A DNA stretch of 64,000 bases, taken from the sequence record OZ196285.1; one strand, 5' to 3'. Shown here in pieces: positions 1-64,000 of this stretch. Positions within the stretch are counted from its first letter, which is position 1. The number at the start of each line of letters is the position of its first letter. A model generated the notes under the pieces. The model had not been told where the DNA came from and searched no databases. It saw nothing but the letters and a program-made list of their open reading frames with translations. The position numbers and the translations under genes are program-made.

Positions 1-1800
<1,800 letters not shown>

Positions 1801-1801
1801 T

Positions 1802-1809
1802 TATAAATA
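1802..1809 (+). promoter_or_regulatory. T4-type late promoter TATAAATA
   Basis: Exact consensus between genes 17 and 18. Confidence 0.85.
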
Positions 1810-1846
1810 TCGTATGAACACATAACTTAATGGTAAGGAAAATTAC

Positions 1847-3862
1847 ATGACTCTTTTATCTCCGGGTGTCGAAAGTAAAGAGATTAACCTTGCAAGTGCT
1901 ATTGGCAGAGCGGCTACAGGTCGTGCAGCTATGGTGGGGAAATTTGAGTGGGGTCCAGCCTATAAAATCACTCAAGTAACTTCAGAGTCGGACTTGGTTA
2001 CTATTTTTGGTCGTCCTAACGACTACACGGCAGCTTCATTTATGACTGCTAATAACTTCTTAAAATACGGTAATGATTTACGCCTAGTTCGTATCTGTGA
2101 TGAATCTACAGCACAGAACGCAACTGCACTATATCACGCTATTGATTACGCGCTTGGTGCGTCAAATGGCTGTGTTGTGGGCGATGAGATCACGATTAAC
2201 TACTCTGGTGTAGGTGAGTTAGTTGCAAAGGGTACCGTTTTAGAAGTTGACGCAGCAAACAACAACGCAGCAACTAAGATTTTCTTGCCTTCGGCTGAAA
2301 TTGTAGCGGCGGCAAAATCGGACGGCAACTACCCTGCTGTTGCTACATTAACACTAACACCAACGCAAGGTGACATCGCACTGACTGACGTTTCTATATT
2401 AGTCAATGGTGGTGTGTACTTCCCGAACATCGATACATCCGTTGACGCAATGACTGCAATTGATACTGAAGGCGTCGGTGCAACATATTCAGACTTGATT
2501 GAAAAGCAAGGTTTCAGCCGCTTCTCATCACGTTATGTTGGCGATTTCGGTGATGCAATCTCAGTTGAAGTTATCAACTACGCTGACTATCAGACATCAT
2601 TCGCGTTCGCGGCTGATCACACGTTAGGTGACGTTTCTCTACCAATCTACCCAGATGGTGGCACACGTGACATCAACCTAAACAGTTACTTTGAGTTCGG
2701 TCCGTCAAACAGCAATCAATACGCAATCGTTGTGCGTGTATCGGGTGTTGTTGAAGAGGCTTTCATCGTATCAACAGATCGCGGCGATAAAGATGTAAAT
2801 GGTCAGTCTATTTTCGTTGATGAATACTTCGAAAACGGTGGCTCTCAGTACATCACGGCAGTATCAGACGGGTGGAATTCAGCATCGGCAGCTTATAACT
2901 TCGGCGGTGGCTATGACAGCAACGCAGGGGCTGACGATTGGATGCTTGGTCTTGATATGCTGTCTGACAATGAAGTTCTTTACACAAACTTGGTAATTGC
3001 GGGTAATGCTGCTGCGGAAGAGTCGTCAATCGCTTCAACCGTACAGAAATACGCAATCGACAGTGTTGGTAACGTTCGTCAAGACTGTGTTGTTTTCGTC
3101 TCGCCTCCTGCTGCTCTTGTTATCAATAAACGTGCAGACGTTGCGGTGGCAAACATGCAAGGATGGAGAACGGGTGTCAATCCAACAAATGGTCAAACAG
3201 TTGAAGACAATCTGAACGTAAGTACGACATACGCAGTTATCGACGGTAACTACAAATATCAATACGACAAATATTCAGATCGCAAGCGTTGGGTTCCTCT
3301 AGCAGGTGACATCGCGGGTCTTTGTGCTTATACTGATCAAGTATCTCAACCTTGGATGTCACCGGCTGGTTTCAATCGTGGTCAAATCAAGGGTGTTGAG
3401 CGTCTAGCTATTGATTTGCGTAAAGCGCATCGCGATGCGCTGTATCAATTGGGTATCAACCCTGTTGTTGGATTCACTGGACAAGGCTTCGTGCTTTACG
3501 GTGATAAGACTGCCACTCAACAATCAAGCGCGTTCGACCGTATTAACGTACGTCGTCTGTTCAACTTGTTGAAAAAAGCAATCTCTGACTCAGCAAAATA
3601 CCGTCTGTTTGAATTGAATGACGAGTTCACTCGTTCTAGCTTCAAATCGGAGATTGATGCGTACTTGACTAACATTCAAGATCTTGGTGGCGTTTACGAC
3701 TTCCGCGTAGTGTGTGATGAGACGAATAACCCAGGTAGTATTGTAGACCGCAACGAGTTTGTGGCGAGCATATACGTTAAGCCTGCGCGTTCAATCAACT
3801 TTATCACTCTGAACTTCGTGGCAACGTCTACGGATGCTGATTTCGACGAGATTATCGGCTAA
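1847..3862 (+). CDS. 18: Tail sheath protein
   Basis: MTLLSPGVESKE N-terminus, WMSPAGFNRG, RINVRRL motifs. Confidence 0.97.
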   Translation: MTLLSPGVESKEINLASAIGRAATGRAAMVGKFEWGPAYKITQVTSESDLVTIFGRPNDYTAASFMTANNFLKYGNDLRLVRICDESTAQNATALYHAIDYALGASNGCVVGDEITINYSGVGELVAKGTVLEVDAANNNAATKIFLPSAEIVAAAKSDGNYPAVATLTLTPTQGDIALTDVSILVNGGVYFPNIDTSVDAMTAIDTEGVGATYSDLIEKQGFSRFSSRYVGDFGDAISVEVINYADYQTSFAFAADHTLGDVSLPIYPDGGTRDINLNSYFEFGPSNSNQYAIVVRVSGVVEEAFIVSTDRGDKDVNGQSIFVDEYFENGGSQYITAVSDGWNSASAAYNFGGGYDSNAGADDWMLGLDMLSDNEVLYTNLVIAGNAAAEESSIASTVQKYAIDSVGNVRQDCVVFVSPPAALVINKRADVAVANMQGWRTGVNPTNGQTVEDNLNVSTTYAVIDGNYKYQYDKYSDRKRWVPLAGDIAGLCAYTDQVSQPWMSPAGFNRGQIKGVERLAIDLRKAHRDALYQLGINPVVGFTGQGFVLYGDKTATQQSSAFDRINVRRLFNLLKKAISDSAKYRLFELNDEFTRSSFKSEIDAYLTNIQDLGGVYDFRVVCDETNNPGSIVDRNEFVASIYVKPARSINFITLNFVATSTDADFDEIIG

Positions 3863-3890
3863 GAGCAATCACGAGGGGTTTAACAGCCCC

Positions 3891-3898
3891 TCTAAATA
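3891..3898 (+). promoter_or_regulatory. Variant late promoter TCTAAATA
   Basis: One mismatch to consensus, directly upstream of gene 19; the same variant recurs upstream of other late genes. Confidence 0.65.
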
Positions 3899-3913
3899 AA
3901 AGGTATAAAGAAA

Positions 3914-4414
3914 ATGTCACTTAATGTAGATAACATTAAAAGAGCTTTCAGTAATGGTGATTTCGCTCGTCCGAACTTGTTCGAAGTTGAAATTCCATAT
4001 CTGGGACAAAACTTTAAGTTTCAATGTCGTGCTTCTGCAATGCCACCGGGTAGTGTCGAGAAGCTAGAAGTTTCTTATCAGAATCGTAAATACAACATCG
4101 CCGGCGATCGTACATTCGATGACTGGAACGTGACTGTTTACAACGATGAAAATCACGACATTCGTAGAGCTATTTTAGCATGGCAAGCACGTGCAGTTGG
4201 CTTAGGTAAAGAAGTAACAGGCGAGACGCCAGATCAGTACAAGCGTACTGGTACTATCACTCAGCTTGATCGTAACGGTGAGCCTACTACTAGCGCAACT
4301 GTTTTCGGTATATTCCCGACGGTAGTCGGCGAGGTTGCGCTTGATTGGGATTCAAACAACGAAATCCAAACGTTTGAAGTAACATTCAGCCTAGACTACT
4401 TCACAGTCGAATAA
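3914..4414 (+). CDS. 19: Tail tube protein
   Basis: ARPNLFEV, AGDRTFDDWNVT, WDSNNEI motifs; position after gene 18. Confidence 0.96.
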   Translation: MSLNVDNIKRAFSNGDFARPNLFEVEIPYLGQNFKFQCRASAMPPGSVEKLEVSYQNRKYNIAGDRTFDDWNVTVYNDENHDIRRAILAWQARAVGLGKEVTGETPDQYKRTGTITQLDRNGEPTTSATVFGIFPTVVGEVALDWDSNNEIQTFEVTFSLDYFTVE

Positions 4415-4461
4415 TTATGAAGAAGGGGGCTATAATACGCCCCCATTATTGAGGTAAACTA

Positions 4462-6009
4462 ATGTTAGAATTTATGAAATTCTGGACGAAAGAAGAAGAG
4501 CAAGATGTAACTGATATTCAGAAGAATCCGGTGCGCTCATTTTCAGCTCCTGATAACGTAGATGGCGCTAAGGATATTCATACTAACTTACTCGCGCCTC
4601 AGATGGGTAATCAGTTCATTCCTAGTGATATGAATCAAGAAGGGACGGTTCCGATTAAAGAACTGATCTCGGCATATCGCGGGCTGGCAGAATATCACGA
4701 AGTCGATGATGCAATTCAAGAAATCGTCGATGAAGCTATCGTTTACGAAAACGATAAAGAAGTTGTCTGGTTGAACCTAGACAACACTGATTTTTCAGAA
4801 AAAATCAAATCAAGAATAAACGAAGAATTTGACACTGTGGTATCACTTTTGCAAATGCGTAAGCACGGTTACAAGTGGTTCCGAAAATGGTATGTCGATT
4901 CGCGCATTTACTTTCACAAGATTCTTGACAAAGAAAACAACATTGTTGAACTGCGCCCACTAGACCCGATGAAAATGGAACTAGTTCGCGAAGTTCAGAA
5001 AGAAACTATTGATGGCGTAGAAGTGGTTAAAGGCACACTTGAGTATTACGTTTATCGACAGTCTGATTACAAAATGCCTAGTTGGATGGACACGAGTTCG
5101 CGATCGCAGACATCATTCAGGATCCCGAAAGAAGCGATTGTATTCGCTCATAGTGGTTTGATTCGTGGTTGTTCTGAGTCTCAGACAATTATTGGATATC
5201 TAGACCGAGCTATAAAGCCCGCTAACCAACTTAAAATGCTGGAAGATGCACTTGTCATCTATCGTCTAGCACGAGCGCCTGAGCGTCGCGTATTCTACGT
5301 CGATGTTGGTAACTTGCCTACTCAGAAAGCACAACAATATGTAAACGGTATCATGCAGAACGTCAAGAACCGTCTTGTATACGACACTAACACCGGTTCA
5401 GTGAAAAACACGACCAATGCTATGTCTATGCTAGAAGATTACTATCTGCCGCGTAGAGAGGGTTCTAAGGGTACTGAAGTAAGTACGCTACCAGGTGGTC
5501 AGTCACTAGGTGATATTGAAGATGTGATGTACTTCAACCGTAAATTGTACAAAGCGATGCGTATCCCGACTTCTCGTGCAGCGTCAGAAGATCAATCTGG
5601 TGGTATTAACTTCGGTGGTGGCGCAGAAATTTCGCGTGATGAATTGAAATTCACTAAATTCGTCAAGCGTTTGCAGACTCGTTTCGAAACTGTAATCACC
5701 GATCCGCTGAAACATCAGCTAATCGTAAACAATGTGATTACCGAAGAGGAGTGGGATGCGAATCACGAAAAACTGTACGTTGTGTTTAACCAAGACTCAT
5801 ACTTTGAAGAATCTAAGGAATTAGAGATTCTAAATAGTCGTATGAATGCAATGCGAGACGTGCAAGAATATGCCGGCAAATATTACAGTCATAAATACAT
5901 TCAGAAGAACATTTTGCGTTTGTCTGACGATCAAATCACTTCTATGCAAGAAGAGATCGACGAAGAAGACACTAACCCAAGATTTCAATCAGATGACCAC
6001 GGATTTTAG
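4462..6009 (+). CDS. 20: Portal protein
   Basis: YRLARAPERRVFYVDVGNLP, LEDYYLPRREG motifs. Confidence 0.97.
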   Translation: MLEFMKFWTKEEEQDVTDIQKNPVRSFSAPDNVDGAKDIHTNLLAPQMGNQFIPSDMNQEGTVPIKELISAYRGLAEYHEVDDAIQEIVDEAIVYENDKEVVWLNLDNTDFSEKIKSRINEEFDTVVSLLQMRKHGYKWFRKWYVDSRIYFHKILDKENNIVELRPLDPMKMELVREVQKETIDGVEVVKGTLEYYVYRQSDYKMPSWMDTSSRSQTSFRIPKEAIVFAHSGLIRGCSESQTIIGYLDRAIKPANQLKMLEDALVIYRLARAPERRVFYVDVGNLPTQKAQQYVNGIMQNVKNRLVYDTNTGSVKNTTNAMSMLEDYYLPRREGSKGTEVSTLPGGQSLGDIEDVMYFNRKLYKAMRIPTSRAASEDQSGGINFGGGAEISRDELKFTKFVKRLQTRFETVITDPLKHQLIVNNVITEEEWDANHEKLYVVFNQDSYFEESKELEILNSRMNAMRDVQEYAGKYYSHKYIQKNILRLSDDQITSMQEEIDEEDTNPRFQSDDHGF

Positions 6010-6027
6010 AGATAGAGGTAACATAGT

Positions 6028-6195
6028 ATGAGCTTAGAAACAATGGTAGCAGCATCACGCGAAGGCAAACTTGCAGATTTCGAACAACAGTTCACGCAAG
6101 AAATTGGCTCACGCGTTGCAGCACGCATTGAAGACATGAAGCAAGAGCTTGGTCGTTCAATTCGCGCAGATGGTGAAGTTCCTAAGGAGGACTAG
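6028..6195 (+). CDS. 67: Prohead core protein (55 aa, absent from the ORF track)
   Basis: ATG 6028 with GAGG RBS to TAG 6195, MSLETMVAASREG...; syntenic between genes 20 and 68. Confidence 0.8.
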   Translation: MSLETMVAASREGKLADFEQQFTQEIGSRVAARIEDMKQELGRSIRADGEVPKED

Positions 6196-6196
6196 C

Positions 6197-6703
6197 ATGT
6201 CGCTGACTTCAGAACAAAAACAAATAATCGATGAGCAAATTCAAGCTCACTTGAAAGATGGCGATACGCAGAGCGATGTGGCAAACATCATTAGCGTTGT
6301 TACCGGTGGTAAAGAGCTATCAGAAGACGAAACAGAGCTTTATGCATACATCATGCAGCAAGCGACGCTTCATCTTGACGAAGGTGTGTTTGAAGAGCTT
6401 GACTACGAACTAGACGAAGCAGAACTTGAATTAGCTGAAGAGTTTCAAATCAATGAAAAATTGGTTAAGAGCGTTTCGGTTGCTAATCGCAAGGCTGGTG
6501 GTAGCTTAGTTACTAAGAAAAAAGATCGAGCAACTCGTAAGCGCAGAGCGTCGCAAACTACGGGTCTAAGTAAATCAAAGAGACAAAAAACTGCACGTAA
6601 GGCGGCAAAAACTCGCAAACGTCAGAGAGGCACGAGCGTTGAGCGTAAAGCGAAAAAATCTCGCGCTAAGTCTATGAAGAAACGTAAACAAATGGGGCTT
6701 TGA
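6197..6703 (+). CDS. 68: Prohead core protein
   Basis: Acidic N-terminus and very basic C-terminus; AGGAGG RBS supports ATG 6197; synteny. Confidence 0.85.
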   Translation: MSLTSEQKQIIDEQIQAHLKDGDTQSDVANIISVVTGGKELSEDETELYAYIMQQATLHLDEGVFEELDYELDEAELELAEEFQINEKLVKSVSVANRKAGGSLVTKKKDRATRKRRASQTTGLSKSKRQKTARKAAKTRKRQRGTSVERKAKKSRAKSMKKRKQMGL

Positions 6704-6705
6704 TT

Positions 6706-7341
6706 ATGGAATTATTAATCGAAACTTGGGGTGTTTCTAGCGGTCTCGCTGAATCACTCGGAGAAAAGCCTCTTGTTGAAGCGAAGCTACCGCTAGAAAA
6801 GGGTGGCGACTTGTATATTGAGGGCATATTCATGCAATCGAATGTCGTAAACCGCAATGGTCGCAGATATCCGAAAAAAGTCATGGAGAATGCTGTATCT
6901 AAATACATGCAAGAACAAGTCAACACGAATCAAGCGTTGGGCGAATTGAATCACCCTAGCCGTTCGAATGTCGATCCTGCTGAAGCTGCAATTCGAATTA
7001 CTGAGTTGTGGTGGGATGGTGACAACGTAATGGGGAAAGCTATCGTACTAAATACACCGAAGGGACAAATTGTTCGAGGTCTAATCGAAGGTGGTTGGGT
7101 CCCGGGCGTGAGTTCAAGAGGTCTTGGTTCAGTTAAGCAAGTTGACGGCATTAACGAAGTCACAGATTTTCGTCTGACAGTCGGAGTTGATGTAGTATGG
7201 GGCCCGAGTGCTCCGAGTGCTTACGTTAAACCAGTAACTGAGTCAAATGAAGCTGCTAAATCAGCAAAAACAGTAGAAATTACCGAAAGTAATGACGCTG
7301 AATTCGCGAAACTAGCGGAAACGTTAAAAACTCTCTTATAA
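6706..7341 (+). CDS. 21: Prohead protease
   Basis: NRNGRRYP, GELNHP, GVSSRGLGS motifs. Confidence 0.96.
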   Translation: MELLIETWGVSSGLAESLGEKPLVEAKLPLEKGGDLYIEGIFMQSNVVNRNGRRYPKKVMENAVSKYMQEQVNTNQALGELNHPSRSNVDPAEAAIRITELWWDGDNVMGKAIVLNTPKGQIVRGLIEGGWVPGVSSRGLGSVKQVDGINEVTDFRLTVGVDVVWGPSAPSAYVKPVTESNEAAKSAKTVEITESNDAEFAKLAETLKTLL

Positions 7342-7344
7342 ATA
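7337..7344 (+). promoter_or_regulatory. Late promoter TATAAATA
   Basis: Exact consensus upstream of gene 22. Confidence 0.8.
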
Positions 7345-7373
7345 TTAAAAACATATTTAAGGAATTGAAGAAG

Positions 7374-8231
7374 ATGCAAATCAAAGAGCAACTACTTGAA
7401 GCCGTGTCTCACGATGACACTAAAATCACTACTGCACTTGACGGCATTTTTGAATCAGTTGAACTTTCCGAAGAGGTTCGTAATAAGTTCAGCACTGTTT
7501 TCGAAAGTGTAATCAAGACTAAAGCCGTTGAGCTTGCAGAAGCGCACATCGCTGACGCCGCAACAAAGGCTGAATCAGTAATCAACGAACACAAACAAGA
7601 GCTAAATGAAGCTGCTGAAAAATACGGCGATCATCTAGCAGAACAAATGTCAAACAAACTTGACTCTTACCTTGATCACGTAGTTGATGCATGGATGGCG
7701 GAGAACAAGTTGGCTGTTGAGAACGGCTTGAAAGTTTCGATGTTTGATGGTTTGATGGAAGGCATGAAAAATGTATTCATCGAAAACAACGTTCACTGCC
7801 CTGACGAAAAAATCGATATGATCGAATCGCTTGAAGAAAACATTCAAGATCTTGAGACTCGTCTTGACGGTGTAGTAGTTGAAAACCGTAAGCACAAAGA
7901 ATACGTTAACTACGTAGAGAAAAACATTGTTGTCGACCGCGTATCAAAAGGCATGACTGAATCTCAGAAAGAACAAGTTTCTGATTTGGCTGAGTCTATT
8001 CGCTTCGATGAGAACTTTGAAGACAATCTAAATAGTGTTATCAAGTTCGCTTCTGGTATCAAGCTTGCTGAAAAAGAAGATGATAAAGAAGACGACAAGC
8101 CAGTTCCGAAGAAGAAAGATTCTGAAGACGACGGCGAAGACGATGCTGACAAGAAAGACGACAAAGAAATTAAAGAATCTGTAGTGCCATCAATGGCTGC
8201 ATATTTAAACGCTGCTCGTTCTACTCGATAA
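7374..8231 (+). CDS. 22: Prohead scaffolding protein
   Basis: Coiled-coil, YLDHVVDAWMAEN motif, acidic/basic C-terminus; between genes 21 and 23. Confidence 0.92.
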   Translation: MQIKEQLLEAVSHDDTKITTALDGIFESVELSEEVRNKFSTVFESVIKTKAVELAEAHIADAATKAESVINEHKQELNEAAEKYGDHLAEQMSNKLDSYLDHVVDAWMAENKLAVENGLKVSMFDGLMEGMKNVFIENNVHCPDEKIDMIESLEENIQDLETRLDGVVVENRKHKEYVNYVEKNIVVDRVSKGMTESQKEQVSDLAESIRFDENFEDNLNSVIKFASGIKLAEKEDDKEDDKPVPKKKDSEDDGEDDADKKDDKEIKESVVPSMAAYLNAARSTR

Positions 8232-8256
8232 GCAAATAAAACGTTAAATTACGTTA

Positions 8257-8264
8257 TATAAATA
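8257..8264 (+). promoter_or_regulatory. Late promoter TATAAATA
   Basis: Exact consensus upstream of gene 23. Confidence 0.85.
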
Positions 8265-8303
8265 CTTTTGTAAATTTTAGAATAATTTAAAGGAATCATT
8301 CAA

Positions 8304-9845
8304 ATGAACCTAACTGAAAAATGGAAAGACTTGCTTGAAGCAGACGGTGCGGAAATGCCTGAGATTGCAACTGCAACTAAGCAAAAAATCATGTCGAAAA
8401 TCTTTGAAAACCAAGATCGCGACATCAACAAAGATCCAATGTACCGTGATCCACAACTTGTTGAAGCTTTCAACGCCGGTCTTAACGAAGCGGTAGTAGA
8501 TGGCGACCACGGTTCTGTTGCGAACATCGCAAGCGGTCAAACAACTGGTGCTGTAACAAACATCGGTCCTACTGTAATGGGTATGGTTCGTCGTGCTATT
8601 CCTCAGCTTATCGCTTTCGATATCGCTGGTGTTCAGCCAATGACTGGTCCAACGTCTCAAGTGTTCACTCTTCGTAGTGTTTACGGTAAAGACCCGCTAA
8701 CTGGTAAAGAAGCATTCCATCCTGTTCATCAGGCAGATGCATCATTCTCTGGTCAAGGCGCTGCTTCTGCAATTGCAGATCTACCAACAGATTCGACGGA
8801 AATTTCTACTCCGTACAAAGCGACTGTTACTACCGACGGTGGTACTGAAGACCTACGACACTTCCTAGCACTTACTACTGACGCTGTTGTAGCGACAACT
8901 GGTGTTGTGACTGCTGACGAATACAAATCTCTTGTAATCGGTGGCAAGCTAGTAGAAGTTGATGCAGGTATGGCAACAAGCCAAGCTGAACTACAACAAA
9001 ACTTCAACGGTTCTGCCGACAACGAATGGAACGAAATGTCATTCCGTATCGACAAGCAAGTAGTCGAAGCGAAATCTCGCCAATTGAAAGCTCAATACTC
9101 AATCGAGCTTGCGCAAGATTTACGTGCTGTACACGGTATCGATGCAGATGCTGAACTAAGCGGAATTCTAGCGAACGAAGTAATGGTTGAACTTAACCGT
9201 GAAATCGTTAACCTTGTTAACTCTCAAGCTCAAATCGGTAAGTCTGGCTGGACTAAAGGTGCGGGTTCTGCGGGTGTATTTGACTTCTCTGACGCAGTTG
9301 ATGTGAAAGGCGCACGTTGGGCTGGTGAAGCTTACAAAGCTCTATTGATCCAAATCGAAAAAGAAGCAAACGAAATCGGTCGTCAAACTGGTCGTGGTAA
9401 CGGTAACTTCATCATTGCATCACGCAACGTAGTTTCTGCACTTTCAATGACTGATACTCTAGTTGGCCCTGCTGCACAAGGTCTTCAAGATGGCTCTATG
9501 AATACTGAAACAAATCAAACTGTTTTTGCTGGTATTCTAGGCGGTCGCTTCAAAGTGTACATTGACCAGTACGCAGTGAATGACTACTTCACAGTAGGCT
9601 TCAAAGGCGGTACTGAAATGGACGCGGGTGTGTTCTACTCACCGTACGTACCTCTGACTCCACTACGTGGTTCAGACAGCAAAAACTTCCAACCTGTAAT
9701 TGGTTTCAAAACTCGTTACGGCGTTCAAGTTAACCCGTTTGCTGATCCAGATGCTTCAGTAGACAAAATTGGTTCAGGTGCTCCGGTAGCTGCATCAATG
9801 GGTAAAAACTCTTACTTCCGTCGCGTATTCGTAAGCGGCCTATAA
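8304..9845 (+). CDS. 23: Major capsid protein
   Basis: VRRAIPQLIAFDIAGVQPM, KSRQLKAQYSIELAQDL, FQPVIGFKTRYG. Confidence 0.98.
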   Translation: MNLTEKWKDLLEADGAEMPEIATATKQKIMSKIFENQDRDINKDPMYRDPQLVEAFNAGLNEAVVDGDHGSVANIASGQTTGAVTNIGPTVMGMVRRAIPQLIAFDIAGVQPMTGPTSQVFTLRSVYGKDPLTGKEAFHPVHQADASFSGQGAASAIADLPTDSTEISTPYKATVTTDGGTEDLRHFLALTTDAVVATTGVVTADEYKSLVIGGKLVEVDAGMATSQAELQQNFNGSADNEWNEMSFRIDKQVVEAKSRQLKAQYSIELAQDLRAVHGIDADAELSGILANEVMVELNREIVNLVNSQAQIGKSGWTKGAGSAGVFDFSDAVDVKGARWAGEAYKALLIQIEKEANEIGRQTGRGNGNFIIASRNVVSALSMTDTLVGPAAQGLQDGSMNTETNQTVFAGILGGRFKVYIDQYAVNDYFTVGFKGGTEMDAGVFYSPYVPLTPLRGSDSKNFQPVIGFKTRYGVQVNPFADPDASVDKIGSGAPVAASMGKNSYFRRVFVSGL

Positions 9846-9858
9846 GAGCTAAGACAAT

Positions 9859-9885
9859 AAAAAGGGACTCTTCGGAGTCCCTTTT
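9859..9885. terminator. Bidirectional intrinsic terminator
   Basis: AAAAGGGACTC-TTCG-GAGTCCCTTTT between convergent genes. Confidence 0.9.
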
Positions 9886-9890
9886 GTCGT

Positions 9891-10988
9891 TTATAGACTA
9901 TGAATAATGCGTTCAGCGATTTCAACACGTTTCGCGTATTGAGCAACCCCGTATTCAGGTCCCGGTTCAACATCGACTTTCACTTTCTTGGTGGCATTCA
10001 AGATGTCAGTGAGTAGTCGTCGCTTAGTCACGTTTTTTATTTGTGACATCGCGATTTCAAATTCATCCCCATTCTTGTACGCACCGAGAAAGTTCATTAG
10101 ACTCACGATAGACGAGTCGTACACATGAGCGACGTTCAATTGCATCAGAATCTCAGAACACTTGTTGAACTTCTTAGTCGCGCCATACGCAGCGGTCAAT
10201 CGATTACGGAAGTCAAACGAAACCCACTTATAGATCTTTTCATCATCTAAGCTGTATAGACTCAAATCGGTCTTGTAGTATTTCAACGCTAGAATTTCAT
10301 CAGGCGATAGGCTCGGTCCAAATCCCACTGAATTCAAAAACACAAAGTACATGTGAGCATCACGCTCAGTAAGTGCTTTTAGTGTTTCAGCCCAAATACG
10401 TTCTTTCGGAAGTGCATCAAGCATACCATCAGAAACCATCTTCTTACACAGCTCCCGCGTCTCGTCGGCAACCGTGAACCCGAGACTATGATAACGAGCA
10501 TAGAAACGCGCTACACGCAGCACACGAAGCGGATCTTCTGCAAATGCATCAGTCGTATGACGAAGCACGCGATCTTGTAGATCTTTCAGACCATTATACG
10601 GGTCAATTACAGGTTCAGTTGATGTAAACATGAAGAATGATTGTTCGTCAACTCGACGCACAGCCATTGCATTGATAGTCAAGTCGCGACGAGAAAGGTC
10701 GTCTTCGAGTGTAACCCCCTCAGTCGTGAACGTGAAATCAGTTGTCTTGTCACCGATGCTGCGTTCAACACGTGCAAGTGCGACTTCGTTGCCTTTGTCA
10801 TCAAGCCAAACGGGGAAGTCGGCACCGATGGGATCTCCGTACAATTCACACATTTCTTGTTCAGTTGTATCGATCATCAAGTAATCGATATCTTTAGGGA
10901 ATGTCGCGTAGGCGTCTTGCATATTCAATATTGTGTCGCGTACAGCCCCGCCAACAATAAATTGCTTCATAATGATATTTGATTTCAC
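9891..10988 (-). CDS. cca: tRNA nucleotidyltransferase (class II CCA-adding enzyme), no HD domain
   Basis: VGGAVRD..KDIDY, RRDLTINAM, EDPLRVLRVARF; GTG start at 10988 has an AAGGAG RBS (alternative ATG 10970). Confidence 0.92.
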   Translation of the reverse strand: MKSNIIMKQFIVGGAVRDTILNMQDAYATFPKDIDYLMIDTTEQEMCELYGDPIGADFPVWLDDKGNEVALARVERSIGDKTTDFTFTTEGVTLEDDLSRRDLTINAMAVRRVDEQSFFMFTSTEPVIDPYNGLKDLQDRVLRHTTDAFAEDPLRVLRVARFYARYHSLGFTVADETRELCKKMVSDGMLDALPKERIWAETLKALTERDAHMYFVFLNSVGFGPSLSPDEILALKYYKTDLSLYSLDDEKIYKWVSFDFRNRLTAAYGATKKFNKCSEILMQLNVAHVYDSSIVSLMNFLGAYKNGDEFEIAMSQIKNVTKRRLLTDILNATKKVKVDVEPGPEYGVAQYAKRVEIAERIIHSL

Positions 10989-11014
10989 TGTGTTCTCCTT
11001 TGTCATGAACCTGT

Positions 11015-11043
11015 ACAATACAATCATAAATAATAGAAGTCAA
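11015..11043 (-). promoter_or_regulatory. Sigma70-like early promoter for cca
   Basis: GG-TTGACT-17 nt-TATTGT; overlaps a plus-strand late-promoter variant CATAAATA at 11025-11032. Confidence 0.65.
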
Positions 11044-11065
11044 CCATATTTTCATGAGGAGAATT

Positions 11066-11407
11066 ATGGAATACACGAAATATGAGATTCTTAAATATCG
11101 CAGCCGTCGCAGTCACGGGATTAATCTCCCTGATTATAAAGGTGCGATATACATCGACCTAGTAAGCAGCCCGTGTGGGTCTGACAGTAATTATTTTGCC
11201 GTTCTGAACAGTGAAGAACAAATTGCAGTTGAGATTGCATTTGGAGGATATTATAACGACACTGAGGGTGATGCTGACCCGATACCACGCGATGATGATT
11301 TTCATTTGATTGGTTCTCAGGGTCATTATGAGGCTCAAGGAAGAATGTTTAATAGCAACTTGCGCGTATGGCTGCGTGGTGCAGGTAAGATAACTATAAT
11401 TTACTAA
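11066..11407 (+). CDS. Hypothetical late protein
   Basis: ORF with GAGGAG RBS, downstream of CATAAATA. Confidence 0.7.
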   Translation: MEYTKYEILKYRSRRSHGINLPDYKGAIYIDLVSSPCGSDSNYFAVLNSEEQIAVEIAFGGYYNDTEGDADPIPRDDDFHLIGSQGHYEAQGRMFNSNLRVWLRGAGKITIIY

Positions 11408-11416
11408 GGAATTACT

Positions 11417-12877
11417 ATGTCAAGTATTAATATACCCGGCTTTGGGTATTCCGCTGTACCTGAATCACCAAACGACGATCAGCTATACGGGAGACGAAAC
11501 GCCACATGGGAGCTGATTTCTCTATCAGATGGAGTGCTAGAAGCCCCTACTGACGGTAAGCAATATGTGCGTCAAGATTTGCAATGGGTCGAACCGACAT
11601 ACCCGACGATTTTTGCCGATGATGTTTCGTATGACACGACCACGATTGATCAGCCCGGTCCCATTAGCGTACAGTCGGCAATAGAGCAGGTATTCGATAA
11701 ATACCCACTAATGATGATTTTCGTCAAATCTGAAAATGATTTACCTACCCCTCAAGTAATTAACGGCGTATCGACTCATGTCTTAGGAGAGTTTGAGTAC
11801 ATCATTGATGGCGATGTTGAGATATCATCTGCGCTAGGATTCCCAGGCGCGGGTATTAGCGCAACTCTGCGTGCTGCAAATCGTTCAGTTCTGACGTATA
11901 CAGGAACAGATGCAATGTTTCATGATTTGAATGCTCAGGGAAACATTGAAATAGCAGGCCAGACTGAATTTCAGGCTCCGAATGGTGATATGTTTAACTT
12001 GATTTCAGGTGCAGGTGGGTTTTCATTTCAATCGGCAAAAGCTGATAGATTTACAAACTGTGACCGTTTAGGTGAAGTTTACTGTGGTGGGTTATCTACA
12101 TTCGTATTCAATAACGGAACGTTTAGAAACTTCAATCAGGGATTGATTGTTCATGACCCTGGTTTTTTCGAAGTCAATACGTTTTTTGTATTTGGTAATA
12201 ATCAGGTTGGTTGTACGTATTTCACGGTTGAAGGTACCTCATCGTCTGGGTCAGTCAACATGGACACGATCACATTCTCGCTCGGAACGAATGAGACTAT
12301 TTTTGACTTGAATCAGAACATACAAGACACGATTGATACGATAAATGTGAGGAGCTGTACTCTTCGAGGTCAATTAAACGGGACGATATTTGCACCGGGA
12401 AGTCTAACTCAGCGAGACCATAAGTTTGAGAGTTATGGTAACACTCTGATCGGAAATACTGTTCATGGTGGGTTGATATACCTGAGTTCAAACACTACTC
12501 CTACTGTAGGAGCAATAAACACGCCAGTTAAAGCGGAGGGTGTTTGGGCTACGGCTGAGAAATCTCATTTTGATGATAGTGTCAATGGTCGAATGTCGTC
12601 TCGTGTTATAAGAACAATATCATCGAGTGTTGATCTGTCTGTTACCGTTCGTCCACAAACAGGCAACGGGGTTGTTATTCGTTGCTATCTAGCCAAGAAT
12701 GGCGTGCCTATTGCCGGTAGTGGTAAAACTACAACTGCTGATAGCGGAAAGGGTGGCAACTTGTCTATATCATGGCACGTTTCTATTTCAGAAAATGACT
12801 ATTTTGAATTGTTCGTTGAAAATTTGAGTAGTTCGACACCTATCATTGTTTCGGATGCAGCGTTGCGCATTCAGTAA
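11417..12877 (+). CDS. Putative trimeric head/accessory fibre protein with two N-terminal foldon-like motifs
   Basis: EAPTDGKQYVRQDLQWV matches the fibritin foldon; beta-rich body; lies upstream of an inh-like gene, where T4 has hoc. Confidence 0.55.
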   Translation: MSSINIPGFGYSAVPESPNDDQLYGRRNATWELISLSDGVLEAPTDGKQYVRQDLQWVEPTYPTIFADDVSYDTTTIDQPGPISVQSAIEQVFDKYPLMMIFVKSENDLPTPQVINGVSTHVLGEFEYIIDGDVEISSALGFPGAGISATLRAANRSVLTYTGTDAMFHDLNAQGNIEIAGQTEFQAPNGDMFNLISGAGGFSFQSAKADRFTNCDRLGEVYCGGLSTFVFNNGTFRNFNQGLIVHDPGFFEVNTFFVFGNNQVGCTYFTVEGTSSSGSVNMDTITFSLGTNETIFDLNQNIQDTIDTINVRSCTLRGQLNGTIFAPGSLTQRDHKFESYGNTLIGNTVHGGLIYLSSNTTPTVGAINTPVKAEGVWATAEKSHFDDSVNGRMSSRVIRTISSSVDLSVTVRPQTGNGVVIRCYLAKNGVPIAGSGKTTTADSGKGGNLSISWHVSISENDYFELFVENLSSSTPIIVSDAALRIQ

Positions 12878-12913
12878 TAAATATACATGAATTAATAAAT
12901 TTGGAGATTCACA

Positions 12914-13435
12914 ATGGGACAATTGAAAACGCATGTAGACTCACTGACTAAATCTGATTTAGATGAGTTTGCGCGAGAATTTTACGGGATTGAACTTGAT
13001 CGTCGTAAATCAAAGGGGGCTATGACTAAAGCTCTTATCGACCAGGCAGAAACAACTATGCCTCTTAAACCTCTCCCATGGGAAGAGTTATTAGTTGAGA
13101 CTTCGACCGAAGATGAGATAGCCGCGGTAGTTGAAAATGAAACGCTAAAATCTACTGTAGAAGTCGAGACACCTAAAGCTGCTCGTGTCGAAGTTGAAGT
13201 TGAAGAGAATTTCGTTCCGCTTCGTACTCCGTTCAAGCGTGGAGGCGAGCCGTTTCTGACTATCACATTGAGCGCGGTAGAATTTTACCAAGCATTGAAA
13301 GCTGGCACTGTATCACTGAGTGACGTGCCAAAGGCTGACGAACGCGCTGTTAAAACGATTCTATACTACGTAGAGCGTGACGGCGAGTTGTTAGTCCGTG
13401 AAACACGTAACAGTCGCTTTATCGAACTTAAATAG
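12914..13435 (+). CDS. inh: Inhibitor of prohead protease (Inh-like)
   Basis: C-terminal YYVERDGELLVRETRNSRFIELK resembles the T4 Inh C-terminus. Confidence 0.8.
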   Translation: MGQLKTHVDSLTKSDLDEFAREFYGIELDRRKSKGAMTKALIDQAETTMPLKPLPWEELLVETSTEDEIAAVVENETLKSTVEVETPKAARVEVEVEENFVPLRTPFKRGGEPFLTITLSAVEFYQALKAGTVSLSDVPKADERAVKTILYYVERDGELLVRETRNSRFIELK

Positions 13436-13447
13436 GGGATTAAAACA

Positions 13448-13783
13448 ATGAGTGCACCAATCGGTGGGTTATACGGCATTCTTGATATCGACGTAACTGT
13501 TGATGACACTGTAGTTGCATTAGCAGACGCAGCGAAATCGAAATATGATGATATCAGCACAGCAGTATTGAATCATGGTGGTGAGTTATACGTACTCATC
13601 GAACAAACACACGCAGAACTAGATGCACAGTTACCAGACGGTCTGACTGATCTGACTGGCATGACTCAAGAGTCAATCGATGTTCTAGCAAATGCAGTTG
13701 ACGGCGAAACAACGCTTTGTCGCGAGACTGCAAACAGTCGTTTCTTCCGAATCAACTGGACAGTCACTGTAACTGGTGGCTAG
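13448..13783 (+). CDS. Inh C-terminal-domain paralogue
   Basis: DGETTLCRETANSRFF motif shared with the upstream gene. Confidence 0.55.
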   Translation: MSAPIGGLYGILDIDVTVDDTVVALADAAKSKYDDISTAVLNHGGELYVLIEQTHAELDAQLPDGLTDLTGMTQESIDVLANAVDGETTLCRETANSRFFRINWTVTVTGG

Positions 13784-13791
13784 TAGAAAAG

Positions 13792-13819
13792 AAAAAGCCC
13801 GCTATCAGCGGGCTTTTTT
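13792..13819. terminator. Bidirectional intrinsic terminator
   Basis: AAAAAGCCCGCT-AT-CAGCGGGCTTTTTT between convergent genes. Confidence 0.85.
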
Positions 13820-13835
13820 GTGTCTATAAGCGATT

Positions 13836-15005
13836 CTAAGCAACGAAAGCAACTCGCTGTACGTTTGTTTGTTTTTCGCCTTTAAACTCTTCGTGAGCTT
13901 TTACAGTAGCTTTTACAGCCACTGTCGCGCCCTCTTCTACGTATTCACGCTCTTTGTTCTCAAGACGCTTAGAACCAAACCACACAACAGTGTTGTTATT
14001 CTCGTCAGTGAAGCGATGAATGTACGTATCACCGTAGTAGCCTTCAACAACGATCACTTTGTTCAGAGTTAGTGTGAACTCTTCACGCTTTTTGATAGTA
14101 CCGATGTACTCAGACTCACCGTGAATCTTTTTCATTTTAGATTCAGCAGCTTTTTCTTGCTCTTGTTCAACAGCTTTGTTGTAAGCAACAACTGACGCAG
14201 CAAGAAAGCCCGCTTGCTTGTATTCGATGTAGTCTGGCTTGCATGATGCGATAACGTTGCTCATGAAGTCGTTAGACGCTTCTTGAGAAGCAACCCATGC
14301 ACGAATCATGTCAGCGCGTTCAGACATTGCTTCCATGTCGATTTTAGCTTCAAGCTCTTTAGCTTCGCGTTGAGCATCAGGAGAAAGTTGGTTAAGAAGA
14401 CGCATTGCGTTCATCTTAGTTTCGCCGCCTGCGATGTAACGACCGTCACGAGCTACAACAGCACAAACCCAAGTTAGAAGTTCAGAAGTTGTGTAACCAG
14501 TGTGACCCGAGCCACCGCCAACGAATTCGTCACCGAAAGACTCAACAGCCTCGAAGAAAGCAGCAAGTGAATTCACCGATTTGGTGGGGATGTAGTATTT
14601 CAGACAAGAACCACCAACGCGCATTTCTTTGTTTTCTTCGTTAGAGATAACGTAAGTAACGTTGCGGTCGCGGTTAGAGTTGCAGTGTTCACATGTGGTG
14701 TCACCGATAAGATGACGATGATTTGTCTCTTTGTTAGAGCGAACAAGACCAGTTGCGTGATCAAGTTGAGTAACAAAAGTCCAACCATTGAACTGTGGGT
14801 ATTCACCCGCGATTGTCACTTCGTTCCAAAACTCACGACGCTTACCAACAGTAGTTTGAACAACCGTGTAAGACTCTTTACCGATTTCAACAGTAAGTGC
14901 TTCAACACCAAGACGCTTTGCGATTTTGTTAGCAGCTTCAACACGTGCTTGAAGTTCTGTAATGTGACGCGCTTTGATTGTGAAAGTTGAGTTCAATGTA
15001 GTCAT
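13836..15005 (-). CDS. Early hypothetical protein with CxxC...C motif and probable C-terminal OB fold
   Basis: CEHC...VGGSC; C-terminal EYIGTIKKREEFTLT...KVAVKATVKAH pattern; has its own early promoter. Confidence 0.6.
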   Translation of the reverse strand: MTTLNSTFTIKARHITELQARVEAANKIAKRLGVEALTVEIGKESYTVVQTTVGKRREFWNEVTIAGEYPQFNGWTFVTQLDHATGLVRSNKETNHRHLIGDTTCEHCNSNRDRNVTYVISNEENKEMRVGGSCLKYYIPTKSVNSLAAFFEAVESFGDEFVGGGSGHTGYTTSELLTWVCAVVARDGRYIAGGETKMNAMRLLNQLSPDAQREAKELEAKIDMEAMSERADMIRAWVASQEASNDFMSNVIASCKPDYIEYKQAGFLAASVVAYNKAVEQEQEKAAESKMKKIHGESEYIGTIKKREEFTLTLNKVIVVEGYYGDTYIHRFTDENNNTVVWFGSKRLENKEREYVEEGATVAVKATVKAHEEFKGEKQTNVQRVAFVA

Positions 15006-15049
15006 AATATTCTCTCTTTTGTAATGGACGATTTGCTTCGTTGAGATAC

Positions 15050-15078
15050 ATATTACGGTGTTTTGGTGTAACCGTCAA
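15050..15078 (-). promoter_or_regulatory. Early promoter
   Basis: GG-TTGACG-17-TAATAT followed by CTCAACGAAGC and a GAGAGAATATTATG RBS. Confidence 0.8.
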
Positions 15079-15089
15079 CCACAAACCTA

Positions 15090-15115
15090 AAAAAGCGCAA
15101 ATTAATGCGCTTTTA
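15090..15115. terminator. Intrinsic terminator
   Basis: AAAAGCGC-AAATTAAT-GCGCTTTT. Confidence 0.7.
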
Positions 15116-15124
15116 TGATTAATG

Positions 15125-16099
15125 CTATTTCTCTAGTTCGTAGAACACTGTATCACCACTGCTCATCGATGTGACTGAAAGTTTGTAGCCCTCACGAGCC
15201 CCTAGTTTGCGCATAATGCGCGTGTAAAGCGATTTTCGCTTCTCATTCCCGTCCGCTGTCGCAGTAGCAACTTTTCTGCAATCGTATTGATGTGCGAACG
15301 TGATAGCTTCATTTGCGACTGTCGCAAACACAGTGAATGCATTCTCAGAATCGGTGATGTCATTTGTCCATTTTCCGTTCACTGACACGTGAAAGTGAAC
15401 CTCAACAATGTCAACTGTCATGCCCTCATCGAATCCGAAATCAAACTCATCATCATCGTAAACAATGCCATGTGGCACCAACGCTAGTCGATACATTTGA
15501 CCATTGATATCGAAGTGCCCGAAAACAGGCTGTCCATCTTTAACTGGCGAGTTTCCTTTGGGGTACACGACACGAGCGGGCTTGTCTAGCGATTCAGATA
15601 AGTTAACAGAATTCAGCCAATCTTGCCAGTTCTTACGACTACCGATTTTAGTAAACGGGATGTCGTCGTGAGCAAGCCATTGAATCGAACGTTCATATGC
15701 ACCAGTAACATCGAATCCTTGATAGTCATCACCTACCCATAGCCATTTGTGGTGCCAGATTTGAGAAACGTTTCGCGATTTAGCGACTTTCTTCTCAACA
15801 ACGTCAACTACAATCATCTTACCTGCGGCAGGTTCTTGCATGATGTCGAACTCATCAGACTCATAGAAAGCAACTGTGTGCTTCTTGTAGTCGATTCTAA
15901 CGGTGTTTGCGTTGAAGTTCGGGTGTTCACGAGCAAGCAGCGAACGAGCTTCTGCTACTTTCTCTTGGAACTCGCTAGGAACATACTGAACGTGAACGTA
16001 CAATGCACCACCGATGTCTTTACCAACGCCCCATTTGCTGCGCTTAACGGGCGACCCTTTGCGAGTTTTGATAGTTGCGCGTTCAAAAATTATGCTCAT
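15125..16099 (-). CDS. Two-domain hypothetical protein, probably capsid-packaged
   Basis: MSIIFE N-terminus; GKDIGGALYVH...QIWHHKWLWV domain; C-terminal domain shared with 59015-59884. Confidence 0.7.
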   Translation of the reverse strand: MSIIFERATIKTRKGSPVKRSKWGVGKDIGGALYVHVQYVPSEFQEKVAEARSLLAREHPNFNANTVRIDYKKHTVAFYESDEFDIMQEPAAGKMIVVDVVEKKVAKSRNVSQIWHHKWLWVGDDYQGFDVTGAYERSIQWLAHDDIPFTKIGSRKNWQDWLNSVNLSESLDKPARVVYPKGNSPVKDGQPVFGHFDINGQMYRLALVPHGIVYDDDEFDFGFDEGMTVDIVEVHFHVSVNGKWTNDITDSENAFTVFATVANEAITFAHQYDCRKVATATADGNEKRKSLYTRIMRKLGAREGYKLSVTSMSSGDTVFYELEK

Positions 16100-16692
16100 C
16101 GTCTGCCTTGATCGTTAATGATGTTTCTGATCATTCGAACCGCGTAATCAGTTTGACCAGTCATTGCAGCAGCAGCGGCTTTGTCAACGTAGTACGTGTT
16201 GTCTTCGATCATGTTCAAATGCTTGTACAGCTCTTTGAAGTCGTAGCGGTCGTATTCTTTATCGTTGAAACGAAGCGCACCTGCTTTTTTGTCTTCGTCA
16301 TGCACACGACGATATTCATCAATCACGCGAATCATTTCGCTTGACTGCTTTTTCATCATCATATTGTCCATTTTCAGACGTTTGGCAGAATCTTGAATTT
16401 CTTGATCGGGGCGGTCATGTTCAATCGCGCTCATCAGAATGTTCAAGCTGTGTAGAGTATCGATACCTGCCTTTTCCATAGCAAGTCGTTGCTGTTCAAG
16501 TTTGTTGTTGTGTTGACGTAACTCACCAGACGCAGTTGTTGCAGCAATAACACCAGAGAATACACTCCACCAACCGCCTTTGCGTTGGAAGTATTTCTTC
16601 ACATCGCCCTTCGAACCGGTTGTGCTACGCTTAAAATCGCGCCATATGCTTTTAGCTTTCGCCTTGTCAAATTCTGTTAAAAATTCAATCAT
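16096..16692 (-). CDS. Late hypothetical protein
   Basis: MIEFLTE N-terminus; TCTAAATA at 16719-16726 on the minus strand. Confidence 0.7.
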   Translation of the reverse strand: MIEFLTEFDKAKAKSIWRDFKRSTTGSKGDVKKYFQRKGGWWSVFSGVIAATTASGELRQHNNKLEQQRLAMEKAGIDTLHSLNILMSAIEHDRPDQEIQDSAKRLKMDNMMMKKQSSEMIRVIDEYRRVHDEDKKAGALRFNDKEYDRYDFKELYKHLNMIEDNTYYVDKAAAAAMTGQTDYAVRMIRNIINDQGRR

Positions 16693-16733
16693 ATGTTTGA
16701 CCTCTTATTTGTTTCTTGTATTTAGACGCAAAC

Positions 16734-16761
16734 AAAAAAAGGTAGCCGAAGCTACCTTTTG
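16734..16761. terminator. Intrinsic terminator
   Basis: GGTAGC-CGAA-GCTACC flanked by A and T tracts. Confidence 0.85.
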
Positions 16762-16776
16762 TAATTCAATTGAGTT

Positions 16777-17415
16777 TTAACCGTAGATGTCTTGAATGTC
16801 GCTGAAGAACGATTGAGTCTTATTGACTGTACGAACGACGTAGTGTGCATTCGACAGAACAACGTTGCGCAAGTTAATAGAATCAACTTCTAGGTCTGAT
16901 AGAGAAGACGCTCCGACCAACTCAACAACTTTCTTCGGGTATTTCGTCAAAGTCAGCGCCGCAATGTGATGAGCTTGTTGCTTTGCATCAAGGTCACGGA
17001 ACGCTTGAACCATATCGGGGCCACCACGTCGCACAGCTTCCCCTAGACCACCAGAAAGAACATCAGTCAACAGCTTTTCCATGCCTCGGATCGGCGCACG
17101 AGGTGAACCAACAATCGTCTTTTCGATAGGTGTTTTAGAGCGACCTTTCATCGAGTACAGACGAATAGGACGTTTAACGCCATCTTGCTTCACAATACCC
17201 GACGCTTCAAATACGTCTTCATTGTGAGTAAGAACATAGTGAACACGACGACGCAGCGTTTCATCGAACTCGCCACCGTTCAGGCTGTATACTAGGTCGT
17301 ACACAGAAAGATTATCGCGCTTGATTAATAGTTCGACTAGTGCAGCACGAAACATGTTTTTACCGACGAAAGTGTCAGTGATACGAGCTTTGCGAACAGC
17401 TTTTACATTTTGCAT
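16777..17415 (-). CDS. Early hypothetical protein, possible winged-helix DNA-binding N-terminus
   Basis: Helix-helix-helix plus RPIRLYSM beta-wing-like pattern read by eye. Confidence 0.5.
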   Translation of the reverse strand: MQNVKAVRKARITDTFVGKNMFRAALVELLIKRDNLSVYDLVYSLNGGEFDETLRRRVHYVLTHNEDVFEASGIVKQDGVKRPIRLYSMKGRSKTPIEKTIVGSPRAPIRGMEKLLTDVLSGGLGEAVRRGGPDMVQAFRDLDAKQQAHHIAALTLTKYPKKVVELVGASSLSDLEVDSINLRNVVLSNAHYVVRTVNKTQSFFSDIQDIYG

Positions 17416-17439
17416 AATATATTTCTCTCTAAGATTCAG

Positions 17440-17715
17440 TTATTGTACTTCGGTTTCAACGGGAACTTGAATTGACCAAAACTCTTTACCAGTGTATTGT
17501 AGATACGCATCGTGAAAGCTGTCAAGCCCACTATCGACGATTATCTTTTCACCAGTTGCGAATTCGTATAGCACACTGTCATACTTGTCTGTACCACAGT
17601 TGTACATAGGCTCGGTCGTGAAGCTCACACCACAAGGAGTGCTCAACTCGACTCGTACACTAGGAATATCGACTTGTTCAGCGTCGTGGACTGCGAATGC
17701 GTCTAAAATTTTCAT
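17440..17715 (-). CDS. Early hypothetical protein
   Basis: GAGAGCACATTATG RBS, first gene after an early promoter. Confidence 0.7.
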   Translation of the reverse strand: MKILDAFAVHDAEQVDIPSVRVELSTPCGVSFTTEPMYNCGTDKYDSVLYEFATGEKIIVDSGLDSFHDAYLQYTGKEFWSIQVPVETEVQ

Positions 17716-17755
17716 AATGTGCTCTCTTATTCAGTCGTGTTACTCAACGATGTCT

Positions 17756-17784
17756 ATATTACGATGAGATAACACTACCGTCAA
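17756..17784 (-). promoter_or_regulatory. Early promoter
   Basis: GG-TTGACG-17-TAATAT. Confidence 0.8.
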
Positions 17785-17787
17785 CCG

Positions 17788-18267
17788 TTATTTTCGCCAT
17801 TTTGCAAGTTTTTCATTATATTCGCTATGTTTCCACAGGTCAAATACGATTGTACCGCTCTGAAACCACCACACGAGTGAAATCGTATCGTTTAGTTTAG
17901 GGTCATTCGGATTCTTACCGATGTAAAGCTCAGTGCTCGGGTGCGAGTGGTAAATCGCTTTAGATACTTGGAACTTGTAACCTGATTCTGGCTTACCGAT
18001 TTCTTTAGGTGGGTGAATGTTGCCTTTAAACGCGACTTCGTAAACAGTGTTCTTAAACACGATACGACTTGAGTCGATGTTGAAAAGCAAGTTCTGATAC
18101 TTCGCTGCATTCGGATGAATGCGCCATGGGTATTTCGGTTTTGATTCGAGAAGACGGTCGATCTCTGGCTCCTGAATCATTTTGCTCATGTTGTGATTGC
18201 CCCACTCTTCGTCGAGAATGAGTTCAGCAGTGAACACAACATTTTCGTATTCTGCAAATTTAAACAT
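17788..18267 (-). CDS. Late hypothetical protein
   Basis: Last gene of the minus-strand operon 18959-17788. Confidence 0.7.
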   Translation of the reverse strand: MFKFAEYENVVFTAELILDEEWGNHNMSKMIQEPEIDRLLESKPKYPWRIHPNAAKYQNLLFNIDSSRIVFKNTVYEVAFKGNIHPPKEIGKPESGYKFQVSKAIYHSHPSTELYIGKNPNDPKLNDTISLVWWFQSGTIVFDLWKHSEYNEKLAKWRK

Positions 18268-18270
18268 CGT

Positions 18271-18717
18271 CTACCCCAAGTAAATAAAGCCGCTTGTTAG
18301 GCTATCACGCACAAGCAATTTGCCGTTACGCTCAACCCAGAAAGCCATTGTCTGCAATTCGTGTGTATCACGACGACCAATATTGTAGTCATGAATCGTA
18401 TCATGCGTGATCAATTGATATAATTCGTCGCCACGACGATATGAAGGTGACCATTTCGGTTTGAATGCCGGTACAACGCTCTCAGCCGCAACGTCAGCGA
18501 CTTCAATCACTTCAGCGACAGATTCACCGTCTTCTGTGATTTCTTCAACGTCAGCGTCATCTAGAGCGATTAACGAAACGTCGATATCGTCTTCGTGCTC
18601 AAGTATCTGAGCGATGATTTTGCCTTTGGTCGTGTGTTTGTCAACGTCGATGTAGTTCGCTTCTGCGAATTCGATCACGCCTCGTTTAGTCAACTCTTTT
18701 AAGTGTGTTTCGATCAT
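18271..18717 (-). CDS. Inh-like paralogue (syntenic with T4 inh next to uvsW)
   Basis: AFWVERNGKLLVRDSLTSGFIYL; N-terminus similar to 12914-13435. Confidence 0.65.
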   Translation of the reverse strand: MIETHLKELTKRGVIEFAEANYIDVDKHTTKGKIIAQILEHEDDIDVSLIALDDADVEEITEDGESVAEVIEVADVAAESVVPAFKPKWSPSYRRGDELYQLITHDTIHDYNIGRRDTHELQTMAFWVERNGKLLVRDSLTSGFIYLG

Positions 18718-18959
18718 TTCAATTCTCCATCATAAGGAACACTAACCCAAACGTTCTGATCGCAGTCGAAAAATGAAATCTGAGTTTTGTCAGTCTCGTT
18801 TAGTCTAAGCGCAGCACGATTCGCATCGAGTTTAGGGATGTAGTGCATGTCTAGTGTCGCGTTGTATGAGACATCATCGATTGATATTCGATGTAATCCC
18901 GTTTTAAGTTCGTCAAATAATGCCGTTTGCTTGACAAATCTCGTGGCTCGAAAACTCAT
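18714..18959 (-). CDS. Small hypothetical protein, possible WYL/SH3-like fold
   Basis: NATL...ISFFDCDQNVWVSV pattern. Confidence 0.45.
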   Translation of the reverse strand: MSFRATRFVKQTALFDELKTGLHRISIDDVSYNATLDMHYIPKLDANRAALRLNETDKTQISFFDCDQNVWVSVPYDGELK

Positions 18960-18972
18960 ATTTTCAACCTCT

Positions 18973-18999
18973 TATAAATACATGTATATCATATTTAGA
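18973..18999. promoter_or_regulatory. Face-to-face late promoters
   Basis: TATAAATA (+) at 18973-18980 and TCTAAATA (-) at 18992-18999. Confidence 0.65.
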
Positions 19000-19021
19000 C
19001 AATATTACATGAGAGAAATAC

Positions 19022-20551
19022 ATGACAACTGATATCAAAATTGAGTATTACGACGAAAGTTATGTCAGAGTCGTGGCGGACCCGAGTATAACACATGAAA
19101 TGATCGATTACTTCTCATTTCTGACAGACGGATACAAATTTAACCCTAAATTCAAAATGGGTATTTGGGACGGCAAGATTCGACTAATGACCTATCAGGG
19201 TCTATTGCCATACGGCTTGGTTGGACAAGCGCGTGCATTCGCATCGAACATGATGTACACAATCGAAACTGACGAGCAAATCGATCCGGTTGAGTTGATT
19301 TCACGTGAAGAATTCGACGTGTGGATTAAATCAATTGACATCTACGCAGGTTCGAATAAGATTGAGCCGTACTGGTATCAAGCTGATTCAATTTTTCATG
19401 GCATCAATAATCAACATAGTCTGTTGAATCTACCGACATCAGCCGGTAAGTCGCTTATTCAGTCCCTAATCACTAAGTGGTTCTTAGACAATCAAGAAGA
19501 ACAACAGAAAGTTCTAGTTATCGTTCCGACGACTGCATTAGTTCAGCAAATGCGCGATGACTTCTTGGACTATCGCTTGTTTGAACATGATGACATCTAT
19601 CAGATTCGCGGTGGCGTTGATCGTGATGCAATCGGTGATGCTCAAATCGTTGTATCGACTTGGCAGTCAGCAGTTAAGCAGCCTAAAGAATGGTTCGACC
19701 AGTTCGGTATGCTTCTAGTCGATGAGTGTCACTTGGCAACGGGTAAATCACTTGACGGCATTATCAAGAAAATGACGAACTGTGATTTCAAGATTGGCTT
19801 GACTGGCTCGTTACGTGACGGCAAAGCGAACATTCTTCAATACGTTGGCTCATTCGGTGACATCTTCAGACCTGTATCTACAGCTCAGTTGATGGAAGAA
19901 GGCGCAGTGACTGACTTGAAGATCAACTGCTTGATGCTTGAGTACCCTCAGCCGCTACGCGATGAAATGAAAGGTGCGTCGTATCAAGAAGAAATGAAGT
20001 TCATTCTTGAGAACAAGCATCGCAATCGATACTTGATTAAGCTTGCGTATCAATTGAGCGCGAAACGCGGTGAAAACACGCTGTTGCTGTTCAAGAACAT
20101 CAAGCACGGCAAGTTGCTTTACGAAGCCCTGAAAACGATTTACGACCCTGAGAAAGTGTTTTACGTATCAGGCGAGACGAAGACAGACGACAGAACAGCA
20201 GTTAAGAAAATCGCTGAAGACATTGACGGTGCGATCATCGTTGCGTCATACGGTGTATTCTCGACTGGTATCAGCATCAAGAAATTGCATAATGTAATCT
20301 TCGCGCATCCCACGAAGTCAAAAATTATCAATTTACAGAGTATTGGTCGTATTCTTCGTAAGCACGGTTCGAAAGTTACTGCGAAGCTGTTCGATATCAT
20401 CGACAACTTGGGTATCAAGCCGAAACGCAAGAACGCTAAGAAGCCTTATACGCACATTAACTATACTATGAAACATGGTATGGCACGTATTGAACTCTAC
20501 AATCAAGAAGAATTCAAATACGCGGTTAAGAAAGTTGACTTAGCCGGTTAG
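19022..20551 (+). CDS. uvsW: UvsW SF2 helicase
   Basis: LPTSAGKS, VDECH, QSIGRILR motifs. Confidence 0.96.
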   Translation: MTTDIKIEYYDESYVRVVADPSITHEMIDYFSFLTDGYKFNPKFKMGIWDGKIRLMTYQGLLPYGLVGQARAFASNMMYTIETDEQIDPVELISREEFDVWIKSIDIYAGSNKIEPYWYQADSIFHGINNQHSLLNLPTSAGKSLIQSLITKWFLDNQEEQQKVLVIVPTTALVQQMRDDFLDYRLFEHDDIYQIRGGVDRDAIGDAQIVVSTWQSAVKQPKEWFDQFGMLLVDECHLATGKSLDGIIKKMTNCDFKIGLTGSLRDGKANILQYVGSFGDIFRPVSTAQLMEEGAVTDLKINCLMLEYPQPLRDEMKGASYQEEMKFILENKHRNRYLIKLAYQLSAKRGENTLLLFKNIKHGKLLYEALKTIYDPEKVFYVSGETKTDDRTAVKKIAEDIDGAIIVASYGVFSTGISIKKLHNVIFAHPTKSKIINLQSIGRILRKHGSKVTAKLFDIIDNLGIKPKRKNAKKPYTHINYTMKHGMARIELYNQEEFKYAVKKVDLAG

Positions 20552-20556
20552 TGCAG

Positions 20557-20592
20557 ACCTGAAAAAGGGAGCATTTAGCTCCCTTTTTTATT
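20557..20592. terminator. Bidirectional terminator (identical inverted copy at 59880-59915)
   Basis: AAAAAGGGAGC-ATTTA-GCTCCCTTTTTT. Confidence 0.9.
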
Positions 20593-20698
20593 GGTCGAAT
20601 AATCCACCGAGAATAGCAAAAAGTATCTCGAATAGAACTTCAAACGGAAACCACAGCCACCCGAAGAAGCCGCGATCTTTCTTTCTGCTATCGCTCAT
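20588..20698 (-). CDS. 36-aa hydrophobic peptide (absent from the ORF track)
   Basis: MSDSRKKDRGFFGWLWFPFEVLFEILFAILGGLFDQ, abuts the upstream gene. Confidence 0.5.
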   Translation of the reverse strand: MSDSRKKDRGFFGWLWFPFEVLFEILFAILGGLFDQ

Positions 20699-20701
20699 AA
20701 A

Positions 20702-20872
20702 TTACCCGTTAAGTAGCTGCGTTTCTTGCAGTTGCTGTTCACCACCAGACTCAGTGACTGCCATTTCAGACAGATGAGTTTGGCATTGGCCGACATGAAC
20801 AACGCCTTGCGGTGTTGAAATTGTCACTTCGCCATCGTTAATCGGTTGCTTACATACTATACATTGTGCCAT
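20702..20872 (-). CDS. UvsY.-2-like conserved small protein (absent from the ORF track)
   Basis: MAQCIVCKQPI...VHVGQC...QLQETQLL resembles T4 UvsY.-2. Confidence 0.75.
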   Translation of the reverse strand: MAQCIVCKQPINDGEVTISTPQGVVHVGQCQTHLSEMAVTESGGEQQLQETQLLNG

Positions 20873-21057
20873 TACATTTCCAACGATTGTTTAGTTAACG
20901 CCTGAACGAGCACTTCACTTTCTTGTACGATTTGCATCGTGCCATGAAGTTCCCATCCGTCATTTAATAGTGTCTGAATCTTTCGCTCGAACTCATCGAG
21001 ACTAGCAAGAGGCTGAGTCACTACTGTGTATTTATTGTGCATATCTGCGAATGCCAT
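20872..21057 (-). CDS. Small hypothetical protein (DUF1737-like)
   Basis: KIQTLLNDGWELHG...LVQALTK; start uncertain. Confidence 0.5.
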   Translation of the reverse strand: MAFADMHNKYTVVTQPLASLDEFERKIQTLLNDGWELHGTMQIVQESEVLVQALTKQSLEM

Positions 21058-21469
21058 TACAACCCAACTCTTGTTTGAATAGTTTAGTAGCAAGACCACC
21101 ATTAATGACTTTGCCTGTTGCGTTGAGTGCTTCGATTAGACCACGCATACCGCTCATGTTATCAACACCAGAATCAGCGATATAATCAGTAACAAACGTT
21201 TTCATTTCAGCTTCTGGCATAACAACTGGTAGCAAGTCTTCAACGACTTTGATTTCAGTTTCAAGCTTAGTGATTTGATCAGCATCTTTGATGTAATCAA
21301 GCATACCGCGATTAGCTTCGACGATTGCAGTGATTGATTTGATACATGCCTTGTTGTCGTGATTTTGCTTGCGGTCGAGATCTGCGATTACAACAGACAG
21401 GACAGAAGACGCGATGTTGTCGCGTGCTTTACGTGCAGCCAAGTGAGCTGCTTTGATTTTAGTGATCAT
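21032..21469 (-). CDS. GatB/YqeY-like protein
   Basis: IKAAHLAARKARD...LETEIKVVEDLLP...MRGLIEAL pattern. Confidence 0.65.
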   Translation of the reverse strand: MITKIKAAHLAARKARDNIASSVLSVVIADLDRKQNHDNKACIKSITAIVEANRGMLDYIKDADQITKLETEIKVVEDLLPVVMPEAEMKTFVTDYIADSGVDNMSGMRGLIEALNATGKVINGGLATKLFKQELGCNGIRRYAQ

Positions 21470-21879
21470 ACTATTCCACTCTCAATTTTTCTATTATCAA
21501 TTACGTGTTTAATTGTGAAGCCCATTTGACTAACGCCTTTAAGAGCTTCTTCGATGAAAGACAAAACATCTTTCATGTGTTGAAACGTAGCAATCGCAAG
21601 TTGAAGTAATTCATCGCCTGCTAGAGCGTATTTCATTTCACTTTTCTCAACGATAAAGTCACAGACCTCATCATCGTGTTTGCCACTGTAAAACAGCCAA
21701 CGATCTTTACGACAGCGTTCCATTTTCAGTTCAGCTTTAAGTAACAGTTGTCGAGCATCAGCACGATAGCTAAGCCACTTCGAGTGAAGAACAGGAATGT
21801 TGATAGCCGCAAGTTCAATCGCAGTCGTATCGATCTTCACGTCTTCGTGATATTCAGATTTAAGTTGTTTAAGATTCAT
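21466..21879 (-). CDS. uvsY: Recombination mediator UvsY
   Basis: IPVLHSKWL, WLFYSGK, GFTIKHVIDNRK; synteny. Confidence 0.93.
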   Translation of the reverse strand: MNLKQLKSEYHEDVKIDTTAIELAAINIPVLHSKWLSYRADARQLLLKAELKMERCRKDRWLFYSGKHDDEVCDFIVEKSEMKYALAGDELLQLAIATFQHMKDVLSFIEEALKGVSQMGFTIKHVIDNRKIESGIV

Positions 21880-21899
21880 ATTTCCCCTCACGTATTTGA

Positions 21900-21928
21900 A
21901 TTATATATAAGCATCGGGTTTAGATCAA
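21900..21928 (-). promoter_or_regulatory. uvsY promoter
   Basis: TTGATC-17-TATAAT immediately downstream of the 9-nt repeat array. Confidence 0.7.
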
Positions 21929-21984
21929 CTAATATTTCTAACATTTCTAATATCACTAAGTATACTAATTCTACTAAGATGATG
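21929..21984 (-). repeat. Six TTAG direct repeats at an exact 9-nt period (copy A)
   Basis: CTAA on the + strand at 21929, 21938, 21947, 21956, 21965, 21974. Confidence 0.9.
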
Positions 21985-22010
21985 TGGAATTTTTCCGGTC
22001 CGCTAGAAAC

Positions 22011-22032
22011 AAAAAAAGCCCCGTAGGGCTTT
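22011..22032 (-). terminator. Intrinsic terminator after the tail fibre operon
   Basis: AAAGCCC-TACG-GGGC-T7 on the minus strand. Confidence 0.8.
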
Positions 22033-22034
22033 AA

Positions 22035-24713
22035 TTAAGACAAACTCATGTCCATTGCTGTGACTGTGTTCTCAAAGAAACTTGCGACTTTCACTTCAGT
22101 GACCATCGGCAAACACCATGCTGTTGTACTAGCAGATGTTGAACCCTCATCGCGATAACGTAATCTGAATTTATCAGAATCATTACGCCAACGATACACT
22201 TTAGGTGACGATGCACGATAAACTCCAACACCTTTCGATGCTAGTCTACTAGGAACATCTTCAGGGTTATGCACGCCAAAGTAATAGTTGAACTTGTCCA
22301 TAAACTCTTGGTGCTGCTCATTCGTGTACGTATAAGGCAAAATGAATCCATCTAACAAAATCCATTTATCAGTTCGTGAAGCATTATACGGTGCACCGTC
22401 AATCGAAATGTATGTGCTTGAAGCTGCTCCTGTGACTGTTACCAATGAGTCGAATATTCCATTAGTATCTCTGACACGCGAGCTTAAATCCAACGTGCCC
22501 GCGTCTTTGCTTGATGCATTCACCCATATCGACACGTAATACGCTCGTGTAGGGTCTATAGCGACCTCGTCTAGCTCGATCATCGATTCCCCTGAACCCT
22601 GAGAAGTCACAATCGCTTTCTCGGTTCCTGTGAACGTTTGATTCGCCCAATACACCGAGCCGCTATCTTGCTGTGGCATTTCGGTATCTGCATATAAGTT
22701 CGAATCTGACTTGTACGCTGATAGCCAACTAGTGTCGTCTGCTGGGTGTCCTGCATGAGGAGACATAACGATGTTATTTGCCGCTAGACCATTCAACGAC
22801 GATTGAATCGATTCATCACCCGTCGGTACTTCAAAACCAGCCTTGTACAATTGAACGTAATCAACTTCATCGTCTGTCATTGTTGCCCAAATTCCTATTG
22901 TTGTTGCACTTGGTGGCACTTGAACATAGAATTCTTGAGAACTCATCACTGCATAGTTGTATATTGCCACGTTTTGTCTACCAACTTCTTCATTGACGCT
23001 GTTGTAAAAACGAAGATTGCACGCTTTGCTGCTTTCACCTATATCACGCATAGCACGTACTTTGTAGAGTAGATATTGCCCTGCTACTACACTATTATCA
23101 GCAAGTGAAATTCGCGCATCTGTAGGCGGATTTGTTGTTTCGATAATTGGCCTACCGTAACCAGTTGCACCAATGGTCAGCCGCGATTCAAAGTTCACAT
23201 CGATTACGCTATCGCCATCAAGAACGTGGTCGAACATACATCGTTCAGACACAATCCCCAATTGCCCTGACCCGAACGCGCTGTAACTGTAGCTGTATCG
23301 ATTGAAATAATCAGCACCTCGCCATTCATATGCGTTGAATCTTGCCAACGCGTTGTCTACGTCTGCATTGCTATAGCATGAACCATTTGACACTAAGATG
23401 AAATATTCATTCGTAATCGCGCTCAGAGCAGCGACAAAGTTACCGCGTTCAGCCGATTGATTCAAACGATACGTGTTGTTAATTTCAGGTGTACCATCAG
23501 CATTGAACGTCATTAAATGCATCTTAGATGTTTCTTTTTCTGTCGTTTCGAAAATCGCCGTTTCATTTATCACACATTCTGCTGATTCGCTACTACCGTC
23601 AGCAACGCCGCGAGTGTATAAGCGAATATTGTTCGATGCACCTTCATTGAAGTGTCGAGATTCGAGTAGATTCTCATTCACGATGATTCCGACGGGCGCA
23701 TAAACCCATAGCTCAGTGACTTGAACATCTTGTCCTGGCCCTGGTTGCCCACTGCCGTTTGCACGATTTGCGCCTATAGCAAACCACCAACTCGACGAAC
23801 CGACTGACCCGTCACCTAGCGACTGATCACTAGTATTTCGCTCAATGCCCCCCCATGAACTATACGTCGAATCAATGCGAATCGCTTCGTATCCACGAAC
23901 GCCACGAACATCTGGCTCATAATCTCCCGGATAGTTCTTGATGATCGTTCTGTCAGTGATAATCGGGTTCGCAATGTATTGCTTGCCTGTTGGCGTAGGT
24001 GACGCGCTTCCGTACGTCATATACCAGTGCATTGTTGCTGCTGTGTTCAGCGTACTTGGTGTCGTGAATCGCGCATATCGACGAATCCAACGCTTGCCGT
24101 CAACAATGATGTCATTGCCAGTTTCTTCGAAAACCTCACCGGGAATTGCACCAAGTTGATGTGGGTTGTTGCTACCGTCATACCAACGCGAATGAAACAG
24201 AGGACATCCTAAATCATGATCTGATTCGTTTTCATACGCCACCCAGCAAGATAGCGTATACGTTGTATTCGCTCTCAGCCGGGTCTGTGGTGTATCGAAA
24301 CGATATTGGTCTGTCGATCCTGTGCTAGTGCGTTCAAGGATATAATTCGATGAACCGGGATTCGTCATTTCGACGATATCCCATGTTCCTACGATACTGC
24401 CGACGTTCTCTGGTTTCTCGCCGTTAGCAAAGTTAGTGCCACGAAGATATTGACCAGAGTCGTATTCTGCAAAGTTGTTTGATTGACGCCAGATGTTCGT
24501 AACGCCAACTTCAGGGTAATGTAATTTGAGCTGAAAGCGACCATCTTCACGTCTGAATTCTTCTAGCCCGTACAACGCGCTGAACTTAGCGTCAACGTCG
24601 GGATCGCTCCCTGCATTGCGTGCTTCAGCAACGGAAGCAAAGTAATTGCTTCCGGTTGAATCATGGCGAAATATCAGAAGATAATCGCCATCACGTTTAA
24701 GTCTATCGTACAT
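22035..24713 (-). CDS. 35: Long tail fibre hinge/connector-like multidomain protein
   Basis: Directly downstream of gene 34; central ILEI-like segment; N-terminal fibrinogen-like and carbohydrate-binding-like modules. Confidence 0.65.
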   Translation of the reverse strand: MYDRLKRDGDYLLIFRHDSTGSNYFASVAEARNAGSDPDVDAKFSALYGLEEFRREDGRFQLKLHYPEVGVTNIWRQSNNFAEYDSGQYLRGTNFANGEKPENVGSIVGTWDIVEMTNPGSSNYILERTSTGSTDQYRFDTPQTRLRANTTYTLSCWVAYENESDHDLGCPLFHSRWYDGSNNPHQLGAIPGEVFEETGNDIIVDGKRWIRRYARFTTPSTLNTAATMHWYMTYGSASPTPTGKQYIANPIITDRTIIKNYPGDYEPDVRGVRGYEAIRIDSTYSSWGGIERNTSDQSLGDGSVGSSSWWFAIGANRANGSGQPGPGQDVQVTELWVYAPVGIIVNENLLESRHFNEGASNNIRLYTRGVADGSSESAECVINETAIFETTEKETSKMHLMTFNADGTPEINNTYRLNQSAERGNFVAALSAITNEYFILVSNGSCYSNADVDNALARFNAYEWRGADYFNRYSYSYSAFGSGQLGIVSERCMFDHVLDGDSVIDVNFESRLTIGATGYGRPIIETTNPPTDARISLADNSVVAGQYLLYKVRAMRDIGESSKACNLRFYNSVNEEVGRQNVAIYNYAVMSSQEFYVQVPPSATTIGIWATMTDDEVDYVQLYKAGFEVPTGDESIQSSLNGLAANNIVMSPHAGHPADDTSWLSAYKSDSNLYADTEMPQQDSGSVYWANQTFTGTEKAIVTSQGSGESMIELDEVAIDPTRAYYVSIWVNASSKDAGTLDLSSRVRDTNGIFDSLVTVTGAASSTYISIDGAPYNASRTDKWILLDGFILPYTYTNEQHQEFMDKFNYYFGVHNPEDVPSRLASKGVGVYRASSPKVYRWRNDSDKFRLRYRDEGSTSASTTAWCLPMVTEVKVASFFENTVTAMDMSLS

Positions 24714-24721
24714 AAGTCACC

Positions 24722-27700
24722 TTAGATAGCGTGACCGAAAGTGAATTCAAGCACGCCTTGATTAGTTGTTGACATTCTTACAGAGCCAACTTGGATATAG
24801 TCTCTATATTTAATGTCATTACCAGTACCACCGTCTGGCGTATGTAAGTCAATACGTTCAGACAGTTCTTTACCCGCGCCAGCCGATAGTGCAGTATGCG
24901 TAGCAGAAGTTGAGCTTGGGTCTGCTGTGCGAACGTCGTCAGTTACTTGCACGATACCTGCATTCGAACGACTTGCTTTTCTCAAGCGGTCGTTGTTCAC
25001 AGTACCCGAAGTGATGTTCTCACCTGTATGCGCGTGACTGTTGTTGTTCACTTGTACGCTTGCAGTAACGTTGCTTGAACCGTCGAACGATACAGAGCCA
25101 GTCAAGTCGCCAGAGAATGTCACAGTACGTGCAGTTTCCCATTTAGCGGCTGTCGCTGCCATATTATCGATGCCCAGGTATTTCGTACGCAATGTACCTG
25201 TGCCAGGAGATCGCCCGTTTGCACTTGATTCATTTTCTTGAATTGATGAACCAAACGAACCTGCCCCGCTAACTTCGAGACCCCCATACACGTTAGTGTA
25301 ACCGTTTTCAGACACTTTCAACTGCCAGTTGTCAGTACCATCAGTGAAGCCGATGTCGCCTGATTGGAAGTACAATTCGCGTGTACTGTTGCCATCCGTT
25401 GTATCTTTAAATTCAATGCGCGGGTTAGCGCCCTGAATCTTGATTTCGTTGTCAGTGAACGTGTACGTTCCTGTGATGAAGTCATCCGCGTCTGAACGTG
25501 CAAACTGAGTGCTGTTCAAGCCGTCTAGCAATTCTGAATCATCAGCTTTTGCGTTTAGCGGCAAGTAGTTACGCAGTGCGTAATGCAATGCGTAAGGGCT
25601 CACCGAATATTGATGACGGTCGTATGCGGTGTAATCTTGCGACGAACCGCTGGTGCTATCACCCACGAAAGTTTCTAGCGCCGTTGCACTTCGGGCAGTA
25701 CCGTATCGTGTTTCACTTGAACGTGAGTTTGAGCTTGTACGAGTCCAACGAAGCAAGTCGCTCGGTGTAAGAACGATTTCGTTGCTTACTGTACCTGCGT
25801 CAACTTCAGAAGCAGTCGCTAGTCGAACAATACCAGCCAATGATTCTGTAGCTCGGCGAGCATTCAGTTTCTTCGGTGTTAGCATCACGTTATCGAGCGG
25901 GCTTGATTGTGAATTCGTTTCAGTTTGCGTTGCTACTTGCAGCGTACCGCGTTGAGTCTCAGTTGCAGGTGCGATTGATAACGTTACATCATCCCAAATC
26001 GTGCCGGTGTGTGAAAGACCGTCTGTACCTGCTGTAACGAAGTGATCGCGGTCAAGCCATGTCTTCAGTTTAAGCGGGGCGACTATGCGTGTATTATCAG
26101 TGCCTGCGTCAAATTCACTTTGAGTTGCAATTTCAGCGACACCACGACGTGTTTCTGTTGCTGTTCTGTCGTTCAACGTACTCGGCGTAATGAATGTTCT
26201 GTCCCATGCTTCACCGCTCCCGCTTGTTGCGCGGGCTTCTGCTAGAGTTGCAGTACGGACTATACCACGAATCGTTTCCGATGCTGTCCACGCAGCCAAT
26301 TTCTTAGGCGTGATGATTGCGTCATCGACATCTGAATCATTGATGCGAAGTTCAGTTGTCTTAGCAACCCACAATGTACCCGGTTGGTTCTCAGTGGCGC
26401 GGTACTCATCAAGCATCTTCGGTGTTACGAACCGTGTGTGATTGCTTTTATCGTACACTGAACCATTCGAACCATCAAGTGTTCTGTCAGAACGCATGTT
26501 CGTAGTTGAATCAAGTGTACCATCATTGTTGATGTTGTCCGACGCTAGAACAAGTTTACCGACACCCGTTAGATTTTCTTCAGCTTGAGCAGCGTGGAAT
26601 TTGCGTGGTGACAATACTTGTACATCGTTTGACGTGCTGCGCGTTTCGTTCTGAGTCGCAATTTCAACTACACCGCGACGTGTTTCAGTCGCTGTACGAG
26701 CATTTAAGCTACGAGGTGTAATGAAAATGTCATGACGGAACACACTTTCAGGGTAACGTGTACCTTCATTTCCGCTCAAAATTGTGCGCGAAAGCTCTAG
26801 TGCTTCATCCGATGTCAGTTTAGCCACACGAGCCATACCGACTTGATCTTCCGCTGCACGACGCGCATCTAGCGTTTCCACTGTGATTGCGTGATCTTTT
26901 AGCGGGTTTTGATTCGCCCACGCATCACCGGCATCTTCGCTGTGTGCATATTCAACGCCATGAGCAAGTGCTTCAGTCGGCGATGCTAGTGGCACCAGTC
27001 CCGGACGCTTTCTGTGATCTTCGTCTGCAATGTCGATTCGTGATGAAATATCAGCGAAATCCCACACTTTACGCGTCGCATCGTAGAACAGAATGAACGA
27101 GTACCCGCGGTCTTCGTCATTTACCGTGAACGAGTCGTTGAATGTATCAACAGTCGCTGCAAAGTCGCTGTACTTAACCATGCGATATTCGTCAAGCGAA
27201 CGCACGATTTTATATTCGTTTGCACCGTGACCTACATCGTCATCCCCAAAAGATGGATGAATTTGCACCGTGACTTCTTTGCCAGGGGTTTTGACGTTTG
27301 ACAACTCAACCCAATCCCCTTCAACAGGCGAAGCGGGAAGCGTAATTGTCATTGATGATATCGCGTCATTGATATCAATATCGTAACGACGATTCACGAT
27401 CAACTGAGCAGAACCGCTATCACCGATGTGATTCCACGGACTCGTATCGTTTGTGACCGTCATTACCCATGTTTTTTCATCTCCGCCAACATACAAGATC
27501 TCAATCAGACCTGCATTGTCAAGTGTTAGCTCTTCAACATACTGATAAGTACATGGATCTAATATTCGCTGATCTGAAATATTCGGGTGTGTGCCGATTT
27601 GGATTCTAGTTTGATCGTTCTGAAATGCCAAGTCTTGCAGGTGAACCATATCACCTGCGACTGGGTTTAGAGGCAACGATACTGCGATTTTCTTAGCGGC

Positions 27701-28393
27701 TGCTGAATACGTGATTGTTTCATCTACGTTTGCAATATACCCGCCATCCACAAGATAATTACCTTGCTGAGACGCATGCCCTGCATCGATAAACGTGTTG
27801 TACGAATCTTGGTCAGTTTGATACGTCCATGCAAGACCGTTATACACGAAGTACACAGTGCTCGATGGGCGATTCATTGTCATTGTTGTTTCTGATTCAA
27901 TTGATCCCGTGATTCCGTATGATTGAATCGTCAAGCCACTCGCGGCAGCCACGGTAGTCGGGTATGTTGACAGAACACCCTTACCGTCTTTAATTGTTAC
28001 TGTATCCCCTGTTCTCGGTGATTCAGGAAGCGTGATCGTTATAGGTGAACTCGCAGTCAGGAACAAAAAGTCACCTACATTAGAGCCGATAGATGAATCT
28101 ACTTCTTCCCACTCTGGGTCATTACGCATTTTTTTCCATTTCAATGGATTGAATGGTTCTGCTGTCGTAATTGGTGTAATGTTTTTGTATAGACGTTGAT
28201 TGAATTCAACGATGAAATCTTCTTTGTATGTGCTTCGCTCTGGGTCATACTCTTGCACCGTGTTTTCGTCGATGAAGTAACCCAAGTTCAATGCGTCAAG
28301 CATTTCGCCTAGTCGCGGGTTTGCAACGTTAAGTACGTTTTCACCCGACGCATCAAGGCCTGACGCACGAAATGCTTTGCGGAAATCTGACAT
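24722..28393 (-). CDS. 34: Long tail fibre proximal subunit
   Basis: Repeated ATETRRGVxEIATQ units, FRASGLDA N-terminus, divergent from rnh; TCTAAATA at 28434-28441 (-). Confidence 0.93.
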   Translation of the reverse strand: MSDFRKAFRASGLDASGENVLNVANPRLGEMLDALNLGYFIDENTVQEYDPERSTYKEDFIVEFNQRLYKNITPITTAEPFNPLKWKKMRNDPEWEEVDSSIGSNVGDFLFLTASSPITITLPESPRTGDTVTIKDGKGVLSTYPTTVAAASGLTIQSYGITGSIESETTMTMNRPSSTVYFVYNGLAWTYQTDQDSYNTFIDAGHASQQGNYLVDGGYIANVDETITYSAAAKKIAVSLPLNPVAGDMVHLQDLAFQNDQTRIQIGTHPNISDQRILDPCTYQYVEELTLDNAGLIEILYVGGDEKTWVMTVTNDTSPWNHIGDSGSAQLIVNRRYDIDINDAISSMTITLPASPVEGDWVELSNVKTPGKEVTVQIHPSFGDDDVGHGANEYKIVRSLDEYRMVKYSDFAATVDTFNDSFTVNDEDRGYSFILFYDATRKVWDFADISSRIDIADEDHRKRPGLVPLASPTEALAHGVEYAHSEDAGDAWANQNPLKDHAITVETLDARRAAEDQVGMARVAKLTSDEALELSRTILSGNEGTRYPESVFRHDIFITPRSLNARTATETRRGVVEIATQNETRSTSNDVQVLSPRKFHAAQAEENLTGVGKLVLASDNINNDGTLDSTTNMRSDRTLDGSNGSVYDKSNHTRFVTPKMLDEYRATENQPGTLWVAKTTELRINDSDVDDAIITPKKLAAWTASETIRGIVRTATLAEARATSGSGEAWDRTFITPSTLNDRTATETRRGVAEIATQSEFDAGTDNTRIVAPLKLKTWLDRDHFVTAGTDGLSHTGTIWDDVTLSIAPATETQRGTLQVATQTETNSQSSPLDNVMLTPKKLNARRATESLAGIVRLATASEVDAGTVSNEIVLTPSDLLRWTRTSSNSRSSETRYGTARSATALETFVGDSTSGSSQDYTAYDRHQYSVSPYALHYALRNYLPLNAKADDSELLDGLNSTQFARSDADDFITGTYTFTDNEIKIQGANPRIEFKDTTDGNSTRELYFQSGDIGFTDGTDNWQLKVSENGYTNVYGGLEVSGAGSFGSSIQENESSANGRSPGTGTLRTKYLGIDNMAATAAKWETARTVTFSGDLTGSVSFDGSSNVTASVQVNNNSHAHTGENITSGTVNNDRLRKASRSNAGIVQVTDDVRTADPSSTSATHTALSAGAGKELSERIDLHTPDGGTGNDIKYRDYIQVGSVRMSTTNQGVLEFTFGHAI

Positions 28394-28470
28394 TTCATTG
28401 CTCCTTTGTTTAGATATGCAATTCTCTCTGTTATATTTAGACTCGATTTAAACACAATAGGAATAGACAC

Positions 28471-29403
28471 ATGGGATTAGAGGGCTTCTTTAAGAGAAAA
28501 TCGAAGACGATTGAGGGCGAGCCAGATGGAGTGAATCTAGTTGACTTCAGTCAAATCGTACTGAGTTCAATTATGGCTACTTATAAGCCGACTGATTTAC
28601 TAACAACTGACTTGATTCGTCACATCGTTCTTAATACGCTTCGCAGTAACGTACTAAAGAACAAAATCAAGTATCCACGTATCATTTTATGTATCGATAA
28701 CGGCAACGGTGGTTATTGGCGTAAGAAGAAAGCTTGGTATTATAAGTTCAAGCGTAGTTCGCAACGTGACGAGAGTGGATGGGATTTCGATACAATATTC
28801 AATGCAATGGCTCTGATCCGTAAAGAGATTAGTGAAAACATGCCTTATTGGGTGATGGACATTCAGGGCGTTGAGGCCGATGACCATATTGGCGTGCTTA
28901 CTAAGTATTACGTCGCGAAAGGCGTTCCTGTATTGATTACGTCGTCAGACGGCGACTTTACTCAGTTGCATACAGACAAGCTTGTTCGACAGTGGTCGCC
29001 GATTCAGAAAAAATGGGTCAAGCCCAAACATGGTTCGCCAGAAATGGATATCATGTACAAGTGCATTAAAGGCGATAGGAAAGATGGCATTGCGCCAATG
29101 AAAACTACCAACTGTCACTACACACACGGTGATGGTCGTCGTGCTCCTCCGATGCGCGCCGAAGAGCTTCGAACTCTTATGACATCTAACGATGAAGAGC
29201 TTCAGGAGTTGCTCACTGAAGAACAATATGCACGTTATACTGAGAATCGCGAATTGCTTGATTTCGAGTTTATCCCTCAGGATATACGTGATAGCATTAT
29301 TACTCAGTTTGAAGAGCAGCGCCCTGCGCCACGCAGTAAGTTGATGATGTATTTTGCATCGCACAAACTCGATAAACTAGTTGCTTGTATGAGCGAATTT
29401 TAG
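28471..29403 (+). CDS. rnh: RNase H / 5'-3' exonuclease
   Basis: LVDFSQI, YWRK, VEADDHIG, SSDGDFTQL, GDRKDGI. Confidence 0.95.
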   Translation: MGLEGFFKRKSKTIEGEPDGVNLVDFSQIVLSSIMATYKPTDLLTTDLIRHIVLNTLRSNVLKNKIKYPRIILCIDNGNGGYWRKKKAWYYKFKRSSQRDESGWDFDTIFNAMALIRKEISENMPYWVMDIQGVEADDHIGVLTKYYVAKGVPVLITSSDGDFTQLHTDKLVRQWSPIQKKWVKPKHGSPEMDIMYKCIKGDRKDGIAPMKTTNCHYTHGDGRRAPPMRAEELRTLMTSNDEELQELLTEEQYARYTENRELLDFEFIPQDIRDSIITQFEEQRPAPRSKLMMYFASHKLDKLVACMSEF

Positions 29404-29415
29404 TTTAGAAAAAAG

Positions 29416-29458
29416 TTTAACATGCTTCGTGCTGCTGTATAATTGACAGCACGAAGCA
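29416..29458 (+). promoter_or_regulatory. Putative dsbA promoter inside a 12-bp inverted repeat
   Basis: TTTAAC-16-TATAAT; arms at 29423-29434 and 29447-29458. Confidence 0.55.
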
Positions 29459-29490
29459 AGACAATTGACTAAAACATAATTGAGGTAACA

Positions 29491-29763
29491 ATGGACATTC
29501 TGCAATACGAAACAATCTCTACTCCGCAAGACAAGAAAGAAGTTATCAACATGATTAAAGAAGCTGCTGCTTCAATGATGCGTGTTGACGGTGAATCTGA
29601 GCTGCGCAAAGAAATTGCCACGCGTGCCAAAGAAGAATTTGAAATTCCGACTGCTGACTTTAATAAAGTTGTTCGAATGTATCATAAGCAAAATCGTGCT
29701 GAAGAGCAAGCGAAACATGAAAAAGTAGACAGCCTTTACGAGAAGCTTTTTGACGATGAATAA
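29491..29763 (+). CDS. dsbA: Double-stranded DNA binding protein
   Basis: FNKVVRMYHKQNR motif; rnh-dsbA-33-59-32 synteny. Confidence 0.88.
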   Translation: MDILQYETISTPQDKKEVINMIKEAAASMMRVDGESELRKEIATRAKEEFEIPTADFNKVVRMYHKQNRAEEQAKHEKVDSLYEKLFDDE

Positions 29764-30049
29764 AGAAGACTACGTTTTAAAAGAAGAGTTCAGTGAATTG
29801 GTGCCGCCAATTAAAGGCAGTATCAGGCAACAAATTTCTCTTGACATTGAAGAGATTTACAATAGTTGCCCGGCCACGACTTATCTTGAAGCGTGTTTAT
29901 TCTTTATTGAACAATACGATTACGATATCAGTCGTTTTCCGTATCTGATTAATCAGACGTTGAAAGACAAAATCGAAACTGAGGCGATAAATGAAAAGAC
30001 TATTAGAAGTCGATTTGGTTCTGCCTCAGACTTGGGCAAGTGGGTTTAG
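29750..30049 (+). CDS. 33: Late transcription coactivator
   Basis: TYLEACLFFIE...LKDKIETEA; synteny. Confidence 0.85.
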   Translation: MTMNKEDYVLKEEFSELVPPIKGSIRQQISLDIEEIYNSCPATTYLEACLFFIEQYDYDISRFPYLINQTLKDKIETEAINEKTIRSRFGSASDLGKWV

Positions 30050-30644
30050 TATTTTTCGAGTCTATTGCGCTGTTAAAGCGCATATGGGTGGGAAGTACGA
30101 CATCTCCAAGTACAAACTCGGGATGAAAACACCGCAGTCAGCGTTTGAAAAGCGTAATGACAAAGTGTTTTTTGAACGGCTAGCCAAACGGCTATCATTG
30201 AACGATTGCTACAGATTACTGGTGAGTAATTTAGCAGCGAACCCAAACGCGATTTCTTATGAGATTGCGGGTGCTGACGCGCATGAATTTTGGTTGAAAC
30301 ATACCGGATTTATGGAAATTTACAGTCAACACTACAAAAATGAATTACTCACGATTTTTACTCTTATAAATAGAGAGAATAAGAAATTTAAAGACTTGTT
30401 TAGTGGTGAGGGGCACCCTGTTATAATGCAACTCGTGTTACGAAATACAATCTCAATTGAGACGTTCGTGGTACTAAACAGACTTTTAAACTTCGTCCCG
30501 GTAATCGATAAAGATTACGGTGATGACATCTTTTGGTATGAGTTTCGAACTCGCGTTTTAGCATACGATAAGTTGCTGAAAATCGATGAAAAACTTGCAA
30601 AGGAAATGTTTATTCAAGTTAAAAATCAAAGTAAAATACAATAA
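29991..30644 (+). CDS. 59: Helicase loader
   Basis: YDISKY, FEKRNDKVFFERLA, ISIETFVVL. Confidence 0.9.
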   Translation: MKRLLEVDLVLPQTWASGFSIFRVYCAVKAHMGGKYDISKYKLGMKTPQSAFEKRNDKVFFERLAKRLSLNDCYRLLVSNLAANPNAISYEIAGADAHEFWLKHTGFMEIYSQHYKNELLTIFTLINRENKKFKDLFSGEGHPVIMQLVLRNTISIETFVVLNRLLNFVPVIDKDYGDDIFWYEFRTRVLAYDKLLKIDEKLAKEMFIQVKNQSKIQ

Positions 30645-30695
30645 CACACTATACGATACTATATCACACTATAAAATACAATAGGTAATACAAAA

Positions 30696-31622
30696 ATGAC
30701 TATGTTCAAACGCAAATCTCCAGCAAAACTTCAAGAAAAACTAGAGCAAATGTCTGCTAAAAAGTCGTTCGACAATGCAGATGAGTGGAAACTTTCTACT
30801 GATAAGCTCGGTAATGGTTCTGCGGTGATTCGCTTCCTTCCTGCTAAGACAGACGAAGACCTACCATTCGTAAAAATCTTCACTCACGGTTTCAAAGAAA
30901 ATGGCAACTGGTTCATCGAAGCATGCCCTTCGACTATCGACCAGCCATGCCCTGTTTGTGCTGCAAACGGTGACCTTTGGAAGACTGAGAACGAAGACAA
31001 TCAAAACATTGCACGTAAACGCAAACGCACGCTTTCATACTGGGCAAACATCGTTGTTATCAAAGACGACAAAAACCCTGACAATGTTGGCAAAGTATTC
31101 AAATACCGCTTCGGTAAGAAAATTCTTGACAAAATCACTCAAGCAGCGCAGCCAGATGAAGATCTAGGTCTAGCGGGTATGGACGTGACTTGTGTGTTTG
31201 ACGGTGCAAACTTCAGCTTGAAATCTAAGAAAGTTTCTGGTTTCCCGAACTACGATGACTCGAAATTCGGTGCAGCTTCTGAGCTTTACGACGGTGACGA
31301 AGCGAAGCTTGGTGAAGTTTGGGAAGCAATGCACGATCTTAACAAGATCATCGCGCCATCAGCGTTCAAATCTGAAGGCGACCTGCAAAAACGTTTTCTT
31401 CAAGTAACTGGAGCTGCTGCGCCAAAAGCGTCTGCTGCACAAAATCTTGAAGCACAACTGAACACTTCGGCACCTACACAGCAAAACGCTCCGGCGAAAA
31501 AAGCTGCACCGACTGCTGACTTGTCAGAAGCAAAAGAAGCTGCGCCAGTAGCTGACACTGTGACTGATTCAGTTGATGACGAACTTGACGCGCTACTAGC
31601 TGATCTTGAGTTAGACGAGTAA
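30696..31622 (+). CDS. 32: Single-stranded DNA binding protein
   Basis: MFKRKSPA LAST motif, GSAVIRFLP, zinc-binding CPVC, acidic tail; internal late promoter TATAAATA at 30365-30372. Confidence 0.97.
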   Translation: MTMFKRKSPAKLQEKLEQMSAKKSFDNADEWKLSTDKLGNGSAVIRFLPAKTDEDLPFVKIFTHGFKENGNWFIEACPSTIDQPCPVCAANGDLWKTENEDNQNIARKRKRTLSYWANIVVIKDDKNPDNVGKVFKYRFGKKILDKITQAAQPDEDLGLAGMDVTCVFDGANFSLKSKKVSGFPNYDDSKFGAASELYDGDEAKLGEVWEAMHDLNKIIAPSAFKSEGDLQKRFLQVTGAAAPKASAAQNLEAQLNTSAPTQQNAPAKKAAPTADLSEAKEAAPVADTVTDSVDDELDALLADLELDE

Positions 31623-31629
31623 GAATGGT

Positions 31630-31650
31630 GAGGGGCGTTAATCGCCCCTT
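31630..31650 (+). terminator. Terminator after gene 32
   Basis: GGGGCG-TTAAT-CGCCCC-TTT. Confidence 0.7.
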
Positions 31651-31669
31651 TGTTCTCTTGGAGACGCGA

Positions 31670-32215
31670 ATGAAAGTTCAAATCGTTTTTGCTCATGCTA
31701 TGAGTAAATCCCATCACGCTCCGTTCGGCAATAATAACGCATTACCTTGGAAACACAACAAAGAAGACCTTGATTTTTTCAAGCATGTGACTTCAGACGG
31801 TGTTCTAGTAATGGGTTCTAAGACTTTCGAGTCATTGCCTTGCAAACTACCTAATCGCCCTCATATCGTTCTCAGTCGCACAAATACAGCGACGGCAAAA
31901 AACGGTGAACGAGCAGACTTCTATACCTCTCTTCCGATCAAAGAACTCATCGAACACATTACAGATGTGTATCAAGACGACTTTGACAAGATAAGTTTTA
32001 TAGGTGGTCCCGAAGTGATATATTCAGCATTGCCTTTTGCAAGCTGTCTATATAAAAGTACGATTGCTGAAAGAGATAGAGACGTTGAATACGACGTGAC
32101 TATCGATTTAATCGCAATCTTTTTAAAATTTCCGATTCGGGAAACTATTGACACAAAAGAGTGCAGAAATGGCTCTGTGCTATTCATTGAGAAGTTAACT
32201 AAAGGTGACTTATGA
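31670..32215 (+). CDS. frd: Dihydrofolate reductase
   Basis: LPW..KEDL..FK, VMGSKTFESLP..LPNR, IGGPEV. Confidence 0.93.
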   Translation: MKVQIVFAHAMSKSHHAPFGNNNALPWKHNKEDLDFFKHVTSDGVLVMGSKTFESLPCKLPNRPHIVLSRTNTATAKNGERADFYTSLPIKELIEHITDVYQDDFDKISFIGGPEVIYSALPFASCLYKSTIAERDRDVEYDVTIDLIAIFLKFPIRETIDTKECRNGSVLFIEKLTKGDL

Positions 32216-32952
32216 TTTTTAAAAATAATGTGGGATGGTACGCAGGCGCAGGTTCTGTTCGTCATGACTTTTACATCAACGGCCCTATCGAAGAGCCAAG
32301 TGATTATGACGAAATGTTGCAGATTTTAAATACTGCTTCAGAGACAGACGCGATCTACCTGCACATCAATACACCCGGTGGTAACTTCGCTGCGGCATGT
32401 CAAATCTGTGATGCAATTATGCAATCAAAAGCAGGTGCGATCATTGCGTGTGCAGAAGGGGAAGTATGCAGTGCGGGTACAATGATTTTCTTAGCTTGTA
32501 GTGGATGGCACGTAAGCCCGTTTGCTACATTCATGTTCCATACGTCAAGCGGCTATCACGGTGGTAAAATGCCGGATGGATTGAAACAAGCGAAAGCGCA
32601 CGAAGAGCACTTGAACCGCGTTGCGGGTCTGCTTTACACGCCTTTCTTTGATGACGACGAAGTTCATGACATCATCAACAACAACCAGGACGTTTGGCTA
32701 ACGCCTGAAGAAGTTACTGTTCGCTTACAAGCAATGGCAGAACGATTCGAGGCTGAGTTGAAAGAAGCTGAAGCAGCAATGCAAGCAGAAGCTCAGGCAG
32801 CACTTGACGAGCAGATTGCAGAGCGCGTAGCAGCCGGTGTTGAAGCAGCATTGGCGGCCCTTGAAGCTGACGACGATCTCGACGAGATTGAAGAAGTTGA
32901 AGAAGTTGAAGAAGTTGAAGAAGTTGAAGACGACAGCAACGACAAATCATAG
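32212..32952 (+). CDS. ClpP-like serine protease with an acidic C-terminal tail
   Basis: HINTPGG, CSAGTMIFLA, FMFH, DVWLTPEE; tail contains (GAAGAAGTT)x4 at 32890-32925. Confidence 0.85.
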   Translation: MIFKNNVGWYAGAGSVRHDFYINGPIEEPSDYDEMLQILNTASETDAIYLHINTPGGNFAAACQICDAIMQSKAGAIIACAEGEVCSAGTMIFLACSGWHVSPFATFMFHTSSGYHGGKMPDGLKQAKAHEEHLNRVAGLLYTPFFDDDEVHDIINNNQDVWLTPEEVTVRLQAMAERFEAELKEAEAAMQAEAQAALDEQIAERVAAGVEAALAALEADDDLDEIEEVEEVEEVEEVEDDSNDKS

Positions 32953-33015
32953 TAAAAACGGTTCGTGAAATAAATGGGTAGCTGCTGCTGCCCATTAACA
33001 GTTATAAGGTAAAAT

Positions 33016-34116
33016 ATGTCAGAATTATTAAAATCTTTGAAGAAGTCTAGCACTGCGGGTTACGCACATGTTCTTTCAGAGAGTGGTTTTATGTATGAGA
33101 AAGATCATACTCGTACACATGTTCCAGCGATCAATATCGCTTTTTCTGGTGAAGTAGACGGCGGTTTAACGTCTGGTCTTACTGTGCTTGCGGGCCCATC
33201 AAAACACTTCAAATCAAACTTAGGTCTTGTTGGCGTCGCTGCGTATCTCAAGAAGTATCCGAATGCAATGTGTGTGTTCATCGATACCGAGTTTGGTATC
33301 ACGCCAGCCTATCTAGAAGCTCAAGGCGTAAATCCCGATAGAGTGCTTCACATTCAGTGTGAATCGGTAGAGCGAATGAAATTCGAAATGGCGAATCAAC
33401 TAAAAGCATTGAACGAACGTAAGAAAGCGATGAAAAAAGGCGATGAGCCAGACCGCGTTGTGTTCTTCATTGACTCAGTTGGTAACGTTGCATCAGCTAA
33501 AGAAATCGACGATGCGCAGAACGAAAAATCTGTTGCAGATATGACGCGTGCTAAACAGTTGAAATCACTGTTCCGCATCATCACGCCGTATTTCACAATG
33601 CTTGACATCCCGTGTATTGCGATTAACCATACGTATGAGACGCAAGAAATGTACTCGAAGACAGTAATGTCGGGGGGTACTGGTATTATGTACTCTGCTG
33701 ATACGGTAATCATCTTGGGCAAGCAGCAAGAAAAAGACGGTAAAGAGATCGTCGGCTATCACTTCATCATGAACATCGAGAAGTCTCGTTTCGTTAAAGA
33801 GAAGCGTAAGATTCCTTTGAGTGTGACGTATGAGAAGGGCATCAACCCGTTCTCTGGTCTACTTGAGATTGCACTCGACACGGGTCATCTTGTCAAACCG
33901 TCAAACGGTTGGTATCAGCGTTCGTTCGTTGACATGGAGACGGGTGAACAGACTGTCGAAGAAAAGAAATGGCGTGCGAAGGAAACTGAAAATGTCGCTT
34001 TCTGGAAGCCTATAATTAATGATGAGTCTTTCAAAGAAGGAGTTCGTCGCAAATTCTGCCTTGGACAACTTAGTCTTGATGACTTGAATGAAGAAGTCGA
34101 AAGCTTATTTGATTAA
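33016..34116 (+). CDS. uvsX: RecA-like recombinase
   Basis: AGPSKHFKS, DTEFG, MSGGTGIMYSAD. Confidence 0.97.
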   Translation: MSELLKSLKKSSTAGYAHVLSESGFMYEKDHTRTHVPAINIAFSGEVDGGLTSGLTVLAGPSKHFKSNLGLVGVAAYLKKYPNAMCVFIDTEFGITPAYLEAQGVNPDRVLHIQCESVERMKFEMANQLKALNERKKAMKKGDEPDRVVFFIDSVGNVASAKEIDDAQNEKSVADMTRAKQLKSLFRIITPYFTMLDIPCIAINHTYETQEMYSKTVMSGGTGIMYSADTVIILGKQQEKDGKEIVGYHFIMNIEKSRFVKEKRKIPLSVTYEKGINPFSGLLEIALDTGHLVKPSNGWYQRSFVDMETGEQTVEEKKWRAKETENVAFWKPIINDESFKEGVRRKFCLGQLSLDDLNEEVESLFD

Positions 34117-34122
34117 TTAAAT

Positions 34123-34145
34123 AACCGCCTTCGGGCGGTTTTTTT
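34123..34145 (+). terminator. Intrinsic terminator
   Basis: AACCGCC-TTCG-GGCGGTT-T tract. Confidence 0.88.
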
Positions 34146-34159
34146 GTGGGAAATACTCT

Positions 34160-34459
34160 ATGACACCAAATGCAGTAAAAGAACTCGTTACTGAGATCAA
34201 CGAAAAAGTGAAATTTAGCATACTAATTGACGATGTGGAAGTTTATGTGACCGACATTATCGTTGATAATAACGATAGACTTAAAGTTGAGTTCGTTACT
34301 CAACACCCTGAGCGTGAAGACGAAATTCGTCCTCATGTAGAGGCATGCATTATGAAACTTATTAGTGAAGAACAGAAAAACGAGGAACAAACAACATGCA
34401 AATCGAACTCTCGATTTTCTCAAATCTGGTCGGTAATCAAGAATACTTTGCGACCGTAA
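34160..34459 (+). CDS. 40: Head vertex assembly chaperone
   Basis: IRPHVEACIMKLI motif; uvsX-40-41 synteny. Confidence 0.8.
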   Translation: MTPNAVKELVTEINEKVKFSILIDDVEVYVTDIIVDNNDRLKVEFVTQHPEREDEIRPHVEACIMKLISEEQKNEEQTTCKSNSRFSQIWSVIKNTLRP

Positions 34460-35799
34460 TTCAACATCTTAAAGTAGAGTATTTCCCGACAACAGCTCAA
34501 CAACACATATTCACGATGATCAAAGATCATGCCGATGAGTACAAGCGTAGAGCGACGCCAGAAGTGTTGAAAGTTAGTCTAGAGTCTATGACTGGTATTA
34601 GTGAATACGACTATGGCGAAATGCAGCAAATTGTCGAAGGACTCGACTTAAACCCTAATCAAGATTTACGTTGGTTAGTTGATGAGACGGAAAAATACTG
34701 TATTGAGCAAAGTACGTTCAATGCACTGACCGAAGCACTTGCGATTCAAGAGAACGCATCGAAGCCGTTTGATCAGCGAAACAAACGAATGAAGCCGATT
34801 GGGGCAATTCCCGATTTGATGCGTGAAGCACTTGCAGTCTGTTTCGATACGTCAGTTGGTCACGATTACTTTGAAGATTGGGAGCCGCGATACAAGTCGT
34901 ACATTGAAAAGGCAGCTAAATTGCCATTCAAGATGAACATTCTCAATAAGATTACTCAAGGTGGTATCGAGCGAAGCACTCTAAATCTTCTTCTAGCGGG
35001 TTCTAACGTAGGTAAATCACTTGCGTTGTGTCACTTAGCGACTGAATACTTACTACAGGGCTACAACGTTCTATACATCAGTATGGAAATGAGTGAAGCA
35101 GCCGTATCGAAGCGTATTGATGCCAACTTAATGGACATCAGTATGGATGACTTCGATACGATAACAGAAAAGTCGTACGGCACGAAAATTCAGAACCTGT
35201 CGAAGAAAACGCAAGGCAAGTTATTTGTCAAGCAATTCCCGACAGCAGGCGCGAACGTCACGCACTTCAATGCTCTTATGCATGAGCTACGAACGAAGAA
35301 AGACGTTGTACCTGACATCGTTATTATCGATTACCTGGGTATCTGTGCATCATCGCGTGTAGCAAGCTCAGAAAACACATATGTTCACGTTAAAGCGATT
35401 GCCGAAGAGATTCGTGGTTTCGCGGTTGAACACAACGTTGGCGTTTGGTCTGCTGCACAGACAACACGTTCAGCGTGGGATGCTTCAGACATGGGTATGG
35501 GAGACATTGCAGAATCTGCGGGTCTTGCTCATACAGCCGATTTGATTCTCGGTATCATGGAAACTGAAGAAACGGTTGCACTCGGACAGCAGCGTGTCAA
35601 ACAAATCAAGTCACGTTATGCAGATCGAAATCACGATCAAACGTTCATGATTGCAGTAAACAAAGGCAAACAAAGATGGGGTGATGTAGATGGCACAGCG
35701 AACTATGCAGCGCCTGCGACAGCACAAGCGAAATCAGCGTCTCCTTTCGGTCAAAAGAAAGAACAGACGCCTGAAAAGACAGAGGCGGTAAATTGGTAG
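34396..35799 (+). CDS. 41: Replicative DnaB-like helicase
   Basis: AGSNVGKS, IIDYLGI, AESAGL, KQIKSRY. Confidence 0.97.
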   Translation: MQIELSIFSNLVGNQEYFATVIQHLKVEYFPTTAQQHIFTMIKDHADEYKRRATPEVLKVSLESMTGISEYDYGEMQQIVEGLDLNPNQDLRWLVDETEKYCIEQSTFNALTEALAIQENASKPFDQRNKRMKPIGAIPDLMREALAVCFDTSVGHDYFEDWEPRYKSYIEKAAKLPFKMNILNKITQGGIERSTLNLLLAGSNVGKSLALCHLATEYLLQGYNVLYISMEMSEAAVSKRIDANLMDISMDDFDTITEKSYGTKIQNLSKKTQGKLFVKQFPTAGANVTHFNALMHELRTKKDVVPDIVIIDYLGICASSRVASSENTYVHVKAIAEEIRGFAVEHNVGVWSAAQTTRSAWDASDMGMGDIAESAGLAHTADLILGIMETEETVALGQQRVKQIKSRYADRNHDQTFMIAVNKGKQRWGDVDGTANYAAPATAQAKSASPFGQKKEQTPEKTEAVNW

Positions 35800-36044
35800 A
35801 GATCATTGGCTCTAAGTATTGTCTAGCTTGTGTGCGCGTGTACACAAAGCTAGACCGTGCGAATCGAGCGTATAAATTTTATGACGCATTCGCCGTCGGT
35901 GAAAACGAGCGATATCAGCAATTGTTGAAAATTGCAGAAGAAGATGGGTATACTCATCATCCGATTGGGTTTATTAATGGCGAGTGCATTGGCGACGGCG
36001 TAAGTATATTGAGTCGTTTTGAAACATTTTATGAAGAGAGTTAA
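35793..36044 (+). CDS. Glutaredoxin-like protein
   Basis: CLAC, HPIGFINGECIG; TTG start; upstream of nrdD. Confidence 0.7.
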   Translation: MVEIIGSKYCLACVRVYTKLDRANRAYKFYDAFAVGENERYQQLLKIAEEDGYTHHPIGFINGECIGDGVSILSRFETFYEES

Positions 36045-37880
36045 ATGAAAGACGAAATTTTAGACATTGTAAGTGGTTCCGGTAAAAACAAAGAGAACGC
36101 GAACAAGGATTCGAAAGTAATCCCGACTATGCGTGATCTTGTGGCTGGCACAGTGTCGAAGCAATATGCACTTGAATACTTATTGCCTGAGCACATTGCA
36201 TCAGCACACATCGACGGTGATATTCACTTTCACGACTTAGATTACAGCCCGCTGTTCCCGCAATTCAATTGCATGATCATCGACATCAAGGGTATGTTCG
36301 ACGGTGGCTTTAAAATGGGTAACGCTGAGATTGAAGAGCCGAACAGCATCGCTACAGCAGCGACAATCGTAACTCAAGTTATTCAGCAAGTATCGAGTCA
36401 CATCTATGGCGGCAATACAATCAATCGAATTGATGAAGTGCTTGCACCGTATGTTCGAAAATCGTACTACAAATGGCTAGAGGTTGGTCGAGAAGAACAT
36501 CCCGAATCAGACTCGAAAGCTGCTATCTTCGCCCGTAAGCGCGTTGAGAAAGAAACGTATGATGCGTTTCAGACGTTTGAGTATCAAGTCAACACTATGC
36601 AGACATCGAATGGTCAGACGCCGTTCACGACTGTTAACTTTGGTCTAGGCACATCATGGGAAGAAAAGCTAATTCAAAAAAGCATTCTTCAAAATCGCAT
36701 CGCGGGTCTTGGCAAAACTAAGAAAACAGCAATCTTCCCTAAGCTTGTGTTCAGCTTGAAAGATGGTGTCAACTTGAAAGAAGGCGACCCGTGTTACGGC
36801 ATTAAGAAACTCGCTCTTGAGTGTGCAAGCAAACGCATGTACCCTGACATTCTGAACTACGAACGCTTAGTCGAAACGACTGGCGGTTTCAAATCGCCAA
36901 TGGGTTGTCGCTCGTTCTTGAATGATTGGGAAAACGAAGATGGTGAAATCGTATACGATGGTCGTAACAATCTAGGTGTCGTGTCAATCAACGTTCCTCG
37001 AATCGCGATTGAAGCTTCAGGCAATCTTGAACGCTTCTTTGAAATTCTACATGAACGCTGTGAACTGGCATACGAAGCTCTCATGCTGCGTATAGCGCGT
37101 TTCGATGACGTTAAAGCATCAGTTGCACCGATTCTGTACTGCGAGGGCGCTATGGGCGTACGCTTGAAACCTGACGATAACGTAAGTGAGATCTTCAAAA
37201 ACGGTTTCTCAAGTATTTCGCTTGGTTACATCGGCTTGCATGAGGCAGTAACGCTTCTATCGCACGACAAGACGCAGCACACGTTTGAGTCACAGCACAA
37301 GCAGTTCTTGGCTGAAAAGATTGTTGAGACGCTTCGCAAGTACACTGACACGTGGAAAGAACTTACTGGCTACGGTTTCAGCTTGTACAGCACGCCAAGT
37401 GAATCGCTTTGTGATCGTTTCTGTCGTCTTGATCAAGACAAGTATGGTACTATCACAGGTATCAACGACAAAGACTATTACACGAACTCGTTCCATCTTG
37501 ACGTTTACAAGCAAGTGAATCCGTTCGAGAAGATTGACTTTGAAGCTCCGTTCCCTGCACATGCCAGTGGCGGCTTTATCTGTTACTCAGAGTTCCCGAA
37601 CATGCGAGACAACTTGAAAGGTCTTGAGCGCGTGTGGGATTATGCTCACAGCAAAGTTGCATATTTCGGCACTAACACGCCAATCGATGAATGTCATTGT
37701 GGTTGGAAAGGCGAAGCGAACACTGACTCAATCGGGTATTCATGTCCCGTGTGTGATGAACGCGACCCTGAGAAGCTTCACGTGACTCGTCGAGTCTGCG
37801 GCTATCTCGGTAACCCGGGTGCTCGTGGTTGGAATCACGGCAAGACAGTTGAAATGAATAATCGAGTGAAACACCAATAA
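36045..37880 (+). CDS. nrdD: Anaerobic (class III) ribonucleotide reductase, no ATP cone
   Basis: MGCRSFL, GRNNLGVVSIN, RRVCGYLG glycyl-radical motif. Confidence 0.96.
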   Translation: MKDEILDIVSGSGKNKENANKDSKVIPTMRDLVAGTVSKQYALEYLLPEHIASAHIDGDIHFHDLDYSPLFPQFNCMIIDIKGMFDGGFKMGNAEIEEPNSIATAATIVTQVIQQVSSHIYGGNTINRIDEVLAPYVRKSYYKWLEVGREEHPESDSKAAIFARKRVEKETYDAFQTFEYQVNTMQTSNGQTPFTTVNFGLGTSWEEKLIQKSILQNRIAGLGKTKKTAIFPKLVFSLKDGVNLKEGDPCYGIKKLALECASKRMYPDILNYERLVETTGGFKSPMGCRSFLNDWENEDGEIVYDGRNNLGVVSINVPRIAIEASGNLERFFEILHERCELAYEALMLRIARFDDVKASVAPILYCEGAMGVRLKPDDNVSEIFKNGFSSISLGYIGLHEAVTLLSHDKTQHTFESQHKQFLAEKIVETLRKYTDTWKELTGYGFSLYSTPSESLCDRFCRLDQDKYGTITGINDKDYYTNSFHLDVYKQVNPFEKIDFEAPFPAHASGGFICYSEFPNMRDNLKGLERVWDYAHSKVAYFGTNTPIDECHCGWKGEANTDSIGYSCPVCDERDPEKLHVTRRVCGYLGNPGARGWNHGKTVEMNNRVKHQ

Positions 37881-37881
37881 G

Positions 37882-37905
37882 AAAAGCGCCTTCGGGCGCT
37901 TTTTT
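37882..37905 (+). terminator. Intrinsic terminator
   Basis: AAAAGCGCC-TTCG-GGCGCTTTTTT. Confidence 0.9.
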
Positions 37906-37925
37906 CGTTTTAAATGAAAAAGTGG

Positions 37926-37954
37926 TTGCGCTGAATATCGAATACGCGTAGTAT
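37926..37954 (+). promoter_or_regulatory. Early promoter
   Basis: GG-TTGCGC-17-TAGTAT then ATCGCAACGAAGC and a GAGAGAATATTATG RBS. Confidence 0.75.
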
Positions 37955-37994
37955 TAACTCATCGCAACGAAGCGACCAACTAAGAGAGAATATT

Positions 37995-38408
37995 ATGAAC
38001 TACATCAACTTGACTACGCTATCTGTTCTAAACTTTGAAGACGCGCAAATCTCAATTGCAAACGGTCACGAAGTTGAATCACGATGGGATTGGAAAACAC
38101 TTGAGCGTGTTACTGAAGTTTGCAACATGCTTGACCAAGAGCTTTACATGGTTGAGGATTCTGGTGATGGCTGTTCACCGCGCTTCGATATCGTTCGTAA
38201 GCCTCGCGTTGGTGACAAAGTGAGCTACTGTTTCAACGGCGATTCTCGCCCTGACGGTGAAATCAAGAGCATTTCTAAGACAATGAAGCTAATCACAACG
38301 ACTACTGGTAGCAAATACTACCGTCGCGGTGAGTCTGCAACTTGGAAACGTCACGGTACATGGTCGCTTTCATTCGGTCACAATCACACGACTAACGAGG
38401 AATTCTAA
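37995..38408 (+). CDS. Early hypothetical protein
   Basis: Strong RBS, first gene after the promoter. Confidence 0.75.
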   Translation: MNYINLTTLSVLNFEDAQISIANGHEVESRWDWKTLERVTEVCNMLDQELYMVEDSGDGCSPRFDIVRKPRVGDKVSYCFNGDSRPDGEIKSISKTMKLITTTTGSKYYRRGESATWKRHGTWSLSFGHNHTTNEEF

Positions 38409-38665
38409 TGAGCAGACCACTATTTTTGTTCCCTGTAATCGCAGCAGTGTTATTTGGTGCTATTATTTTCATCGTGTATCAAGATGAGCAAGCATCGCGT
38501 GAAGCGCCTTTCGACTCAACGAAAACTGAAGTCATTCACCCTAGAAGCAACTTTCAGATCGATAAGATGTGTCTCGATGGTGTGCTGTATTGGGACGGGT
38601 ATCGAGTTCTAACGCCAGTGATTGACGCTGAAACACTAACATTTACTAGATGTGAGGCAGAATAA
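38408..38665 (+). CDS. Hypothetical membrane-anchored protein
   Basis: N-terminal hydrophobic helix, two Cys. Confidence 0.7.
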   Translation: MSRPLFLFPVIAAVLFGAIIFIVYQDEQASREAPFDSTKTEVIHPRSNFQIDKMCLDGVLYWDGYRVLTPVIDAETLTFTRCEAE

Positions 38666-39258
38666 TGCCAATATATTTCCCTGAAAATGTCAAAAAGTAC
38701 AAAGATGAGACTCGTCAAGTTGAAGCAGGTGATCAACTTGTTCTGCAATATAGCATTGGTACGTCACTAACGACTGCTGTTACTCTGAGAGTGGTCGAAG
38801 ACACCAAAGAACATGCGATATTTCTAGCGATAGACCACAAAAACGGTACGTCATTCTTTCATAACAAGACTGCAAACGAGTTCTATCGCAACGGTATGCG
38901 TGTAGATATTCACGGTGTTCATGTGTATGGTCACGACTGTGAAATCGAGTTCGATGAAAACTTCAACATGGTGACCACTGTTCAAGTCGCAGCCGACGAA
39001 GAAACAATGTATCGAAAAGTTCGAGCTGACGACGTGGTTAAGGTTCAACATCATGGTGATCCTGTGGTATGGGATGGTAAGTGTATTTTTGTAAGCTCTG
39101 ACTGTATTGTTGTGGTGAGTCAAAATATCCCATTCACGTTTTCTCGCCCTGCTTTACTGAAGAAATATTTCGTACACGACTCTAGTGGTAATAATGGTGC
39201 TCGTATTGCTCAAGATCTTTTTGTTGGTATCCCACGAGCAGGTTCGGTATTAGAATGA
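38665..39258 (+). CDS. Hypothetical protein
   Basis: Stop/start-coupled ORF. Confidence 0.7.
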   Translation: MPIYFPENVKKYKDETRQVEAGDQLVLQYSIGTSLTTAVTLRVVEDTKEHAIFLAIDHKNGTSFFHNKTANEFYRNGMRVDIHGVHVYGHDCEIEFDENFNMVTTVQVAADEETMYRKVRADDVVKVQHHGDPVVWDGKCIFVSSDCIVVVSQNIPFTFSRPALLKKYFVHDSSGNNGARIAQDLFVGIPRAGSVLE

Positions 39259-39722
39259 AGTATCAGAAAATAAACGAAGTTGACTTCGCAAACGGCGAGG
39301 GTGTTCGATTGAGCATCTTCGTTTCTGGCTGTGAGCATCGCTGTGCGGGCTGCTACAACGAATCGACGTGGGATGCGAACGATGGTATCGATTTCACGGA
39401 AGACACGCTCAGAGACATTCTGACGAGCTTAGAGAATCACGACGGTCTGAGTCTATCGGGTGGTGACCCTCTTCATCCGCAAAACCGCGACACCATTCTT
39501 GAGATCTGCAAAGCTGCAAAAGCACGCTACCCTGACAAAGATATTTGGCTTTGGAGTGGTTATAAGCTAAAAGCTGTTTATCATCTTGAAATTATGAATT
39601 ATATTGATGTCTTCATCGACGGGAAATATAAACGTCATCAGCCTACCATGAAAGCATGGCGAGGTTCTGAAAATCAAATCATGTATAGGAGAGTAGACGA
39701 TGAGTTGCGTCTGGATCACTAG
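39255..39722 (+). CDS. nrdG: Class III RNR activase (radical SAM)
   Basis: FVSGCEHRCAGCYN, SLSGGDPL, IDGKY. Confidence 0.95.
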   Translation: MKYQKINEVDFANGEGVRLSIFVSGCEHRCAGCYNESTWDANDGIDFTEDTLRDILTSLENHDGLSLSGGDPLHPQNRDTILEICKAAKARYPDKDIWLWSGYKLKAVYHLEIMNYIDVFIDGKYKRHQPTMKAWRGSENQIMYRRVDDELRLDH

Positions 39723-40224
39723 TGACTTGCACTTAGGTCACAAAAACATCGGGAAGTTTCGAGACGACATCGAAACGCCTGAAGACAACACAAAATGGAT
39801 TACCGACTTCTGGTTAGCAAACGTCAAAAAGCGCGACACTGTGATCATGCTTGGTGACACTGCGTTTACTGAAGACGCCATCGACATCATCGCAGATCTG
39901 CCGGGTTATAAGAAGCAGTTCGGTGGAAATCACGATGACTTGCCAGTCACAAGCTACATGCGTGCATTTGATGTCATTCGTGGCTGTGAGAAGTACAAGA
40001 AGCTTGGTTGGTTAAGTCACTTCCCGCTTCATCCAGACGAGCTGCGCGGTCACTTCAGCATTCACGGTCACGTGCATTATCAAACGATTGATGATTATCG
40101 TTACGTCAACGTGTGCTGCGACAACTTGCAACGTAACATTGGCCAGCCAATGATTCGACTCACTGATTTGCGTCAGTTGCTCGATATTCGTCGTGAAACA
40201 AAAGAAGTATCATACGACTTCTAA
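39700..40224 (+). CDS. Calcineurin-like metallophosphoesterase
   Basis: SDLHLGH, LGD, GNHD, HGHVH. Confidence 0.9.
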   Translation: MSCVWITSDLHLGHKNIGKFRDDIETPEDNTKWITDFWLANVKKRDTVIMLGDTAFTEDAIDIIADLPGYKKQFGGNHDDLPVTSYMRAFDVIRGCEKYKKLGWLSHFPLHPDELRGHFSIHGHVHYQTIDDYRYVNVCCDNLQRNIGQPMIRLTDLRQLLDIRRETKEVSYDF

Positions 40225-40234
40225 TGGGTCTATC

Positions 40235-40282
40235 TGCATGAACATCTAAATACAAGCATGTATTAAGGTTGGTGTTCATGCA
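40235..40282 (+). promoter_or_regulatory. RBS-sequestering hairpin containing a late promoter
   Basis: TGCATGAACA (40235-44) pairs with TGTTCATGCA (40273-82); TCTAAATA at 40245-52; ATG at 40285. Confidence 0.7.
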
Positions 40283-40284
40283 CT

Positions 40285-41130
40285 ATGATAGATGTTTTAC
40301 TGAGATATAATGTCAAGATCACGAATAGCCGAAAGCTCACTGTGTACACAGATGAAAATCGCTTGAATCTTATCGTTGAACTGGCAAACGAGCTAGAGGG
40401 CGAATACGTTAAGTGTGACCCTGGTAGTTCAATTGGTTGTATACAGATGGATAATTGCAGAGTATACGTCAAACCAATATCTAATCCCGGCATCGAGAAT
40501 GAACACAATTTCTTTTCTATTGTAAAGCAACATATTGATTCTGGTTGTAATCGGATTAAGATTGGTAGGCGCGTAATAAAGAATGTTCAGTCAATTGAAA
40601 TGACAGGGCATGATACGAAAAACAACAAAAAAGCCGATATGGTCATCAAGACTGCATCAGGCGATTTCCCGATTTCGATTAAAAAGTCAAACGCTGAACG
40701 TTGGGCAAGTACAGACGTGATTCATGGTACTGAAGCTTGCAAGCTGCTCGAACAAATGGTCTCTGATAAAACAGTTGAACTATCTGATTGGTCGGACGAC
40801 GGTAAAGTGAAGCGACTTAGCCAGCCAATAGCTCGTCGGCTGCGATTAGATGAAATAAATCAGGTCGTATTCGGTTCAGATATTCTTGGTGATGGTCTTG
40901 TGATCGTCAACAGCTTTACGTTAGATGATTTCGTGTTCAACAACGATACTTTACATATTAGCGGTGAAGTGCTGTATTCGTCGAAAGATGTTGCAAACAC
41001 AATTTACCACCCGTATATGATGATTAGAAATGACGCTTGTCGTCGTAGTAAGGCTTTGCCTTATGGCGTGCGAGTTGAAGTTGTATTCGAGTCACGAATT
41101 ACGAAAAACACGATTGTTTACGAGGAGTAA
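40285..41130 (+). CDS. Putative PD-(D/E)xK nuclease-fold protein
   Basis: KKADMVI...PISIKK motif. Confidence 0.5.
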   Translation: MIDVLLRYNVKITNSRKLTVYTDENRLNLIVELANELEGEYVKCDPGSSIGCIQMDNCRVYVKPISNPGIENEHNFFSIVKQHIDSGCNRIKIGRRVIKNVQSIEMTGHDTKNNKKADMVIKTASGDFPISIKKSNAERWASTDVIHGTEACKLLEQMVSDKTVELSDWSDDGKVKRLSQPIARRLRLDEINQVVFGSDILGDGLVIVNSFTLDDFVFNNDTLHISGEVLYSSKDVANTIYHPYMMIRNDACRRSKALPYGVRVEVVFESRITKNTIVYEE

Positions 41131-41133
41131 CCA

Positions 41134-41955
41134 TTGAATATTAAAGATAGAATCGAAGAGCTTATCGGGTCTATTCACAATTGCAGCACTAAAGATGGCG
41201 TTTGTGAGATCGAGAAGCTATACGGTCAGAAGAAAAAAGAGCTTGGCGCGAACATTACTCCGATGATGGATATTCGTGTTCGTGATGCTATTCGCGGCAA
41301 ATACGATATGTTCGACGCAGAAGCAGCCGAGAAGAAAGAAATGGCAGCACAGAAGAAAACTGAAACAGCCGCAGCAGCAATTGCCGGTAAATTCGACGAG
41401 GGTTTGCACGTTGTTGATGAAAAGTCGTTCTTCTTGCATGAGACTGTAGTCAATGAATCTGCAATCGACGCTATGTGTATCATGGACGTTGACGCAAGCA
41501 TTCCTACTATCGGTCACAAAGAGCTGTCAAAATCGCTTTCAGAAGCTTGTACGCACGTAGGTGCTCAGGGTCGAATCGTTGTTGGTGAAGTGGTCAACAA
41601 GCTATTGCCAATCGAAGAGCGCGTCGAAATTTTCGAATCGTTCTCTGACGTTGACGTTAAAGCCAAAGGCAACATGTTTGCTGAAGTTGAGACTCTAATT
41701 CAACGCGGTGTAACTCGCATGTTTGCGTTTGTTGAATCTGAACGAGTGGCAGAGTATCGTCGTCTAGGTCGTCACTTCTTACGTGTTGGTGGGCTACGCT
41801 TTGAAATCGTCGAAGTGAGCAACAAAGTACCATCTAGTGTTGTTGAGAATCTGATTCGCGACGACAATTTGGAAGAGTTTGTTGAGCATATGCCGATGCG
41901 CATGTACGAAGCTGAGAAGATCTTTGATCGTCAGCTTGAACGTTTGTTGGGGTAA
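41134..41955 (+). CDS. Cytidylyltransferase-like (HIGH-motif) nucleotidyltransferase, divergent
   Basis: PTIGH motif, C-terminal SSVVENLIRDDNLEEF; TTG start with GAGGAG RBS. Confidence 0.55.
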   Translation: MNIKDRIEELIGSIHNCSTKDGVCEIEKLYGQKKKELGANITPMMDIRVRDAIRGKYDMFDAEAAEKKEMAAQKKTETAAAAIAGKFDEGLHVVDEKSFFLHETVVNESAIDAMCIMDVDASIPTIGHKELSKSLSEACTHVGAQGRIVVGEVVNKLLPIEERVEIFESFSDVDVKAKGNMFAEVETLIQRGVTRMFAFVESERVAEYRRLGRHFLRVGGLRFEIVEVSNKVPSSVVENLIRDDNLEEFVEHMPMRMYEAEKIFDRQLERLLG

Positions 41956-41958
41956 TCT

Positions 41959-42450
41959 ATGAGCAATACTGCGAAACGAGGTGCTGACGGCTTCTATGCC
42001 TTGCGTCTGTCTACTCTGTTGCACATGCGATTCGACCGATGGGAAGCGTACAAGCTAGGTATCATCGATAAAGATGGTAAAAAGCTGCGCGATGCTGAAT
42101 CAGCGAAAGAGAAAGCAAACTGGACGCTGTTTCACGTTACAGTGTGTAACATCAAGAAAATGATTCACCTTTTACCGGGTGGCAAGACTGCACTCGATTA
42201 CGGTGCATCATATCTGTTGATGCTTGAGCTTCAGAAAGAGTACGACCTTGGTGACGAGTTCATCAATGAAGTGCGCAGACTTGAAGAAGCAGTAGTGGCA
42301 GGTGATGCGGGCGACGGAAGTGGCTCGCCAGAGTCAATTGCTACTGGTGAAACTACGGGCGCGGTGACTAACATCGGTGGCGCTGCAAAGCCAGATTCAG
42401 ACAAGAAAAAGAAAAAGAAGCGTTTGAAGAAATTCAGACACTTTGACTAA
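41959..42450 (+). CDS. gp61.1-like conserved protein with a gp23 N-arm-like segment
   Basis: AYKLGIIDKDG; EAVVAGD...TTGAVTNIG; upstream of the primase gene. Confidence 0.7.
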   Translation: MSNTAKRGADGFYALRLSTLLHMRFDRWEAYKLGIIDKDGKKLRDAESAKEKANWTLFHVTVCNIKKMIHLLPGGKTALDYGASYLLMLELQKEYDLGDEFINEVRRLEEAVVAGDAGDGSGSPESIATGETTGAVTNIGGAAKPDSDKKKKKKRLKKFRHFD

Positions 42451-42453
42451 CTA

Positions 42454-42479
42454 AATGCCTCGTTTTCGGGGCTTTTTTA
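42454..42479 (+). terminator. Probable terminator
   Basis: GCCTCG-TTTT-CGGGGC followed by a T tract. Confidence 0.6.
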
Positions 42480-42530
42480 TGTTTATTGTTCGTGAAACTC
42501 GTGTGATAATGCTATCACGGAGGTTATATT

Positions 42531-43589
42531 ATGCAAATTCTGATTGATATACAATACGCAAAGATGCTTCAGCATCGATTGCAGTTACCTAAGGTGCACA
42601 GTCACCGACCTTTCAAAATAAATGCTCGTTGTCCCGTATGCGGTGACTCAAAGAAGAACAAATACAAAACACGTTTCTGGATTAACGAAGTTAAGACGAA
42701 AGCGGGTGAAGTACATTTGCGCTGTTCATGTTGGAACTGCGACTTGAATGTGTCTTTGTTTCAGTTCTTAAAAGATCACGAGCCGTCTCTATTCTCACAA
42801 TATCGTGTAGACTTATTCAAAGAACGCAATTCACGCGAACGTAAAGAACGTGCACCTGAGCCAGTCGAAGAGAAAAAAGAAGCTGTAGCTATCGACAAAG
42901 AGCAAGAAGAGCAGTTGTTCTATAACATCAATGCGCTTAAAGAAGGGCATGTGATGCACAAGTACCTTGACTCGCGTCAAATCCCTCGTGACAAGTGGCA
43001 TTTGCTCGGCTTTACTCGTGGATGGACTCAAATGGCAAAGACTCTCAGACCTGATTTGTATGAGGGAGAGATTCGCCAAGATCACCCGCGTCTCGTAATA
43101 CCGATTTACAGCAAAGATGGCTTGCTTGCAGTACAAGGTCGAGCACTGACAAACAAGCACGCACAGCGTTACATGACGATTAAAATCGACGAAGATTTCA
43201 ACAAAATCTACGGCACTGAGCGCATCAACGAAGCCGACCCCGTAATTTACGTTGAGGGCCCAATTGATAGTTTATTCCTCTATAATTGCTGTGCTATAGT
43301 AGGTGGACAAGTTAGTCCGAAGAACGCGCCTTATGCAGGCAATCGCATTTGGGCTTTAGATAATGAGCCTCGCCACCCCGATGTTGTCAAGCGTCTTCAG
43401 ACGTTGATTAAAGCAGGTGAGCGAGTTGTAATATGGGATAAGCTCCCACCGGTAATCGCTAATAAGAAAGACATTAACGATTTCGTAAAAGCTGGTGTAT
43501 CTGCTGAGTACATTCAGCAATACATTTATGACAACGCAGTCAGTGGTCTGGTTGCGACAAATAGATTAAACAGATGGAAGAAAATTTAA
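42531..43589 (+). CDS. 61: DNA primase
   Basis: RCPVCGDS..CSCWNC zinc finger, RLVIP, YVEGPIDSLF, DINDF. Confidence 0.96.
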   Translation: MQILIDIQYAKMLQHRLQLPKVHSHRPFKINARCPVCGDSKKNKYKTRFWINEVKTKAGEVHLRCSCWNCDLNVSLFQFLKDHEPSLFSQYRVDLFKERNSRERKERAPEPVEEKKEAVAIDKEQEEQLFYNINALKEGHVMHKYLDSRQIPRDKWHLLGFTRGWTQMAKTLRPDLYEGEIRQDHPRLVIPIYSKDGLLAVQGRALTNKHAQRYMTIKIDEDFNKIYGTERINEADPVIYVEGPIDSLFLYNCCAIVGGQVSPKNAPYAGNRIWALDNEPRHPDVVKRLQTLIKAGERVVIWDKLPPVIANKKDINDFVKAGVSAEYIQQYIYDNAVSGLVATNRLNRWKKI

Positions 43590-44086
43590 TGCATATCATT
43601 TACCTACCGCACTACAAAGAAAACAAAGAACTTGGTCTTGACGCTATCGAGCCACTGAAAGTAACAGACCCTGATAATGCGGGCATTGATTTACGCGCTG
43701 CAATCGAAGAGTCAATAGAGCTACCACCGGGTGCTTCAGTTGTAATTCCGACTGGTGTCAAGATTGACATCACATCGCATTCACTACACAATCATTTCAC
43801 CGATGTTGGTGTTTACGGCATGGCAGCTCCTCGTTCAGGTATGGGCTTCAAACACTTTGTGCGTTTGGCAAACACGATTGGCATTATCGACGCGAACTAT
43901 CAAGGCGAGATCATGATCAAGCTTCGCAACGAAGGTGAAAACATCGTTACTATCGAGCGCGGTGATCGTTTCTGTCAGCTAATTTTCCAACTGTACGTAA
44001 AAGGCGTGACATTTGAAGAAGTCGACCGATTCGAAACTGAATCAGAACGAGGTGCAAGTGGCTTTGGCAATAGCGGGGTGAAATAA
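43574..44086 (+). CDS. dut: Trimeric dUTPase
   Basis: AGIDL, PRSGMG, GIIDANYQGEI, ERGASGFGNSG. Confidence 0.95.
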   Translation: MEENLMHIIYLPHYKENKELGLDAIEPLKVTDPDNAGIDLRAAIEESIELPPGASVVIPTGVKIDITSHSLHNHFTDVGVYGMAAPRSGMGFKHFVRLANTIGIIDANYQGEIMIKLRNEGENIVTIERGDRFCQLIFQLYVKGVTFEEVDRFETESERGASGFGNSGVK

Positions 44087-44322
44087 TGCACACACCTATT
44101 TCTAAAACCGGTGAGCTTCTAGGGTCGATGCGTGCAATCGTGATTGACGAGCGCATTGAAAGTGCGCTTCGTTTTGACCTTACAAACGATCAAGAAATCA
44201 AACAGCGAATGATCAATTCGCGCAAAGCTACTCTTGGTGAGATACAAGATCAGCAGAACAAAATCAACCTGAAGCTCAAGCTTCTACATCAATTACTTGA
44301 CTTGAAAGGGGCTATTTTATGA
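44086..44322 (+). CDS. Hypothetical protein
   Basis: Coupled ORF, coiled-coil. Confidence 0.65.
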   Translation: MHTPISKTGELLGSMRAIVIDERIESALRFDLTNDQEIKQRMINSRKATLGEIQDQQNKINLKLKLLHQLLDLKGAIL

Positions 44323-45005
44323 GTAAGCCAATATACGACATTTTAATCGATTACGAGGGCTTTGACGTTACGCCTGAAGCTGCTGTAATCGAACTGGGTG
44401 CAGTTGAATTCGAACACGATTTCACAAAAGTTCCTGACTATCAAGATCTGGTGAAGAACTCATTCCGATGTAAGTTCGAGATCAAGCATCAGAAAGGTGT
44501 TCGCAGCATCAACAAAGCAACGGTCAAGTGGTGGTCTGAACAATCGAAAGAAGCGAAAGAGATTCTTATCCCGTCTATCTACGATGTGTCAGTCGAAGAA
44601 GGGCACAAGATGTTCATCGATTGGATTGAGAACAACACGCGTTATGACGGTCGTTCGCACTTCTACTGTCGTGGTAATAACTACGATATCCCGTTGATGG
44701 CTGACTGTTTCCGTTCTGAGGGGCTGCGTCATGCAATCATCGAGCGATTCTGGAAGTTCAGAGACGTTCGTACGCGAATCGAAGCACTAATGCTGCAACG
44801 TGATATGTGTAAAGTGCCAATCAAGCGCGACATGATGCCTGGGTTCGTGCATCACAATGGCGTACACGATTGCGCGAAAGATGTCATGATGCTTATCATG
44901 GCTGCACGATACGCACTGGAGCTTGAAGAGCTGCCAGAGAAAATGGAATGTCACGAAGTCTCGGTAGACTTTACTGACGAAGAAAAAGAGGAACTTGGTC
45001 TATGA
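44319..45005 (+). CDS. dexA: DEDD-family exonuclease A
   Basis: IDYE, CRGNNYDIP, HNGVHDCAKD. Confidence 0.9.
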   Translation: MSKPIYDILIDYEGFDVTPEAAVIELGAVEFEHDFTKVPDYQDLVKNSFRCKFEIKHQKGVRSINKATVKWWSEQSKEAKEILIPSIYDVSVEEGHKMFIDWIENNTRYDGRSHFYCRGNNYDIPLMADCFRSEGLRHAIIERFWKFRDVRTRIEALMLQRDMCKVPIKRDMMPGFVHHNGVHDCAKDVMMLIMAARYALELEELPEKMECHEVSVDFTDEEKEELGL

Positions 45006-45163
45006 TCATTGCTGTACACTTACTATCACAGGCAAAGCCTGTGATTCACGAGAACATCAAGAACGCTTACACGAAAGACGGCTTGTATTGCCTCATGCAG
45101 AAAGATGGTACTGTTTACAAGTACCCGCTGATTAATATTTTCCGCGTTATCGAAAATATGTAA
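45002..45163 (+). CDS. 53-aa hypothetical protein (absent from the ORF track)
   Basis: ATGA overlap with dexA, GAGGA RBS, MIIAVHLLSQAKPV... Confidence 0.65.
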   Translation: MIIAVHLLSQAKPVIHENIKNAYTKDGLYCLMQKDGTVYKYPLINIFRVIENM

Positions 45164-45170
45164 AAAACGG

Positions 45171-45214
45171 TTGCGTTGTTGATGCTGATCACCTATGATT
45201 CTTGCATCAACAAC
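45171..45214 (+). promoter_or_regulatory. Early promoter inside an 11-bp inverted repeat
   Basis: GG-TTGCGT-17-TATGAT; arms at 45175-85 and 45204-14. Confidence 0.7.
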
Positions 45215-45231
45215 AAAACGAGAACATTATC

Positions 45232-45756
45232 ATGCAACATACACTGACTTTTCAGCACATTTGGTTCAATTTGACAATCAAAGAACGCAAGCTTGTAGCA
45301 TTTGAAGAGCACGACAACTACGCGGGTGGTAATCTGATTATTCCTGACAACGTTGTGCCTGAGCATTGGGCTTATGATAACATCGCAAATCGTATTGAAT
45401 CGACGCGTGATCGTGTAGTTGTTCAGCAATTCTTATCAATGCACACTGACAATGGTTGGCGTAGTGTTGAAAACTACAAACAGTTTGTTCAGCCTTATGA
45501 AGGCGCAGCATATTCGATTTTCATGTGCGACACGACTCTGATCGTTCGTTCACGCGCTCTTCAAATGGAGCCGCAAGTAGACAACTTCTTTGAAAACGAA
45601 GTATGCAATCTAAATCGCGAGAAAATTGCAACTGAACTGTTAATGATGGTTAATCAAGGTATCGTTGATATCGAGACGCTTGGTGATAAGTCGTTCAACG
45701 ACATCGTGAATGAAAGCTTCACGACAATTAATGATGAAAAACACGGAGAATCGTAG
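45232..45756 (+). CDS. Early hypothetical protein
   Basis: GAGAACATTATCATG RBS. Confidence 0.7.
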   Translation: MQHTLTFQHIWFNLTIKERKLVAFEEHDNYAGGNLIIPDNVVPEHWAYDNIANRIESTRDRVVVQQFLSMHTDNGWRSVENYKQFVQPYEGAAYSIFMCDTTLIVRSRALQMEPQVDNFFENEVCNLNREKIATELLMMVNQGIVDIETLGDKSFNDIVNESFTTINDEKHGES

Positions 45757-46196
45757 TGAAAGGTTATATTTTTGTAAATCGATACTGTAAAGGTATTCAA
45801 GCGGGTATTCAAGGCGCACATGCAATCTTGCGTTTAGCACGCAAGAACGGCGAAGAATTTCAAAAGTGGTTAGATTCACACGAAACTATCGTGATTCTAT
45901 CTGCTGCTAGTCACGACCATCTAGAAGCAATTAAAGCGCGTCTAGAAGAGATCGGTGGCATTGAAGACATTCAAACTTTCACAGAAGAAGGTTTACGTGA
46001 CTCGCTAACTGCGCTATCATTTATTGGTGACGAGCAGCTAATCTCTGTTCAAACAGAAATGTACGAATGGCGACAGCTTCGCAAAGTCGGTGAAGGTCTG
46101 AAACGACGTGAATTCGATAGCGACATGTACTTCAAGTATGGTCAAACGTACGAACTTGCACTTTATCTACAAGGATTTAGCAAACATGACGGTTAA
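45756..46196 (+). CDS. Peptidyl-tRNA hydrolase 2 (PTH2)-like fold protein
   Basis: YIFVN...GIQGAHA...W...TIVIL...FTEEGL...TAL pattern; GTG start. Confidence 0.5.
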   Translation: MKGYIFVNRYCKGIQAGIQGAHAILRLARKNGEEFQKWLDSHETIVILSAASHDHLEAIKARLEEIGGIEDIQTFTEEGLRDSLTALSFIGDEQLISVQTEMYEWRQLRKVGEGLKRREFDSDMYFKYGQTYELALYLQGFSKHDG

Positions 46197-46419
46197 TAAA
46201 TTACGAATGACAACTGCGTCTCGTTTCGACGAGCTAGTTTCTCTACCAGACGTGGTGGTTAAAAATACGACAATCGGTTCAGAATTCATCACTTCTGTTT
46301 ACAGAAACGAGAACATTCTTGCTGAACGTATCATCGAAATGAAGCAAGCTGAACACTTTGAAGTGGCTCTATCTGAGCCAGTCAAAGAAGCGCGTCGCAA
46401 CCCTAAACTACCGGGATAA
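46186..46419 (+). CDS. Hypothetical protein
   Basis: ATG 46186 with AAGGA RBS. Confidence 0.6.
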   Translation: MTVNKLRMTTASRFDELVSLPDVVVKNTTIGSEFITSVYRNENILAERIIEMKQAEHFEVALSEPVKEARRNPKLPG

Positions 46420-46423
46420 GAAC

Positions 46424-46609
46424 ATGAAAAAATCTAAAGGTTTTACTCTCATCGAAATGATTGTGACTGTTGTTATTCTCGGTATTCTCGCTTCGGTTGC
46501 TCTTGCCTTCTTATCTGGACAAGACTCGACGTATTACCCTACATCGTATCAAGAAAAGGTCATCGAGCTTGATGGTACTGAATATCAATGCACACCTACG
46601 GGACGATAA
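46424..46609 (+). CDS. Truncated type IV prepilin-like peptide (61 aa)
   Basis: MKKSKG|FTLIEMIVTVVILGILASVALAF class III signal peptide. Confidence 0.8.
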   Translation: MKKSKGFTLIEMIVTVVILGILASVALAFLSGQDSTYYPTSYQEKVIELDGTEYQCTPTGR

Positions 46610-47509
46610 ATGCAAAACTATTTGAACTTATGTCAAGACATCATCGATAATGGTGATGTTCTTGAGAATCGAACTGGCACGAAGACACTCAGTGTCATTT
46701 CACGCGAATTGCGTTGGGATTTAGCAGACGGTTTCCCGTTGCTAACGACTAAGAAAATGGCTTTGCGTGCTATCATCGGTGAGCTATTGTGGTTCATTAG
46801 CGGCTCTGGCAGCATTTCTCGACTTCGTAAATACTCGAATCTCGATGACGATGCGTTCTGTATCTGGCAGCAAAATCTTGATGAGTTGAATGAGCGTGCA
46901 AAAGAAGCAGGTATCGTTCGAAACGAAGACGATCTCGGCTACGTATACGGCAAAGTTTGGCGTAATCGTCTGAGCGTTGACCCTGACGGTAACGTAACTA
47001 CGTTCGACCAGTTTCATCAATTGCTGTGTGACATCATGGAAGTTAAAGCAGACCCTACAAAGGCAGCTCAACGTCGCATGATCGTAGATGCATGGGATCC
47101 GTACTTTCATACGCTTGAGAATTCGACTGACGTAGCACTACCGCCATGTCACTACGGTTATCAAGTGTTCGTACGCAACGGCAAAATCTCTCTCAAGTGG
47201 AATCAGCGTTCGGTTGATACATTCTTGGGCTTGCCTTTCAACATCGCGTCATACGCTGCTCTAGTGCATATTCTAGCAGAGCTGACAGGTCTTGAAGTAG
47301 GCGAACTGATTTTCTCTGGCGGTGATGTTCATCTTTACGAAGATCACTTGATTGGTGTAGCGCAACAAATGCAGCGTGAGCCACGTTCACTTGGACGCCT
47401 AGAGTTTCCACATTTCGAAACGCTAGGCGATTTATTGTCAATGACTGCGAAAGACTTTGCAGTGAGCGACTACGACCCACATCCCGCAATTAAAGGTAAG
47501 ATGTCATGA
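46610..47509 (+). CDS. td: Thymidylate synthase (ThyA), no intron
   Basis: FPLLTTKK, ALPPCH, QRSVDTFLGLPFNIASY, DVHLY. Confidence 0.97.
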   Translation: MQNYLNLCQDIIDNGDVLENRTGTKTLSVISRELRWDLADGFPLLTTKKMALRAIIGELLWFISGSGSISRLRKYSNLDDDAFCIWQQNLDELNERAKEAGIVRNEDDLGYVYGKVWRNRLSVDPDGNVTTFDQFHQLLCDIMEVKADPTKAAQRRMIVDAWDPYFHTLENSTDVALPPCHYGYQVFVRNGKISLKWNQRSVDTFLGLPFNIASYAALVHILAELTGLEVGELIFSGGDVHLYEDHLIGVAQQMQREPRSLGRLEFPHFETLGDLLSMTAKDFAVSDYDPHPAIKGKMS

Positions 47510-47718
47510 GCAACACATTAAAAACAAGCAAAGTGAATTACTTCGATTTCAAGCCAGGTACTAAAGTCATCGTGATTGAGCGTCATTCGACGTATCAAGG
47601 TGAACAACTGACTTTGCCATACAGTGAATGTGTAGCATTCAACGATCATCGAATCTCGTCTGGCGTACTGACTGACGGTAAGATTCACTACATGTATGAC
47701 TTTGAGTTAGAGGACTAA
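47506..47718 (+). CDS. Hypothetical protein
   Basis: Coupled ORF. Confidence 0.65.
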   Translation: MSNTLKTSKVNYFDFKPGTKVIVIERHSTYQGEQLTLPYSECVAFNDHRISSGVLTDGKIHYMYDFELED

Positions 47719-47721
47719 CAA

Positions 47722-47931
47722 ATGCACGGTGATTTTTTAGTTGCGATGATTAAGGCATGGATTACTATCGTGCTGATCATCGTGGGATTGAGCGCAGTGG
47801 TAATTGGTGGCATTGGCTACGGGATATATCTTGTCGCAACTGGCACACTAGTGGGTGGTGGTGTTTTAATCATCGGCTTAGTGCTGCTTCTTATTTTATT
47901 GATTAAGTTATGGGGTGATATATGTTACTAG
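47722..47931 (+). CDS. Hypothetical two-helix membrane protein
   Basis: Two long hydrophobic Gly-rich segments. Confidence 0.65.
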   Translation: MHGDFLVAMIKAWITIVLIIVGLSAVVIGGIGYGIYLVATGTLVGGGVLIIGLVLLLILLIKLWGDICY

Positions 47932-48212
47932 CTGTATATGCCGAAGTAGACACGAATGATGGTGATTACGTTGGCGATTTGAAGCCAATTACGAGTGAAG
48001 ATGTCGAGCGTCTTGAAGAGCTTGTTCAACGTTCTGGTGATAGTCTAGCATCGTGGTCAGATGGCGAATGTCAAACGCAAAGCAATCATTTGGTGTATCC
48101 GATGTTCAGTCAAGATGAACTAAGCTTCATTGATGATTACTTGCCATCGCCTGAATACGGCTTTCACACGATTGAAACCATCAAAATCGTGCAGGTGCTA
48201 AACACTTTGTGA
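47922..48212 (+). CDS. Hypothetical acidic protein
   Basis: Coupled ORF. Confidence 0.65.
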   Translation: MLLAVYAEVDTNDGDYVGDLKPITSEDVERLEELVQRSGDSLASWSDGECQTQSNHLVYPMFSQDELSFIDDYLPSPEYGFHTIETIKIVQVLNTL

Positions 48213-48223
48213 TCTAAATCACA
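48208..48223. promoter_or_regulatory. CRP-like box
   Basis: TGTGATCTAAATCACA, 15/16 match to consensus TGTGATCTAGATCACA. Confidence 0.6.
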
Positions 48224-48237
48224 CAAAATATCAATAA

Positions 48238-48271
48238 AAGGGTTGCTTCGGCAACCCTTTTTGCGTATTAT
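48238..48271 (+). promoter_or_regulatory. Early promoter overlapping an intrinsic terminator
   Basis: TTGCTT (48243)-17-TATTAT (48266); hairpin AAAGGGTTGC-TTCG-GCAACCCTTTTT. Confidence 0.75.
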
Positions 48272-48304
48272 AGCTCTATCGAAACGAAACACAGAGAGAA
48301 CATT

Positions 48305-48634
48305 ATGACTGACTTAACTCAATTCGACATTAAAAACGCGACGCTTAAAGTCGTTTACTCACAGCGTGCAGAGCATCAGAAAGTTGCAATGATGACTGAA
48401 GACGGTTACATTTTTCTTCATGAAGTTCTTTTTATTGACCAGAAAGGTTCTTACTGTGAGTCTCGCGAGTTGTTCAGCACAACAGTTGAAAAGAAATGCG
48501 ACTGGCCGGGTTACGAGTCTGCTAAACTTATCGACAAGATTAAAGAAGCGGGTCAAGTGAGCCTACGTCACTGGCGTGCACCATCAGAAGCTGACATGGA
48601 AGAGTTCTCAATCACACAATGTTTCGAGGGGTAA
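48305..48634 (+). CDS. Early hypothetical protein
   Basis: GAGAGAACATTATG RBS. Confidence 0.75.
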   Translation: MTDLTQFDIKNATLKVVYSQRAEHQKVAMMTEDGYIFLHEVLFIDQKGSYCESRELFSTTVEKKCDWPGYESAKLIDKIKEAGQVSLRHWRAPSEADMEEFSITQCFEG

Positions 48635-48636
48635 TC

Positions 48637-49035
48637 ATGGAACTTTATCAAATCTGGGAAAAGAAAATCGCTGCTCTTGATGTCCTCGCACAGCAATTGC
48701 ATGATATGAGTCAACTAGCGGCTGGGGATTCTGGTCGCTACATTCTGAAAACTGAAATGGAACGTGAACACTTAAGTCGTGAAATCACAAACGATGTTGA
48801 AACAGACAACGACTTATGCTTATCACACATCATGTACAAAGGCTTGTATGAACAAGCGCGTGAATACAAAGGTTTCATCATGGTATTCGCGAAGACTATG
48901 CCACTAGAGCAACGTCGTGAACTAATCGATCAACTGCGTAAAGTATTTCGCCAAGACGCGCAAACAGACAAAGATTGGCAACGTGTACTAACTCAATTTG
49001 CAAGCTCATTAAAATCACAAGGTTACGGAGAATAA
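48637..49035 (+). CDS. Hypothetical protein
   Basis: GAGGGG RBS. Confidence 0.7.
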   Translation: MELYQIWEKKIAALDVLAQQLHDMSQLAAGDSGRYILKTEMEREHLSREITNDVETDNDLCLSHIMYKGLYEQAREYKGFIMVFAKTMPLEQRRELIDQLRKVFRQDAQTDKDWQRVLTQFASSLKSQGYGE

Positions 49036-49037
49036 TT

Positions 49038-49754
49038 ATGTCATCATACAACACTAAGAAAACAGAATGCGAACAGCGCGGTATTGCTTTCAACTTTACA
49101 AAGCCGCAATGGGAAAAGCTTCAGTCAATGAAAGTTGATGGTCGATGTGCTTATACTGGTCAGCCGTTTCAATCGAAAGGTAAGCAACTCGCGACTGTAG
49201 AGCGCATAGACGAGAACAAGCCGTACGAGCCATCGAACTGTATTCTTGTTTCAAGTCTAGCGAATGGCGTTAAGTCTCGCTATATTGAGCAGAAGCAATC
49301 GCAATCGTCTATTACGCCAGAAGACAAGCACACGCTGAACGCAATCAAGAAGGCTCTTGGTGATACGAAGCGTATGAACAAGTTGATCCAAACATACTTG
49401 AACGCATACGGTGGCGAACTTGCTGCTACTGAAACTGGTCTATGTGACCTTGATGTTACTGAGCTGTATGTTGATTACGCTCGTAAATCAATGCGCAACG
49501 GTGTTTCATTTGACATCACTATCAACGATTTCAAGCGCACTCTGAGTCGCAAACGTTGTGAAGTGAGCAAGATTGAACTGCCGAGCATGAAGCAGCGTGT
49601 AATTCGAGTCATCGACAGCACAAAGCCGTTGACCAAAGACAACATTCAAGTAACATCACAGCAAGTGAGCGACATTATCGATTCAATCTTGCAATTGAAC
49701 ATGACGACAGCACAGAAGAAAGCAATGATCGCAAACATGGGAGCAGCAAAATAA
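49038..49754 (+). CDS. Srd-like protein with two tandem endonuclease-VII/HNH-like repeats
   Basis: RGIAFNF...RCAYTGQPF...ATVERID..KPY..NC, second degenerate copy GVSFDI...RCEVS...IRVID..KPL..NI. Confidence 0.55.
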   Translation: MSSYNTKKTECEQRGIAFNFTKPQWEKLQSMKVDGRCAYTGQPFQSKGKQLATVERIDENKPYEPSNCILVSSLANGVKSRYIEQKQSQSSITPEDKHTLNAIKKALGDTKRMNKLIQTYLNAYGGELAATETGLCDLDVTELYVDYARKSMRNGVSFDITINDFKRTLSRKRCEVSKIELPSMKQRVIRVIDSTKPLTKDNIQVTSQQVSDIIDSILQLNMTTAQKKAMIANMGAAK

Positions 49755-50011
49755 TGCCTACATTATTATCACTGAGCAAAGGTACGAGCGTCGTAGTTAA
49801 AGTCTGCGGCATTGAATTAGTCGTTGATCACGAAATCGAATACGTGACTGTTGATGGTAATGGCTACGTACACGGTTGGACTGAAGCACGTCCGTACTAC
49901 GACGAAGACGACCAAACATGGTCAACATTCGAACTGTATGGCGATAAGTATCATATTGCTACCATTTCAGACCCGATTGACACTCACGAACGAATCGAGA
50001 TTTACTCATGA
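49754..50011 (+). CDS. Hypothetical protein
   Basis: Coupled ORF. Confidence 0.65.
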   Translation: MPTLLSLSKGTSVVVKVCGIELVVDHEIEYVTVDGNGYVHGWTEARPYYDEDDQTWSTFELYGDKYHIATISDPIDTHERIEIYS

Positions 50012-50385
50012 AGAAATATAACCGATTAAATGAACTGGCGCGACTGTATCGACTGTCAGATAAGTATGTCGCTGATCTTCATGTTGACATCTTTCTAATC
50101 CCTCGCCACACTAGCGATGAAATTGAAGTGACAGGTGAAACATTCAAAGAGGTTCATCACGAAATCACCAAAGAAATCGTACGTTATACGAACATGTCGT
50201 ATGAAGAAGCTCGCTTGTTTCATGCGAACAATGATATCGAAGTTTGGTTTGGCGGAGATGAAATCATCGACACCGATGTTTATGCACCGTTTTATGTGCG
50301 TTATGATATCCCTAAGGACTTGTTACGCAAGTTCAACACTGAATACAAACAAGGGCCGAGTGCCACATTTGAGGAAGCAACTTGA
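50008..50385 (+). CDS. Hypothetical protein
   Basis: Coupled ORF. Confidence 0.65.
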   Translation: MKKYNRLNELARLYRLSDKYVADLHVDIFLIPRHTSDEIEVTGETFKEVHHEITKEIVRYTNMSYEEARLFHANNDIEVWFGGDEIIDTDVYAPFYVRYDIPKDLLRKFNTEYKQGPSATFEEAT

Positions 50386-51140
50386 GAATTTTTATTTTTA
50401 GCGGTGCGGGGCTTGATGCAGAGTCTGGCATTAGCACTTTCAGAGACGCAAATGGTCTCTGGGAGAATCACGACATCATGGAAGTTTGTAACTATCGAAC
50501 TTTCCCGAACAACTATGAGCTAGTGCATCGCTTTTACAACGCTCGTAGAAAGCAGCTTGCAGACGTTAGCCCCAATTCTGCTCACTTCAAGATTGCAGAG
50601 CTATGTGAGAAGCACACAGTGCTGAATTACACGGCAAACGTGTCTGATCTTCTTGAGCGGGCGGGATGTGAAGACGTTAAGCACATTCACGGTTATTTGC
50701 CCGAAGTAGTTATCGATTACAACAGCAAAGATTCGTACATCGAAGACATCGGCTACAACGACCATGACTACAGCAAATCTCGCAAAGACAAGCCAAATGT
50801 GGTGTTCTTTGGTGAAGGCGCACCTATGTATCAAGACTTTTGGGGTGATATCGACTCATTGACTCCACAAGACATCGCGATTGTTGTCGGTAGTACGCTT
50901 GAGATCAACCCTATTCATTGGGATATCCCGCCAACTGGTGCTAAATTCATTCTGATCAACCCGACTGGTATAGATACTGATAAAGCGACCTCACTCAACG
51001 AAGCGATTCGTATGTGTGATGTGTTTATTCAGAAACCTGCCACTGAGGCGTTCGATGAAATTGATCAGCACATTCAAGAACATATTGACTTGCATAGTCC
51101 ACACAATAGCATTGACCGTGCTAATCGTGGTAACTGGTAG
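50382..51140 (+). CDS. Sir2/CobB-family NAD-dependent enzyme
   Basis: FSGAGLDAESGISTFRD, HIHG, KPNVVFFGE, VVGSTL; TTG start. Confidence 0.92.
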   Translation: MRIFIFSGAGLDAESGISTFRDANGLWENHDIMEVCNYRTFPNNYELVHRFYNARRKQLADVSPNSAHFKIAELCEKHTVLNYTANVSDLLERAGCEDVKHIHGYLPEVVIDYNSKDSYIEDIGYNDHDYSKSRKDKPNVVFFGEGAPMYQDFWGDIDSLTPQDIAIVVGSTLEINPIHWDIPPTGAKFILINPTGIDTDKATSLNEAIRMCDVFIQKPATEAFDEIDQHIQEHIDLHSPHNSIDRANRGNW

Positions 51141-51269
51141 TGGATCTGCGTTCTTCGCAATAGCGGCATTTTTACTTCTTCTAGATAAAATGTACATAAT
51201 GAGCCTGTTCGCATGTATAATTGCTATCATGCTCATTTGCATATACGTGAAAATAAGTGAGGATTATTA

Positions 51270-53069
51270 ATGTCTAATAAAGACGACGATTTTAAAATTT
51301 TAACGAAGAAGCAGCACGTGTTGCTTCGTCCCGGGATGTACGTTGGTTCAATCGACAAAGAAGAGCACATGCGATTCGTTGGCGGTGAGTATCAAGCAAT
51401 ATCATTTGTACCGGGATTAGTGAAAATTGTGAACGAAGTTATCGATAACTGTATCGATGAAGCGATTCGCACGAAATACAAATTTGCAAATGTAATCGAC
51501 TTGAAAGTCGAAGGTAATCGAATCACTGTGACTGATAACGGTCGCGGTATTCCACAAGACATGGTCGCTGACCCTGTAACAGGTGAGAAGATCATTCGAC
51601 CTGAAGCTGCATGGACTCGCACAGAAGCGGGCAGTAACTTCGGTGATGAACGTACGACTGTTGGTATGAATGGCGTCGGTGCTGCTCTGACTAACTTTTT
51701 CAGCCATCAATTCACCGGTACAACATGTGACGGTAAGAACACAGTAATTGTTCGATGCTCGAATAACGCAGATCGCATATTCGTTCGCAAAGAGAAAGGT
51801 GGTAAACAAGGCACATCAGTTGAGTTTATCCCAGATTTCAATCGTTTTGGTGTATTCGGTATCTCGCCGCAAGATGAAATGATGATGAAAGAGCGTCTAT
51901 CAACGCTGTCAGTGACTCATCCCGAGATAACGTTCAGATACAACGGTAAGAAGTTTTCACCGACTCTGAAGCAGTACGCGAAGCAATTCAAGACTGAAGC
52001 AGTGTTCGAGTTCAAAGATGTGTTCTGTTTTGTAGCAGGTTCAGAAGAATACAGAACGAATAGTTTCGTGAATGGTGTTGAGACTGTCAATGGCGGTACG
52101 CACTGTGAATACTTCGTGAATAAGCTATGTGACGAACTGATTCCGATGATCAAGCGCAAGACGAAAGTCAATGTGCCAAAGCCGCAACTGAAGAACGGCT
52201 TGACGATTGGTCTGTTTGTTCGTAACTTCGTTGACCCTAAGTTTGATACTCAAACAAAAGAGCGTCTGACGAATGCACAAAGTGAAGTGTCACCGTATCT
52301 GAAAGATTTATCGTACGACAAGATTGCCAAGAAAGTATTAGCCGATGATGAGATCATCATGCCGATTATCGAAGCACTATTGGCGAAGCAGAACGCTGCT
52401 GAAGCGCGTGAACTTGCACGAAATCAGAAGAAAGCACAGAAAGCGAAAGTTGCTGATCACATCAAAGCAGCAGTTCCCGGTGGAACTCTGTTTTTGACAG
52501 AGGGTAAGTCTGCGATTGGTTACTTGTTGAAAGTGCGCGACAGTCGAAGACACGGCGGTTTACCGCTGCGTGGTAAAGTTCTGAGCACATGGGGTTTAAC
52601 TCCTGCCAAAATCATGGCGAATGCTGAATTGAGTGATATCATGTCAGTATTGAACATTCAAATTGGCAACCCTGACATTAGCGGCATGTACTACAAAGAT
52701 ATCGGTATTCTTGTTGATGCAGATGTCGATGGTAAAGGCAGTATATTCCCGCTGTTACTTGCGTTTTTCTACAACTGGCCCGAACTGTTCAAACAGCGTC
52801 GTATCAAGTTCGTACGTACACCCGTAGTTATCGCGAAGAAGGGTAAAGAGACGAAATGGTTTTACACGCTTGCTGAGTATCGCAAAGCTCGTCTCGGTAC
52901 AACGTGGAAGATTCGATACATCAAGGGGCTTGGTTCTTTAACTGAAAAAGAATACAGCCGTGTTATTAATGAGCCAGTGTATGACGAGATCGTAATCGAT
53001 GACCCTGCGGGATTCGACTTGCTATTCGGTAAAGACACTGATAAACGTAAGGAATGGATGACCGCATGA
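51270..53069 (+). CDS. 39: DNA topoisomerase II large subunit (gp39+gp60 fused)
   Basis: HVLLRPGMYVG, EVIDNCIDE, DNGRGIP, TEGKSA, PLRGK, DADVDG, YIKGLGS. Confidence 0.97.
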   Translation: MSNKDDDFKILTKKQHVLLRPGMYVGSIDKEEHMRFVGGEYQAISFVPGLVKIVNEVIDNCIDEAIRTKYKFANVIDLKVEGNRITVTDNGRGIPQDMVADPVTGEKIIRPEAAWTRTEAGSNFGDERTTVGMNGVGAALTNFFSHQFTGTTCDGKNTVIVRCSNNADRIFVRKEKGGKQGTSVEFIPDFNRFGVFGISPQDEMMMKERLSTLSVTHPEITFRYNGKKFSPTLKQYAKQFKTEAVFEFKDVFCFVAGSEEYRTNSFVNGVETVNGGTHCEYFVNKLCDELIPMIKRKTKVNVPKPQLKNGLTIGLFVRNFVDPKFDTQTKERLTNAQSEVSPYLKDLSYDKIAKKVLADDEIIMPIIEALLAKQNAAEARELARNQKKAQKAKVADHIKAAVPGGTLFLTEGKSAIGYLLKVRDSRRHGGLPLRGKVLSTWGLTPAKIMANAELSDIMSVLNIQIGNPDISGMYYKDIGILVDADVDGKGSIFPLLLAFFYNWPELFKQRRIKFVRTPVVIAKKGKETKWFYTLAEYRKARLGTTWKIRYIKGLGSLTEKEYSRVINEPVYDEIVIDDPAGFDLLFGKDTDKRKEWMTA

Positions 53070-53299
53070 TAACTGCGAAAGAAGCGAAGGCAAGACGTAA
53101 GAGATTGCCCGTTGCTGTCTTGACTGCGCTCGATGAGCTTGACCTGGCAGTACAAATAGCGTCTCAGACGAAAACGCGTGTTGATTATCGCGTAGAAAAA
53201 TTGACTGAGGCAGAGCGAACAATTCTACGGGACAAGTTAATTAGCTTGGGGTATGACGTGTTCATTGTTGAAGAAAAATTCGAGGTACTGTGGACATGA
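53066..53299 (+). CDS. Hypothetical protein (paralogue family LGY...W)
   Basis: MITAKEA...LISLGY...EVLW. Confidence 0.65.
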   Translation: MITAKEAKARRKRLPVAVLTALDELDLAVQIASQTKTRVDYRVEKLTEAERTILRDKLISLGYDVFIVEEKFEVLWT

Positions 53300-53514
53300 T
53301 TGATAATATCGTGATCAGCTTCAAAGACATTCATCGTGAATGGAAAGAAGAAATGACATTCATCGCGACTACACGAACTGATTACTACCTACAGCAAATC
53401 TTTGCGGGTTTGATGTGCGTTGAATTTGTTCTGCGTATGATCGTAATGACGTTGTTTACCGCGTTCGTTTATGTGCCAATTTCATTGGTTGGTATGTTGT
53501 TCGGGATTAAATAA
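53296..53514 (+). CDS. Hypothetical membrane protein
   Basis: C-terminal hydrophobic segments. Confidence 0.6.
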   Translation: MIDNIVISFKDIHREWKEEMTFIATTRTDYYLQQIFAGLMCVEFVLRMIVMTLFTAFVYVPISLVGMLFGIK

Positions 53515-53523
53515 AAGACGGAG

Positions 53524-53802
53524 GTGCCAACTATGCACAAGTCTTTTATAGAACACAACATCATTTGCGAAATGACGTATCAAGAGCTTCGTGATCTCAC
53601 GATAAATGAGATTCACGGGCTCGTCAAAAAGCTGAAGAAACAGCTACCGAAAAAATACAAAGACATTATCGACGAAATCGAAGTCGATATGTACGAAGAC
53701 CTGATAGCTGAAATCGCATATGATGGCGGTTTGAAAGGGAAGCGTTTTACTAACATGGCGATACCAAAGAAAATCCTTGATAGGTATGCCGATTACTACT
53801 GA
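53524..53802 (+). CDS. Hypothetical protein
   Basis: ORF with GGAGG RBS. Confidence 0.6.
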   Translation: MPTMHKSFIEHNIICEMTYQELRDLTINEIHGLVKKLKKQLPKKYKDIIDEIEVDMYEDLIAEIAYDGGLKGKRFTNMAIPKKILDRYADYY

Positions 53803-53812
53803 GAACTAGATT

Positions 53813-54196
53813 ATGTATGATGCAGCAAGTATGAGAGAACGATTTGTGTCAGATACTGCGATATCTGACGCACGCGCAGAGCTTCAAACGCTCTTGTATG
53901 ACACTCTAACGTCGATTGAGAAAATCGCACACAATGAACTGGATTCGAACTTCGTCATCCCTGCTGCGCTATATGACCCGTTTGTGAGCGACTTACGCAG
54001 TCTTGGCTACAAAGCTATCGCGATTAAAGACACATTCATGACAACTCCGTTCGGTGCTTCACCGTTCACGCCAGAAGAGTTTCGAATTATTGAATGTGCA
54101 GACGACGACGAAGCAAAACGCATCGTACGTGATCAGATTCGCAATAACCCTAAAGCATCAATTCAAGTCTATGTAAGCTGGAGACGCCAAAAATGA
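53813..54196 (+). CDS. Hypothetical protein (paralogue family LGY...W)
   Basis: LRSLGY...VYVSW. Confidence 0.65.
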   Translation: MYDAASMRERFVSDTAISDARAELQTLLYDTLTSIEKIAHNELDSNFVIPAALYDPFVSDLRSLGYKAIAIKDTFMTTPFGASPFTPEEFRIIECADDDEAKRIVRDQIRNNPKASIQVYVSWRRQK

Positions 54197-54471
54197 GAAA
54201 TTTATCAAACGTAATGACGGCTGAGAAAGCACGTTCCGTTGCAATTCGTACGCTGCAAGGTCAATTCGACAAAGATGACCTGCGTCACTTGTTCGAGAAA
54301 ATTGAAGAAAGCGCAGAACAAGGTCGTTTCTTTCTGAAAGTATCAATGGTAGATGAAATGCCAGAGACATCTACGGCAAAAATGCGTCGCCTGTTGATGG
54401 AATACATGCGCCTAATCGGTTACACAATTTTTTACTTTGGTGATGATATGGAGGTTCGATGGCAGATTTAA
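54193..54471 (+). CDS. Hypothetical protein (paralogue family LGY...W)
   Basis: MTAEKA...MRLIGY...EVRW. Confidence 0.65.
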   Translation: MRNLSNVMTAEKARSVAIRTLQGQFDKDDLRHLFEKIEESAEQGRFFLKVSMVDEMPETSTAKMRRLLMEYMRLIGYTIFYFGDDMEVRWQI

Positions 54472-55190
54472 AAGTTTATTACGTCAGTGACATTCATAAC
54501 GATTATCACGAAGAGAACGCGCTAGAACGCATTACAGGCGACGCAACGGCTGTATTGATAGTAGCGGGAGACATCAACAGCAAAGGGCGCACAGTGCGAG
54601 ATTTAGAAGCTGTTGCTGACCGATGGAGAGCTGTGATAGCTGTGCCTGGAAATCACGACTGGTGGGGTTTAGCTCTTCATGAGCGACATAAATTCGATTC
54701 GGCGGTTGACAATGTACACGTATTGCTAGAGAATACAGTTCAGGTAGACGATGTTACATTCTGTGGTACCACGCTATGGCACGCTATTCCAGATTGGTTT
54801 GCGGGTAATAAGTGGAAAGAATGCATGAATGATCGCAAGAAGATTCGCGGTCGCAACTATCACCGACTTTATGGTGAAGAGTTGCACGGCATTCACTTAG
54901 ATTGTGTCAAGTTTATCAGTGATTGTGCTAAAATCGAGGGCAAGAAAGTGTTGATTACTCATCACGCGATGTCTGAACAATCTGTCTCGACTTATTATCG
55001 AGGTAGCAGCACAAATCAATTTTACTTTACGCCACTAGAGCCTTTACTAGAACCGTTCTTGTTTCACGTTCATGGTCACATTCATCAAGAAAAAGACTAC
55101 ATGATCGGTGACTGTAACGTTCTTTGTAATCCTAGAGCATACACTGACGATGAAAACCCTGAATACGGGGTAAGGATTTTTGACATATGA
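54459..55190 (+). CDS. Metallophosphoesterase
   Basis: SDIH, AGDI, PGNHD, THH, HGHIH. Confidence 0.9.
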   Translation: MADLKVYYVSDIHNDYHEENALERITGDATAVLIVAGDINSKGRTVRDLEAVADRWRAVIAVPGNHDWWGLALHERHKFDSAVDNVHVLLENTVQVDDVTFCGTTLWHAIPDWFAGNKWKECMNDRKKIRGRNYHRLYGEELHGIHLDCVKFISDCAKIEGKKVLITHHAMSEQSVSTYYRGSSTNQFYFTPLEPLLEPFLFHVHGHIHQEKDYMIGDCNVLCNPRAYTDDENPEYGVRIFDI

Positions 55191-55396
55191 TGATTACAAT
55201 TTACTTACTAATTGGCGCGATTCTAACTGCACTTACTGGCAAAGTTGTTCGCAAACGCTATCTCGATGAAGTTGTAGTGCGCGATCGTGAGCCAATTCCA
55301 GTCGAATTCTTCGTTGTGACTTGTATTTTAGTGTTGCCTCTATGTGGTGCGGTGCTAATTGGCAAGCGAGTTCTCGAATTTCTGAGAATTTTGTAG
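55187..55396 (+). CDS. Hypothetical membrane protein
   Basis: Two hydrophobic segments. Confidence 0.6.
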   Translation: MMITIYLLIGAILTALTGKVVRKRYLDEVVVRDREPIPVEFFVVTCILVLPLCGAVLIGKRVLEFLRIL

Positions 55397-55438
55397 ATTA
55401 AATACGTGCGTCAAATAATAAAACTTAAAAGGTAAGAT

Positions 55439-55684
55439 ATGACGCACGATTTTAATATGCTTCTTGAGCAGTATAACCTCGCCAACTTCGAATGCGATGG
55501 TGATTTTGAAGATTATTACTGGTCAGTTGCTGAGTGGATAGGTCAGACTATGTTTAGTCACGGCGAGATTCACAAACATGACATTCTAGAGTTGCTTTGC
55601 GACTTACTAGAACTCACTGAAGACGATATCAACGTTGATGATGTTGATGAATTTCTAACTGAAGCGTACGCGCTAATTGAATAG
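55439..55684 (+). CDS. Hypothetical acidic protein
   Basis: AAGGT RBS. Confidence 0.65.
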   Translation: MTHDFNMLLEQYNLANFECDGDFEDYYWSVAEWIGQTMFSHGEIHKHDILELLCDLLELTEDDINVDDVDEFLTEAYALIE

Positions 55685-55747
55685 GTATACTATGAACAAA
55701 CATCAAAAGGCACTGTTTCACTGAGTAATTTAACTCGGAGAAACATA

Positions 55748-56260
55748 ATGACAGAACCAAGACTGTACAATGGCGTTAAAAAACGTGATCTACCTCGATA
55801 CGATGCAAAAATCATGGGCGGACATTATCTATTCAAAATAGATGAAATGGCATACCCAGAACACATGCGTGCGTATGTGATCTACGCGTCGTGGACTAAC
55901 ATGTTCGATAACGAAGTTCGTTACTACATTTCTGACGAAGCGTATAAGCGTATGCAAGCACGCAGACGTGGCAACTGGTTAGAGAAGTTCGGTGACGGTT
56001 ACATTTTTCGACGCACTCCCGTACCATGCGGTGGTGGTTGGAAAAACTCAATCTGGCCCGAGCGTGCTAAAGGCGCAATGGCTGAACACAATCATAATTT
56101 GATGTGCAAGAACGAACTTGAACGTGAATACGGCAAGCTTGTTCGCATGAAACGCGCTCAAATCAATGAACTTCATGCAACTGATTACGACTACCCATAC
56201 TGCCGTGGAAATCGCACGCGTGGTTGGAAACGTTCGAAAAAACGTAAGCAGTGGATGTAA
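55748..56260 (+). CDS. Hypothetical basic protein
   Basis: C-terminal FRRTPVP...RGWKRSKKRKQW. Confidence 0.7.
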   Translation: MTEPRLYNGVKKRDLPRYDAKIMGGHYLFKIDEMAYPEHMRAYVIYASWTNMFDNEVRYYISDEAYKRMQARRRGNWLEKFGDGYIFRRTPVPCGGGWKNSIWPERAKGAMAEHNHNLMCKNELEREYGKLVRMKRAQINELHATDYDYPYCRGNRTRGWKRSKKRKQWM

Positions 56261-56261
56261 A

Positions 56262-56297
56262 AAAAGGGTTGCACTGTGCAGCCCTTTTCTGTATCAT
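56262..56297 (+). promoter_or_regulatory. Early promoter overlapping an intrinsic terminator
   Basis: TTGCAC (56269)-17-TATCAT (56292); hairpin AAAAGGGTTGCA-CTG-TGCAGCCCTTTT. Confidence 0.7.
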
Positions 56298-56328
56298 GAT
56301 ATCTCATTCAAAAAAAGAGAATATTATC

Positions 56329-56520
56329 ATGTTTGAAATTGCATTTATCATGACACTCGGTATAATGGTCATGTTCGCGTTCGGGTTGCTGTTCGCATAT
56401 TCAGTAAAGCGACTGATTGATGATATCAACGTAATGAACGTGATTTTCGGCATCGTCGCTATTTTCCTATTCATCTTCTCGTGGCTAGTGCTAATATTCG
56501 GTGCAGCTTCGCTTCTATAA
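56329..56520 (+). CDS. Hypothetical membrane protein
   Basis: Two transmembrane-like segments; GAGAATATTATCATG RBS. Confidence 0.65.
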   Translation: MFEIAFIMTLGIMVMFAFGLLFAYSVKRLIDDINVMNVIFGIVAIFLFIFSWLVLIFGAASLL

Positions 56521-56535
56521 ACTTGTGAGAACTAT

Positions 56536-57126
56536 ATGAAATCAGAAAAACCAACTATCATTTTTGACGTAGATGGCGTACTTGTCGATTGGGCAAGCCA
56601 ACTACCGCTATTCTGCAAGCGTTGTGGTATCGATCCCGTGCTTGCACTGAAACACTTTACTGCAAAAGAACACGTTGACGTGCGCGACCTATTCGGCGTA
56701 GAGCAACGTTCTATTGCATTCGAACTACTAGACCGTTACAACTTAGAGCATGGCAAGTACATGACTGCGTTCCCGGACGCTGTAGATCACATTCACAAGC
56801 TTGCTAAAGAGTACAACTTGATTGCACTGACTAAGTTCGGTGATTCAACTGACCACTGGCTAGTTCGCAAGTACAATCTTGAGACGTTCTTCCCGGGCAT
56901 GTTCTCTCAGTTGATTACAATCAACGGTAATGAATCAAAGATTGGTTACGTTGCGAGTTTGCAAGCTGAACATGATGTCGTTGCGTTCGTCGATGATCAG
57001 TTAGAGAACATCGAAGCGATTAAACGCGCTACGTCGTTGCTGACGATTCACATGAATAGATACGATGAACGTGCCGACGTAAGTCACATGAGCACAATCG
57101 CTGAATACGTTAAAGAAAATGTTTAA
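56536..57126 (+). CDS. HAD-family phosphatase / 5'(3')-nucleotidase (T4 30.2-like)
   Basis: FDVDGVL, FVDD motifs; upstream of ligase. Confidence 0.85.
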   Translation: MKSEKPTIIFDVDGVLVDWASQLPLFCKRCGIDPVLALKHFTAKEHVDVRDLFGVEQRSIAFELLDRYNLEHGKYMTAFPDAVDHIHKLAKEYNLIALTKFGDSTDHWLVRKYNLETFFPGMFSQLITINGNESKIGYVASLQAEHDVVAFVDDQLENIEAIKRATSLLTIHMNRYDERADVSHMSTIAEYVKENV

Positions 57127-57149
57127 CAGACGCTAACATAGACATATAA

Positions 57150-57173
57150 TAAGCTCCTACGGGAGCTTTTTTT
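57150..57173 (+). terminator. Intrinsic terminator
   Basis: AAGCTCC-TACG-GGAGCTT-T tract. Confidence 0.85.
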
Positions 57174-57185
57174 ATAGGTGAATAA

Positions 57186-57485
57186 ATGATTAAAAGAGCA
57201 TACATGATTCACGCCGATAGCGCACTCGCGAAACGCGCAGTGGTGCTTGATAAGCGTGAGCGAAAAGGTAAGCCTCTATTTGAGAAAAAAGGCGAATGGG
57301 AAGCTGAAATGCTGACCGACTGGCAAGAGTGGAACAAGGAAATGTGCGATTACATCGTTCACATTTATGGTGATCATATTGCAGGTAAGCAGTTCAACGT
57401 GACGCTTATCAACGGCAGTGTATATTTTGAGGAAAATGATGTTTGCTATACTAATGAAAAGCAACCACGAAGTGGCGATTATTGA
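57186..57485 (+). CDS. Hypothetical protein
   Basis: AGGTG RBS. Confidence 0.6.
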   Translation: MIKRAYMIHADSALAKRAVVLDKRERKGKPLFEKKGEWEAEMLTDWQEWNKEMCDYIVHIYGDHIAGKQFNVTLINGSVYFEENDVCYTNEKQPRSGDY

Positions 57486-57660
57486 TCTCGGTGACGTGAC
57501 AATGCCAGCCTTATACATGAAAGAAGAACATGCCAATAAGGTGCTATACAAAAACGACTTGGATAAACAGTGCTACGTAGCACCTGTTAAGCCTGAAATT
57601 TACATAATGGGAAGTGAGAATGATTCTAACGATTCTAAATCAACTAGCAGCAACGACTAA
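57436..57660 (+). CDS. Hypothetical protein
   Basis: GAGGA RBS; overlaps both neighbours. Confidence 0.4.
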   Translation: MMFAILMKSNHEVAIIDLGDVTMPALYMKEEHANKVLYKNDLDKQCYVAPVKPEIYIMGSENDSNDSKSTSSND

Positions 57661-58954
57661 GCGTACTGAGAAAGAGAAAATCATCAAGAGCGAAGTTGAT
57701 AATGAACTATTGAAGCGCGTGTTTCAACTAGCATACACGCCAACGTATCAGTACAACATGAAGAAACTACCTGAAGTTGAGCCAACTACGATTCATGAAA
57801 ATTTCTTAACGCCTCTTGATGTAGCACTCGAACAAGTGTACGAAACGCTTGTCGTAAATCAAGTGCGCGGTGGGTCTGCACAAACATTCTTGTCTGAAGT
57901 TCTAATGAGCGTGTCGCAAGAAGACGCTGAAGTAATTAGACGTGTTGTTCTGAAAGATCTACGAACTGGTTGTACTGGCGGTACTGCAAACAAAGTGTGG
58001 AAAAAGCTGATTCCCGAACAGCCGCAAATGCTTGCATCATCTTACAAAGAAAATCTAGTTGATGCAATTTTGGAAGCTCTAGCGTATGCTGAACTGAAAG
58101 CCGATGGTGCTCGATGCTTCGCGCATGTAGATGCGGACAATAACGTGACAATGACATCGCGTAACGGTAAATCGTACACGGGTCTGTTGAAGATTGAGAA
58201 ATCTATCAAGTCAATGGAATGTCAGCGATTCGTGATTGATGGTGAACTTGTATACGCCCCGAATGGATTGCATTCAGTTGAAGACCGTTCGACAGGTAAC
58301 GGTATCGTCAATAAAGCAAGCAAAGGCACTATCTCACTACAAGAACAAGATCACATCGTTTTCCAAGTATGGGATATCATCCCAGAAGACGTGTACTTTG
58401 GCGTGAGCAATGAGCTGAACATGCCGTATCGTTTACGCAAGCAAGTGTTAGCCGATGCGGCTGCAAACGCTGTTGATATTGAGCCGATTCCGTGGACAAC
58501 TGTTTCGACAAAAGAACAAGCAAGTGAAGTCTACAATGAATACGTAGCGCAAGGTCTAGAAGGCATCATTCTGAAAGACCCTGAAGCACTATGGGAAAAC
58601 AAGCGAAGCAAGGCGCTTGTCAAGTACAAAGAAGTACATGATGGTGATTTAGAAGTCATTGGCGTAATTGAAGGTGACAAGAAGAACAAAGGCAGAATGG
58701 GAGCATTGTTGCTTCGTTCAGCATGTGGTCGTCTTATCACAAAAGTTGGTAGTGGCTTCAGTGACGCACAGCGCATCGAGTTCTGGGAACGTCGCGACGA
58801 GCTGATCGGCTGTATCGTTGAAATCAACTACAACGCGATCACGAAAGCTCGAAACAAAGAGACGTGGTCATGCTTCTTGCCAATCTTCGTTCAGATTCGC
58901 GACGACAAAGACGTTGCAAACACGCTTGAAGACATGAGCGGTTACAAAGGGTAA
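57614..58954 (+). CDS. 30: ATP-dependent DNA ligase
   Basis: ELKADGAR, IDGELV, EGIILK, KVGSG, FLPIF. Confidence 0.97.
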   Translation: MRMILTILNQLAATTKRTEKEKIIKSEVDNELLKRVFQLAYTPTYQYNMKKLPEVEPTTIHENFLTPLDVALEQVYETLVVNQVRGGSAQTFLSEVLMSVSQEDAEVIRRVVLKDLRTGCTGGTANKVWKKLIPEQPQMLASSYKENLVDAILEALAYAELKADGARCFAHVDADNNVTMTSRNGKSYTGLLKIEKSIKSMECQRFVIDGELVYAPNGLHSVEDRSTGNGIVNKASKGTISLQEQDHIVFQVWDIIPEDVYFGVSNELNMPYRLRKQVLADAAANAVDIEPIPWTTVSTKEQASEVYNEYVAQGLEGIILKDPEALWENKRSKALVKYKEVHDGDLEVIGVIEGDKKNKGRMGALLLRSACGRLITKVGSGFSDAQRIEFWERRDELIGCIVEINYNAITKARNKETWSCFLPIFVQIRDDKDVANTLEDMSGYKG

Positions 58955-58959
58955 AACAG

Positions 58960-58993
58960 AAAGGTAGCTTCGGCTACCTTTTTTGTATAAATA
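58960..58993 (+). terminator. Terminator followed by late promoter TATAAATA (58986-58993)
   Basis: GGTAGC-TTCG-GCTACC-T6, then exact late consensus. Confidence 0.85.
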
Positions 58994-59014
58994 CTTTCAT
59001 TTAGAGAGAACGCA

Positions 59015-59884
59015 ATGATTATTTTCGAAGAGACGCTATTACCCGAAGCGTTCACCCGCCCAGCCAAATACGATTGGATAACAGACGACGAGATTTTCTT
59101 CGAAGTTGGTGACACTCAGTATCGCGCTGTTCTAAGAACATCAACTGACTCAATGGGCTTGGGCATGGACTTGTCATTTCAGTATCGCGATGAATCAGGT
59201 CAATGGTCGTACAAGCTGAAGAAAGGTGGTGATGGTAAAGATGCAATGACCGTACTTGCTACTATATTGACTGCAAGTGAAGAGCGCGTGAAGCTAATGC
59301 AACCAGACGTGATTACGTTCAGTGCATTTTCAGACGAAGACGATGCTGACGCTAGAAAGCGTTTTAAACTATACAAGCGCATGGCTGAACGTTACGCTAA
59401 GAAAGTCGATTATACGCTGATAGTGAATCATAGAAGCTTCATTTTACGCAATAACAACCCGAATATTGTTCGCAGACTGCCGAATGACGGTATCAAGCGT
59501 GACGAAGAGCTGCAATACGTTGTGTTTCCGAAGTCAAACCAATTTACCTGGGCTACGCTATTCGGTGCTGAACGCGATGGTGATTTCGTTATGCCGCGCT
59601 TCACGAATGGCTTTGCTATGATTAAGCGTGTGAACAATGACCTAGTTGAGATACAAGTATCGAACAAGAAGTCACTTGATCAATCGGACACGTGGAAAGA
59701 GATTTTAGGCTCGCTATACGTGACAGCATCATATAAGCCAGAACCATTTGAAATGTTAGAAAGGGCATCGATGTTAGAAGATGGTCGAATGATTATTTTA
59801 GACGGAACGACGCTGTTCATCGTTGAGAACGTCAATGATTTCGAGAACATCTGGGGTTATACGTTCGTAGAGATTAAGAAATAA
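59015..59884 (+). CDS. Late hypothetical protein, probably capsid-packaged
   Basis: Late promoter; MIIFEE N-terminus; domain shared with 15125-16099. Confidence 0.7.
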   Translation: MIIFEETLLPEAFTRPAKYDWITDDEIFFEVGDTQYRAVLRTSTDSMGLGMDLSFQYRDESGQWSYKLKKGGDGKDAMTVLATILTASEERVKLMQPDVITFSAFSDEDDADARKRFKLYKRMAERYAKKVDYTLIVNHRSFILRNNNPNIVRRLPNDGIKRDEELQYVVFPKSNQFTWATLFGAERDGDFVMPRFTNGFAMIKRVNNDLVEIQVSNKKSLDQSDTWKEILGSLYVTASYKPEPFEMLERASMLEDGRMIILDGTTLFIVENVNDFENIWGYTFVEIKK

Positions 59885-59915
59885 AAAAGGGAGCTAAATG
59901 CTCCCTTTTTCAGGT
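59880..59915. terminator. Bidirectional terminator (inverted copy of 20557-20592)
   Basis: 36/36 nt identical to the reverse complement of 20557-20592. Confidence 0.9.
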
Positions 59916-61604
59916 TTACGGTTTCAGTGACTTGCTGAACTTAACACGCGAACTCTCAGGCATCTTGTTGTCACCTGCTAGGAGAACAGTTGCTAGTGAT
60001 TCAAGCTCTTGTAAGCGTTCTTGTTTACGTTGAACCCCCACAATACTTTCACTGTAAGCTCCGCTATCACGTACACTCAGTCGGATGATTGCGTGCGACG
60101 CGTCTTCGTCCATTTGAATCACGTCTGCTTCGAATACCGTATTACGATTGACGATGAATTCGTTCTCACCCATTTGACCATTACGACCCGGAACGTAAAC
60201 CGGTAGACCGTCAGGCTCAATGATGAATACTACGCTCATTTTAGCACCATCAATGATTGCGTCTGACATCACTTGTTTGTTGTCAGTGCGCCCTTTGAAT
60301 AAAAGTCTATGACTAGAACATTCAGCAAATTCAATCGCAATCAGTGGGTCAATAGACGTACTCATGAACGCTGTTGATGCGAATAAGCCAGTTTGTAGAA
60401 TGCTACGAACATCACTGCCGCGCATTTCTAAGCCGCGATATAGAGTCGGTGCAGGTTGAATGTTGTGAGCTAGTACGCCCGCTTGTTCAAACGCCTCATC
60501 AATATCGGTGATGATTTTGTGTGTCTTATCGTCGCCTTTACCAGTCAGTAGATGTTGATTTACATTCCAGTCTTGTGCGCCAGTGTATCGAGCAACTGAG
60601 CCTTGAACTTCAGGTGTTACGTCAGCCCATGCAGGTGTTTGTTGTAACTGAACTGATAGACGATTGTACACGTTTTCATATTCGAGTGACTTCACTTGCA
60701 GTGTAGCCGTGATAATGCGCTTAACTGCGTCTTCGTGCTTTTCTGGTACAGCGTCAATCGACGGTGCAAGACGTTCAGAGATTGTCATCAAGTCAACTGG
60801 CAAGTCGATAGTACCAAGAGCTACACGAGCAAGTGCCGCAGCTTCAGGTGACATAAGGCTAGTCGCTTCGTCTTCTAGACGTCGACGATACACACGAGCA
60901 TTAACCGGCTCATTCGTTGGCATGATCATTGGGTCATTGGTAACGCGACGTGCCGGCGTTTCTTCGATCCATTCAGCTTTCACTTCGTCATGAAACTCTT
61001 CGAATCCCGGTACCATATCAGCAGTCACAATGATTGCTTTCTTAGTTGAGATATCGCCTTCTTTTGTCATCTTAGCTGCAATCTGGTTGATTGTGTCTGT
61101 TGACTCAAGAAGCTTGTCAGTGTTGTACCCTGGCTTATTGATAACGAAGAAGCTGTAATCTTCAGCCATTTCAGCGTCACCAACGTTCAAGATTTTAGTC
61201 GTTTCGCAGCCGTAACGCAGTTTGCGGAACAACGTTTTAACGCGCATGTCGAAAATCTTACCACTGCCTTTCTTTTGCACGCGCATCGACACAGCGTTAG
61301 CACGTACTTTCAGCATGAATTCCTGAACGAGTTTAACAAGAGTTTCTTGGAACTTTTGTTGATCGCCCATATCGCGAATAGTCAGCCCGCCTTTCTTACC
61401 GCGCATTGCAGTAACAGTACAGAACCACGTACGCTTAGTGCGGTCACCTAGACCTGTTTTTGTTTTTGTAGTAAACGTCACCACAACATCTTTAGTTTCA
61501 CCTTGCATGTCGATCACAAAGTATCTGTCAACTTTAGTAGAACGAGCAGGGTAATAATTGTATGTTGAGGCAGTCGTTTCGTTTAATTCTTGAAATCCAA
61601 TCAT
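59916..61604 (-). CDS. alt: Alt-like ADP-ribosyltransferase
   Basis: YTG, LYRG, FMSTS, ENE R-S-E motifs; start MIGFQELNE at 61604; CATAAATA at 61636-43 (-); next to gene 30. Confidence 0.85.
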   Translation of the reverse strand: MIGFQELNETTASTYNYYPARSTKVDRYFVIDMQGETKDVVVTFTTKTKTGLGDRTKRTWFCTVTAMRGKKGGLTIRDMGDQQKFQETLVKLVQEFMLKVRANAVSMRVQKKGSGKIFDMRVKTLFRKLRYGCETTKILNVGDAEMAEDYSFFVINKPGYNTDKLLESTDTINQIAAKMTKEGDISTKKAIIVTADMVPGFEEFHDEVKAEWIEETPARRVTNDPMIMPTNEPVNARVYRRRLEDEATSLMSPEAAALARVALGTIDLPVDLMTISERLAPSIDAVPEKHEDAVKRIITATLQVKSLEYENVYNRLSVQLQQTPAWADVTPEVQGSVARYTGAQDWNVNQHLLTGKGDDKTHKIITDIDEAFEQAGVLAHNIQPAPTLYRGLEMRGSDVRSILQTGLFASTAFMSTSIDPLIAIEFAECSSHRLLFKGRTDNKQVMSDAIIDGAKMSVVFIIEPDGLPVYVPGRNGQMGENEFIVNRNTVFEADVIQMDEDASHAIIRLSVRDSGAYSESIVGVQRKQERLQELESLATVLLAGDNKMPESSRVKFSKSLKP

Positions 61605-61695
61605 TTTTAAACTCGCCTTTAGAGAAATATACCTGTATTTATGAGGGTGCATAACACCCGTATTTAACTATTTAAACATTTTTTGTAGAAAGTGG

Positions 61696-61724
61696 TTGCA
61701 CGATAGTTCGAATTTGCCTAATAT
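61696..61724 (+). promoter_or_regulatory. Early promoter
   Basis: GG-TTGCAC-17-TAATAT then CTCAACGAAAC and a GAGAGAATATTATG RBS. Confidence 0.8.
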
Positions 61725-61766
61725 CTTTCTCAACGAAACAAAACAACTTCACACAGAGAGAATATT

Positions 61767-62273
61767 ATGAACGCACAGAACATGACTAACGAACAAATCG
61801 CTGCTCACTTCGACATGACCGTAGATACAACTGGTATGCCTTACGCATACGATGCAAAAGGTCGTCGTCATTTCATCACTGATTTGCGTACTCGTGTTCG
61901 TAAAGAAGCAACTAAGAAGAAAGCACGCAAAGTTGCAGCAGAAAAAGCTCCAAAGGTGAGTGCTGAAGAGCTTCTAGCTGAACTGCAAGTATCGTCAGAC
62001 GATGCATGGGCAATTCGCGAGTCTCAACCTGGGTTTGACGTTGAATCGCTTGGCATGAACGTGTACATCACTGCGGGTTACGAAGACAAACATCGCCTTA
62101 TGATTCGCTCAAGTGTTGTTACACTGAAGGAAATCGAGCGCGAATTCGGTCATATGCGTATCAACTCTCAAAAAGAAGCTGTTCATCGCAACAAAGCAAC
62201 AATGATTGTTTCTGGTCTTTCTGTGAAAGAAATCGTCGATACAATTGAACAATTCAAAGTTCTTAGCAATTAA
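61767..62273 (+). CDS. Early hypothetical basic protein
   Basis: Strong RBS, Lys/Ala-rich linker. Confidence 0.75.
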   Translation: MNAQNMTNEQIAAHFDMTVDTTGMPYAYDAKGRRHFITDLRTRVRKEATKKKARKVAAEKAPKVSAEELLAELQVSSDDAWAIRESQPGFDVESLGMNVYITAGYEDKHRLMIRSSVVTLKEIEREFGHMRINSQKEAVHRNKATMIVSGLSVKEIVDTIEQFKVLSN

Positions 62274-62289
62274 TGTGAACTAAATCACA
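62274..62289. promoter_or_regulatory. CRP-like box
   Basis: TGTGA-ACTAAA-TCACA with AT-rich flanks. Confidence 0.6.
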
Positions 62290-62301
62290 AAAAAGTAGCT
62301 T

Positions 62302-62337
62302 TCGGGTATTGACTCTAACACAGTAATACCCGATAAT
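62302..62337 (+). promoter_or_regulatory. Early promoter with a 9-bp inverted repeat
   Basis: TTGACT (62309)-17-GATAAT (62332); arms at 62302-10 and 62325-33. Confidence 0.75.
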
Positions 62338-62383
62338 AGACACATCAAAACGAAACACACAAACTACTTAAAGCGAGAACATT

Positions 62384-63190
62384 ATGACAATCACTAAACA
62401 AGAAATGACAGCAATCGCACTTGACCTTATGTCTGGTAACAACTTAATGCAACGTGACCTACTTGCTGAAGGTTGGGTATTTGGTTGGTCAACTCGCACT
62501 GCTGCACTAGGTGATTGTTCATACCGCGATAAAGAGATTCGTCTTTCTTCAAAGTTTCTGAATGCACGTACTAAAGAAGAGCAAATCAACACAATCACTC
62601 ACGAAATGGCTCACGCAATCGCATGGACTGATTTCAACGAACGTGGTCACGGTGCTATCTGGAAACGTGTTCATCGTCAACTTGGTGGTAATGCCGAGCG
62701 TTGTTCAACAGTTAGCAACCCTGAAGCAGTTGAAAGCAAATACACGGTGTTCTTCATCAACGCTAACGACGAAATCGAAGTGATTCAAACAACTGAGCGT
62801 ATGACTCGTAAGTTTCGCCCACAAAACATCAAAACACTATACTTGGGCCGCCGTAAAGCTGAAACTCAAGGTAAGATTCGCTGTGTAGCTACATCGACTT
62901 TCAAATCAATCAAAGCTGATCATGAAGCATCTAAAGCATCTAAAGCTGCTCCCGTTGCTGCACCTGCTCCTAAGAAAGTAGAAAAGAAAGCTGCACCTGC
63001 TAAGAAAACAACTGCACGTGGTGAAGCTGCACGACGCGAAATCGAAGCACATGTAACAGCAACAATGGGCTTCTCAAACGTATCATTCGAACAGCGTGGC
63101 AAGTACAAAGACTGGTACATCACTGCAACAGTAAACGGTAACATGTTTGAGCAACGTCTAGACGCATTCAAAAAGAAAAACGGTTTATAA
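62384..63190 (+). CDS. SprT-like zinc metalloprotease
   Basis: THEMAHA HExxH, HGAIWK; Ala/Lys/Pro-rich linker and small C-terminal domain. Confidence 0.85.
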   Translation: MTITKQEMTAIALDLMSGNNLMQRDLLAEGWVFGWSTRTAALGDCSYRDKEIRLSSKFLNARTKEEQINTITHEMAHAIAWTDFNERGHGAIWKRVHRQLGGNAERCSTVSNPEAVESKYTVFFINANDEIEVIQTTERMTRKFRPQNIKTLYLGRRKAETQGKIRCVATSTFKSIKADHEASKASKAAPVAAPAPKKVEKKAAPAKKTTARGEAARREIEAHVTATMGFSNVSFEQRGKYKDWYITATVNGNMFEQRLDAFKKKNGL

Positions 63191-63208
63191 GATTTACGAG
63201 TAGAGCAT

Positions 63209-63229
63209 AGCCCCGAAAGGGGCTTTTTT
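63209..63229 (+). terminator. Intrinsic terminator
   Basis: AGCCCC-GAAA-GGGGCT-T tract. Confidence 0.88.
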
Positions 63230-63252
63230 AGGTTTGAGGCTCGAAAATTGGG

Positions 63253-63308
63253 CATCATCTTAGTAGAATTAGTGCTCTTAGTGATATTAGAGTAATTAGG
63301 AGTATTAG
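63253..63308 (+). repeat. Six TTAG direct repeats at an exact 9-nt period (copy B)
   Basis: TTAG at 63260, 63269, 63278, 63287, 63296, 63305. Confidence 0.9.
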
Positions 63309-63337
63309 TTTAACGCACCCCGTATCTGTCATATAAT
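63309..63337 (+). promoter_or_regulatory. Promoter downstream of repeat array B
   Basis: TTTAAC-17-TATAAT. Confidence 0.65.
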
Positions 63338-63357
63338 AGATGTCGAGGTGATGAACA

Positions 63358-63597
63358 ATGATAACAATCTATACAATTCCTAACTGTGACGGCTGCCGTC
63401 ACGCCATTTCCCTCTGTAAGTTCAAGAAAATTCCATTCGAAGAAATCGTCATACAGTCTCAAGCTGACATCGACAAGCTTCATATTAAACTAGGTGGAGT
63501 GCGCAACGTTCGCGTACCATTAGCGATGCATGGCGACGTTTACATCGGGCATCTGCCAGAGCTTAAACGTTACGTTGATAGCAAGCTGTATAAATAA
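63358..63597 (+). CDS. Glutaredoxin (NrdH/NrdC-like)
   Basis: IYTIPNCDGC, VP, YIG. Confidence 0.85.
   Translation: MITIYTIPNCDGCRHAISLCKFKKIPFEEIVIQSQADIDKLHIKLGGVRNVRVPLAMHGDVYIGHLPELKRYVDSKLYK
63589..63596 (+). promoter_or_regulatory. Late promoter TATAAATA
   Basis: Exact consensus upstream of gene 24. Confidence 0.8.
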
Positions 63598-63654
63598 AGT
63601 AAATCAAGTACATTCTTCCGCTGAAATGCGGCAATAAATTAAAGGAACGAACAA

Positions 63655-64000
63655 ATGACTGTATCTATCGGTAACGGTTTACCAGACATTGTGGCAGTTC
63701 AGAAAAAGCTTTATCCGTTGATTTTTACGGACATCGTTTCAGAACAACCAACAAAACAACCAATCGCAACTGCATATGGATTCAAAGCGTCTGAAGACAC
63801 TGACGATTCAAGTGATTGGAAAGCATTCAAGTTTACACTAGACCGCTGGGCAGCTAAAGTCGAATCGACAAAGCTAAAAACTGAAATTTCATTAGAAACT
63901 ATTCAAGACCTTGAAGCTCTTGGGTTGAGTGTCGACCTAATCACTGAGTCACTTGCTGATCAAGTCGCTGATGACATCAACACAACAATCGTAGAATCGT
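63655..64000 (+). CDS. 24: Capsid vertex protein, 5' part (runs off the window; absent from the ORF track)
   Basis: LIFTDIVSEQPTKQPIATAYGFK, KLKTEISLETIQDLEA, LADQVADDIN resemble T4 gp24. Confidence 0.85.
   Translation, partial: MTVSIGNGLPDIVAVQKKLYPLIFTDIVSEQPTKQPIATAYGFKASEDTDDSSDWKAFKFTLDRWAAKVESTKLKTEISLETIQDLEALGLSVDLITESLADQVADDINTTIVES

Follow-up and report, generated by a model that had tools for sequence, protein, structure and literature searches.

The PeSL/PmSL cassettes of T4-like phages are documented by Arbiol (2010) and Comeau (2014; PMC4122927). They consist of an intergenic terminator-like stem-loop and a sigma70-like promoter, and have been described for nt-1/KVP40 (PMC4122927). 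In T4 itself, the origins oriF and oriG are about 100 bp long and associate a MotA promoter with an A+T-rich unwinding element, oriF being located at uvsY (PMC3016281). In the KVP40 group (KVP40, nt-1), AsiA is reported and no MotA is recognisable; post-early transcription in the AsiA-positive, MotA-negative relatives of T4 (KVP40, nt-1, Aeh1) has been an explicit question since 2003-2010 (PMC2988021, PMC1524935).

The locus described here lies in a 64-kb window (the whole stretch of DNA that was analysed, 64,000 nucleotides) of Vibrio phage F86, a T4-like Schizotequatrovirus (OZ196285.1). On the minus strand, from 22032 to 21900, a terminator placed 3' of a gene 35-like tail-fibre hinge gene is followed by GGACCGGAAAAATTCCACATCATC, six TTAG units, a TTGATC-17-TATAAT promoter, the -35 hexamer of which overlaps unit 6, and finally uvsY, the first gene downstream (Table 1). 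An ATC (21980-21978) comes directly after the inverted repeat of this copy. A second copy occupies positions 63209-63337 of the plus strand with its parts in the same order; the glutaredoxin gene next to it is the first of a rightward unit in which a gene 24 paralogue and gene 55 (late sigma) come next. The TTAG array fills two-thirds, on the 3' side, of a discrete ~76-bp cassette that is lineage-specific and would act in cis.

Table 1. Features of the two cassette copies found in the F86 window (positions are those of the 64,000-nucleotide stretch).
Feature	Position	Strand	Basis
uvsY copy: intrinsic terminator, AAAGCCCTACGGGGCTTT+TTTTGTTT (AAAGCCCTACGGGGCTTT, then T-run)	22015..22032	-	terminator scan: 7-pair stem and T-run
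uvsY copy: leader inverted repeat/stem-loop, GGACCGGAA-AAA-TTCCACATC	21981..22001	-	degenerate copy, 6/9 pairs
uvsY copy: six 9-nt units, TTAGTAGAA TTAGTATAC TTAGTGATA TTAGAAATG TTAGAAATA TTAGTTGAT	21924..21977	-	sequence, pattern search, Tandem Repeats Finder
uvsY copy: putative -10-like hexamer TAGAAT within units 1-2	21968..21973	-	predicted function
uvsY copy: sigma70-like promoter TTGATC-17-TATAAT	21900..21928	-	promoter scan, 10/12 matches
uvsY (UvsY-like recombination mediator)	21466..21879	-	OZ196285.1 annotation; tblastn to uvsY of T4-like phages
nrdH copy: intrinsic terminator 3' of VPHF86_0090	63209..63224	+	terminator scan
nrdH copy: leader inverted repeat, GAGGCTCGA-AAA-TTGGGCATC	63236..63256	+	8/9 pairs counting two G-T wobbles
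nrdH copy: six 9-nt units, TTAGTAGAA TTAGTGCTC TTAGTGATA TTAGAGTAA TTAGGAGTA TTAGTTTAA	63260..63313	+	sequence, pattern search, Tandem Repeats Finder
nrdH copy: sigma70-like promoter TTTAAC-17-TATAAT, or TTAACG-16-TATAAT (scan's scoring)	63309..63337	+	promoter scan
glutaredoxin (nrdH-like) gene	63358..63597	+	KVP40 orthologue annotated nrdH, then 24 and 55

Both arrays carry six TTAG boxes at a strict 9-nt period, as an earlier, sequence-only reading of the window had claimed. Three or four TTAG at 9-nt spacing are confined to these two arrays in the 64-kb window and were never matched in 100 dinucleotide shuffles, and Tandem Repeats Finder reported period 9 at both places. An exact 21-nt block common to the two copies (CATCATCTTAGTAGAATTAGT), a terminator-first layout, and the placing of the uvsY array, with an intrinsic terminator on one side and a sigma70-like promoter on the other, had also been pointed out, and agree with the block comparison and the terminator and promoter scans. 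Two other claims held in the window only. The two copies recognised are both real, but the whole F86 genome holds five; the spacing of 27 nt from the first T of the last TTAG to TATAAT is common to the uvsY and nrdH copies, but not to the other three (gap to the following -35-like hexamer 13-29 nt). This spacing is not general, which makes it improbable that the array serves the sigma70 promoter behind it as a phased activator site.

Conservation in related Vibrio phages, the lack of which was to have told against the element, was found by blastn, which detected the cassette in about 51 KVP40-like Vibrio phages, mostly in six places per phage. There are five copies in F86, six in KVP40, six in VH7D, and at least seven in 1.081.O (a count that leaves out positions 165-204 kb). 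Shared sites in these four genomes lie before uvsY, nrdH/gene 55, dam, gene 1, wac, and a lipoprotein gene (KVP40.0252 type). Five sites are orthologous between F86, which is the outgroup, and KVP40, VH7D, and 1.081.O, even though F86 coding DNA at the uvsY locus has just ~76-80% identity to that of the other phages. In the genomes read in detail, every copy has the orientation of both neighbouring genes. What had been taken for a uvsY-linked element is, instead, one of 5-7 dispersed copies of a bounded cassette, the 21-nt inverted repeat of which had been overlooked. A leader-anchored pattern is required for such searches: the generic (TTAGN5)x5 pattern retrieved only unrelated tandem repeats from IMG/VR, mostly giant-virus or coding. 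The sole match in a bacterial genome (Photobacterium indicum, L152) was discarded as a chance one, inside a Ser/Leu-rich ORF and without the leader. No published description was found in the literature on KVP40 repeats, promoters, transcriptomes, and satellites, a scope outside which the KVP40 genome paper (PMC180978) falls, and the cassette is apparently undescribed so far.

From 5' to 3', the cassette comprises the 21-nt inverted repeat GAGGCGGAA-AAA-TTCCG(C/T)(A/C)TC, then ATC, and then 5-7 units of the form TTAG-D-R-R-W-W. Its edges are sharp, with an information content that rises abruptly at -24 (GAGG) and falls right after the last TTAG, and the flanks of paralogous copies are unrelated. 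Among the 128 tabulated units (the last unit of each array being left out), TTAG is unchanged in all 128 and position 5 is a purine in 127, without any indel in any tabulated copy; a degenerate box occurs in 4 of the 28 cassette copies. The spacers display position-specific preferences and a strong strand asymmetry (G:C ~7:1). A conserved peptide was rejected as an explanation of the array, the reading frames differing among copies and copy 2 having an in-frame TAA.

Like the PeSLs, the cassette is found where an intergenic stem-loop (here, the terminator) is followed by a sigma70-like promoter, a setting repeated around the genome that matches the PeSLs of nt-1/KVP40 (PMC4122927). Unlike them, it constitutes an extra module of ~76 bp between stem-loop and promoter, unmentioned in PMC4122927, and it occupies conserved sites, 5-7 times, whereas PeSLs belong to indel-prone hyperplastic regions. 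A dispersed repeat of this kind, used in recombination or as a 'regulatory cassette', kept uniform by gene conversion and devoid of a sequence-specific reader, would account for several observations. Paralogues of one genome share lineage-specific spacer variants (e.g., TGATT, TGTTC, and AGAAA in 1.081.O), which suggests concerted evolution; 1.081.O contains one tandem cassette duplication, and the cassette has been exchanged with an unrelated element. Were the cassette merely an A+T-rich spacer homogenised by recombination, the result would be an ordinary one. Nevertheless, sites that are orthologous from the F86 outgroup to KVP40 are not hyperplastic, and a TTAG that is invariant (bar the degenerate box in four copies) and in exact register, while the spacers drift, points to selection on the register, which homology-driven recombination does not need. 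This explanation is considered very improbable.

The explanation that is tentatively preferred, as the leading candidate rather than as a probable one, is that the cassette is a phage-dependent promoter region kept at the start of 5-7 transcription units, and that it may also prime replication via R-loops. In this model, the 21-bp inverted repeat, centred at ~-30, would stand in for a -35 hexamer, and would be read by a phage factor together with the AsiA-modified host polymerase. A -10-like TAGWAT in unit 1 would place the transcription start in unit 2, and the remaining units would provide an initial transcribed region that is C-poor, melts very easily, and keeps a strict 9-bp register. We infer the promoter, a protein reading the inverted repeat and/or the 9-bp register, and the origin activity. 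In favour of the model are the sharp edges, the copy number and conservation at orthologous sites, the invariant TTAG, the shared orientation with both neighbouring genes, the low helix stability, the 0252-type site, which leaves no space for a further promoter, the recurrence in an island, and the features that follow. The hexamer TAG(A/T)(A/T)T is present in 24 of the 27 aligned copies (TAnnnT in 25), at 18 nt from the centre of the inverted repeat; in the uvsY copy, TAGAAT would set this centre at ~-30, and in copy 2 a generic promoter scan picked up the TAGWAT-equivalent hexamer. The sequence 17 bp upstream of the -10-like hexamer is GGAAAA, with no -35 hexamer, and no sigma54, sigmaE, sigma32, or sigma28 promoter was recognised in the cassette by inspection. 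A TAnnnT -10 without a -35 is what the MotA/AsiA middle promoters of T4 have, but the cassette has no MotA box. This absence, already noticed in the uvsY copy, was ascertained with the criterion (a/t)(a/t)(a/t)TGCTT(t/c)A, to be located 11-13 bp ahead of the -10 with its centre at -30: no box is correctly placed, the -30 region of the cassette being GGCGGAAAAATTCCGC, and the only TGCTTA near uvsY sits 2 nt before TATAAT, which is the wrong position.

AsiA is encoded in F86 (PF09010, 1e-34). The gene upstream of asiA (VPHF86_0270 / KVP40.0294) is confined to the lineage and 80-89% conserved; considered as a MotA analogue, it gave no Pfam or PDB match, and its AlphaFold model (pLDDT 34) is unusable.

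Several points count against the preferred promoter model. A promoter or a generic unwinding element leaves the exact 9-bp recurrence of TTAG unexplained, so that a register-reading protein or structure is needed. All copies, bar those of the 0252 type, are followed at 0-29 nt by a good sigma70-like promoter, which could be sufficient to drive the gene. In 1.081.O, and there only, three of the 27 aligned copies depart from TAGWWT, namely those at uvsY (TTGAAT, in which the key A of position -11 is missing), at nrdH (TAATAT), and at the 0252-type site (TGAAAT). T4 middle promoters number several dozen, and 5-7 copies are far below that number. Regions as unstable as the arrays are present elsewhere in the genome. 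Finally, 85% of the cells of the inverted repeat are paired in the 27 copies, and pairing is kept through G-T wobbles and a GG/CC to CC/GG double swap; such compensatory and G-T changes are more readily reconciled with folding of a single strand than with a duplex bound by protein. The pairing/covariation score was matched by none of 500 shuffles, and slid controls scored far lower. Changes on both sides concern two column pairs (8 cells), among related paralogues and orthologues, and three copies are poorly paired (F86 uvsY, F86 gene 1, and 1.081.O nrdH), a duplex palindrome being a possible alternative. As a side observation, single-stranded DNA could allow an upstream GCGAAGC motif and the 9-bp stem to fold.

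Pairing of this kind would also suit an RNA element, in which a 9-bp stem-loop and a C-poor leader that is unstructured and has UAG at 9-nt intervals would be the target of an oligomeric RNA-binding protein comparable to TRAP, HutP, or gp32, which would control translation, stability, or processing. In the autoregulation of T4 gene 32, a structured nucleation site is followed by a repetitive unstructured leader, and the RNA targets of TRAP and HutP are regularly spaced UAG/GAG triplets, at a spacing of 5-7, recognised by ring oligomers. The cassette resembles the latter by six regular UAG on the sense strand of a C-poor leader; it differs by its 9-nt spacing, by the lack of a competing terminator structure, and by its position, mostly upstream of an evident promoter. 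The strand asymmetry of the spacers also argues for this RNA explanation, as does the lipoprotein (KVP40.0252-type) site. There, the start codon is within or 3 nt past the last unit (KVP40, VH7D, 1.081.O), a Shine-Dalgarno GGAG is found in unit 5 (KVP40, VH7D), and the upstream stop codon is only 6 nt from the cassette, with no space for a further promoter. The array is, thus, certainly transcribed at this site, as part of the mRNA leader, and the argument that it should act as DNA, made earlier from its position between terminator and promoter, is unsafe; the array is non-coding. However, most copies have a strong terminator before the cassette and an evident promoter after it, so the main mRNA would be without the cassette. 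Furthermore, no terminator/antiterminator alternative was seen, the covariation comes from only two column pairs in related sequences, and the stems of the three copies named above pair poorly. Rfam returned nothing at the gathering score in the window, and only chance-level matches (E of at least 0.28, far below gathering scores) for 21850-22080. On balance, an RNA element is distinctly unlikely.

Another explanation, which is unlikely but less so, dispenses with a cassette promoter and sees the cassette as a platform for proteins on duplex DNA. A cooperative filament-former (e.g., a ribbon-helix-helix protein) would nucleate on the inverted repeat and coat the six 9-bp units, thereby insulating, repressing, or activating the downstream sigma70-like promoter, or blocking read-through that comes from a late operon upstream. 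Contiguous 7-8-bp repeat arrays are a known binding mode of ribbon-helix-helix proteins, for example, the omega heptads of pSM19035, the ACTC boxes of ParG at 8 bp, and the metboxes of MetJ at 8 bp. The cassette has in common with such arrays its head-to-tail units of less than one helical turn, its small invariant box with a variable spacer, and its vicinity to promoters; unlike in these systems, the period is 9 bp and no cognate protein is conserved alongside, the sole candidate being missing in F86. The strict register, the invariant box, and the position-specific spacer preferences would be expected of such a platform, and so would the terminator upstream of four of the five F86 copies together with the sigma70-like promoter 0-29 nt downstream. 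The candidate is a small ORF with a ribbon-helix-helix-like pattern (recognised by eye), found in a cassette-bearing island and, unannotated, in KVP40, with 47% identity over 34 aa; these ORFs matched no Pfam family. In the F86 homologue, the ribbon-helix-helix-like N-terminal domain is deleted, although five arrays are kept, and the ORF is absent from the parts of 1.081.O examined, so it was rejected as an obligatory partner. Neither this ORF nor the gene upstream of asiA, the candidates examined, was identified as a cassette-binding protein. Counted from the last TTAG, the -35-like hexamer that follows varies in distance and helical phase among the five F86 copies (0, 0, 13, 16, and 29 nt), and the 0252-type site has no downstream promoter, which also speaks against a platform. 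Smaller operator-like TTAG sites are absent elsewhere in F86, with no isolated two-unit site for 1.4 expected.

To our knowledge, no replication origin has been mapped in the KVP40-like group. The helix stability of the arrays is extremely low: for each of the 18 copies tested, the least stable 54-bp window of the surrounding ±500 bp either coincides with the array or is no more than 15 nt away, and only 0.01-0.4% of genome-wide windows are less stable. The nrdH array is itself the least stable 54-bp window within ±500 bp; for the uvsY array, 3 of 1001 such windows are less stable, with an optimum 6 nt off, as are 0.02% of genome windows. Like oriF and oriG, the cassette is of similar size, is present in several copies per genome, with one directly upstream of uvsY, and combines a putative recognition element at ~-30 that replaces the -35, a sigma70-type -10, and an easily melted A+T-rich stretch right after the putative promoter (18/18 copies tested). 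This architecture, an activator-dependent promoter with a downstream unwinding element, is the reason for which the preferred promoter model allows the cassette to prime replication through R-loops. The parallel with T4 ori(uvsY) drawn earlier stands as one of architecture (destabilised duplex, and a cassette beside iteron-like repeats in a mobile element). The cassette departs from oriF and oriG in lacking a MotA box and in having a 21-bp inverted repeat as its putative -30 element, and the MotA gene is reported as unrecognisable; the stretch is a strict 9-bp repeat, while T4 unwinding elements are sequence-independent. The cassette copies are all one sequence, whereas T4 origins have no common motif.

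That the cassette is mainly an origin is a doubtful explanation, as improbable as the duplex platform. The array would be an unwinding element and/or a single-strand landing pad, the hairpin forming on opening, with an R-loop primer made by transcription from the cassette or from upstream, as at oriF/oriG. The 5-7 copies per genome, 26-54 kb apart in KVP40, compare with at least five origins in T4, one copy is at uvsY, like oriF, and three of the five F86 copies adjoin late structural operons, as at T4 origins (PMC3016281). The low helix stability, the possible folding of GCGAAGC and the 9-bp stem, and an island where a cassette lies near iteron-like repeats and a gp45-like clamp is encoded are also in line with an origin, and T4 oriE likewise has evenly spaced short repeats (PMC3016281). 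On the other hand, neither sequence nor motif is constrained in the T4 unwinding elements and origins (PMC3016281), origins require neither strict co-orientation with transcription nor start-codon fusion, and other regions of the genome are equally unstable. With iterons (plasmid origins; the 12-nt repeats of T4 oriE), the cassette shares evenly spaced short direct repeats in non-coding DNA; its units, however, are contiguous 9-mers dispersed in many copies, rather than spacer-separated repeats of ~17-22 bp or of 12 nt. No initiator-like gene was found among the genes flanking the five F86 copies. A DnaA-trio-like reading of the TAG triplets was rejected by inspection: each unit has three triplets, of which just one or two fit W-A-R, and there is no DnaA box.

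The cassette is also present in a chromosomal island unrelated to these phages, which has nothing else in common with KVP40-like phages than one weak 34-residue protein match to KVP40. A blastn search of the island control region against plasmids gave no match. The island carries a T4-type TATAAATA late promoter, iteron-like repeats, and a gp45-clamp-like gene, and the association of a cassette with such a late promoter and clamp is expected if phage machinery recognises the cassette. That an island with ties to late transcription of the T4 type has the cassette suggests a means by which mobile elements sense or exploit these broad-host-range vibriophages, a point of relevance to the biology of phage satellites and of defence in marine Vibrio. 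A broader proposal, of low probability, would make the cassette the missing phage-specific 'middle-mode' element of AsiA-positive, MotA-less T4-like phages: a promoter with a -30 inverted repeat read by a lineage-restricted factor, and a 9-bp-periodic leader forming the R-loop that fires 5-7 origins. A Thoeris-bearing Vibrionaceae island family (previously undescribed, with the gp45-like clamp, iteron-like repeats, and T4 late promoter) would have captured it to sense or parasitise phages. Short, sharply bounded, and highly conserved, the cassette is a target that makes the questions of middle transcription and of origins testable. In the island, the iteron-like repeats are located a few hundred bases downstream of the cassette.

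The array upstream of uvsY in Vibrio phage F86 belongs to a dispersed cassette. F86 is the outgroup of the oyster-farm Schizotequatroviruses, KVP40-like relatives of T4 (PMC12028318). Over 2 kb surrounding the array, the identity with F86 is 100%. The features are listed in the table, where window coordinates are those of OZ196285.1. The sequence-only reading had described six TTAG boxes at a strict 9-nt period, in the order terminator, leader, array, promoter and uvsY, and all of these are present; the second copy shares the 21-nt exact block and the 27-nt offset to TATAAT, as stated. The next gene downstream carries a UvsY-like annotation, backed by matches to uvsY from T4-like phages, and the gene preceding the array encodes a gene 35-like tail-fibre hinge. 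Tandem Repeats Finder detects period 9 at both window arrays, the only places in the window where three or four TTAG are spaced by 9 nt (0 in 100 shuffles).

Positions of the cassette copies, their components and the related island sequences
Feature	Position	Strand	Context
Terminator	22032-22015	minus	window, uvsY copy; leader ending CATCATC next
Six TTAG units, strict 9-nt period	21977-21924	minus	uvsY copy
TTGATC-17-TATAAT promoter	21928-21900	minus	then uvsY
Second copy	63209-63337	plus	element order as in uvsY copy
F86 copy	21977	-	precedes uvsY
F86 copy	63260	+	precedes glutaredoxin gene, first of unit with gene 55
F86 copy	106431	+	precedes VPHF86_0165 and dam
F86 copy	195994	-	precedes gene 1 (dNMP kinase)
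F86 copy	221954	+	precedes wac
Island sequences	L150 2900-4100; L147 780-1942; L160-L162	minus (L150)	Ga0207798_100154, JGI12290J12831_1000408, ERZ508602 NODE_373

Scanning the remainder of the complete genome (228,383 bp) raised the count from the two copies first seen to five. With blastn, the cassette was retrieved from 51 Vibrio phages of the KVP40 group, mostly at six places each. KVP40 carries six copies, at the five F86 sites and before the lipoprotein gene KVP40.0252 (the 0252-type site), VH7D has six at identical sites, and in 1.081.O the count is seven or more, two of them in tandem before gene 1. In this pair (MG592456.1, 207338(-) and 207174(-)), the entire cassette and an upstream AAGCGAAGCG motif are duplicated 164 nt apart; seven units occur in some 1.081.O copies. 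Two F86 'hypothetical protein' CDSs annotated across cassettes, VPHF86_0317 (195891-196028) and VPHF86_0343 (221851-222054), are probably annotation artefacts, since the arrays are non-coding in other phages. No published description of the cassette was found in the literature searched, a scope that excluded the KVP40 genome paper.

Alignment of 21-28 copies, anchored at the first TTAG, reveals sharp edges: conservation runs from -24 (GAGG) to directly after the last TTAG, and paralogues have unrelated sequence on either side. The cassette thus has three parts: a 21-nt inverted repeat (GAGGCGGAA-AAA-TTCCG(C/T)(A/C)TC), ATC, and 5-7 units with the consensus TTAG-[T/A/G]-R-R-W-[A>T]. All 128 tabulated units (the last one of each array was left out) have TTAG, 127 have a purine at position 5, and C occupies only 20 of 640 spacer bases. 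A few copies have a degenerate box, with TTTG or TTCG replacing the sixth TTAG (KVP40 nrdH, VH7D nrdH and KVP40 uvsY copies) or TTAA in unit 3 (1.081.O dam copy), and no copy contains an indel. The AAGCGAAGCG motif, read by eye in the alignments, lies 10-55 nt upstream in about 70% of copies. Isolated two-unit sites are absent elsewhere in F86 (0 vs 1.4 expected). Each copy is co-directional with both flanking genes. A recombination cassette appears very improbable. Another perfect tandem repeat with a 9-nt unit, TTGAAGAAG (window 32888-32930, 4.8 copies, 100% matches), has no sequence relation to the TTAG units and is probably coding.

An intrinsic terminator lies upstream of four of the five F86 copies, and at three of them it closes an operon of late structural genes (35, 3 and 12). 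The distance from the last TTAG to a sigma70-like -35/17/-10 promoter is 0 nt at uvsY and glutaredoxin, 16 at VPHF86_0165/dam, 29 at gene 1 and 13 at wac. The constant spacing to TATAAT noted earlier is, therefore, limited to the two window copies, and the cassette is unphased relative to the downstream promoter. The 0252-type site has no downstream promoter; its start codon lies within unit 6 (ATG in KVP40, GTG in VH7D, both with GGAG inside unit 5) or 3 nt past unit 5 (1.081.O), and the upstream stop codon is just 6 nt from the cassette. On this sequence layout, the array belongs to the mRNA leader there, so the argument that an array between terminator and promoter acts as DNA does not hold in general.

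An RNA leader element would draw on this site and on the stem formed by the inverted repeat. When the aligned copies are forced into a stem of nine pairs, 85% of stem cells are paired (35-52% in slid controls), and two pairs switch jointly from GG/CC to CC/GG. Between the two forms of the 3' arm, CATC and TCTC, one G-C pair and a G-A mismatch are exchanged for one G-U wobble and a G-C pair. In 500 shuffles, neither the pairing score nor the covariation score was ever reached. The pairing supports a folded strand; a duplex palindrome would also be compatible, because all aligned sequences are related. Stems are poorly paired in the F86 uvsY and gene 1 copies and the 1.081.O nrdH copy. RNA folding is better than in shuffles for three of four tested copies (z = -2.4 to -4.3) and not for the uvsY copy (z = +0.9). 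An RNA leader element is an unlikely reading overall.

The first unit itself is promoter-like. It reads TTAG|TAG(A/T)(A/T)T|TAG in all copies but three of 1.081.O, and its TAnnnT hexamer, flagged by a generic promoter scan in the second window copy, resembles a -10 element that would place the inverted repeat from about -40 to -20, centred near -30. No -35 hexamer occurs at the proper distance, and such a promoter would, therefore, need a factor. F86 encodes AsiA, and the KVP40 group is reported to be without a recognisable MotA, a functional analogue being postulated (PMC2988021, PMC1524935). Nearest-neighbour stability was calculated in 54-bp windows over +/-500 bp for 18 copies from three genomes: in all 18, the array is the least stable window or lies within 15 nt of it, and across the whole genome just 0.01-0.4% of windows have lower stability. 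Among distinct regions, arrays rank 2nd and 5th in F86 and make up five of the top 15 in KVP40.

T4 oriF and oriG are about 100 bp long and combine a MotA promoter with a sequence-independent A+T-rich unwinding element, the promoter transcript forming the priming R-loop; oriF, one of at least five T4 origins, is located at uvsY (PMC3016281). The cassette matches this architecture in joining a promoter-like part to a melt-prone stretch, but its strict 9-bp register is unaccounted for by the T4 origins. The leading, still tentative, interpretation is that the cassette would be an oriF-like promoter that depends on the phage and has a periodic, easily melted leader. A cassette serving primarily as a replication origin would share the same helix instability and leave the same register unexplained; it is rated as rather unlikely. 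The earlier interpretation holds in part: the element is conserved and non-coding, has origin-like properties and lies at the uvsY promoter of a MotA-less phage. It is, however, dispersed over the genome as a cassette that includes an inverted repeat, is unphased to the promoter and need not act only as DNA. A different 20-nt tandem repeat, ATACAATAACACACTATACG (window 30636-30683, 2.4 copies), is also among the genome's least stable duplexes (ranks 11 and 15), and its location beyond gene 34 recalls T4 ori(34).

A duplex platform for a protein serving the adjacent promoter is given the same low probability as the origin; the variable promoter gaps sit less easily with it. In KVP40 (NC_005083.2 158873-159085 (+); 11873-12085 of the extracted sequence L010), the annotation omits a 71-aa ORF upstream of KVP40.0294 and asiA whose N-terminus is ribbon-helix-helix-like. 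This ORF overlaps the GTG given as the start of KVP40.0294, a gene that probably begins instead with the ATG at MERAEIII. F86 has lost the N-terminal part of the ORF (remnant 165467-165646) and kept five cassettes. For a second candidate, the conserved gene upstream of asiA that is confined to this lineage, neither Pfam nor PDB gave a match, and the model was unusable (pLDDT 34). Neither of these candidates could be named as the partner protein.

The KVP40/VH7D-type cassette is also carried by an island on metagenome contigs (L146/L147, L149 and L150, extended as L160-L162). Beyond the cassette itself, blastn against the phage collection matched nothing; the only other similarity detected links a small island ORF, which shows a ribbon-helix-helix-like sequence pattern, to the KVP40 ORF (47% identity over 34 residues). 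The cassette lies within about 1.1 kb of non-coding DNA. After the cassette come, successively, a sigma70-like promoter with a palindrome, a hairpin-rich stretch, iteron-like repeats (ATACAACTACG about seven times, or TGTACGCRAAAGTGTAC about five times) and, in both island variants, TATAAATA, the T4 late-promoter consensus, ahead of the first gene. Genes of the island include those for Thoeris (ThsA, carrying SIR2 and STALD domains, and ThsB), for a restriction-modification pair of BsuBI/Eco57I type and for a resolvase. A further product, 345 aa long, matches the C-terminal domain of the gp45 sliding clamp (Pfam, 36 bits vs a cutoff of 25). A carboxypeptidase fragment at a contig end suggests a chromosomal island, which may act as a satellite of KVP40-like phages or sense them. 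That an island wired for T4-type late expression also acquired the cassette argues for its being read by phage machinery. Outside the window, F86 carries a Tad2-like anti-Thoeris gene (166647-166940; L005 5647-5940; PF11195, 6e-24) directly after asiA (166309-166638), and the cassette-bearing island encodes Thoeris.

Follow-up and report, generated by a model that had tools for sequence, protein, structure and literature searches.

The 64,000-nt stretch of record OZ196285.1 analyzed here (hereafter the window) comes from Vibrio phage F86, a KVP40-like, T4-type vibriophage, and it carries a set of three genes that is best explained as one transcription unit with its own late-type promoter, the last gene of which encodes a gp61.1 family protein with a copy of an N-terminal stretch of the major head protein gp23. 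As judged from the sequence, this capsid-arm copy suggests that gp61.1 enters the phage head and undergoes cleavage inside it. Our best explanation of the locus as a whole is a late unit whose gp61.1 is a prohead-targeted, protease-processed protein, a reading to which we give roughly an even chance. We infer the timing, targeting, cleavage and packaging of the products, as well as all enzymatic activities of the trio.

The three open reading frames, herein called P1 (40285-41130, 281 aa), P2 (41134-41955, 273 aa, with a TTG start and a GAGGAG Shine-Dalgarno sequence ahead of it) and P3 (41959-42450, 163 aa), all lie on the + strand, are separated by 3-nt gaps and are annotated identically in the public record OZ196285.1. 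Upstream of P1 are nrdD, nrdG and a phosphoesterase gene, and downstream of P3 are the primase, dUTPase and dexA genes, which agrees with an earlier note on this DNA that had described three tightly packed genes between nucleotide-metabolism genes and the primase. The same note had placed a late-promoter variant at the start of the unit and a terminator at its end, and both were recovered. T4-type late promoters carry TATAAATA about 6-8 nt upstream of the late transcript start, and the octamer TCTAAATA (40245-40252, + strand), located 33 nt ahead of the P1 start, differs from it by one mismatch; it is a candidate promoter by sequence match and not a mapped one. The octamer occurs in eight copies in the window, four of which sit 23-48 nt upstream of other genes, namely the tail tube gene (3891), the gp34 tail-fibre gene (28441) and two further genes on the - strand (16726 and 18999), so that it recurs before late genes. 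KVP40 and R10Z also have TCTAAATA, 41 nt upstream. The distant relative EniLVp02 carries the canonical TATAAATA in the corresponding position, 36 nt ahead of its P1 homologue, and D479 has GATAAATA. At the other end, an intrinsic-terminator-like hairpin with a T-run (42457-42478, + strand; hairpin 42457-42472, with a 6-bp stem containing five G-C pairs and a 4-nt loop, then TTTTTT) closes the unit before the primase gene, and it is the sole terminator-like site on the + strand within 38000-45500. The unit probably also receives read-through from upstream.

P3 is a member of the gp61.1 family (phrog_2086, E 8.5e-44 over residues 4-157), which is present in at least 601 phage records. In every locus inspected the gene lies just upstream of primase gene 61, and it is the closest named neighbor of gene 61 in Acj61, p000v, KP27, Ah1, PX29 and T4. 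The protein starts with an N-terminal domain (aa 1-105; 41959-42273, + strand) that contains an AYKLGIID motif and is conserved across genera, followed by the capsid-like segment (aa 108-140; 42280-42378, + strand), which consists of a protease-site look-alike (L-E-E/A) and then an N-fist look-alike, and it ends in a lysine-rich basic tail (aa 147-163; 42397-42447, + strand). A K/R-rich tail after the capsid-like segment is common to all gp61.1 members examined. Pelagibacter phage HTVC008M has the P3-type N-terminal domain but no capsid-like segment, and the domain is absent from T4 gp61.1. Several records mislabel gp61.1 as “major capsid protein”; we rejected P3 as gp23 itself, as it is 163 residues long and lacks the HK97-fold body, whose A, P and I domains take up about 450 residues.

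The copied stretch corresponds to aa 60-88 (8481-8567, + strand) of the phage’s own gp23, a 513-aa major head protein (gene 8304-9845). Residues 108-140 of P3 and 60-88 of F86 gp23 are identical at 21 of 33 positions (pairwise E 1e-7). A profile built from the gp61.1 proteins of other phages retrieved F86 gp23 at E 1.7e-8, with the runner-up at E 3.3 among 1047 six-frame window segments, and the reverse search from gp23 retrieved P3 at 4.5e-5 (vs 0.8 for the next). When the gp61.1 family profile was run against 177,635 PDB sequences, T4 gp23 was the sole match (E 7.5e-7), covering residues 41-98 of the precursor and residues 3-33 of the mature chains; only profile positions ~89-145 took part in this alignment, which spans both the prohead-protease site and the N-fist (gp23 residues 66-91; PMC7136217). 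The likeness ends exactly at the G-P that closes the N-fist, and the look-alike in gp61.1 is glycine-rich and not helical. At the nucleotide level the two segments agree at just 31/45 and 19/27 positions (about 69%), so the P3 segment is not a recent DNA copy of gp23; there are many synonymous differences between them. Within the gp61.1 C-terminus, no part is better conserved across Vibrio, Acinetobacter, Escherichia, Klebsiella and Aeromonas phages than the copied stretch, and V113, G115, D116, G118, G122, I127, A128, G130, G134 and G140 are invariant in 10 members. The putative cleavage site of P3, L108-E-E110/A111, is in register with L-N-E/A in F86 gp23 and L-T-E/A in T4 gp23, and a hydrophobic-x-E site in the gp23 register was present in 9/9 aligned C-terminal segments, while one further member of the 10-sequence alignment departs from it. 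P3 had been described in the earlier note as a copy of the mature gp23 N-terminus; the capsid-arm mimicry holds, but the copied stretch also takes in the protease site and is not limited to the mature end.

The gp23-like stretch makes up almost the whole of T4 gp61.1 (NP_049649, 54 aa; E 6e-9 to T4 gp23 57-93). Eight of the first 10 residues of T4 gp61.1 are shared with IPII and IPIII and the first seven with IPI, which makes its N-terminus, at the sequence level, nearly identical to the capsid-targeting peptide (CTS) of the T4 internal proteins, the role of which has been described (PMC3012670). The N-terminus of F86 P3 is not CTS-like and has no (L/I)-x-E site near it, and since an N-terminal capsid-targeting peptide is missing, we claim only that P3 may “work like” the internal head proteins, via an internal site. 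The prohead encloses the N-terminal region of gp23, which probably sits on the scaffold and from which gp21 removes 65 residues (PMC9546572). The C-terminal third of P3 mirrors the gp23 stretch that faces the scaffolding core in the prohead, serves as a substrate of the prohead protease gp21 and afterwards forms the N-fist. We propose that the gp23-like stretch would take gp61.1 into the assembling prohead, where gp21 would cut it after L-E-E (residue 110), and that a basic peptide of about 53 residues would then stay in the head with the DNA, by analogy with the T4 internal proteins.

Virion mass spectrometry of the relative 6E35.1a recorded 11 and 24 counts for the P3 homologue and 7 and 19 counts for the P2 homologue (PMC12028318), values similar to those of the head protease (17 and 28) and of the scaffold (20 and 14) in the same virions (PMC12028318), whilst the P1 homologue is not among the virion proteins listed (PMC12028318). 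These particles were PEG-precipitated, and SSB, dUTPase, thymidylate synthase and ligase are also listed at low counts (PMC12028318); carry-over is therefore possible for the P2 and P3 homologues. P2 appears virion-associated in this close relative. Packaging, which had been considered probable for the products of the trio, thus finds descriptive support for P2 and P3 and not for P1.

The products of the unit have different histories, and the suggestion that the trio forms a functional module is not supported. The three genes are not co-conserved: in Acinetobacter, Escherichia, Klebsiella and Aeromonas phages gp61.1 is found before the primase gene and P1 and P2 are absent. HIGH-motif and AYKLGIID proteins had also been described as neighbors in other T4-like phages, which is true of Vibrio phages and not beyond them. 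We conclude that the trio is not one evolutionary module, in that P3 is ancient and P1 and P2 were added to it in Vibrio phages only. Three divergent lineages of these phages retain the order P1-(X)-P2-gp61.1-gp61, and the dN/dS reported within the clade amounts to 3e-5 (P1) and 0.10 (P2 and P3) (PMC12028318 Table S8).

P2 (41134-41955, + strand) combines a UvsW.1 domain with a HIGH-motif nucleotidyltransferase-like domain. The UvsW.1 domain, which the earlier note had missed, occupies aa 14-69 (41173-41340, + strand; PF11637, E 7.1e-28) with a score of 96.9 bits against a cut-off of 25, covers the whole profile (1-56) and also matches PDB 2jpn (T4 UvsW.1, E 3.4e-4). For aa ~110-273 (41461-41952, + strand), AF2 and Foldseek point to a PPAT/NadD-like nucleotidyltransferase fold (model pLDDT 87.7), with 47 PDB matches at E<=1e-3 (TM to target 0.6-0.66, probability 1.0), and all the matches listed are PPAT/CoaD, NadD, FAD synthetase or TmcAL. 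PTIGH (aa 124-128; 41503-41517, + strand) follows strand 113-119 and opens helix 126-142, with T-I-G-H at 125-128 conforming to (H/T)-x-G-H, and the nucleotidyltransferase call that had first been made from this motif is borne out by the fold. Its histidine, H128, is replaced in two of 11 P2 homologues. In place of the second signature motif, I-S-x-T-x-x-R near the C-terminus, F86 has the degenerate P-S-S-V-V-E-N-L-I-R, whilst I-S-A-T-R-M-R in the EniLVp02 homologue is canonical. It is possible that the domain is inactive. Because it has no Pfam or NCBIfam match at E<=0.1, the Pfam cytidylyltransferase model (PF01467 type) included, we name it a nucleotidyltransferase-like fold and not a family member. 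Public records annotate P2 as “DNA helicase”, which is an annotation-transfer error; no SF2 helicase ATPase domain was found by Pfam or fold, and the actual uvsW lies at 19022-20551. The annotation in KVP40-like phages should thus be corrected to UvsW.1-nucleotidyltransferase fusion, a full-length arrangement that was found only in Vibrio T4-like phages.

P1 (40285-41130, + strand) is a candidate CviJI/Nt.CviQII-like, PD-(D/E)xK-type endonuclease, for which E73, D118, S131-x-K133 and D199 are the residues of interest. Its AF2 model (pLDDT 95.3) matched CviJI (E 1.6e-8), Nt.CviQII (1.6e-7) and a PBCV endonuclease (8.9e-6) in BFVD by Foldseek, where the comparison with CviJI and Nt.CviQII is one of predicted structure against predicted structure. 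Foldseek gave no significant match in the PDB, where the best was BcnI (E 0.064) and the top weak ones were type II restriction enzymes; sequence-profile searches with P1 found no nuclease, and the protein has no Pfam match and is assigned to phrog_12709. The modeled secondary structure (helix 68-85; strands 101-106, 119-123 and 127-133; helix 144-160; further strands) is consistent with the alpha-beta-beta-beta-alpha core of PD-(D/E)xK nucleases. K116-A-D118 and I-S-I-K-K (130-134), the motifs behind the original nuclease-like call, are present, and across 140 homologues E73, D118, K133, F196, G197 and D199 are invariant and K116 and S131 nearly so; together with the CviJI/Nt.CviQII model match this upholds the call, which is based on motifs and on the comparison of predicted structures. 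The third motif reads S-x-K (S131-x-K133) instead of (D/E)-x-K, and the invariant D199 might supply the missing acid. The most likely activity of P1 is the cutting or nicking of DNA at short sites. In the relative 6E35.1a, dPreQ1 replaces 15% of dG (PMC12028318), and since this phage group swaps part of its guanine for a 7-deazaguanine, P1 would act on unmodified DNA. The P1 family is large (531 representative clusters), with other members in other genomic contexts, including one homologue between the neck genes gp14 and gp15 on a T4-like contig, and a sizable set of hypothetical proteins of marine T4-like phages thereby gains a restriction- or nicking-endonuclease-like fold.

Other readings of gp61.1 have to be weighed against a processed head protein. 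It could be a cytoplasmic counter-defense or regulatory protein and not a head component, whose gp23 mimicry occupies a host or phage factor that recognizes new capsid protein, such as a protease, a chaperone or an immune protein that senses the capsid. There are host systems by which gp23 is sensed, e.g., Lit/Gol (PMC3014915), and T4 61.1 lies in the 41-61 interval beside dmd, tifA (61.4) and adfA (61.2), an interval that has been portrayed as an anti-toxin island, with its remaining genes called “attractive anti-toxin candidates” (bioRxiv 2022.04.14.488369). In T4 the 61.1 transcript falls into the early class and its protein was not detected; the ipII and ipIII transcripts are classed as early too, in the same table. 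Outside Vibrio phages the gp61.1 genes have no obvious late promoter, and no late-promoter octamer was found directly upstream of gp61.1 in T4, Acj61, p000v and KP27. However, no PADLOC or anti-defense family match was obtained, the P3 homologue appears in a virion proteome at counts similar to those of head core proteins, T4 gp61.1 bears the targeting peptide of internal proteins and the register of the protease site is conserved, and we consider counter-defense possible but rather unlikely.

Alternatively, the cleaved peptide could act as an N-fist in trans, binding capsid sites around the portal or the gp24 vertices that have no gp23 N-fist and contributing there, in a minor way, to cementing or capping. 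The copied stretch does cover the whole N-fist, which touches four neighboring subunits and helps form the Soc site (PMC9958956; PMC9546572), the five portal-facing subunits have disordered N-fists (PMC7136217), and helical density under gp24* is unassigned and, according to the authors, may belong to a digested core protein (PMC9546572). A glycine-rich look-alike that is not helical argues against this, as does the lysine-rich tail after the peptide, which would be better placed on DNA or inside the head than on the outer surface. Moreover, gp61.1 and gp23 showed no within-genome co-variation (own-pair identity 0.52 vs 0.50 permuted, with 10% of permutations reaching the observed value), and we regard such a role as very unlikely. 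We are equally doubtful that the three genes are unrelated passengers on one transcript, the gp23 likeness being a relic of an old partial gene duplication without present role and P1 and P2 inactive remnants. This would accommodate the lack of co-conservation outside Vibrio phages, the partly degenerate signature motifs of P2 and the S-x-K of P1, but not readily the ten invariant positions and best-conserved status of the copied stretch across five phage host genera, its survival in T4 as nearly an entire 54-residue protein, its many synonymous differences at about 69% nucleotide identity to gp23, the dN/dS values above or the gene order kept in the three Vibrio phage lineages.

We found no paper that notes the likeness between gp61.1 and gp23, its only trace being the scattered “major capsid protein” mis-annotation, and gp61.1 is a conserved gene to which no function has been assigned, either in T4, which ranks among the most thoroughly studied phages, or in its hundreds of relatives that carry it. 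If the copied segment is both a prohead ticket and a gp21 substrate, gp61.1 gains a concrete, testable function, the inventory of the T4-type head gains one more processed basic peptide, and an origin is suggested for the capsid-targeting peptide used in T4 head engineering. A wider conjecture, which we hold to be improbable at present, is that gp61.1 constitutes a previously unrecognized class of head cargo with an address label copied from the scaffold-facing, protease-cut N-terminal segment of gp23, that the short CTS of the T4 internal proteins itself imitates the gp23 pre-cleavage segment in minimal form, and that the freed, N-fist-like basic peptide completes vertex N-fist sites or accompanies the DNA into the next host, where capsid-sensing immunity would meet it as a decoy.

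Compared with known systems, P1 resembles the chlorovirus enzymes R.CviJI (P52283) and Nt.CviQII (Q0ZLZ5) in predicted fold (probability 1.0, TM 0.46-0.55 query-normalized) and in the E...D...x-K catalytic-type residues that are invariant in its family, but shares just 14% sequence identity with them, without a sequence-level link being found, has S-x-K as third motif and, in F86, has no adjoining methyltransferase. P2 has in common with CoaD (phosphopantetheine adenylyltransferase), NadD and FAD synthetase the alpha/beta fold of aa ~110-273 and T-x-G-H at the strand-1/helix-1 junction, and is set apart from them by the lack of a Pfam match, the non-invariant histidine, the degenerate I-S-x-T-x-x-R and the fused UvsW.1. 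The latter is the T4 UvsW.1 domain (2jpn, PF11637), a free protein of about 76 residues encoded beside uvsW in T4 and Aeromonas phages, whereas F86 has no uvsW.1 beside uvsW and carries the domain fused to the nucleotidyltransferase 21 kb away. With the gp23 of T4-like phages P3 aligns over about 35-55 residues, including the maturation site and the entire N-fist, but it has no HK97-fold body and does not count as a capsid protein. As a full-length member of phrog_2086, P3 shares with T4 gp61.1 the V-A-G-D...T-G-A-V-T...G-P block and the lysine-rich tail after it, whereas T4 gp61.1 lacks the 105-residue N-terminal domain and begins with the capsid-targeting-like decapeptide instead. The proposed action of P3 would be like that of IPI, IPII and IPIII, which bear a CTS, are processed by gp21 and are packaged with the DNA, in its recruitment to the scaffold core, its cleavage at (L/I)-x-E and the retention of a basic product in the head. 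Unlike in the T4 internal proteins, the putative site of F86 P3 is internal (residue 110) and not at residue 10, and it would be targeted by a copy of the pre-cleavage segment of the capsid protein itself.

Vibrio phage F86 (OZ196285.1) carries the 2.2-kb region at identical coordinates with 100% identity, and identity to the KVP40-like Schizotequatroviruses is 76-81%. Three + strand ORFs, P1 (40285-41130), P2 (41134-41955) and P3 (41959-42450), follow one another with 3-nt gaps and are closed by a hairpin (42457-42472, + strand) and a subsequent T-run, together the sole terminator-like site on that strand within 38000-45500; the three genes and their terminator thus lie where the earlier note had placed them. 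In the record annotation the upstream order is uvsX-40-41-nrdD-nrdG-phosphoesterase, with primase (61), dUTPase and dexA downstream. A 30-codon ORF annotated at 42455-42547 runs across the hairpin into the beginning of the primase gene and is unlikely to be genuine.

The octamer TCTAAATA upstream of P1 (40245-40252, + strand), previously described as a late-promoter variant, is a candidate promoter in the sense of a sequence match, and the same octamer does recur before late genes. It has eight copies in the window, half of which are intergenic and lie 23-48 nt 5' of the tail tube gene, the gp34 tail-fibre gene and two other - strand genes, while the canonical octamer TATAAATA is found before tail sheath, gp22, gp23 and uvsW. 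At the P1 homologues of other phages, TCTAAATA is kept 41 nt 5' in KVP40 and R10Z, the distant Vibrio phage EniLVp02 carries the canonical TATAAATA 36 nt 5', and D479 has GATAAATA upstream. This pattern offers good, if circumstantial, support for late transcription of the P1-P3 unit. As there is no terminator between the unit and the genes upstream, early read-through is also likely. Elsewhere in the window, the 63-nt intergenic gap at 18959-19022 holds divergent late-type octamers, TCTAAATA (- strand, 18999) and TATAAATA (+ strand, 18973, before uvsW).

P3 represents gp61.1, a protein of T4-like phages (phrog_2086) for which tblastn gave matches in at least 601 phage records; its gene lies directly upstream of gene 61 in Acj61, p000v, KP27, Ah1, PX29 and T4. 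In Aeromonas phage Ah1, a terminator-like hairpin and then CATAAATA precede the gp61.1 gene (about 24 nt upstream of position 3998 of the locus), a hint that a separate late-type promoter may also serve gp61.1 in phages of hosts other than Vibrio. The copy of the gp23 N-terminus noticed earlier in P3 is well founded: residues 108-140 align with residues 60-88 of F86 gp23 (major head protein gene at 8304-9845 in the record annotation) at a pairwise E of 1e-7, and the match is reciprocal and unique within the window. As judged from the aligned homologues, the likeness belongs to the whole gp61.1 family, whose common block reads hydrophobic-x-E, V-A-G-D, I-A-x-G-x-T-x-G-A-V-T-x-x-G-P and then a lysine-rich tail, with ten invariant positions over five host genera in its capsid-like part. 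When the family profile was compared with 177,635 distinct PDB sequences, T4 gp23 was the sole significant match (precursor residues 41-98, E 7.5e-7; mature-chain residues 3-33), and T4 gp61.1, of only 54 residues, aligns with T4 gp23 residues 57-93 at E 6e-9. The head protease gp21 cuts off the first 65 residues of gp23 (PMC9546572) and the N-fist comprises residues 66-91 (PMC7136217); set against these positions, the alignment shows the copied stretch to span the propeptide end, the maturation site and the N-fist in full. Until expansion, this N-terminal region of gp23 is found within the prohead, where it probably rests on the scaffolding core; later it is moved to the outside and aids Soc binding (PMC9546572). 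Two genes annotated as prohead protease inhibitor (Inh-like) are also found in the head-gene region of the window, at 12914-13435 and 18271-18717.

A recent DNA duplication of the gp23 stretch was ruled out by a nucleotide identity of about 69% with many synonymous changes. Ongoing concerted evolution was likewise dropped, because the gp61.1 and gp23 segments gave no signal of co-variation within genomes (0.52 vs 0.50; five phages, all permutations). D479 was excluded from this pairing test, since its 'major head protein' adjoining gp55 is not a true gp23. A short additional 'major head protein' gene of this kind (about 306 aa, 32 kDa) adjoins gp55 in both D479 (L021:95-1015) and the close vibriophage relative 6E35.1a (VP6E351A_0100), and in the latter its product is abundant in the virion proteome (90 and 145 counts; PMC12028318 Table S4). 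gp61.1 consists of two modules that can occur apart: the 201-residue homologue of the Pelagibacter phage HTVC008M (L030:2001-2606) combines the AYKLGIID-type N-domain with an acidic C-terminal half that is unrelated and lacks the capsid-like segment, the T4 protein is confined to the capsid-like part, and that of PX29 contains the two together. A tblastn search with the P3 tail alone, a query too short and of low complexity, returned Vibrio phages only.

The T4 protein suggests how such a segment might be used. T4 gene 61.1 (L015:2967-3131, - strand) encodes a CTS-like (capsid-targeting) decapeptide, the N-fist look-alike and a K/E-rich tail; its first ten residues agree with the internal proteins IPII and IPIII at eight of ten positions, and its first seven with IPI. 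Internal proteins reach the scaffolding core by means of the capsid-targeting decapeptide (PMC3012670), and that of T4 gp61.1 ends in an I-x-E site and, in the pairwise alignment, falls on the gp23 residues immediately before the gp23 cleavage site. From this likeness and its position we propose that gp61.1 would enter the prohead by mimicking the scaffold-facing gp23 segment, that gp21 would cut it at the conserved site (after E110 in F86), and that the cleavage would leave a basic N-fist-like peptide inside the head. No CTS consensus was seen at the N-termini of the F86 head-region proteins, P1 or P3.

Published virion mass spectrometry of 6E35.1a, whose homologues share 87% (P1), 81% (P2) and 77% (P3) protein identity with those of F86, bears on the earlier suggestion that the products are probably packaged. 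The P3 homologue was listed with 11 and 24 counts and the P2 homologue with 7 and 19, compared with 17 and 28 for the head protease and 20 and 14 for a scaffold protein; the P1 homologue is absent from the list (PMC12028318 Tables S4, S8). For P2 and P3 this backs virion association; it is supportive rather than decisive, because the particles were PEG-precipitated only and a few replication enzymes were also listed at low counts (PMC12028318).

In T4, the 61.1 transcript was classed as early and its protein went undetected, and the ipII and ipIII transcripts are likewise 'early' in the same table (PMC9697503 Table S2). The main rival to the proposed prohead entry is that gp61.1 acts in the cytoplasm as a counter-defence or decoy protein: in T4, dmd, tifA and adfA accompany its gene in the 41-61 'anti-toxin island', and sensing of gp23 is known in bacteria; we consider this reading unlikely. 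Still less probable in our judgement is that gp61.1 supplies the N-fist in trans at vertex or portal sites. The notion that P1-P3 are an accidental co-transcript with relic features seems just as improbable and is opposed by their conservation and low dN/dS. Entry of gp61.1 into the prohead stays our working proposal.

P2 joins two domains. A UvsW.1 domain (PF11637, E 7e-28; PDB 2jpn) occupies residues 14-69, and in the predicted structure (pLDDT 87.7) a long helical stretch at the N-terminal side precedes an alpha/beta domain, beginning at about residue 110, that matches phosphopantetheine adenylyltransferases, NadD, FAD synthetase and TmcAL (probability 1.0, TM to target 0.6-0.66). In this model PTIGH is placed where the (H/T)-x-G-H motif of the fold belongs, which favours the nucleotidyltransferase-like character that the motif had suggested; its His is substituted in two of the 11 homologues, however, and F86 has a degenerate form of the second signature motif, while EniLVp02 has the canonical one. 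Full-length homologues occur in Vibrio T4-like phages only, other phages having only a free UvsW.1. F86 uvsW (19022-20551 in the record annotation) has no neighbouring uvsW.1, and the sole UvsW.1 domain sits in P2, 21 kb away. The 'DNA helicase' or 'ATP-dependent DNA helicase UvsW' label of P2 is wrong, being an annotation transfer from an old fused T4 uvsW entry.

With 531 representative clusters in an exhaustive profile search, 246 of them below 1e-30, the P1 family is large; its members are mostly metagenomic and about 300 residues long. Sequence comparison of P1 with PDB (as a single sequence and as a 140-sequence profile), Pfam, NCBIfam and PADLOC gave nothing meaningful, the CarD and OSCP matches being due to chance. 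E73, D118, K133, F196, G197 and D199 are invariant across 140 aligned members, and the AlphaFold model (pLDDT 95.3) has a helix-strand-strand-strand-helix core with E73 on the helix, D118 opening one strand and S131-x-K133 on the next. A fold search of PDB returned nothing significant, its weak list being led by BcnI, HincII, EcoRV, MspI and HinP1I. Among predicted viral structures, the model matched R.CviJI (E 1.6e-8), the nickase Nt.CviQII (1.6e-7), another chlorovirus endonuclease (8.9e-6), and the Stenotrophomonas and Synechococcus phage homologues. Taken together, the invariant residues, the core and these model-to-model matches lead us to read P1 as probably a restriction- or nicking-endonuclease-like protein, in line with the earlier nuclease-like call and with the caveat that its third motif is S-x-K. 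About 15% of dG is replaced by dPreQ1 in 6E35.1a (PMC12028318), which makes it plausible that dG modification in the F86 clade would serve self-protection from a P1-type nuclease.

No neighbour of P1 is conserved across the genomes compared: it adjoins P2 in Vibrio phages and has different neighbours in four metagenomic contigs, cyanophage-type auxiliary genes among them. In one of these, a T4-like contig (L027:5001-5900) the P1-family gene stands in the late structural block, between the gp13-gp14 neck genes and gp15/terminase/sheath. In Stenotrophomonas phage Moby, the P1 homologue lies near a Hoc-like gene and is followed (L013:4986-7193) by a 268-residue unknown protein and a 166-residue cytidylyltransferase-like protein. 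The latter resembles the P2-type domain marginally (E 0.011 to 0.16, motif register kept), a weak hint of nuclease and nucleotidyltransferase pairing in Stenotrophomonas phages, and Moby gp050 showed no similarity to P2 or DUF6267. Given the marginal Moby similarity and the varied neighbours in the four contigs, a P1-nucleotidyltransferase system is not claimed. Between the P1 and P2 homologues of EniLVp02 lies a 360-residue DUF6267 protein (EniLVp02_0206, L012:5855-6937; Pfam E 7e-35), in which a K-W-D-G stretch recalls ligase-type nucleotidyltransferases.

The order P1-(X)-P2-gp61.1-gp61 is common to three divergent Vibrio phage lineages. Evolutionarily, P1-P2-P3 nonetheless do not form a module: gp61.1 is ancient and linked to the primase gene, and P1 and P2 were inserted, in Vibrio T4-like phages, between gp61.1 and the nrd genes. 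What the earlier note observed is confirmed; its interpretation is supported in part, and one co-conserved functional module is not supported.

We found no published description of the gp61.1-gp23 likeness, the name gp61.1 appearing in two papers, in both as a gene-table entry. CTS-type head cargo, restriction-like nucleases and HIGH nucleotidyltransferases are all known kinds, while their combination is not; what is new is the UvsW.1-nucleotidyltransferase fusion and a copy of the capsid protein's cleavage-site and N-fist segment that would be put to use.

Follow-up and report, generated by a model that had tools for sequence, protein, structure and literature searches.

The mini-prepilin gene and its surroundings

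The stretch of DNA analysed here (the window, 64,000 nucleotides) is the first 64 kb of the 228-kb genome of Vibrio phage F86 (OZ196285.1), and window and record coordinates are identical. On the plus strand, the coding sequence VPHF86_0060 (46424..46609, stop included) encodes a protein of 61 amino acids (P0001), which is annotated in the record as a hypothetical protein only. Its translation and its matches to the N_methyl profile and to phrog_13280 mark it as a very short prepilin, referred to below as the mini-prepilin.

The coding sequence begins with a leader of five basic or polar residues and Gly-1 (46424..46441), read directly from the sequence; the glycine, G6 of the precursor, is invariant in the family, and cleavage by the prepilin peptidase PilD would be expected at the site predicted after it. 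The mature N-terminus, F+1 to L+24 (46442..46513), forms the α1-N transmembrane and assembly helix with E+5 and G+14, as indicated by the AlphaFold2 helix, the hydropathy and the identity with MshA and EpsG. It is followed by a linker rich in Ser, Thr, Tyr and Gln (residues 31-44; 46514..46555), in which 10 of the 14 positions are S, T, Y or Q and the pLDDT is below 55. Finally, the family alignments and a low-confidence model point to a β-hairpin (46556..46597) that carries the family motif (E48 to P58) and a single invariant cysteine, Cys56. All these segments are on the plus strand.

A Shine-Dalgarno-like GGGA (46413..46416, plus strand), found by sequence reading, stands 7 nt before the ATG, and the stop codon of the previous ORF (46417-46419) lies 4 nt ahead of it. 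This ORF, VPHF86_0059 (46186..46419, plus strand; 77 amino acids), has neither a Pfam match nor a hydrophobic N-terminus, and is adjacent to the mini-prepilin gene in all orthologous loci. On the other side, the ATG of td, the thymidylate synthase gene (46610..47509, plus strand), abuts the TAA of the mini-prepilin gene (46607-46609). An alternative TTG start at 46358, giving 83 amino acids, was rejected, because it overlaps ORF 0059 and because the orthologues all begin at the M-K-(K/R)-x-K-G leader.

Two other genes of the region may be mentioned. A 'hydrolase' gene (45756-46196, plus strand) with a sub-threshold match to PTH2 (peptidyl-tRNA hydrolase; 18.9 bits vs a cut-off of 23) precedes the mini-prepilin by two genes, an arrangement conserved in all relatives. 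In the same gene block, two genes past td, an extremely hydrophobic small membrane protein of 69 amino acids without a Pfam match is encoded at 47722-47931 (plus strand), which could be another envelope-directed early protein.

Prepilin signature and predicted structure

VPHF86_0060 scores 41.1 bits with the Pfam N_methyl profile (PF07963; gathering score 21.2, E = 1.1e-10) and 36.5 bits with TIGR02532 (cut-off 16.3). The leader, with three lysines among its five residues ahead of Gly-1, Phe+1 and Glu+5, is of the short type IVa/T2SS class. The hydrophobic stretch F7-L30 comprises 24 residues, with a 19-residue Kyte-Doolittle mean of up to 2.8, and the helix is followed by 31 residues of polar character, the mature peptide being net acidic. 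By profile scores and motif anatomy, the protein is thus placed in the class of the prepilin N-terminal cleavage/methylation domain. The two AlphaFold2 models, built from 5 and 11 sequences, both have a helix at residues 9-31/32 (pLDDT 83-93), followed by a disordered linker and, at 45-49/52-56, a hairpin with a pLDDT of about 55; beyond residue 32 confidence is low. A globular pilin head cannot be accommodated.

The ~53-residue α1 and the α-β head of full-length type IVa pilins and T2SS pseudopilins are absent from the 61-residue protein. The profiles of GspG (TIGR01710; 27.6 bits vs 88.85) and GspH (28.5 bits vs 80) both cover residues 4-34 only, and PF00114 is not among its Pfam matches. 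With C56 as its single cysteine, the protein has no two-Cys D-region, nor was a Ca site found in it; at position +22, where the pilin pattern has a proline, F86 has Ala and its relatives have Gly or other residues. The Protein Atlas yielded sub-threshold N_methyl look-alikes only, and structural neighbours are uninformative for a 61-aa helix. The first-pass annotation, made from the sequence alone, had described a truncated type IV prepilin with a basic leader, the G-1/F+1/E+5 site, a hydrophobic helix, a short tail and no head, and the translation, profiles, hydropathy and models agree with it in every structural detail.

Transcription context

The only sizeable gap upstream of the mini-prepilin (45164-45231) contains a σ70-like promoter candidate, TTGCGT-17-TATGAT (45171..45199, plus strand), recognised by consensus match only, which would serve ORFs 0057-0064. 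Downstream, a GC-rich hairpin of 11 bp flanked by runs of T and A (48236..48261, not assigned to a strand) is the probable terminator at the end of this operon. The T4-type late motif TATAAATA, though enriched in the window overall, does not occur between 30365 and 58986. The gene had been assigned to an early operon just before td. The position is confirmed, since td directly adjoins the mini-prepilin stop; the timing is drawn from promoter motifs only, and early expression of the operon is a reasonable expectation.

Distribution and conservation of the family

A tblastn search of 50,697 phage records yielded 49 that match VPHF86_0060 along 80% or more of its length, almost without exception KVP40-like vibriophages. 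In each of the loci inspected (KVP40, 6E35.1a, ValKK3, nt-1, V07, phi-pp2, D490 and K566) a gene of 61-67 codons occupies the same place, in the order PTH2-like 'hydrolase', 76-80-aa ORF, mini-prepilin, td, and in the unannotated record of VS1 a 61-codon ORF is present at the matching position. The mini-prepilin is a core gene of the entire KVP40-like clade. The phrog_13280 profile aligns with F86 residues 3-59 at its positions 2-59 of 67 (E = 2e-18), and the length, the site before td and the C-terminal motif with a single Cys also agree with membership in this family. Among the metagenome clusters, P0009 and P0049 have the same upstream neighbours as the vibriophage loci; the next gene downstream of P0049 is td, and the short contig of P0009 ends within an unscored downstream gene.

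In K566 and K567, the start of td is annotated 45 nt upstream (locus position 762 in K566, against 807 in the sister phages) and overlaps the mini-prepilin gene; this is probably an annotation difference rather than biology. Metagenomes of sponge, oyster and food, as well as a metagenomic scaffold of 146 kb, contain close relatives of F86 with 87-98% nucleotide identity in the mini-prepilin gene (L192-L194; window 45200-48200), so that the F86 lineage extends beyond the original isolate.

The family alignment has G-1, F+1, T, L, I, E+5 and G+14 invariant. A C-terminal motif specific to the family, E-[IL]-[DN]-G-[QT]-x-x-Q-C-T-P, runs through all clades and contains one invariant Cys. An acidic (W)DDDF tail ends most of the members, and is absent from F86, nt-1 and VS1. 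The F86 protein shares only 48-58% identity with the other members.

An exhaustive profile search of 1.84 billion representative proteins returned 53,807 matches at E ≤ 0.001, nearly all to the signal and helix only. Full-length matches are confined to five clusters of 61-66 amino acids (P0002, P0004, P0005, P0009 and P0049), and perhaps one more, a 73-aa protein on a podovirus-like contig with an RNA polymerase gene; a word-index homologue search found two near-identical proteins only. One genome per species from 185,579 prokaryote species, searched with the C-terminal motif pattern included, gave N-terminal matches only, reaching residue 53 at most. No full-length pilin with the mini-prepilin C-terminus was found among the 1.84 billion representative proteins and the 185,579 bacterial genomes. 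The C-terminal 32 residues had no match in one Vibrio genome, a blank result of a kind that shows little. As far as the searched collections show, the family appears to be phage-only.

Selection

Pairwise Nei-Gojobori estimates at unsaturated distances give ω values of 0.08-0.26 for the whole gene and 0.11-0.48 for its C-terminal half, and the mini-prepilin is therefore under purifying selection. Between F86 and its metagenomic relative L192 (87% nucleotide identity), the C-terminal half has 7 synonymous changes and 1 non-synonymous change (dN 0.014, dS 0.42), and the helix has 8 synonymous changes and 6 conservative replacements. Because the C-terminal changes are mostly synonymous, the periplasmic tail is a selected module and not junk. 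Between lineages, synonymous sites are saturated, and yet E+5, G-1, F+1 and G+14 are invariant.

These results bear on the possibility that a host pilin gene was captured and is now in decay, or that the ORF arose by chance and has no function; decay from a full pilin had been named by the first-pass annotation itself as an outcome that would refute its interpretation. The protein is indeed very short, and some short viral prepilin ORFs look like broken longer copies, such as the 54-aa ORF of L011 beside the 151-aa ORF of L010. Against this, the same length class and position recur in about 49 phages, including the deep outgroup F86 (PMC12028318), ω is well below 1, the C-terminal motif is specific to the family, and the relatives with this C-terminus are all phage-borne and of 61-73 amino acids. 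Since the family is phage-only in the searched collections, in which a full-length parent was not found, decay of a full pilin is scarcely credible.

A different question is raised by the C-terminal half, which is the most constrained part of the protein in the F86 lineage. The prepilin N-terminus may be a mere delivery device or anchor, with the C-terminal peptide acting at the periplasmic face of the inner membrane on a non-pilus target, for example a cell-envelope enzyme, superinfection immunity of the T4 Imm/Sp-like kind, or the timing of lysis. The motif of the peptide is conserved in all clades and has no relative in the Vibrio genome or elsewhere in what was searched, and pili are not the receptor of these phages (PMC12028318), all of which would suit such an effector. 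A plain signal-anchor, however, would not need invariant G-1, F+1, E+5 and G+14, a buried Glu being costly unless it is used; moreover, a related family of Pseudomonas phages, described below, keeps the prepilin part while lacking the Cys and most of the motif. The anchored-effector explanation is considered improbable, though not negligible.

Host machinery and candidate targets

Genome scans of F86, KVP40 and 6E35.1a found one N_methyl gene in each and no Peptidase_A24 gene in any of the three. Processing must then rely on a host enzyme, because these phages have no Peptidase_A24 of their own. In the V. rumoiensis genome, 15 genes are of prepilin type, and a single PilD is encoded in the pilABCD cluster. 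In Vibrio, one PilD-type enzyme serves MSHA, PilA and the Eps pseudopilins. The E+5 of pilins and pseudopilins is dispensable for PilD cleavage, but is required for assembly.

This background is relevant to the possibility that the protein is purely a decoy for the prepilin peptidase, starving host prepilins of processing without itself reaching the assembly machines. The substrate motif is perfect, and with a single PilD-type enzyme in the Vibrio pilABCD cluster, one decoy could hit MSHA, PilA and Eps alike. A cleavable substrate is nevertheless a weak inhibitor, and a pure decoy would leave both the invariance of E+5 and the strong selection on the C-terminal peptide unexplained; we regard it as very unlikely. 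The first-pass annotation had proposed either a dominant-negative pilin or such a decoy. Of this, engagement of the host filament machinery fits with the invariant E+5, the lack of a phage peptidase and the MshA/EpsG-like helix, and the decoy does not account for E+5. A complex prediction of Vibrio rumoiensis PilD (L191:1078-1968) with the mini-prepilin gave a score of 0.01, without controls, which bears on binding in neither direction.

The phage proteins were set against the V. rumoiensis prepilins over the first 20 residues of the mature forms, EpsG being identified by TIGR01710 (194 bits) and MshA by its match to the solved MshA chain (E = 1e-23 to 1e-25). The MshA paralogues share 14-16 identical residues of the 20, EpsG 12-14, PilA 9-13, and the minor pilins and pseudopilins 5-13. 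The helix thus looks like that of a major subunit and less like those of minor pilins. The F86 protein is equally similar to MshA and EpsG (14/20 each), and the helix of the 6E35 clade shows no preference among host prepilins (9-11/20); the similarity to MshA vs EpsG does not discriminate between target machines.

MSHA is a known receptor of filamentous vibriophages. F86 itself is a T4-like phage and the outgroup of the Schizotequatroviruses (ISME J 2025, PMC12028318). The receptor of F86, KVP40 and most relatives is the porin OmpK, and that of two relatives is LamB (PMC12028318). Self-superinfection exclusion is unlikely, because the receptor is OmpK or LamB rather than pili.

Other short prepilins in viruses

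In a set of 80 IMG/VR contigs with a prepilin-type ORF, the mature length is ≤80 residues in 26 and ≤60 residues in 14. Such counts of 'mini-pilins' need caution, because some of the short viral prepilin ORFs are broken copies. L010 and L011, two near-identical contigs, have tandem prepilin genes, of which the second ORF, at about 2054, encodes 151 amino acids in the former and 54 in the latter.

The same IMG/VR contigs include a second, unrelated family of viral mini-prepilins, of 77-94 amino acids, in L018, L019, L046, L047, L053, L056, L058 and L072-L074, with the match at about 3001 in each. Its members share the GFTLIE N-terminus and end in a small module that contains two Cys (...R-C-I-x-G-Y-x-F ... 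G-x-G-x-x-C) and looks like a minimal disulfide-bonded D-region. In the T4-like Aeromonas phage AhFM11 (L004, 2276-2734), the prepilin motif is located mid-way in an annotated 152-aa ORF; with an internal Met as the start, the leader would have ~19 residues and the mature protein ~76, two of them Cys. This, too, is a short viral prepilin, possibly with a mis-annotated start codon.

Proposed mode of action

The reading we favour, tentatively and with a chance somewhat short of even, is that the host PilD processes VPHF86_0060 and that the resulting headless subunit enters and disturbs the assembly of the MSHA pilus, a type IV pilus or the type II secretion system. The gene would be transcribed from the host-type promoter, probably together with genes of nucleotide metabolism, and its product would insert in the inner membrane. 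There, the PilD/VcpD of the host would cut after Gly6 and N-methylate Phe+1. The 55-residue product would retain α1-N with Glu+5, by which pilins dock on the assembly platform and on each other, and because these elements are kept, it could be recruited to the type IV filament machines of the host, the best candidates being the MSHA pilus, the Eps type II secretion pseudopilus or both. Since outer subunit contacts would be impossible without α1-C and the head, the mini-pilin may then act as a poison or terminating subunit, which would terminate or destabilise the filament. The conserved periplasmic hairpin and its single Cys may add grip on a pilin or on a component of the machine. The likely pay-off would be the loss of pili or secretion in the infected cell; how this would benefit the phage is a matter of speculation, plausible gains being the exclusion of pilus-dependent competitor phages, the detachment of the infected cell from surfaces and the shut-off of secretion.

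The main sequence argument for a poison subunit is that E+5 is invariant despite synonymous saturation, for neither an anchor nor a decoy alone would need it. Counting against this reading, adsorption to OmpK or LamB leaves the selective benefit of pilus blocking less evident (PMC12028318), and the C-terminal peptide is so strongly conserved that the specificity would seem to reside in it.

To be headless does not by itself mean to be a poison, because very short pilins (Flp; Geobacter PilA-N) can be genuine filament subunits. The mini-pilin might accordingly be a benign, assembly-competent subunit, which joins host pili or pseudopili without blocking them, alters their surface or tip, and masks the sites of competitor phages as P-FimU does. 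The full-length FimU of a Pseudomonas prophage, a minor pilin, is built into the host pili, whose function is kept, and blocks tip-binding phages (PMC12952977). Short pilins consisting of the helix only form filaments, and the best PDB sequence matches of VPHF86_0060 are to Geobacter PilA-N ('geopilin domain 1', PDB 7tgg and 9egp); the conserved E+5 would also serve incorporation. On the other hand, a protein without α1-C and head cannot replace the surface of an MshA or PilA subunit, its producer is a virulent phage with a single lytic cycle, and there is no 'PilA-C'-like partner gene adjacent to it. Benign incorporation is rated as quite unlikely, a step below the anchored effector; both are kept in consideration, because the best-conserved part of the protein in the F86 lineage is the C-terminal peptide.

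In its most far-reaching form, the poison-subunit reading would make headless mini-pilins a widespread class of phage weapon, taken up by the host peptidase and platforms and chain-terminating type IV filaments (pili and the T2SS pseudopilus). The unpaired Cys of the vibriophage hairpin would, in addition, capture a pilin or a component of the machine through a mixed disulfide, and a virulent, OmpK-dependent phage would thus switch off MSHA and/or secretion within minutes of infection. Taken as a whole, this combination is doubtful.

If the mini-pilin does poison filament assembly, it would offer a minimal, genetically portable means of inhibiting pili in vibrios, and perhaps type II secretion too. 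The recurrence of short prepilins in virulent phages of Vibrio and Pseudomonas, and in about a third of the sampled prepilin-bearing viral contigs, would then also be explained.

Comparison with known systems

The mini-prepilin is a conserved gene, and the functional hypothesis is a reasonable one that has already been published in outline. The idea of a mini-pilin is not new, having been noticed in databases and outlined in one paper (PMC12952977). KVP40.0030, ValKK3 ORF231 and 6E35.1a p0141, all of phrog_13280, are direct orthologues of VPHF86_0060, with 61-67 amino acids, a position before td, and the same N-terminus and Cys motif; database notes describe them as 'match to PF00114', 'PulG pseudopilin' and 'PilE', respectively. 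The similarity to pilins is mentioned in passing in a 2026 paper on ValKK3 (PMC13142089). A literature search found nothing relevant on a pilin of PAK_P3 or on dominant-negative pilins.

The closest published parallel is that of Sztanko et al. (Cell Rep 2026), who described truncated PilA proteins of ~60 residues in six virulent Pseudomonas phages and proposed incorporation or inhibition (PMC12952977). These proteins probably correspond to phrog_10597, for example gp026 of Nankokuvirus G1 (59 amino acids). Like the vibriophage family, phrog_10597 consists of headless prepilins of ~59 amino acids, encoded by virulent phages among small genes that resemble an early region. Unlike it, the family belongs to another PHROG and another host, has no Cys, and retains only an 'EI-K-GQ' remnant of the motif. 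The F86 protein matches phrog_10597 with E = 4e-9, its residues 1-45 aligning with profile positions 1-45 of 59 and the last third not being shared; reciprocally, P0035 matches phrog_13280 with E = 7.6e-10 over residues 3-52. The match extends past the signal peptide, and the two families appear to be related but separate.

Other virus-encoded prepilins, namely P-FimU of the F10-like prophages of Pseudomonas, P-PilA of Xylella, PilA1/2 of SNJ2 and phrog_3433 of cyanophages, need the peptidase and machine of the host, as is proposed for F86. P-FimU is an instance of phage-versus-phage exclusion (PMC12952977), and the pilins of the archaeal virus SNJ2 are assembled by the host system (PMC12426801). 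These full-length viral pilins have globular domains, come mostly from temperate elements and are functional subunits, whereas the F86 protein is headless and is encoded by a virulent phage that makes no use of pili.

Among cellular pilins, Geobacter PilA-N and the Flp/Tad pilins are, like the F86 protein, naturally very short and essentially an N-terminal helix. PilA-N, however, keeps the whole ~53-residue α1 and pairs with an adjacent PilA-C, whereas F86 has α1-N only, and its neighbours are the 77-aa ORF and td, with no PilA-C partner of the Geobacter type. The Flp pilins have a G/xxxxEY site and a peptidase of their own, whereas in F86 a Met follows E+5; no Flp family is among the Pfam matches at E up to 10.

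Type IV pili are also shut down by other phage proteins, which bind components of the machine. Tip and Aqs1 act on PilB. Pf phage encodes PfsE, an inhibitor of type IV pili (PMC8764522), and PilZ is bound by PlzR (PMC11461919). The outcome proposed here, namely the loss of pili in infected or lysogenic cells and the exclusion of pilus-dependent phages, would be shared with these four proteins. They are not pilin mimics, however, but act on cytoplasmic or platform proteins, whereas the proposal for F86 is subunit mimicry within the membrane, which, if true, would join the known strategies of phages against pili.

Follow-up and report, generated by a model that had tools for sequence, protein, structure and literature searches.

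The locus in Vibrio phage F86

The stretch of DNA analysed here (the window, 64,000 nucleotides) corresponds to positions 1-64000 of the genome of Vibrio phage F86 (OZ196285.1; 228,383 bp), and window coordinates are identical with record coordinates. The source of the phage is seawater and oysters. F86 belongs to the KVP40 group of T4-type phages and shows synteny with KVP40, VH7D/ValKK3, nt-1 and the D527/6E35 group, the conserved genes having ~75-80% DNA identity, and only ~4-8% of its genome is non-coding. The following features are found at the locus under study (promoter hexamers are predicted):

47922-48212, + strand: VPHF86_0064, 96 aa, function not assigned; gene 5' of the box, no Pfam family found
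48208-48223, no strand given: CRP-type palindrome TGTGATCTAAATCACA (the box) at the 5' end of an intergenic cassette
48236-48261, + strand: stem-loop AAAAGGGTTGC-TTCG-GCAACCCTTTT of the PeSL/PmSL kind, with the -35 hexamer inside; terminator-like in both directions
48243-48248, + strand: -35 hexamer TTGCTT
48266-48271, + strand: -10 hexamer TATTAT, after a 17-nt spacer
48272-48304, + strand: conserved cassette leader AGCTCTATCGAAACGAAAC...GAGAGAACATT, Shine-Dalgarno sequence at ~48293-48299
48305-48634, + strand: VPHF86_0065 (phrog_13219, function not assigned), beginning with ATG; first gene of the downstream unit

The box overlaps the end of the preceding gene, the TGA stop of VPHF86_0064 (48210-48212) falling within its left half-site. 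Compared with the 16-mer CRP consensus TGTGATCTAGATCACA, it is identical at 15 of 16 positions, as the original prediction had stated. The hairpin AAAAGGGTTGC-TTCG-GCAACCCTTTT, which begins 12 nt after the box and is repeated at several other intergenic sites, was also reported by the terminator scan (RNA fold -16.3 kcal/mol, z -5.6).

The unit starting with VPHF86_0065 probably runs through 0066 (like 0065, a PHROG without assigned function), an HNH endonuclease gene, 0068, 0069 and the Sir2 gene (0070); the terminator scan found no + strand terminator-like site between 48305 and 51400. The original prediction had placed an Srd-like and a Sir2 gene in this operon. Sir2 does belong to the probable unit, but the Srd-like assignment is backed by neither Pfam nor PHROGs. 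Note that Sir2 (VPHF86_0070) is annotated from 50478, while an open reading frame in the same frame (50382-51140) starts from a TTG at 50382 that overlaps the 0069 stop. The Sir2 PHROG profile aligns with the annotated protein only from profile position 43. The true start may therefore lie further upstream than annotated, in which case the apparent 92-nt gap after 0069 would vanish.

Number and position of the CRP-type boxes

A second box lies in the window between an alc-like gene and a sprT-like gene, and two more are found further along the record:

62274-62289, no strand given: CRP-type palindrome TGTGAACTAAATCACA, directly 3' of the TAA stop of VPHF86_0089 (alc-like)
62302-62333, + strand: stem-loop GGGTATT...AATACCC enclosing the promoter (fold -13.1 kcal/mol, z -3.9)
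62309-62337, + strand: predicted promoter TTGACT, 17-nt spacer, GATAAT (the latter starting at 62332)
62384-63190, + strand: VPHF86_0090, SprT-like metalloprotease family (Pfam PF10263, E 1.1e-19)
record position 145808, beyond the window: box TGTGACGTAGATCACG, one mismatch, directly 3' of the nadV/NAMPT stop
record position 149118, beyond the window: box CGTGAACTAAATCACA, one mismatch, directly 3' of the gene 0244 stop

Upstream of the second box, at 59916-62273, a gene for an Alt-like RNA polymerase ADP-ribosyltransferase (- strand) stands back to back with that for the alc-like host-transcription inhibitor. The 114-nt divergent control region of this pair contains another cassette-type promoter (TTGCAC at 61696).

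The exact motif TGTGA-N6-TCACA occurs in the window at 48208 and 62274 and nowhere else, compared with 0.22 occurrences expected from shuffles; two exact matches were reached in 2 of 100 shuffles of the window. Sites were scored by match counts against the consensus core. By this measure the boxes at 48208 and 62274 match the core at 10 of 10 positions, and those at record positions 145808 and 149118 at 9 of 10. The statement of the original prediction that the other early promoters lack the box thus holds within the window but not genome-wide. The shorter motif GTGA-N6-TCAC is found 14 times in the whole F86 genome (~6.6 expected), and four times in intergenic DNA (~0.24 expected for ~19 kb of crudely defined non-coding sequence). 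Chance alone explains the boxes poorly, although the four F86 boxes are paralogues and hence not independent events, so that these counts overstate the independent support.

The distance from the box centre to the first base of the -35 hexamer is 27.5 nt at both 48208 and 62274, which bears out the second box at an identical offset from the 62309 promoter that had been claimed before. Measured to the -10 hexamer, the distance is 50.5 nt; the same measurement on the E. coli lac promoter, taken as a control, gives 49.5 nt, equivalent to -61.5, the established position of the lac CRP site. If the -10 hexamer is taken as -12 to -7, the boxes at three F86 loci are centred at ~-62.5 with respect to the predicted hexamers, in agreement with the earlier figure. 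The box downstream of 0244 is centred at ~-80.5 to -81.5 (again from predicted hexamers). This shift of 18-19 bp relative to the ~-62.5 position does not equal whole helical turns, and the site is 1-2 bp off the classical -82.5; both points tell against the class I reading.

The boxes belong to a family of promoter cassettes

The boxes form the 5' ends of intergenic cassettes of the PeSL/PmSL type, each made up of a stem-loop, a promoter and a conserved leader. Mobile promoter-terminator cassettes of this kind are known from T4-type phages, including nt-1 and KVP40 (Arbiol et al. 2010, PMC2839356; Comeau et al. 2014, PMC4122927); that the boxes are part of them was not recognised in the original prediction. 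An nhmmer search with a profile built from the box-bearing copies (E < 0.02) revealed ~16 cassette copies in the F86 genome, four of them with a box, so only a subset of promoters bears it, as had been proposed. In all, the architecture is a stem-loop and a sigma-70-like promoter followed by the conserved leader, a Shine-Dalgarno sequence and a start codon, and the cassettes occur at insertion/deletion breakpoints, e.g., two extra ORFs in D527 and a PagP-like insertion in nt-1. In the latter phage (NC_021529, 54915-55750), the gene inserted between nadV and the usual downstream gene is PagP-like (annotation: lipid A acylation protein); it is bordered by two cassettes, of which one has a box and the other does not, a clean PeSL-bounded gene insertion. 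Furthermore, the leader motif ATAGCTACATCGAAAC, located 3' of the -10 hexamer, is common to the Vibrio phages and the distant Aeromonas phage Aeh1, which points to a conserved element in the initial transcribed or 5' untranslated region.

The 48208 promoter had been called an early promoter. Its sigma-70 type is evident from the predicted hexamers, but the early class was assumed: the TGCTT...TATTAT subtype of F86 matches PmSL, which is termed "middle-like" by Comeau et al. 2014 (PMC4122927). A MotA-type middle promoter was considered and rejected, as TGCTT (48244-48248) is located 17 nt before the -10 hexamer, i.e. at the -35 and not the -30 position; moreover, KVP40 and nt-1 possess no recognisable motA (PMC2988021).

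At the fixed offset, ~35 other plausible cassette or early-type promoters of F86 match the CRP core at no more than 5 of 10 positions. Near-identical core promoters without a box exist as well, e.g., at 111576 and 81998, where the upstream gene ends at the place the box would occupy. CRP is therefore not obligatory for this core promoter, and any dependence would be partial at most. With a 4/6 -35 hexamer, a 5/6 -10 hexamer and a 17-nt spacer, these core promoters may need no activator.

Another repeated element of F86 is present in two copies, at window positions 21930-22010 (- strand) and at record positions 106405-106500 (+ strand). It starts with GGAAAAATTCC(A/G)CATCATCTTAGTAGAATTAGT, continues with iterated TTAG-containing repeats (e.g., GGGATATTAGGGATATTAG) and has a near-consensus promoter at its end (TTGATC, 17-nt spacer, TATAAT in one copy; TTGACA, 17-nt spacer, TAGAAT in the other). 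Its sequence would be compatible with an array of operators or with an origin-like set of iterons.

Conservation of the boxes in related phages

Three of the box loci are kept at orthologous positions in related phages, namely between alc and the sprT-like gene, downstream of nadV and downstream of 0244. The genome-wide scans took in the remaining F86 genome and the complete KVP40 genome; in a wider sampling of IMG/VR, the sole returns were KVP40 and VH7D.

The box between alc and the sprT-like gene is present in syntenic position in KVP40, VH7D, PVA8, nt-1 and D527, with the variants TGTGAACTAACTCACG, TTTGAAATAATTCACG, TGTGACTTAGATCGCG and TGTGATTTAAGTCACG among these relatives. Its offset to the -35 hexamer is 27.5 nt (26.5 nt in PVA8), and both promoter hexamers are unchanged across six phages. 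In the region 62296-62340, the stem enclosing the promoter co-varies (GGGTATT/AATACCC in F86, GGATATT/AATATCC in nt-1, GGGATTGAC/GTCAATCCC in VH7D).

The nadV box is kept in D527, KVP40, VH1_2019, VH7D, VS1 and nt-1, and its GTGA and ATCAC never change. The 19 nt between box and -35 hexamer have diverged in sequence at this locus, but their length is fixed, except for nt-1 with 17 nt. In nt-1 the box is accordingly 2 bp nearer, at ~-60.5, and the range in the relatives is -60.5 to -62.5 (predicted hexamers); the gene downstream has been replaced in this phage and the box retained. No box is found at nadV in Vibrio phage 1.081.O (an ORF is inserted), Aeromonas phage Aeh1 (a box-less PeSL-like cassette) and RB43 (overlapping genes).

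The 0244 box is kept in KVP40 (CATGACTTGAATCACA) and VH7D (TGTGACTTGAATCACA). Boxes of this type are followed by a separate terminator after 4-5 nt, and their distance to the -35 hexamer is 45.5-46.5 nt. The scan of the whole KVP40 genome revealed no box-bearing promoters besides the three orthologous loci; there is thus no wider regulon, which counts against the CRP reading.

The 48208 box is a different case. The orthologous cassettes 5' of the gene-0065 homologues in D527, VH1_2019 and VH7D have no box, so that this copy is specific for F86; D527 carries two extra small genes at the orthologous locus. The 48208 cassette has 89% identity to the nadV cassette of F86 and 97% to that of D527, the box and the following CACAAAA included. 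On these sequence identities, the simplest reading is that a nadV-type box-bearing cassette was copied or recombined, apparently in recent times, into a hyperplastic spot in the F86 lineage. The proposal of a CRP palindrome at class I distance upstream of the 48208 promoter hence finds support in the match, the geometry and three conserved sister loci, but the 48208 copy itself is not conserved.

Position statistics were drawn from 15 different boxes, which represent three loci and as many as seven phage lineages. T3, G4, A5, T12, C13 and C15 are invariant, G2 is found in 13 and A14 in 14 of the 15 boxes, and the outer positions 1 and 16 as well as spacer positions 6-7 vary freely. Spacer positions 8-11 (TARA) are conserved too, which could reflect common descent. 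The upstream stop codon shifts relative to the box (in F86 0064 and D527 alc it falls within the box, in the other cases it immediately precedes it), while the distance between box and promoter is fixed. The half-sites and the promoter spacing are thus kept and the flanks and part of the spacer are free, as would be expected for the site of a dimeric protein set relative to the promoter. Judged by the alignments, this pattern is that of neither an RNA hairpin nor neutral sequence, and at the three conserved loci the box is very probably a functional element.

Host cAMP-CRP as candidate ligand

The conserved bases of the box are those contacted by CRP, and a tblastn search with E. coli CRP detected no CRP-family protein encoded by F86 or KVP40 (E >= 0.6); both observations favour host cAMP-CRP as the ligand. 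The outer T and A of a CRP site are less critical, and the recognition helix of Vibrio CRP is nearly identical to that of E. coli CRP. We see about an even chance that the boxes are sites for a dimer of host cAMP-CRP acting in class I fashion. A weak match of the F86 gene 0135 product to CRP was rejected, since it concerns a hydrophobic segment and no HTH family is involved.

FNR had been named beforehand as an alternative binder. Read against the FNR site TTGAT-N4-ATCAA, the 48208 box (GTGAT-N4-ATCAC) matches at 8 of 10 positions, and both mismatches fall on the positions that discriminate between CRP and FNR; the box has the CRP-type G and C there, and these are conserved in 13-15 of the 15 boxes. 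FNR was rejected on these grounds.

In the preferred reading, CRP bound at ~-62.5 would contact the alpha C-terminal domain of the host RNA polymerase, which would sit on the A-tract just 5' of the -35 hexamer, and through this contact, transcription from the sigma-70-type cassette promoter would start more often, in the class I manner of lac P1. As the same core promoter is found elsewhere without a box, a few units would be boosted by CRP without requiring it: the sprT-like gene, the module that follows nadV, the gene behind 0244 and, solely in F86, the unit from 0065 to Sir2. No function is assigned to the genes behind nadV and 0244. We infer the binding of CRP, the promoter starts as predicted, the activating effect and the carbon-status read-out alike; that the phage uses the box to read the carbon status of its host is plausible.

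In T4, Alt and ModA ADP-ribosylate Arg265 of alpha, and polymerase modified by ModA can interact neither with UP elements nor with CRP (PMC2988021). Because F86 encodes an Alt-like enzyme, any effect of CRP might last only for the first moments of infection. A blocking of CRP by 7-deazaguanine DNA modification was considered as well; with only ~0.1-0.2% of G present as 7-deazaguanine in nt-1 (PMC6884629), it poses no obstacle. F86 itself has FolE, QueC and QueE-type genes of the 7-deazaguanine pathway (record positions 96920-101288, 136546-137247 and 160347-161216), and its DNA may therefore carry low levels of dPreQ0 or dG+, as measured in nt-1.

CRP could also bind without activating. It would then stand as a roadblock or insulator that separates the upstream gene from the terminator-promoter stem-loop, or it would repress, as it does in phage T1. 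At every locus the box is flanked by the 3' end of the preceding gene and a terminator-like hairpin, the 0244 box abuts its terminator (4 nt) and is off-phase from the promoter, and the box-less twins of the promoter suggest that activation is not needed. However, a centre at ~-62.5 is outside the polymerase contacts and thus an unusual place for repression, the promoter spacing is kept within 0-2 bp at two loci across lineages, as a face-of-helix contact predicts, and the terminator stem follows the box at a variable distance (4 to 16 nt). We consider a non-activating role unlikely.

The same low probability may be given to the box being the operator of another dimeric protein, either a phage regulator or a different host factor, its likeness to a CRP site being coincidental or convergent. 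KVP40-like phages possess AsiA but no recognisable MotA, so that a further phage transcription factor is to be expected (PMC2988021). Most F86 genes are without assigned function, and TARA at positions 8-11 is kept beyond the needs of a minimal CRP core. On the other hand, TAGA at these positions is already the CRP consensus spacer, and the conserved positions are precisely the CRP-contacted GTGA and TCAC at a 6-bp spacing, with the outer T and A varying as they do in CRP sites. As no phage homologue of CRP/FNR was found, a phage protein would have to mimic this specificity with another fold.

Slimmer still is the chance that the box is a passenger devoid of present function, spread and kept through recombination between PeSL cassettes. 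These cassettes are known to shuffle (PMC2839356, PMC4122927), and the 48208 cassette, 89-97% identical to those of the nadV type and missing from the orthologous place in relatives, indicates that cassettes are copied with the box included. Yet the half-sites are kept at three loci though the flanking non-coding DNA has strongly diverged, the extra ~35 nt are retained in a genome with so little non-coding DNA, and the length from box to promoter is conserved.

Finally, it is very improbable that the box acts at the RNA level, as a UGUGA-loop-UCACA hairpin just before the terminator, formed by the untranslated 3' end of the preceding gene's transcript and affecting its stability or processing: the box does lie between stop codon and terminator at every locus, can be folded (-4.0 to -4.7 kcal/mol, z -2.6 to -3.4) and retains G-U pairs in several A-to-G changes of its 3' half, but the hairpin is weak, its left arm is within coding sequence in F86 0064 and D527 alc, the conserved spacing is that to the downstream promoter, and no Rfam family matches the region (single hit, 12.5 bits vs a threshold of 382). 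Pair 1-16 is Watson-Crick, G-U and mismatched in five boxes each and pair 2-15 is mismatched in two, i.e. 7 of the 30 cells of these pairs are non-pairing with no double compensatory change, and the inner pairs never vary and so lend no support to a structure. Changes that are not compensatory fit independent half-site recognition rather than a hairpin.

Taking activation by host cAMP-CRP as the preferred reading, a broader scenario can be outlined, which we put forward as a tentative and somewhat doubtful whole. Before Schizotequatrovirus and Mylasvirus separated, KVP40-like T4-type vibriophages would already have had a few promoter cassettes activated by host cAMP-CRP, and they would have retained them ever since. 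Through these cassettes, a few early modules would be coupled to the carbon state of the host: the sprT-like gene that follows alc, the genes behind nadV (NAD salvage) and the gene behind 0244. When the mobile PeSL cassette moves, the CRP input would move with it, as at 48208 in F86, and this input would be switched off automatically once Alt/Mod-type enzymes ADP-ribosylate alpha.

Significance and comparison with known systems

The early programme of T4-type phages is thought to rely on very strong constitutive promoters and the phages' own polymerase modifiers, and not on host global regulators. If the CRP reading is true, a conserved CRP input would give large marine vibriophages a direct read-out of the nutritional state of the host, PeSL cassettes could carry regulatory inputs on moving, and a natural system would be at hand for studying ADP-ribosylation of alpha Arg265 versus an activator that needs the same surface. 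Even without CRP binding, the boxes would be a conserved and unexplained operator in a well-studied phage group.

As in class I CRP promoters such as lac P1, the phage motif TGTGA-N6-TCACA is centred ~61-62 bp 5' of the predicted start of a sigma-70 promoter, with an A/T-rich stretch between box and -35 hexamer as a possible seat of the alpha C-terminal domain; as in lac, the box closely follows the stop codon of the upstream gene. In contrast to lac P1, the phage core promoter is much nearer to the consensus and is found elsewhere in the genome without a box, its -35 hexamer is buried in a terminator-like stem-loop, and the box centre is located 1 bp further upstream. Moreover, the phage box, known here from sequence, resides on the genome of a virulent phage, and relatives of this phage modify the very alpha subunit on which CRP depends.

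T4 early transcription likewise uses strong sigma-70 promoters whose upstream elements are recognised by the alpha C-terminal domain (PMC2988021). Like T4, F86 has Alt-like and Alc-like proteins, encoded beside one of the boxes; in T4, the modification of alpha is expected to block the action of CRP. To our knowledge, T4 early promoters have not been reported to contain a site for a host activator, and we found no report in the literature of CRP sites in KVP40-like or other T4-type phages.

A precedent for host CRP acting on a phage comes from T1, the promoters of which are directly regulated by host cAMP-CRP, with repression of pir, dam and recE and a lysogeny-like state (Laganenka et al. 2019, PMC6737242). 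If the CRP reading holds, F86 would resemble T1 in that host CRP acts on the promoters of a virulent-type phage and ties expression to sugar uptake (PMC6737242). Unlike in T1, where the effect is repression, the predicted geometry in the T4-type phage F86 suggests that a few early units would be activated.

With the PeSL/PmSL cassettes, the F86 elements share the combination of stem-loop, sigma-70-like promoter, Shine-Dalgarno sequence and start codon, the many copies per genome, the location at insertion/deletion points between related phages and the stem A3-4G3...C3T3-4. However, the PeSL papers (PMC2839356, PMC4122927) give only an AT-rich region 5' of the -35 hexamer and never mention CRP, whereas a subset of the F86 cassettes has a defined 16-bp palindrome ~19 nt upstream of the -35 hexamer. 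Class I CRP promoters and PeSL cassettes are thus each well known; what appears to be new is a PeSL cassette equipped with a conserved CRP-type operator.
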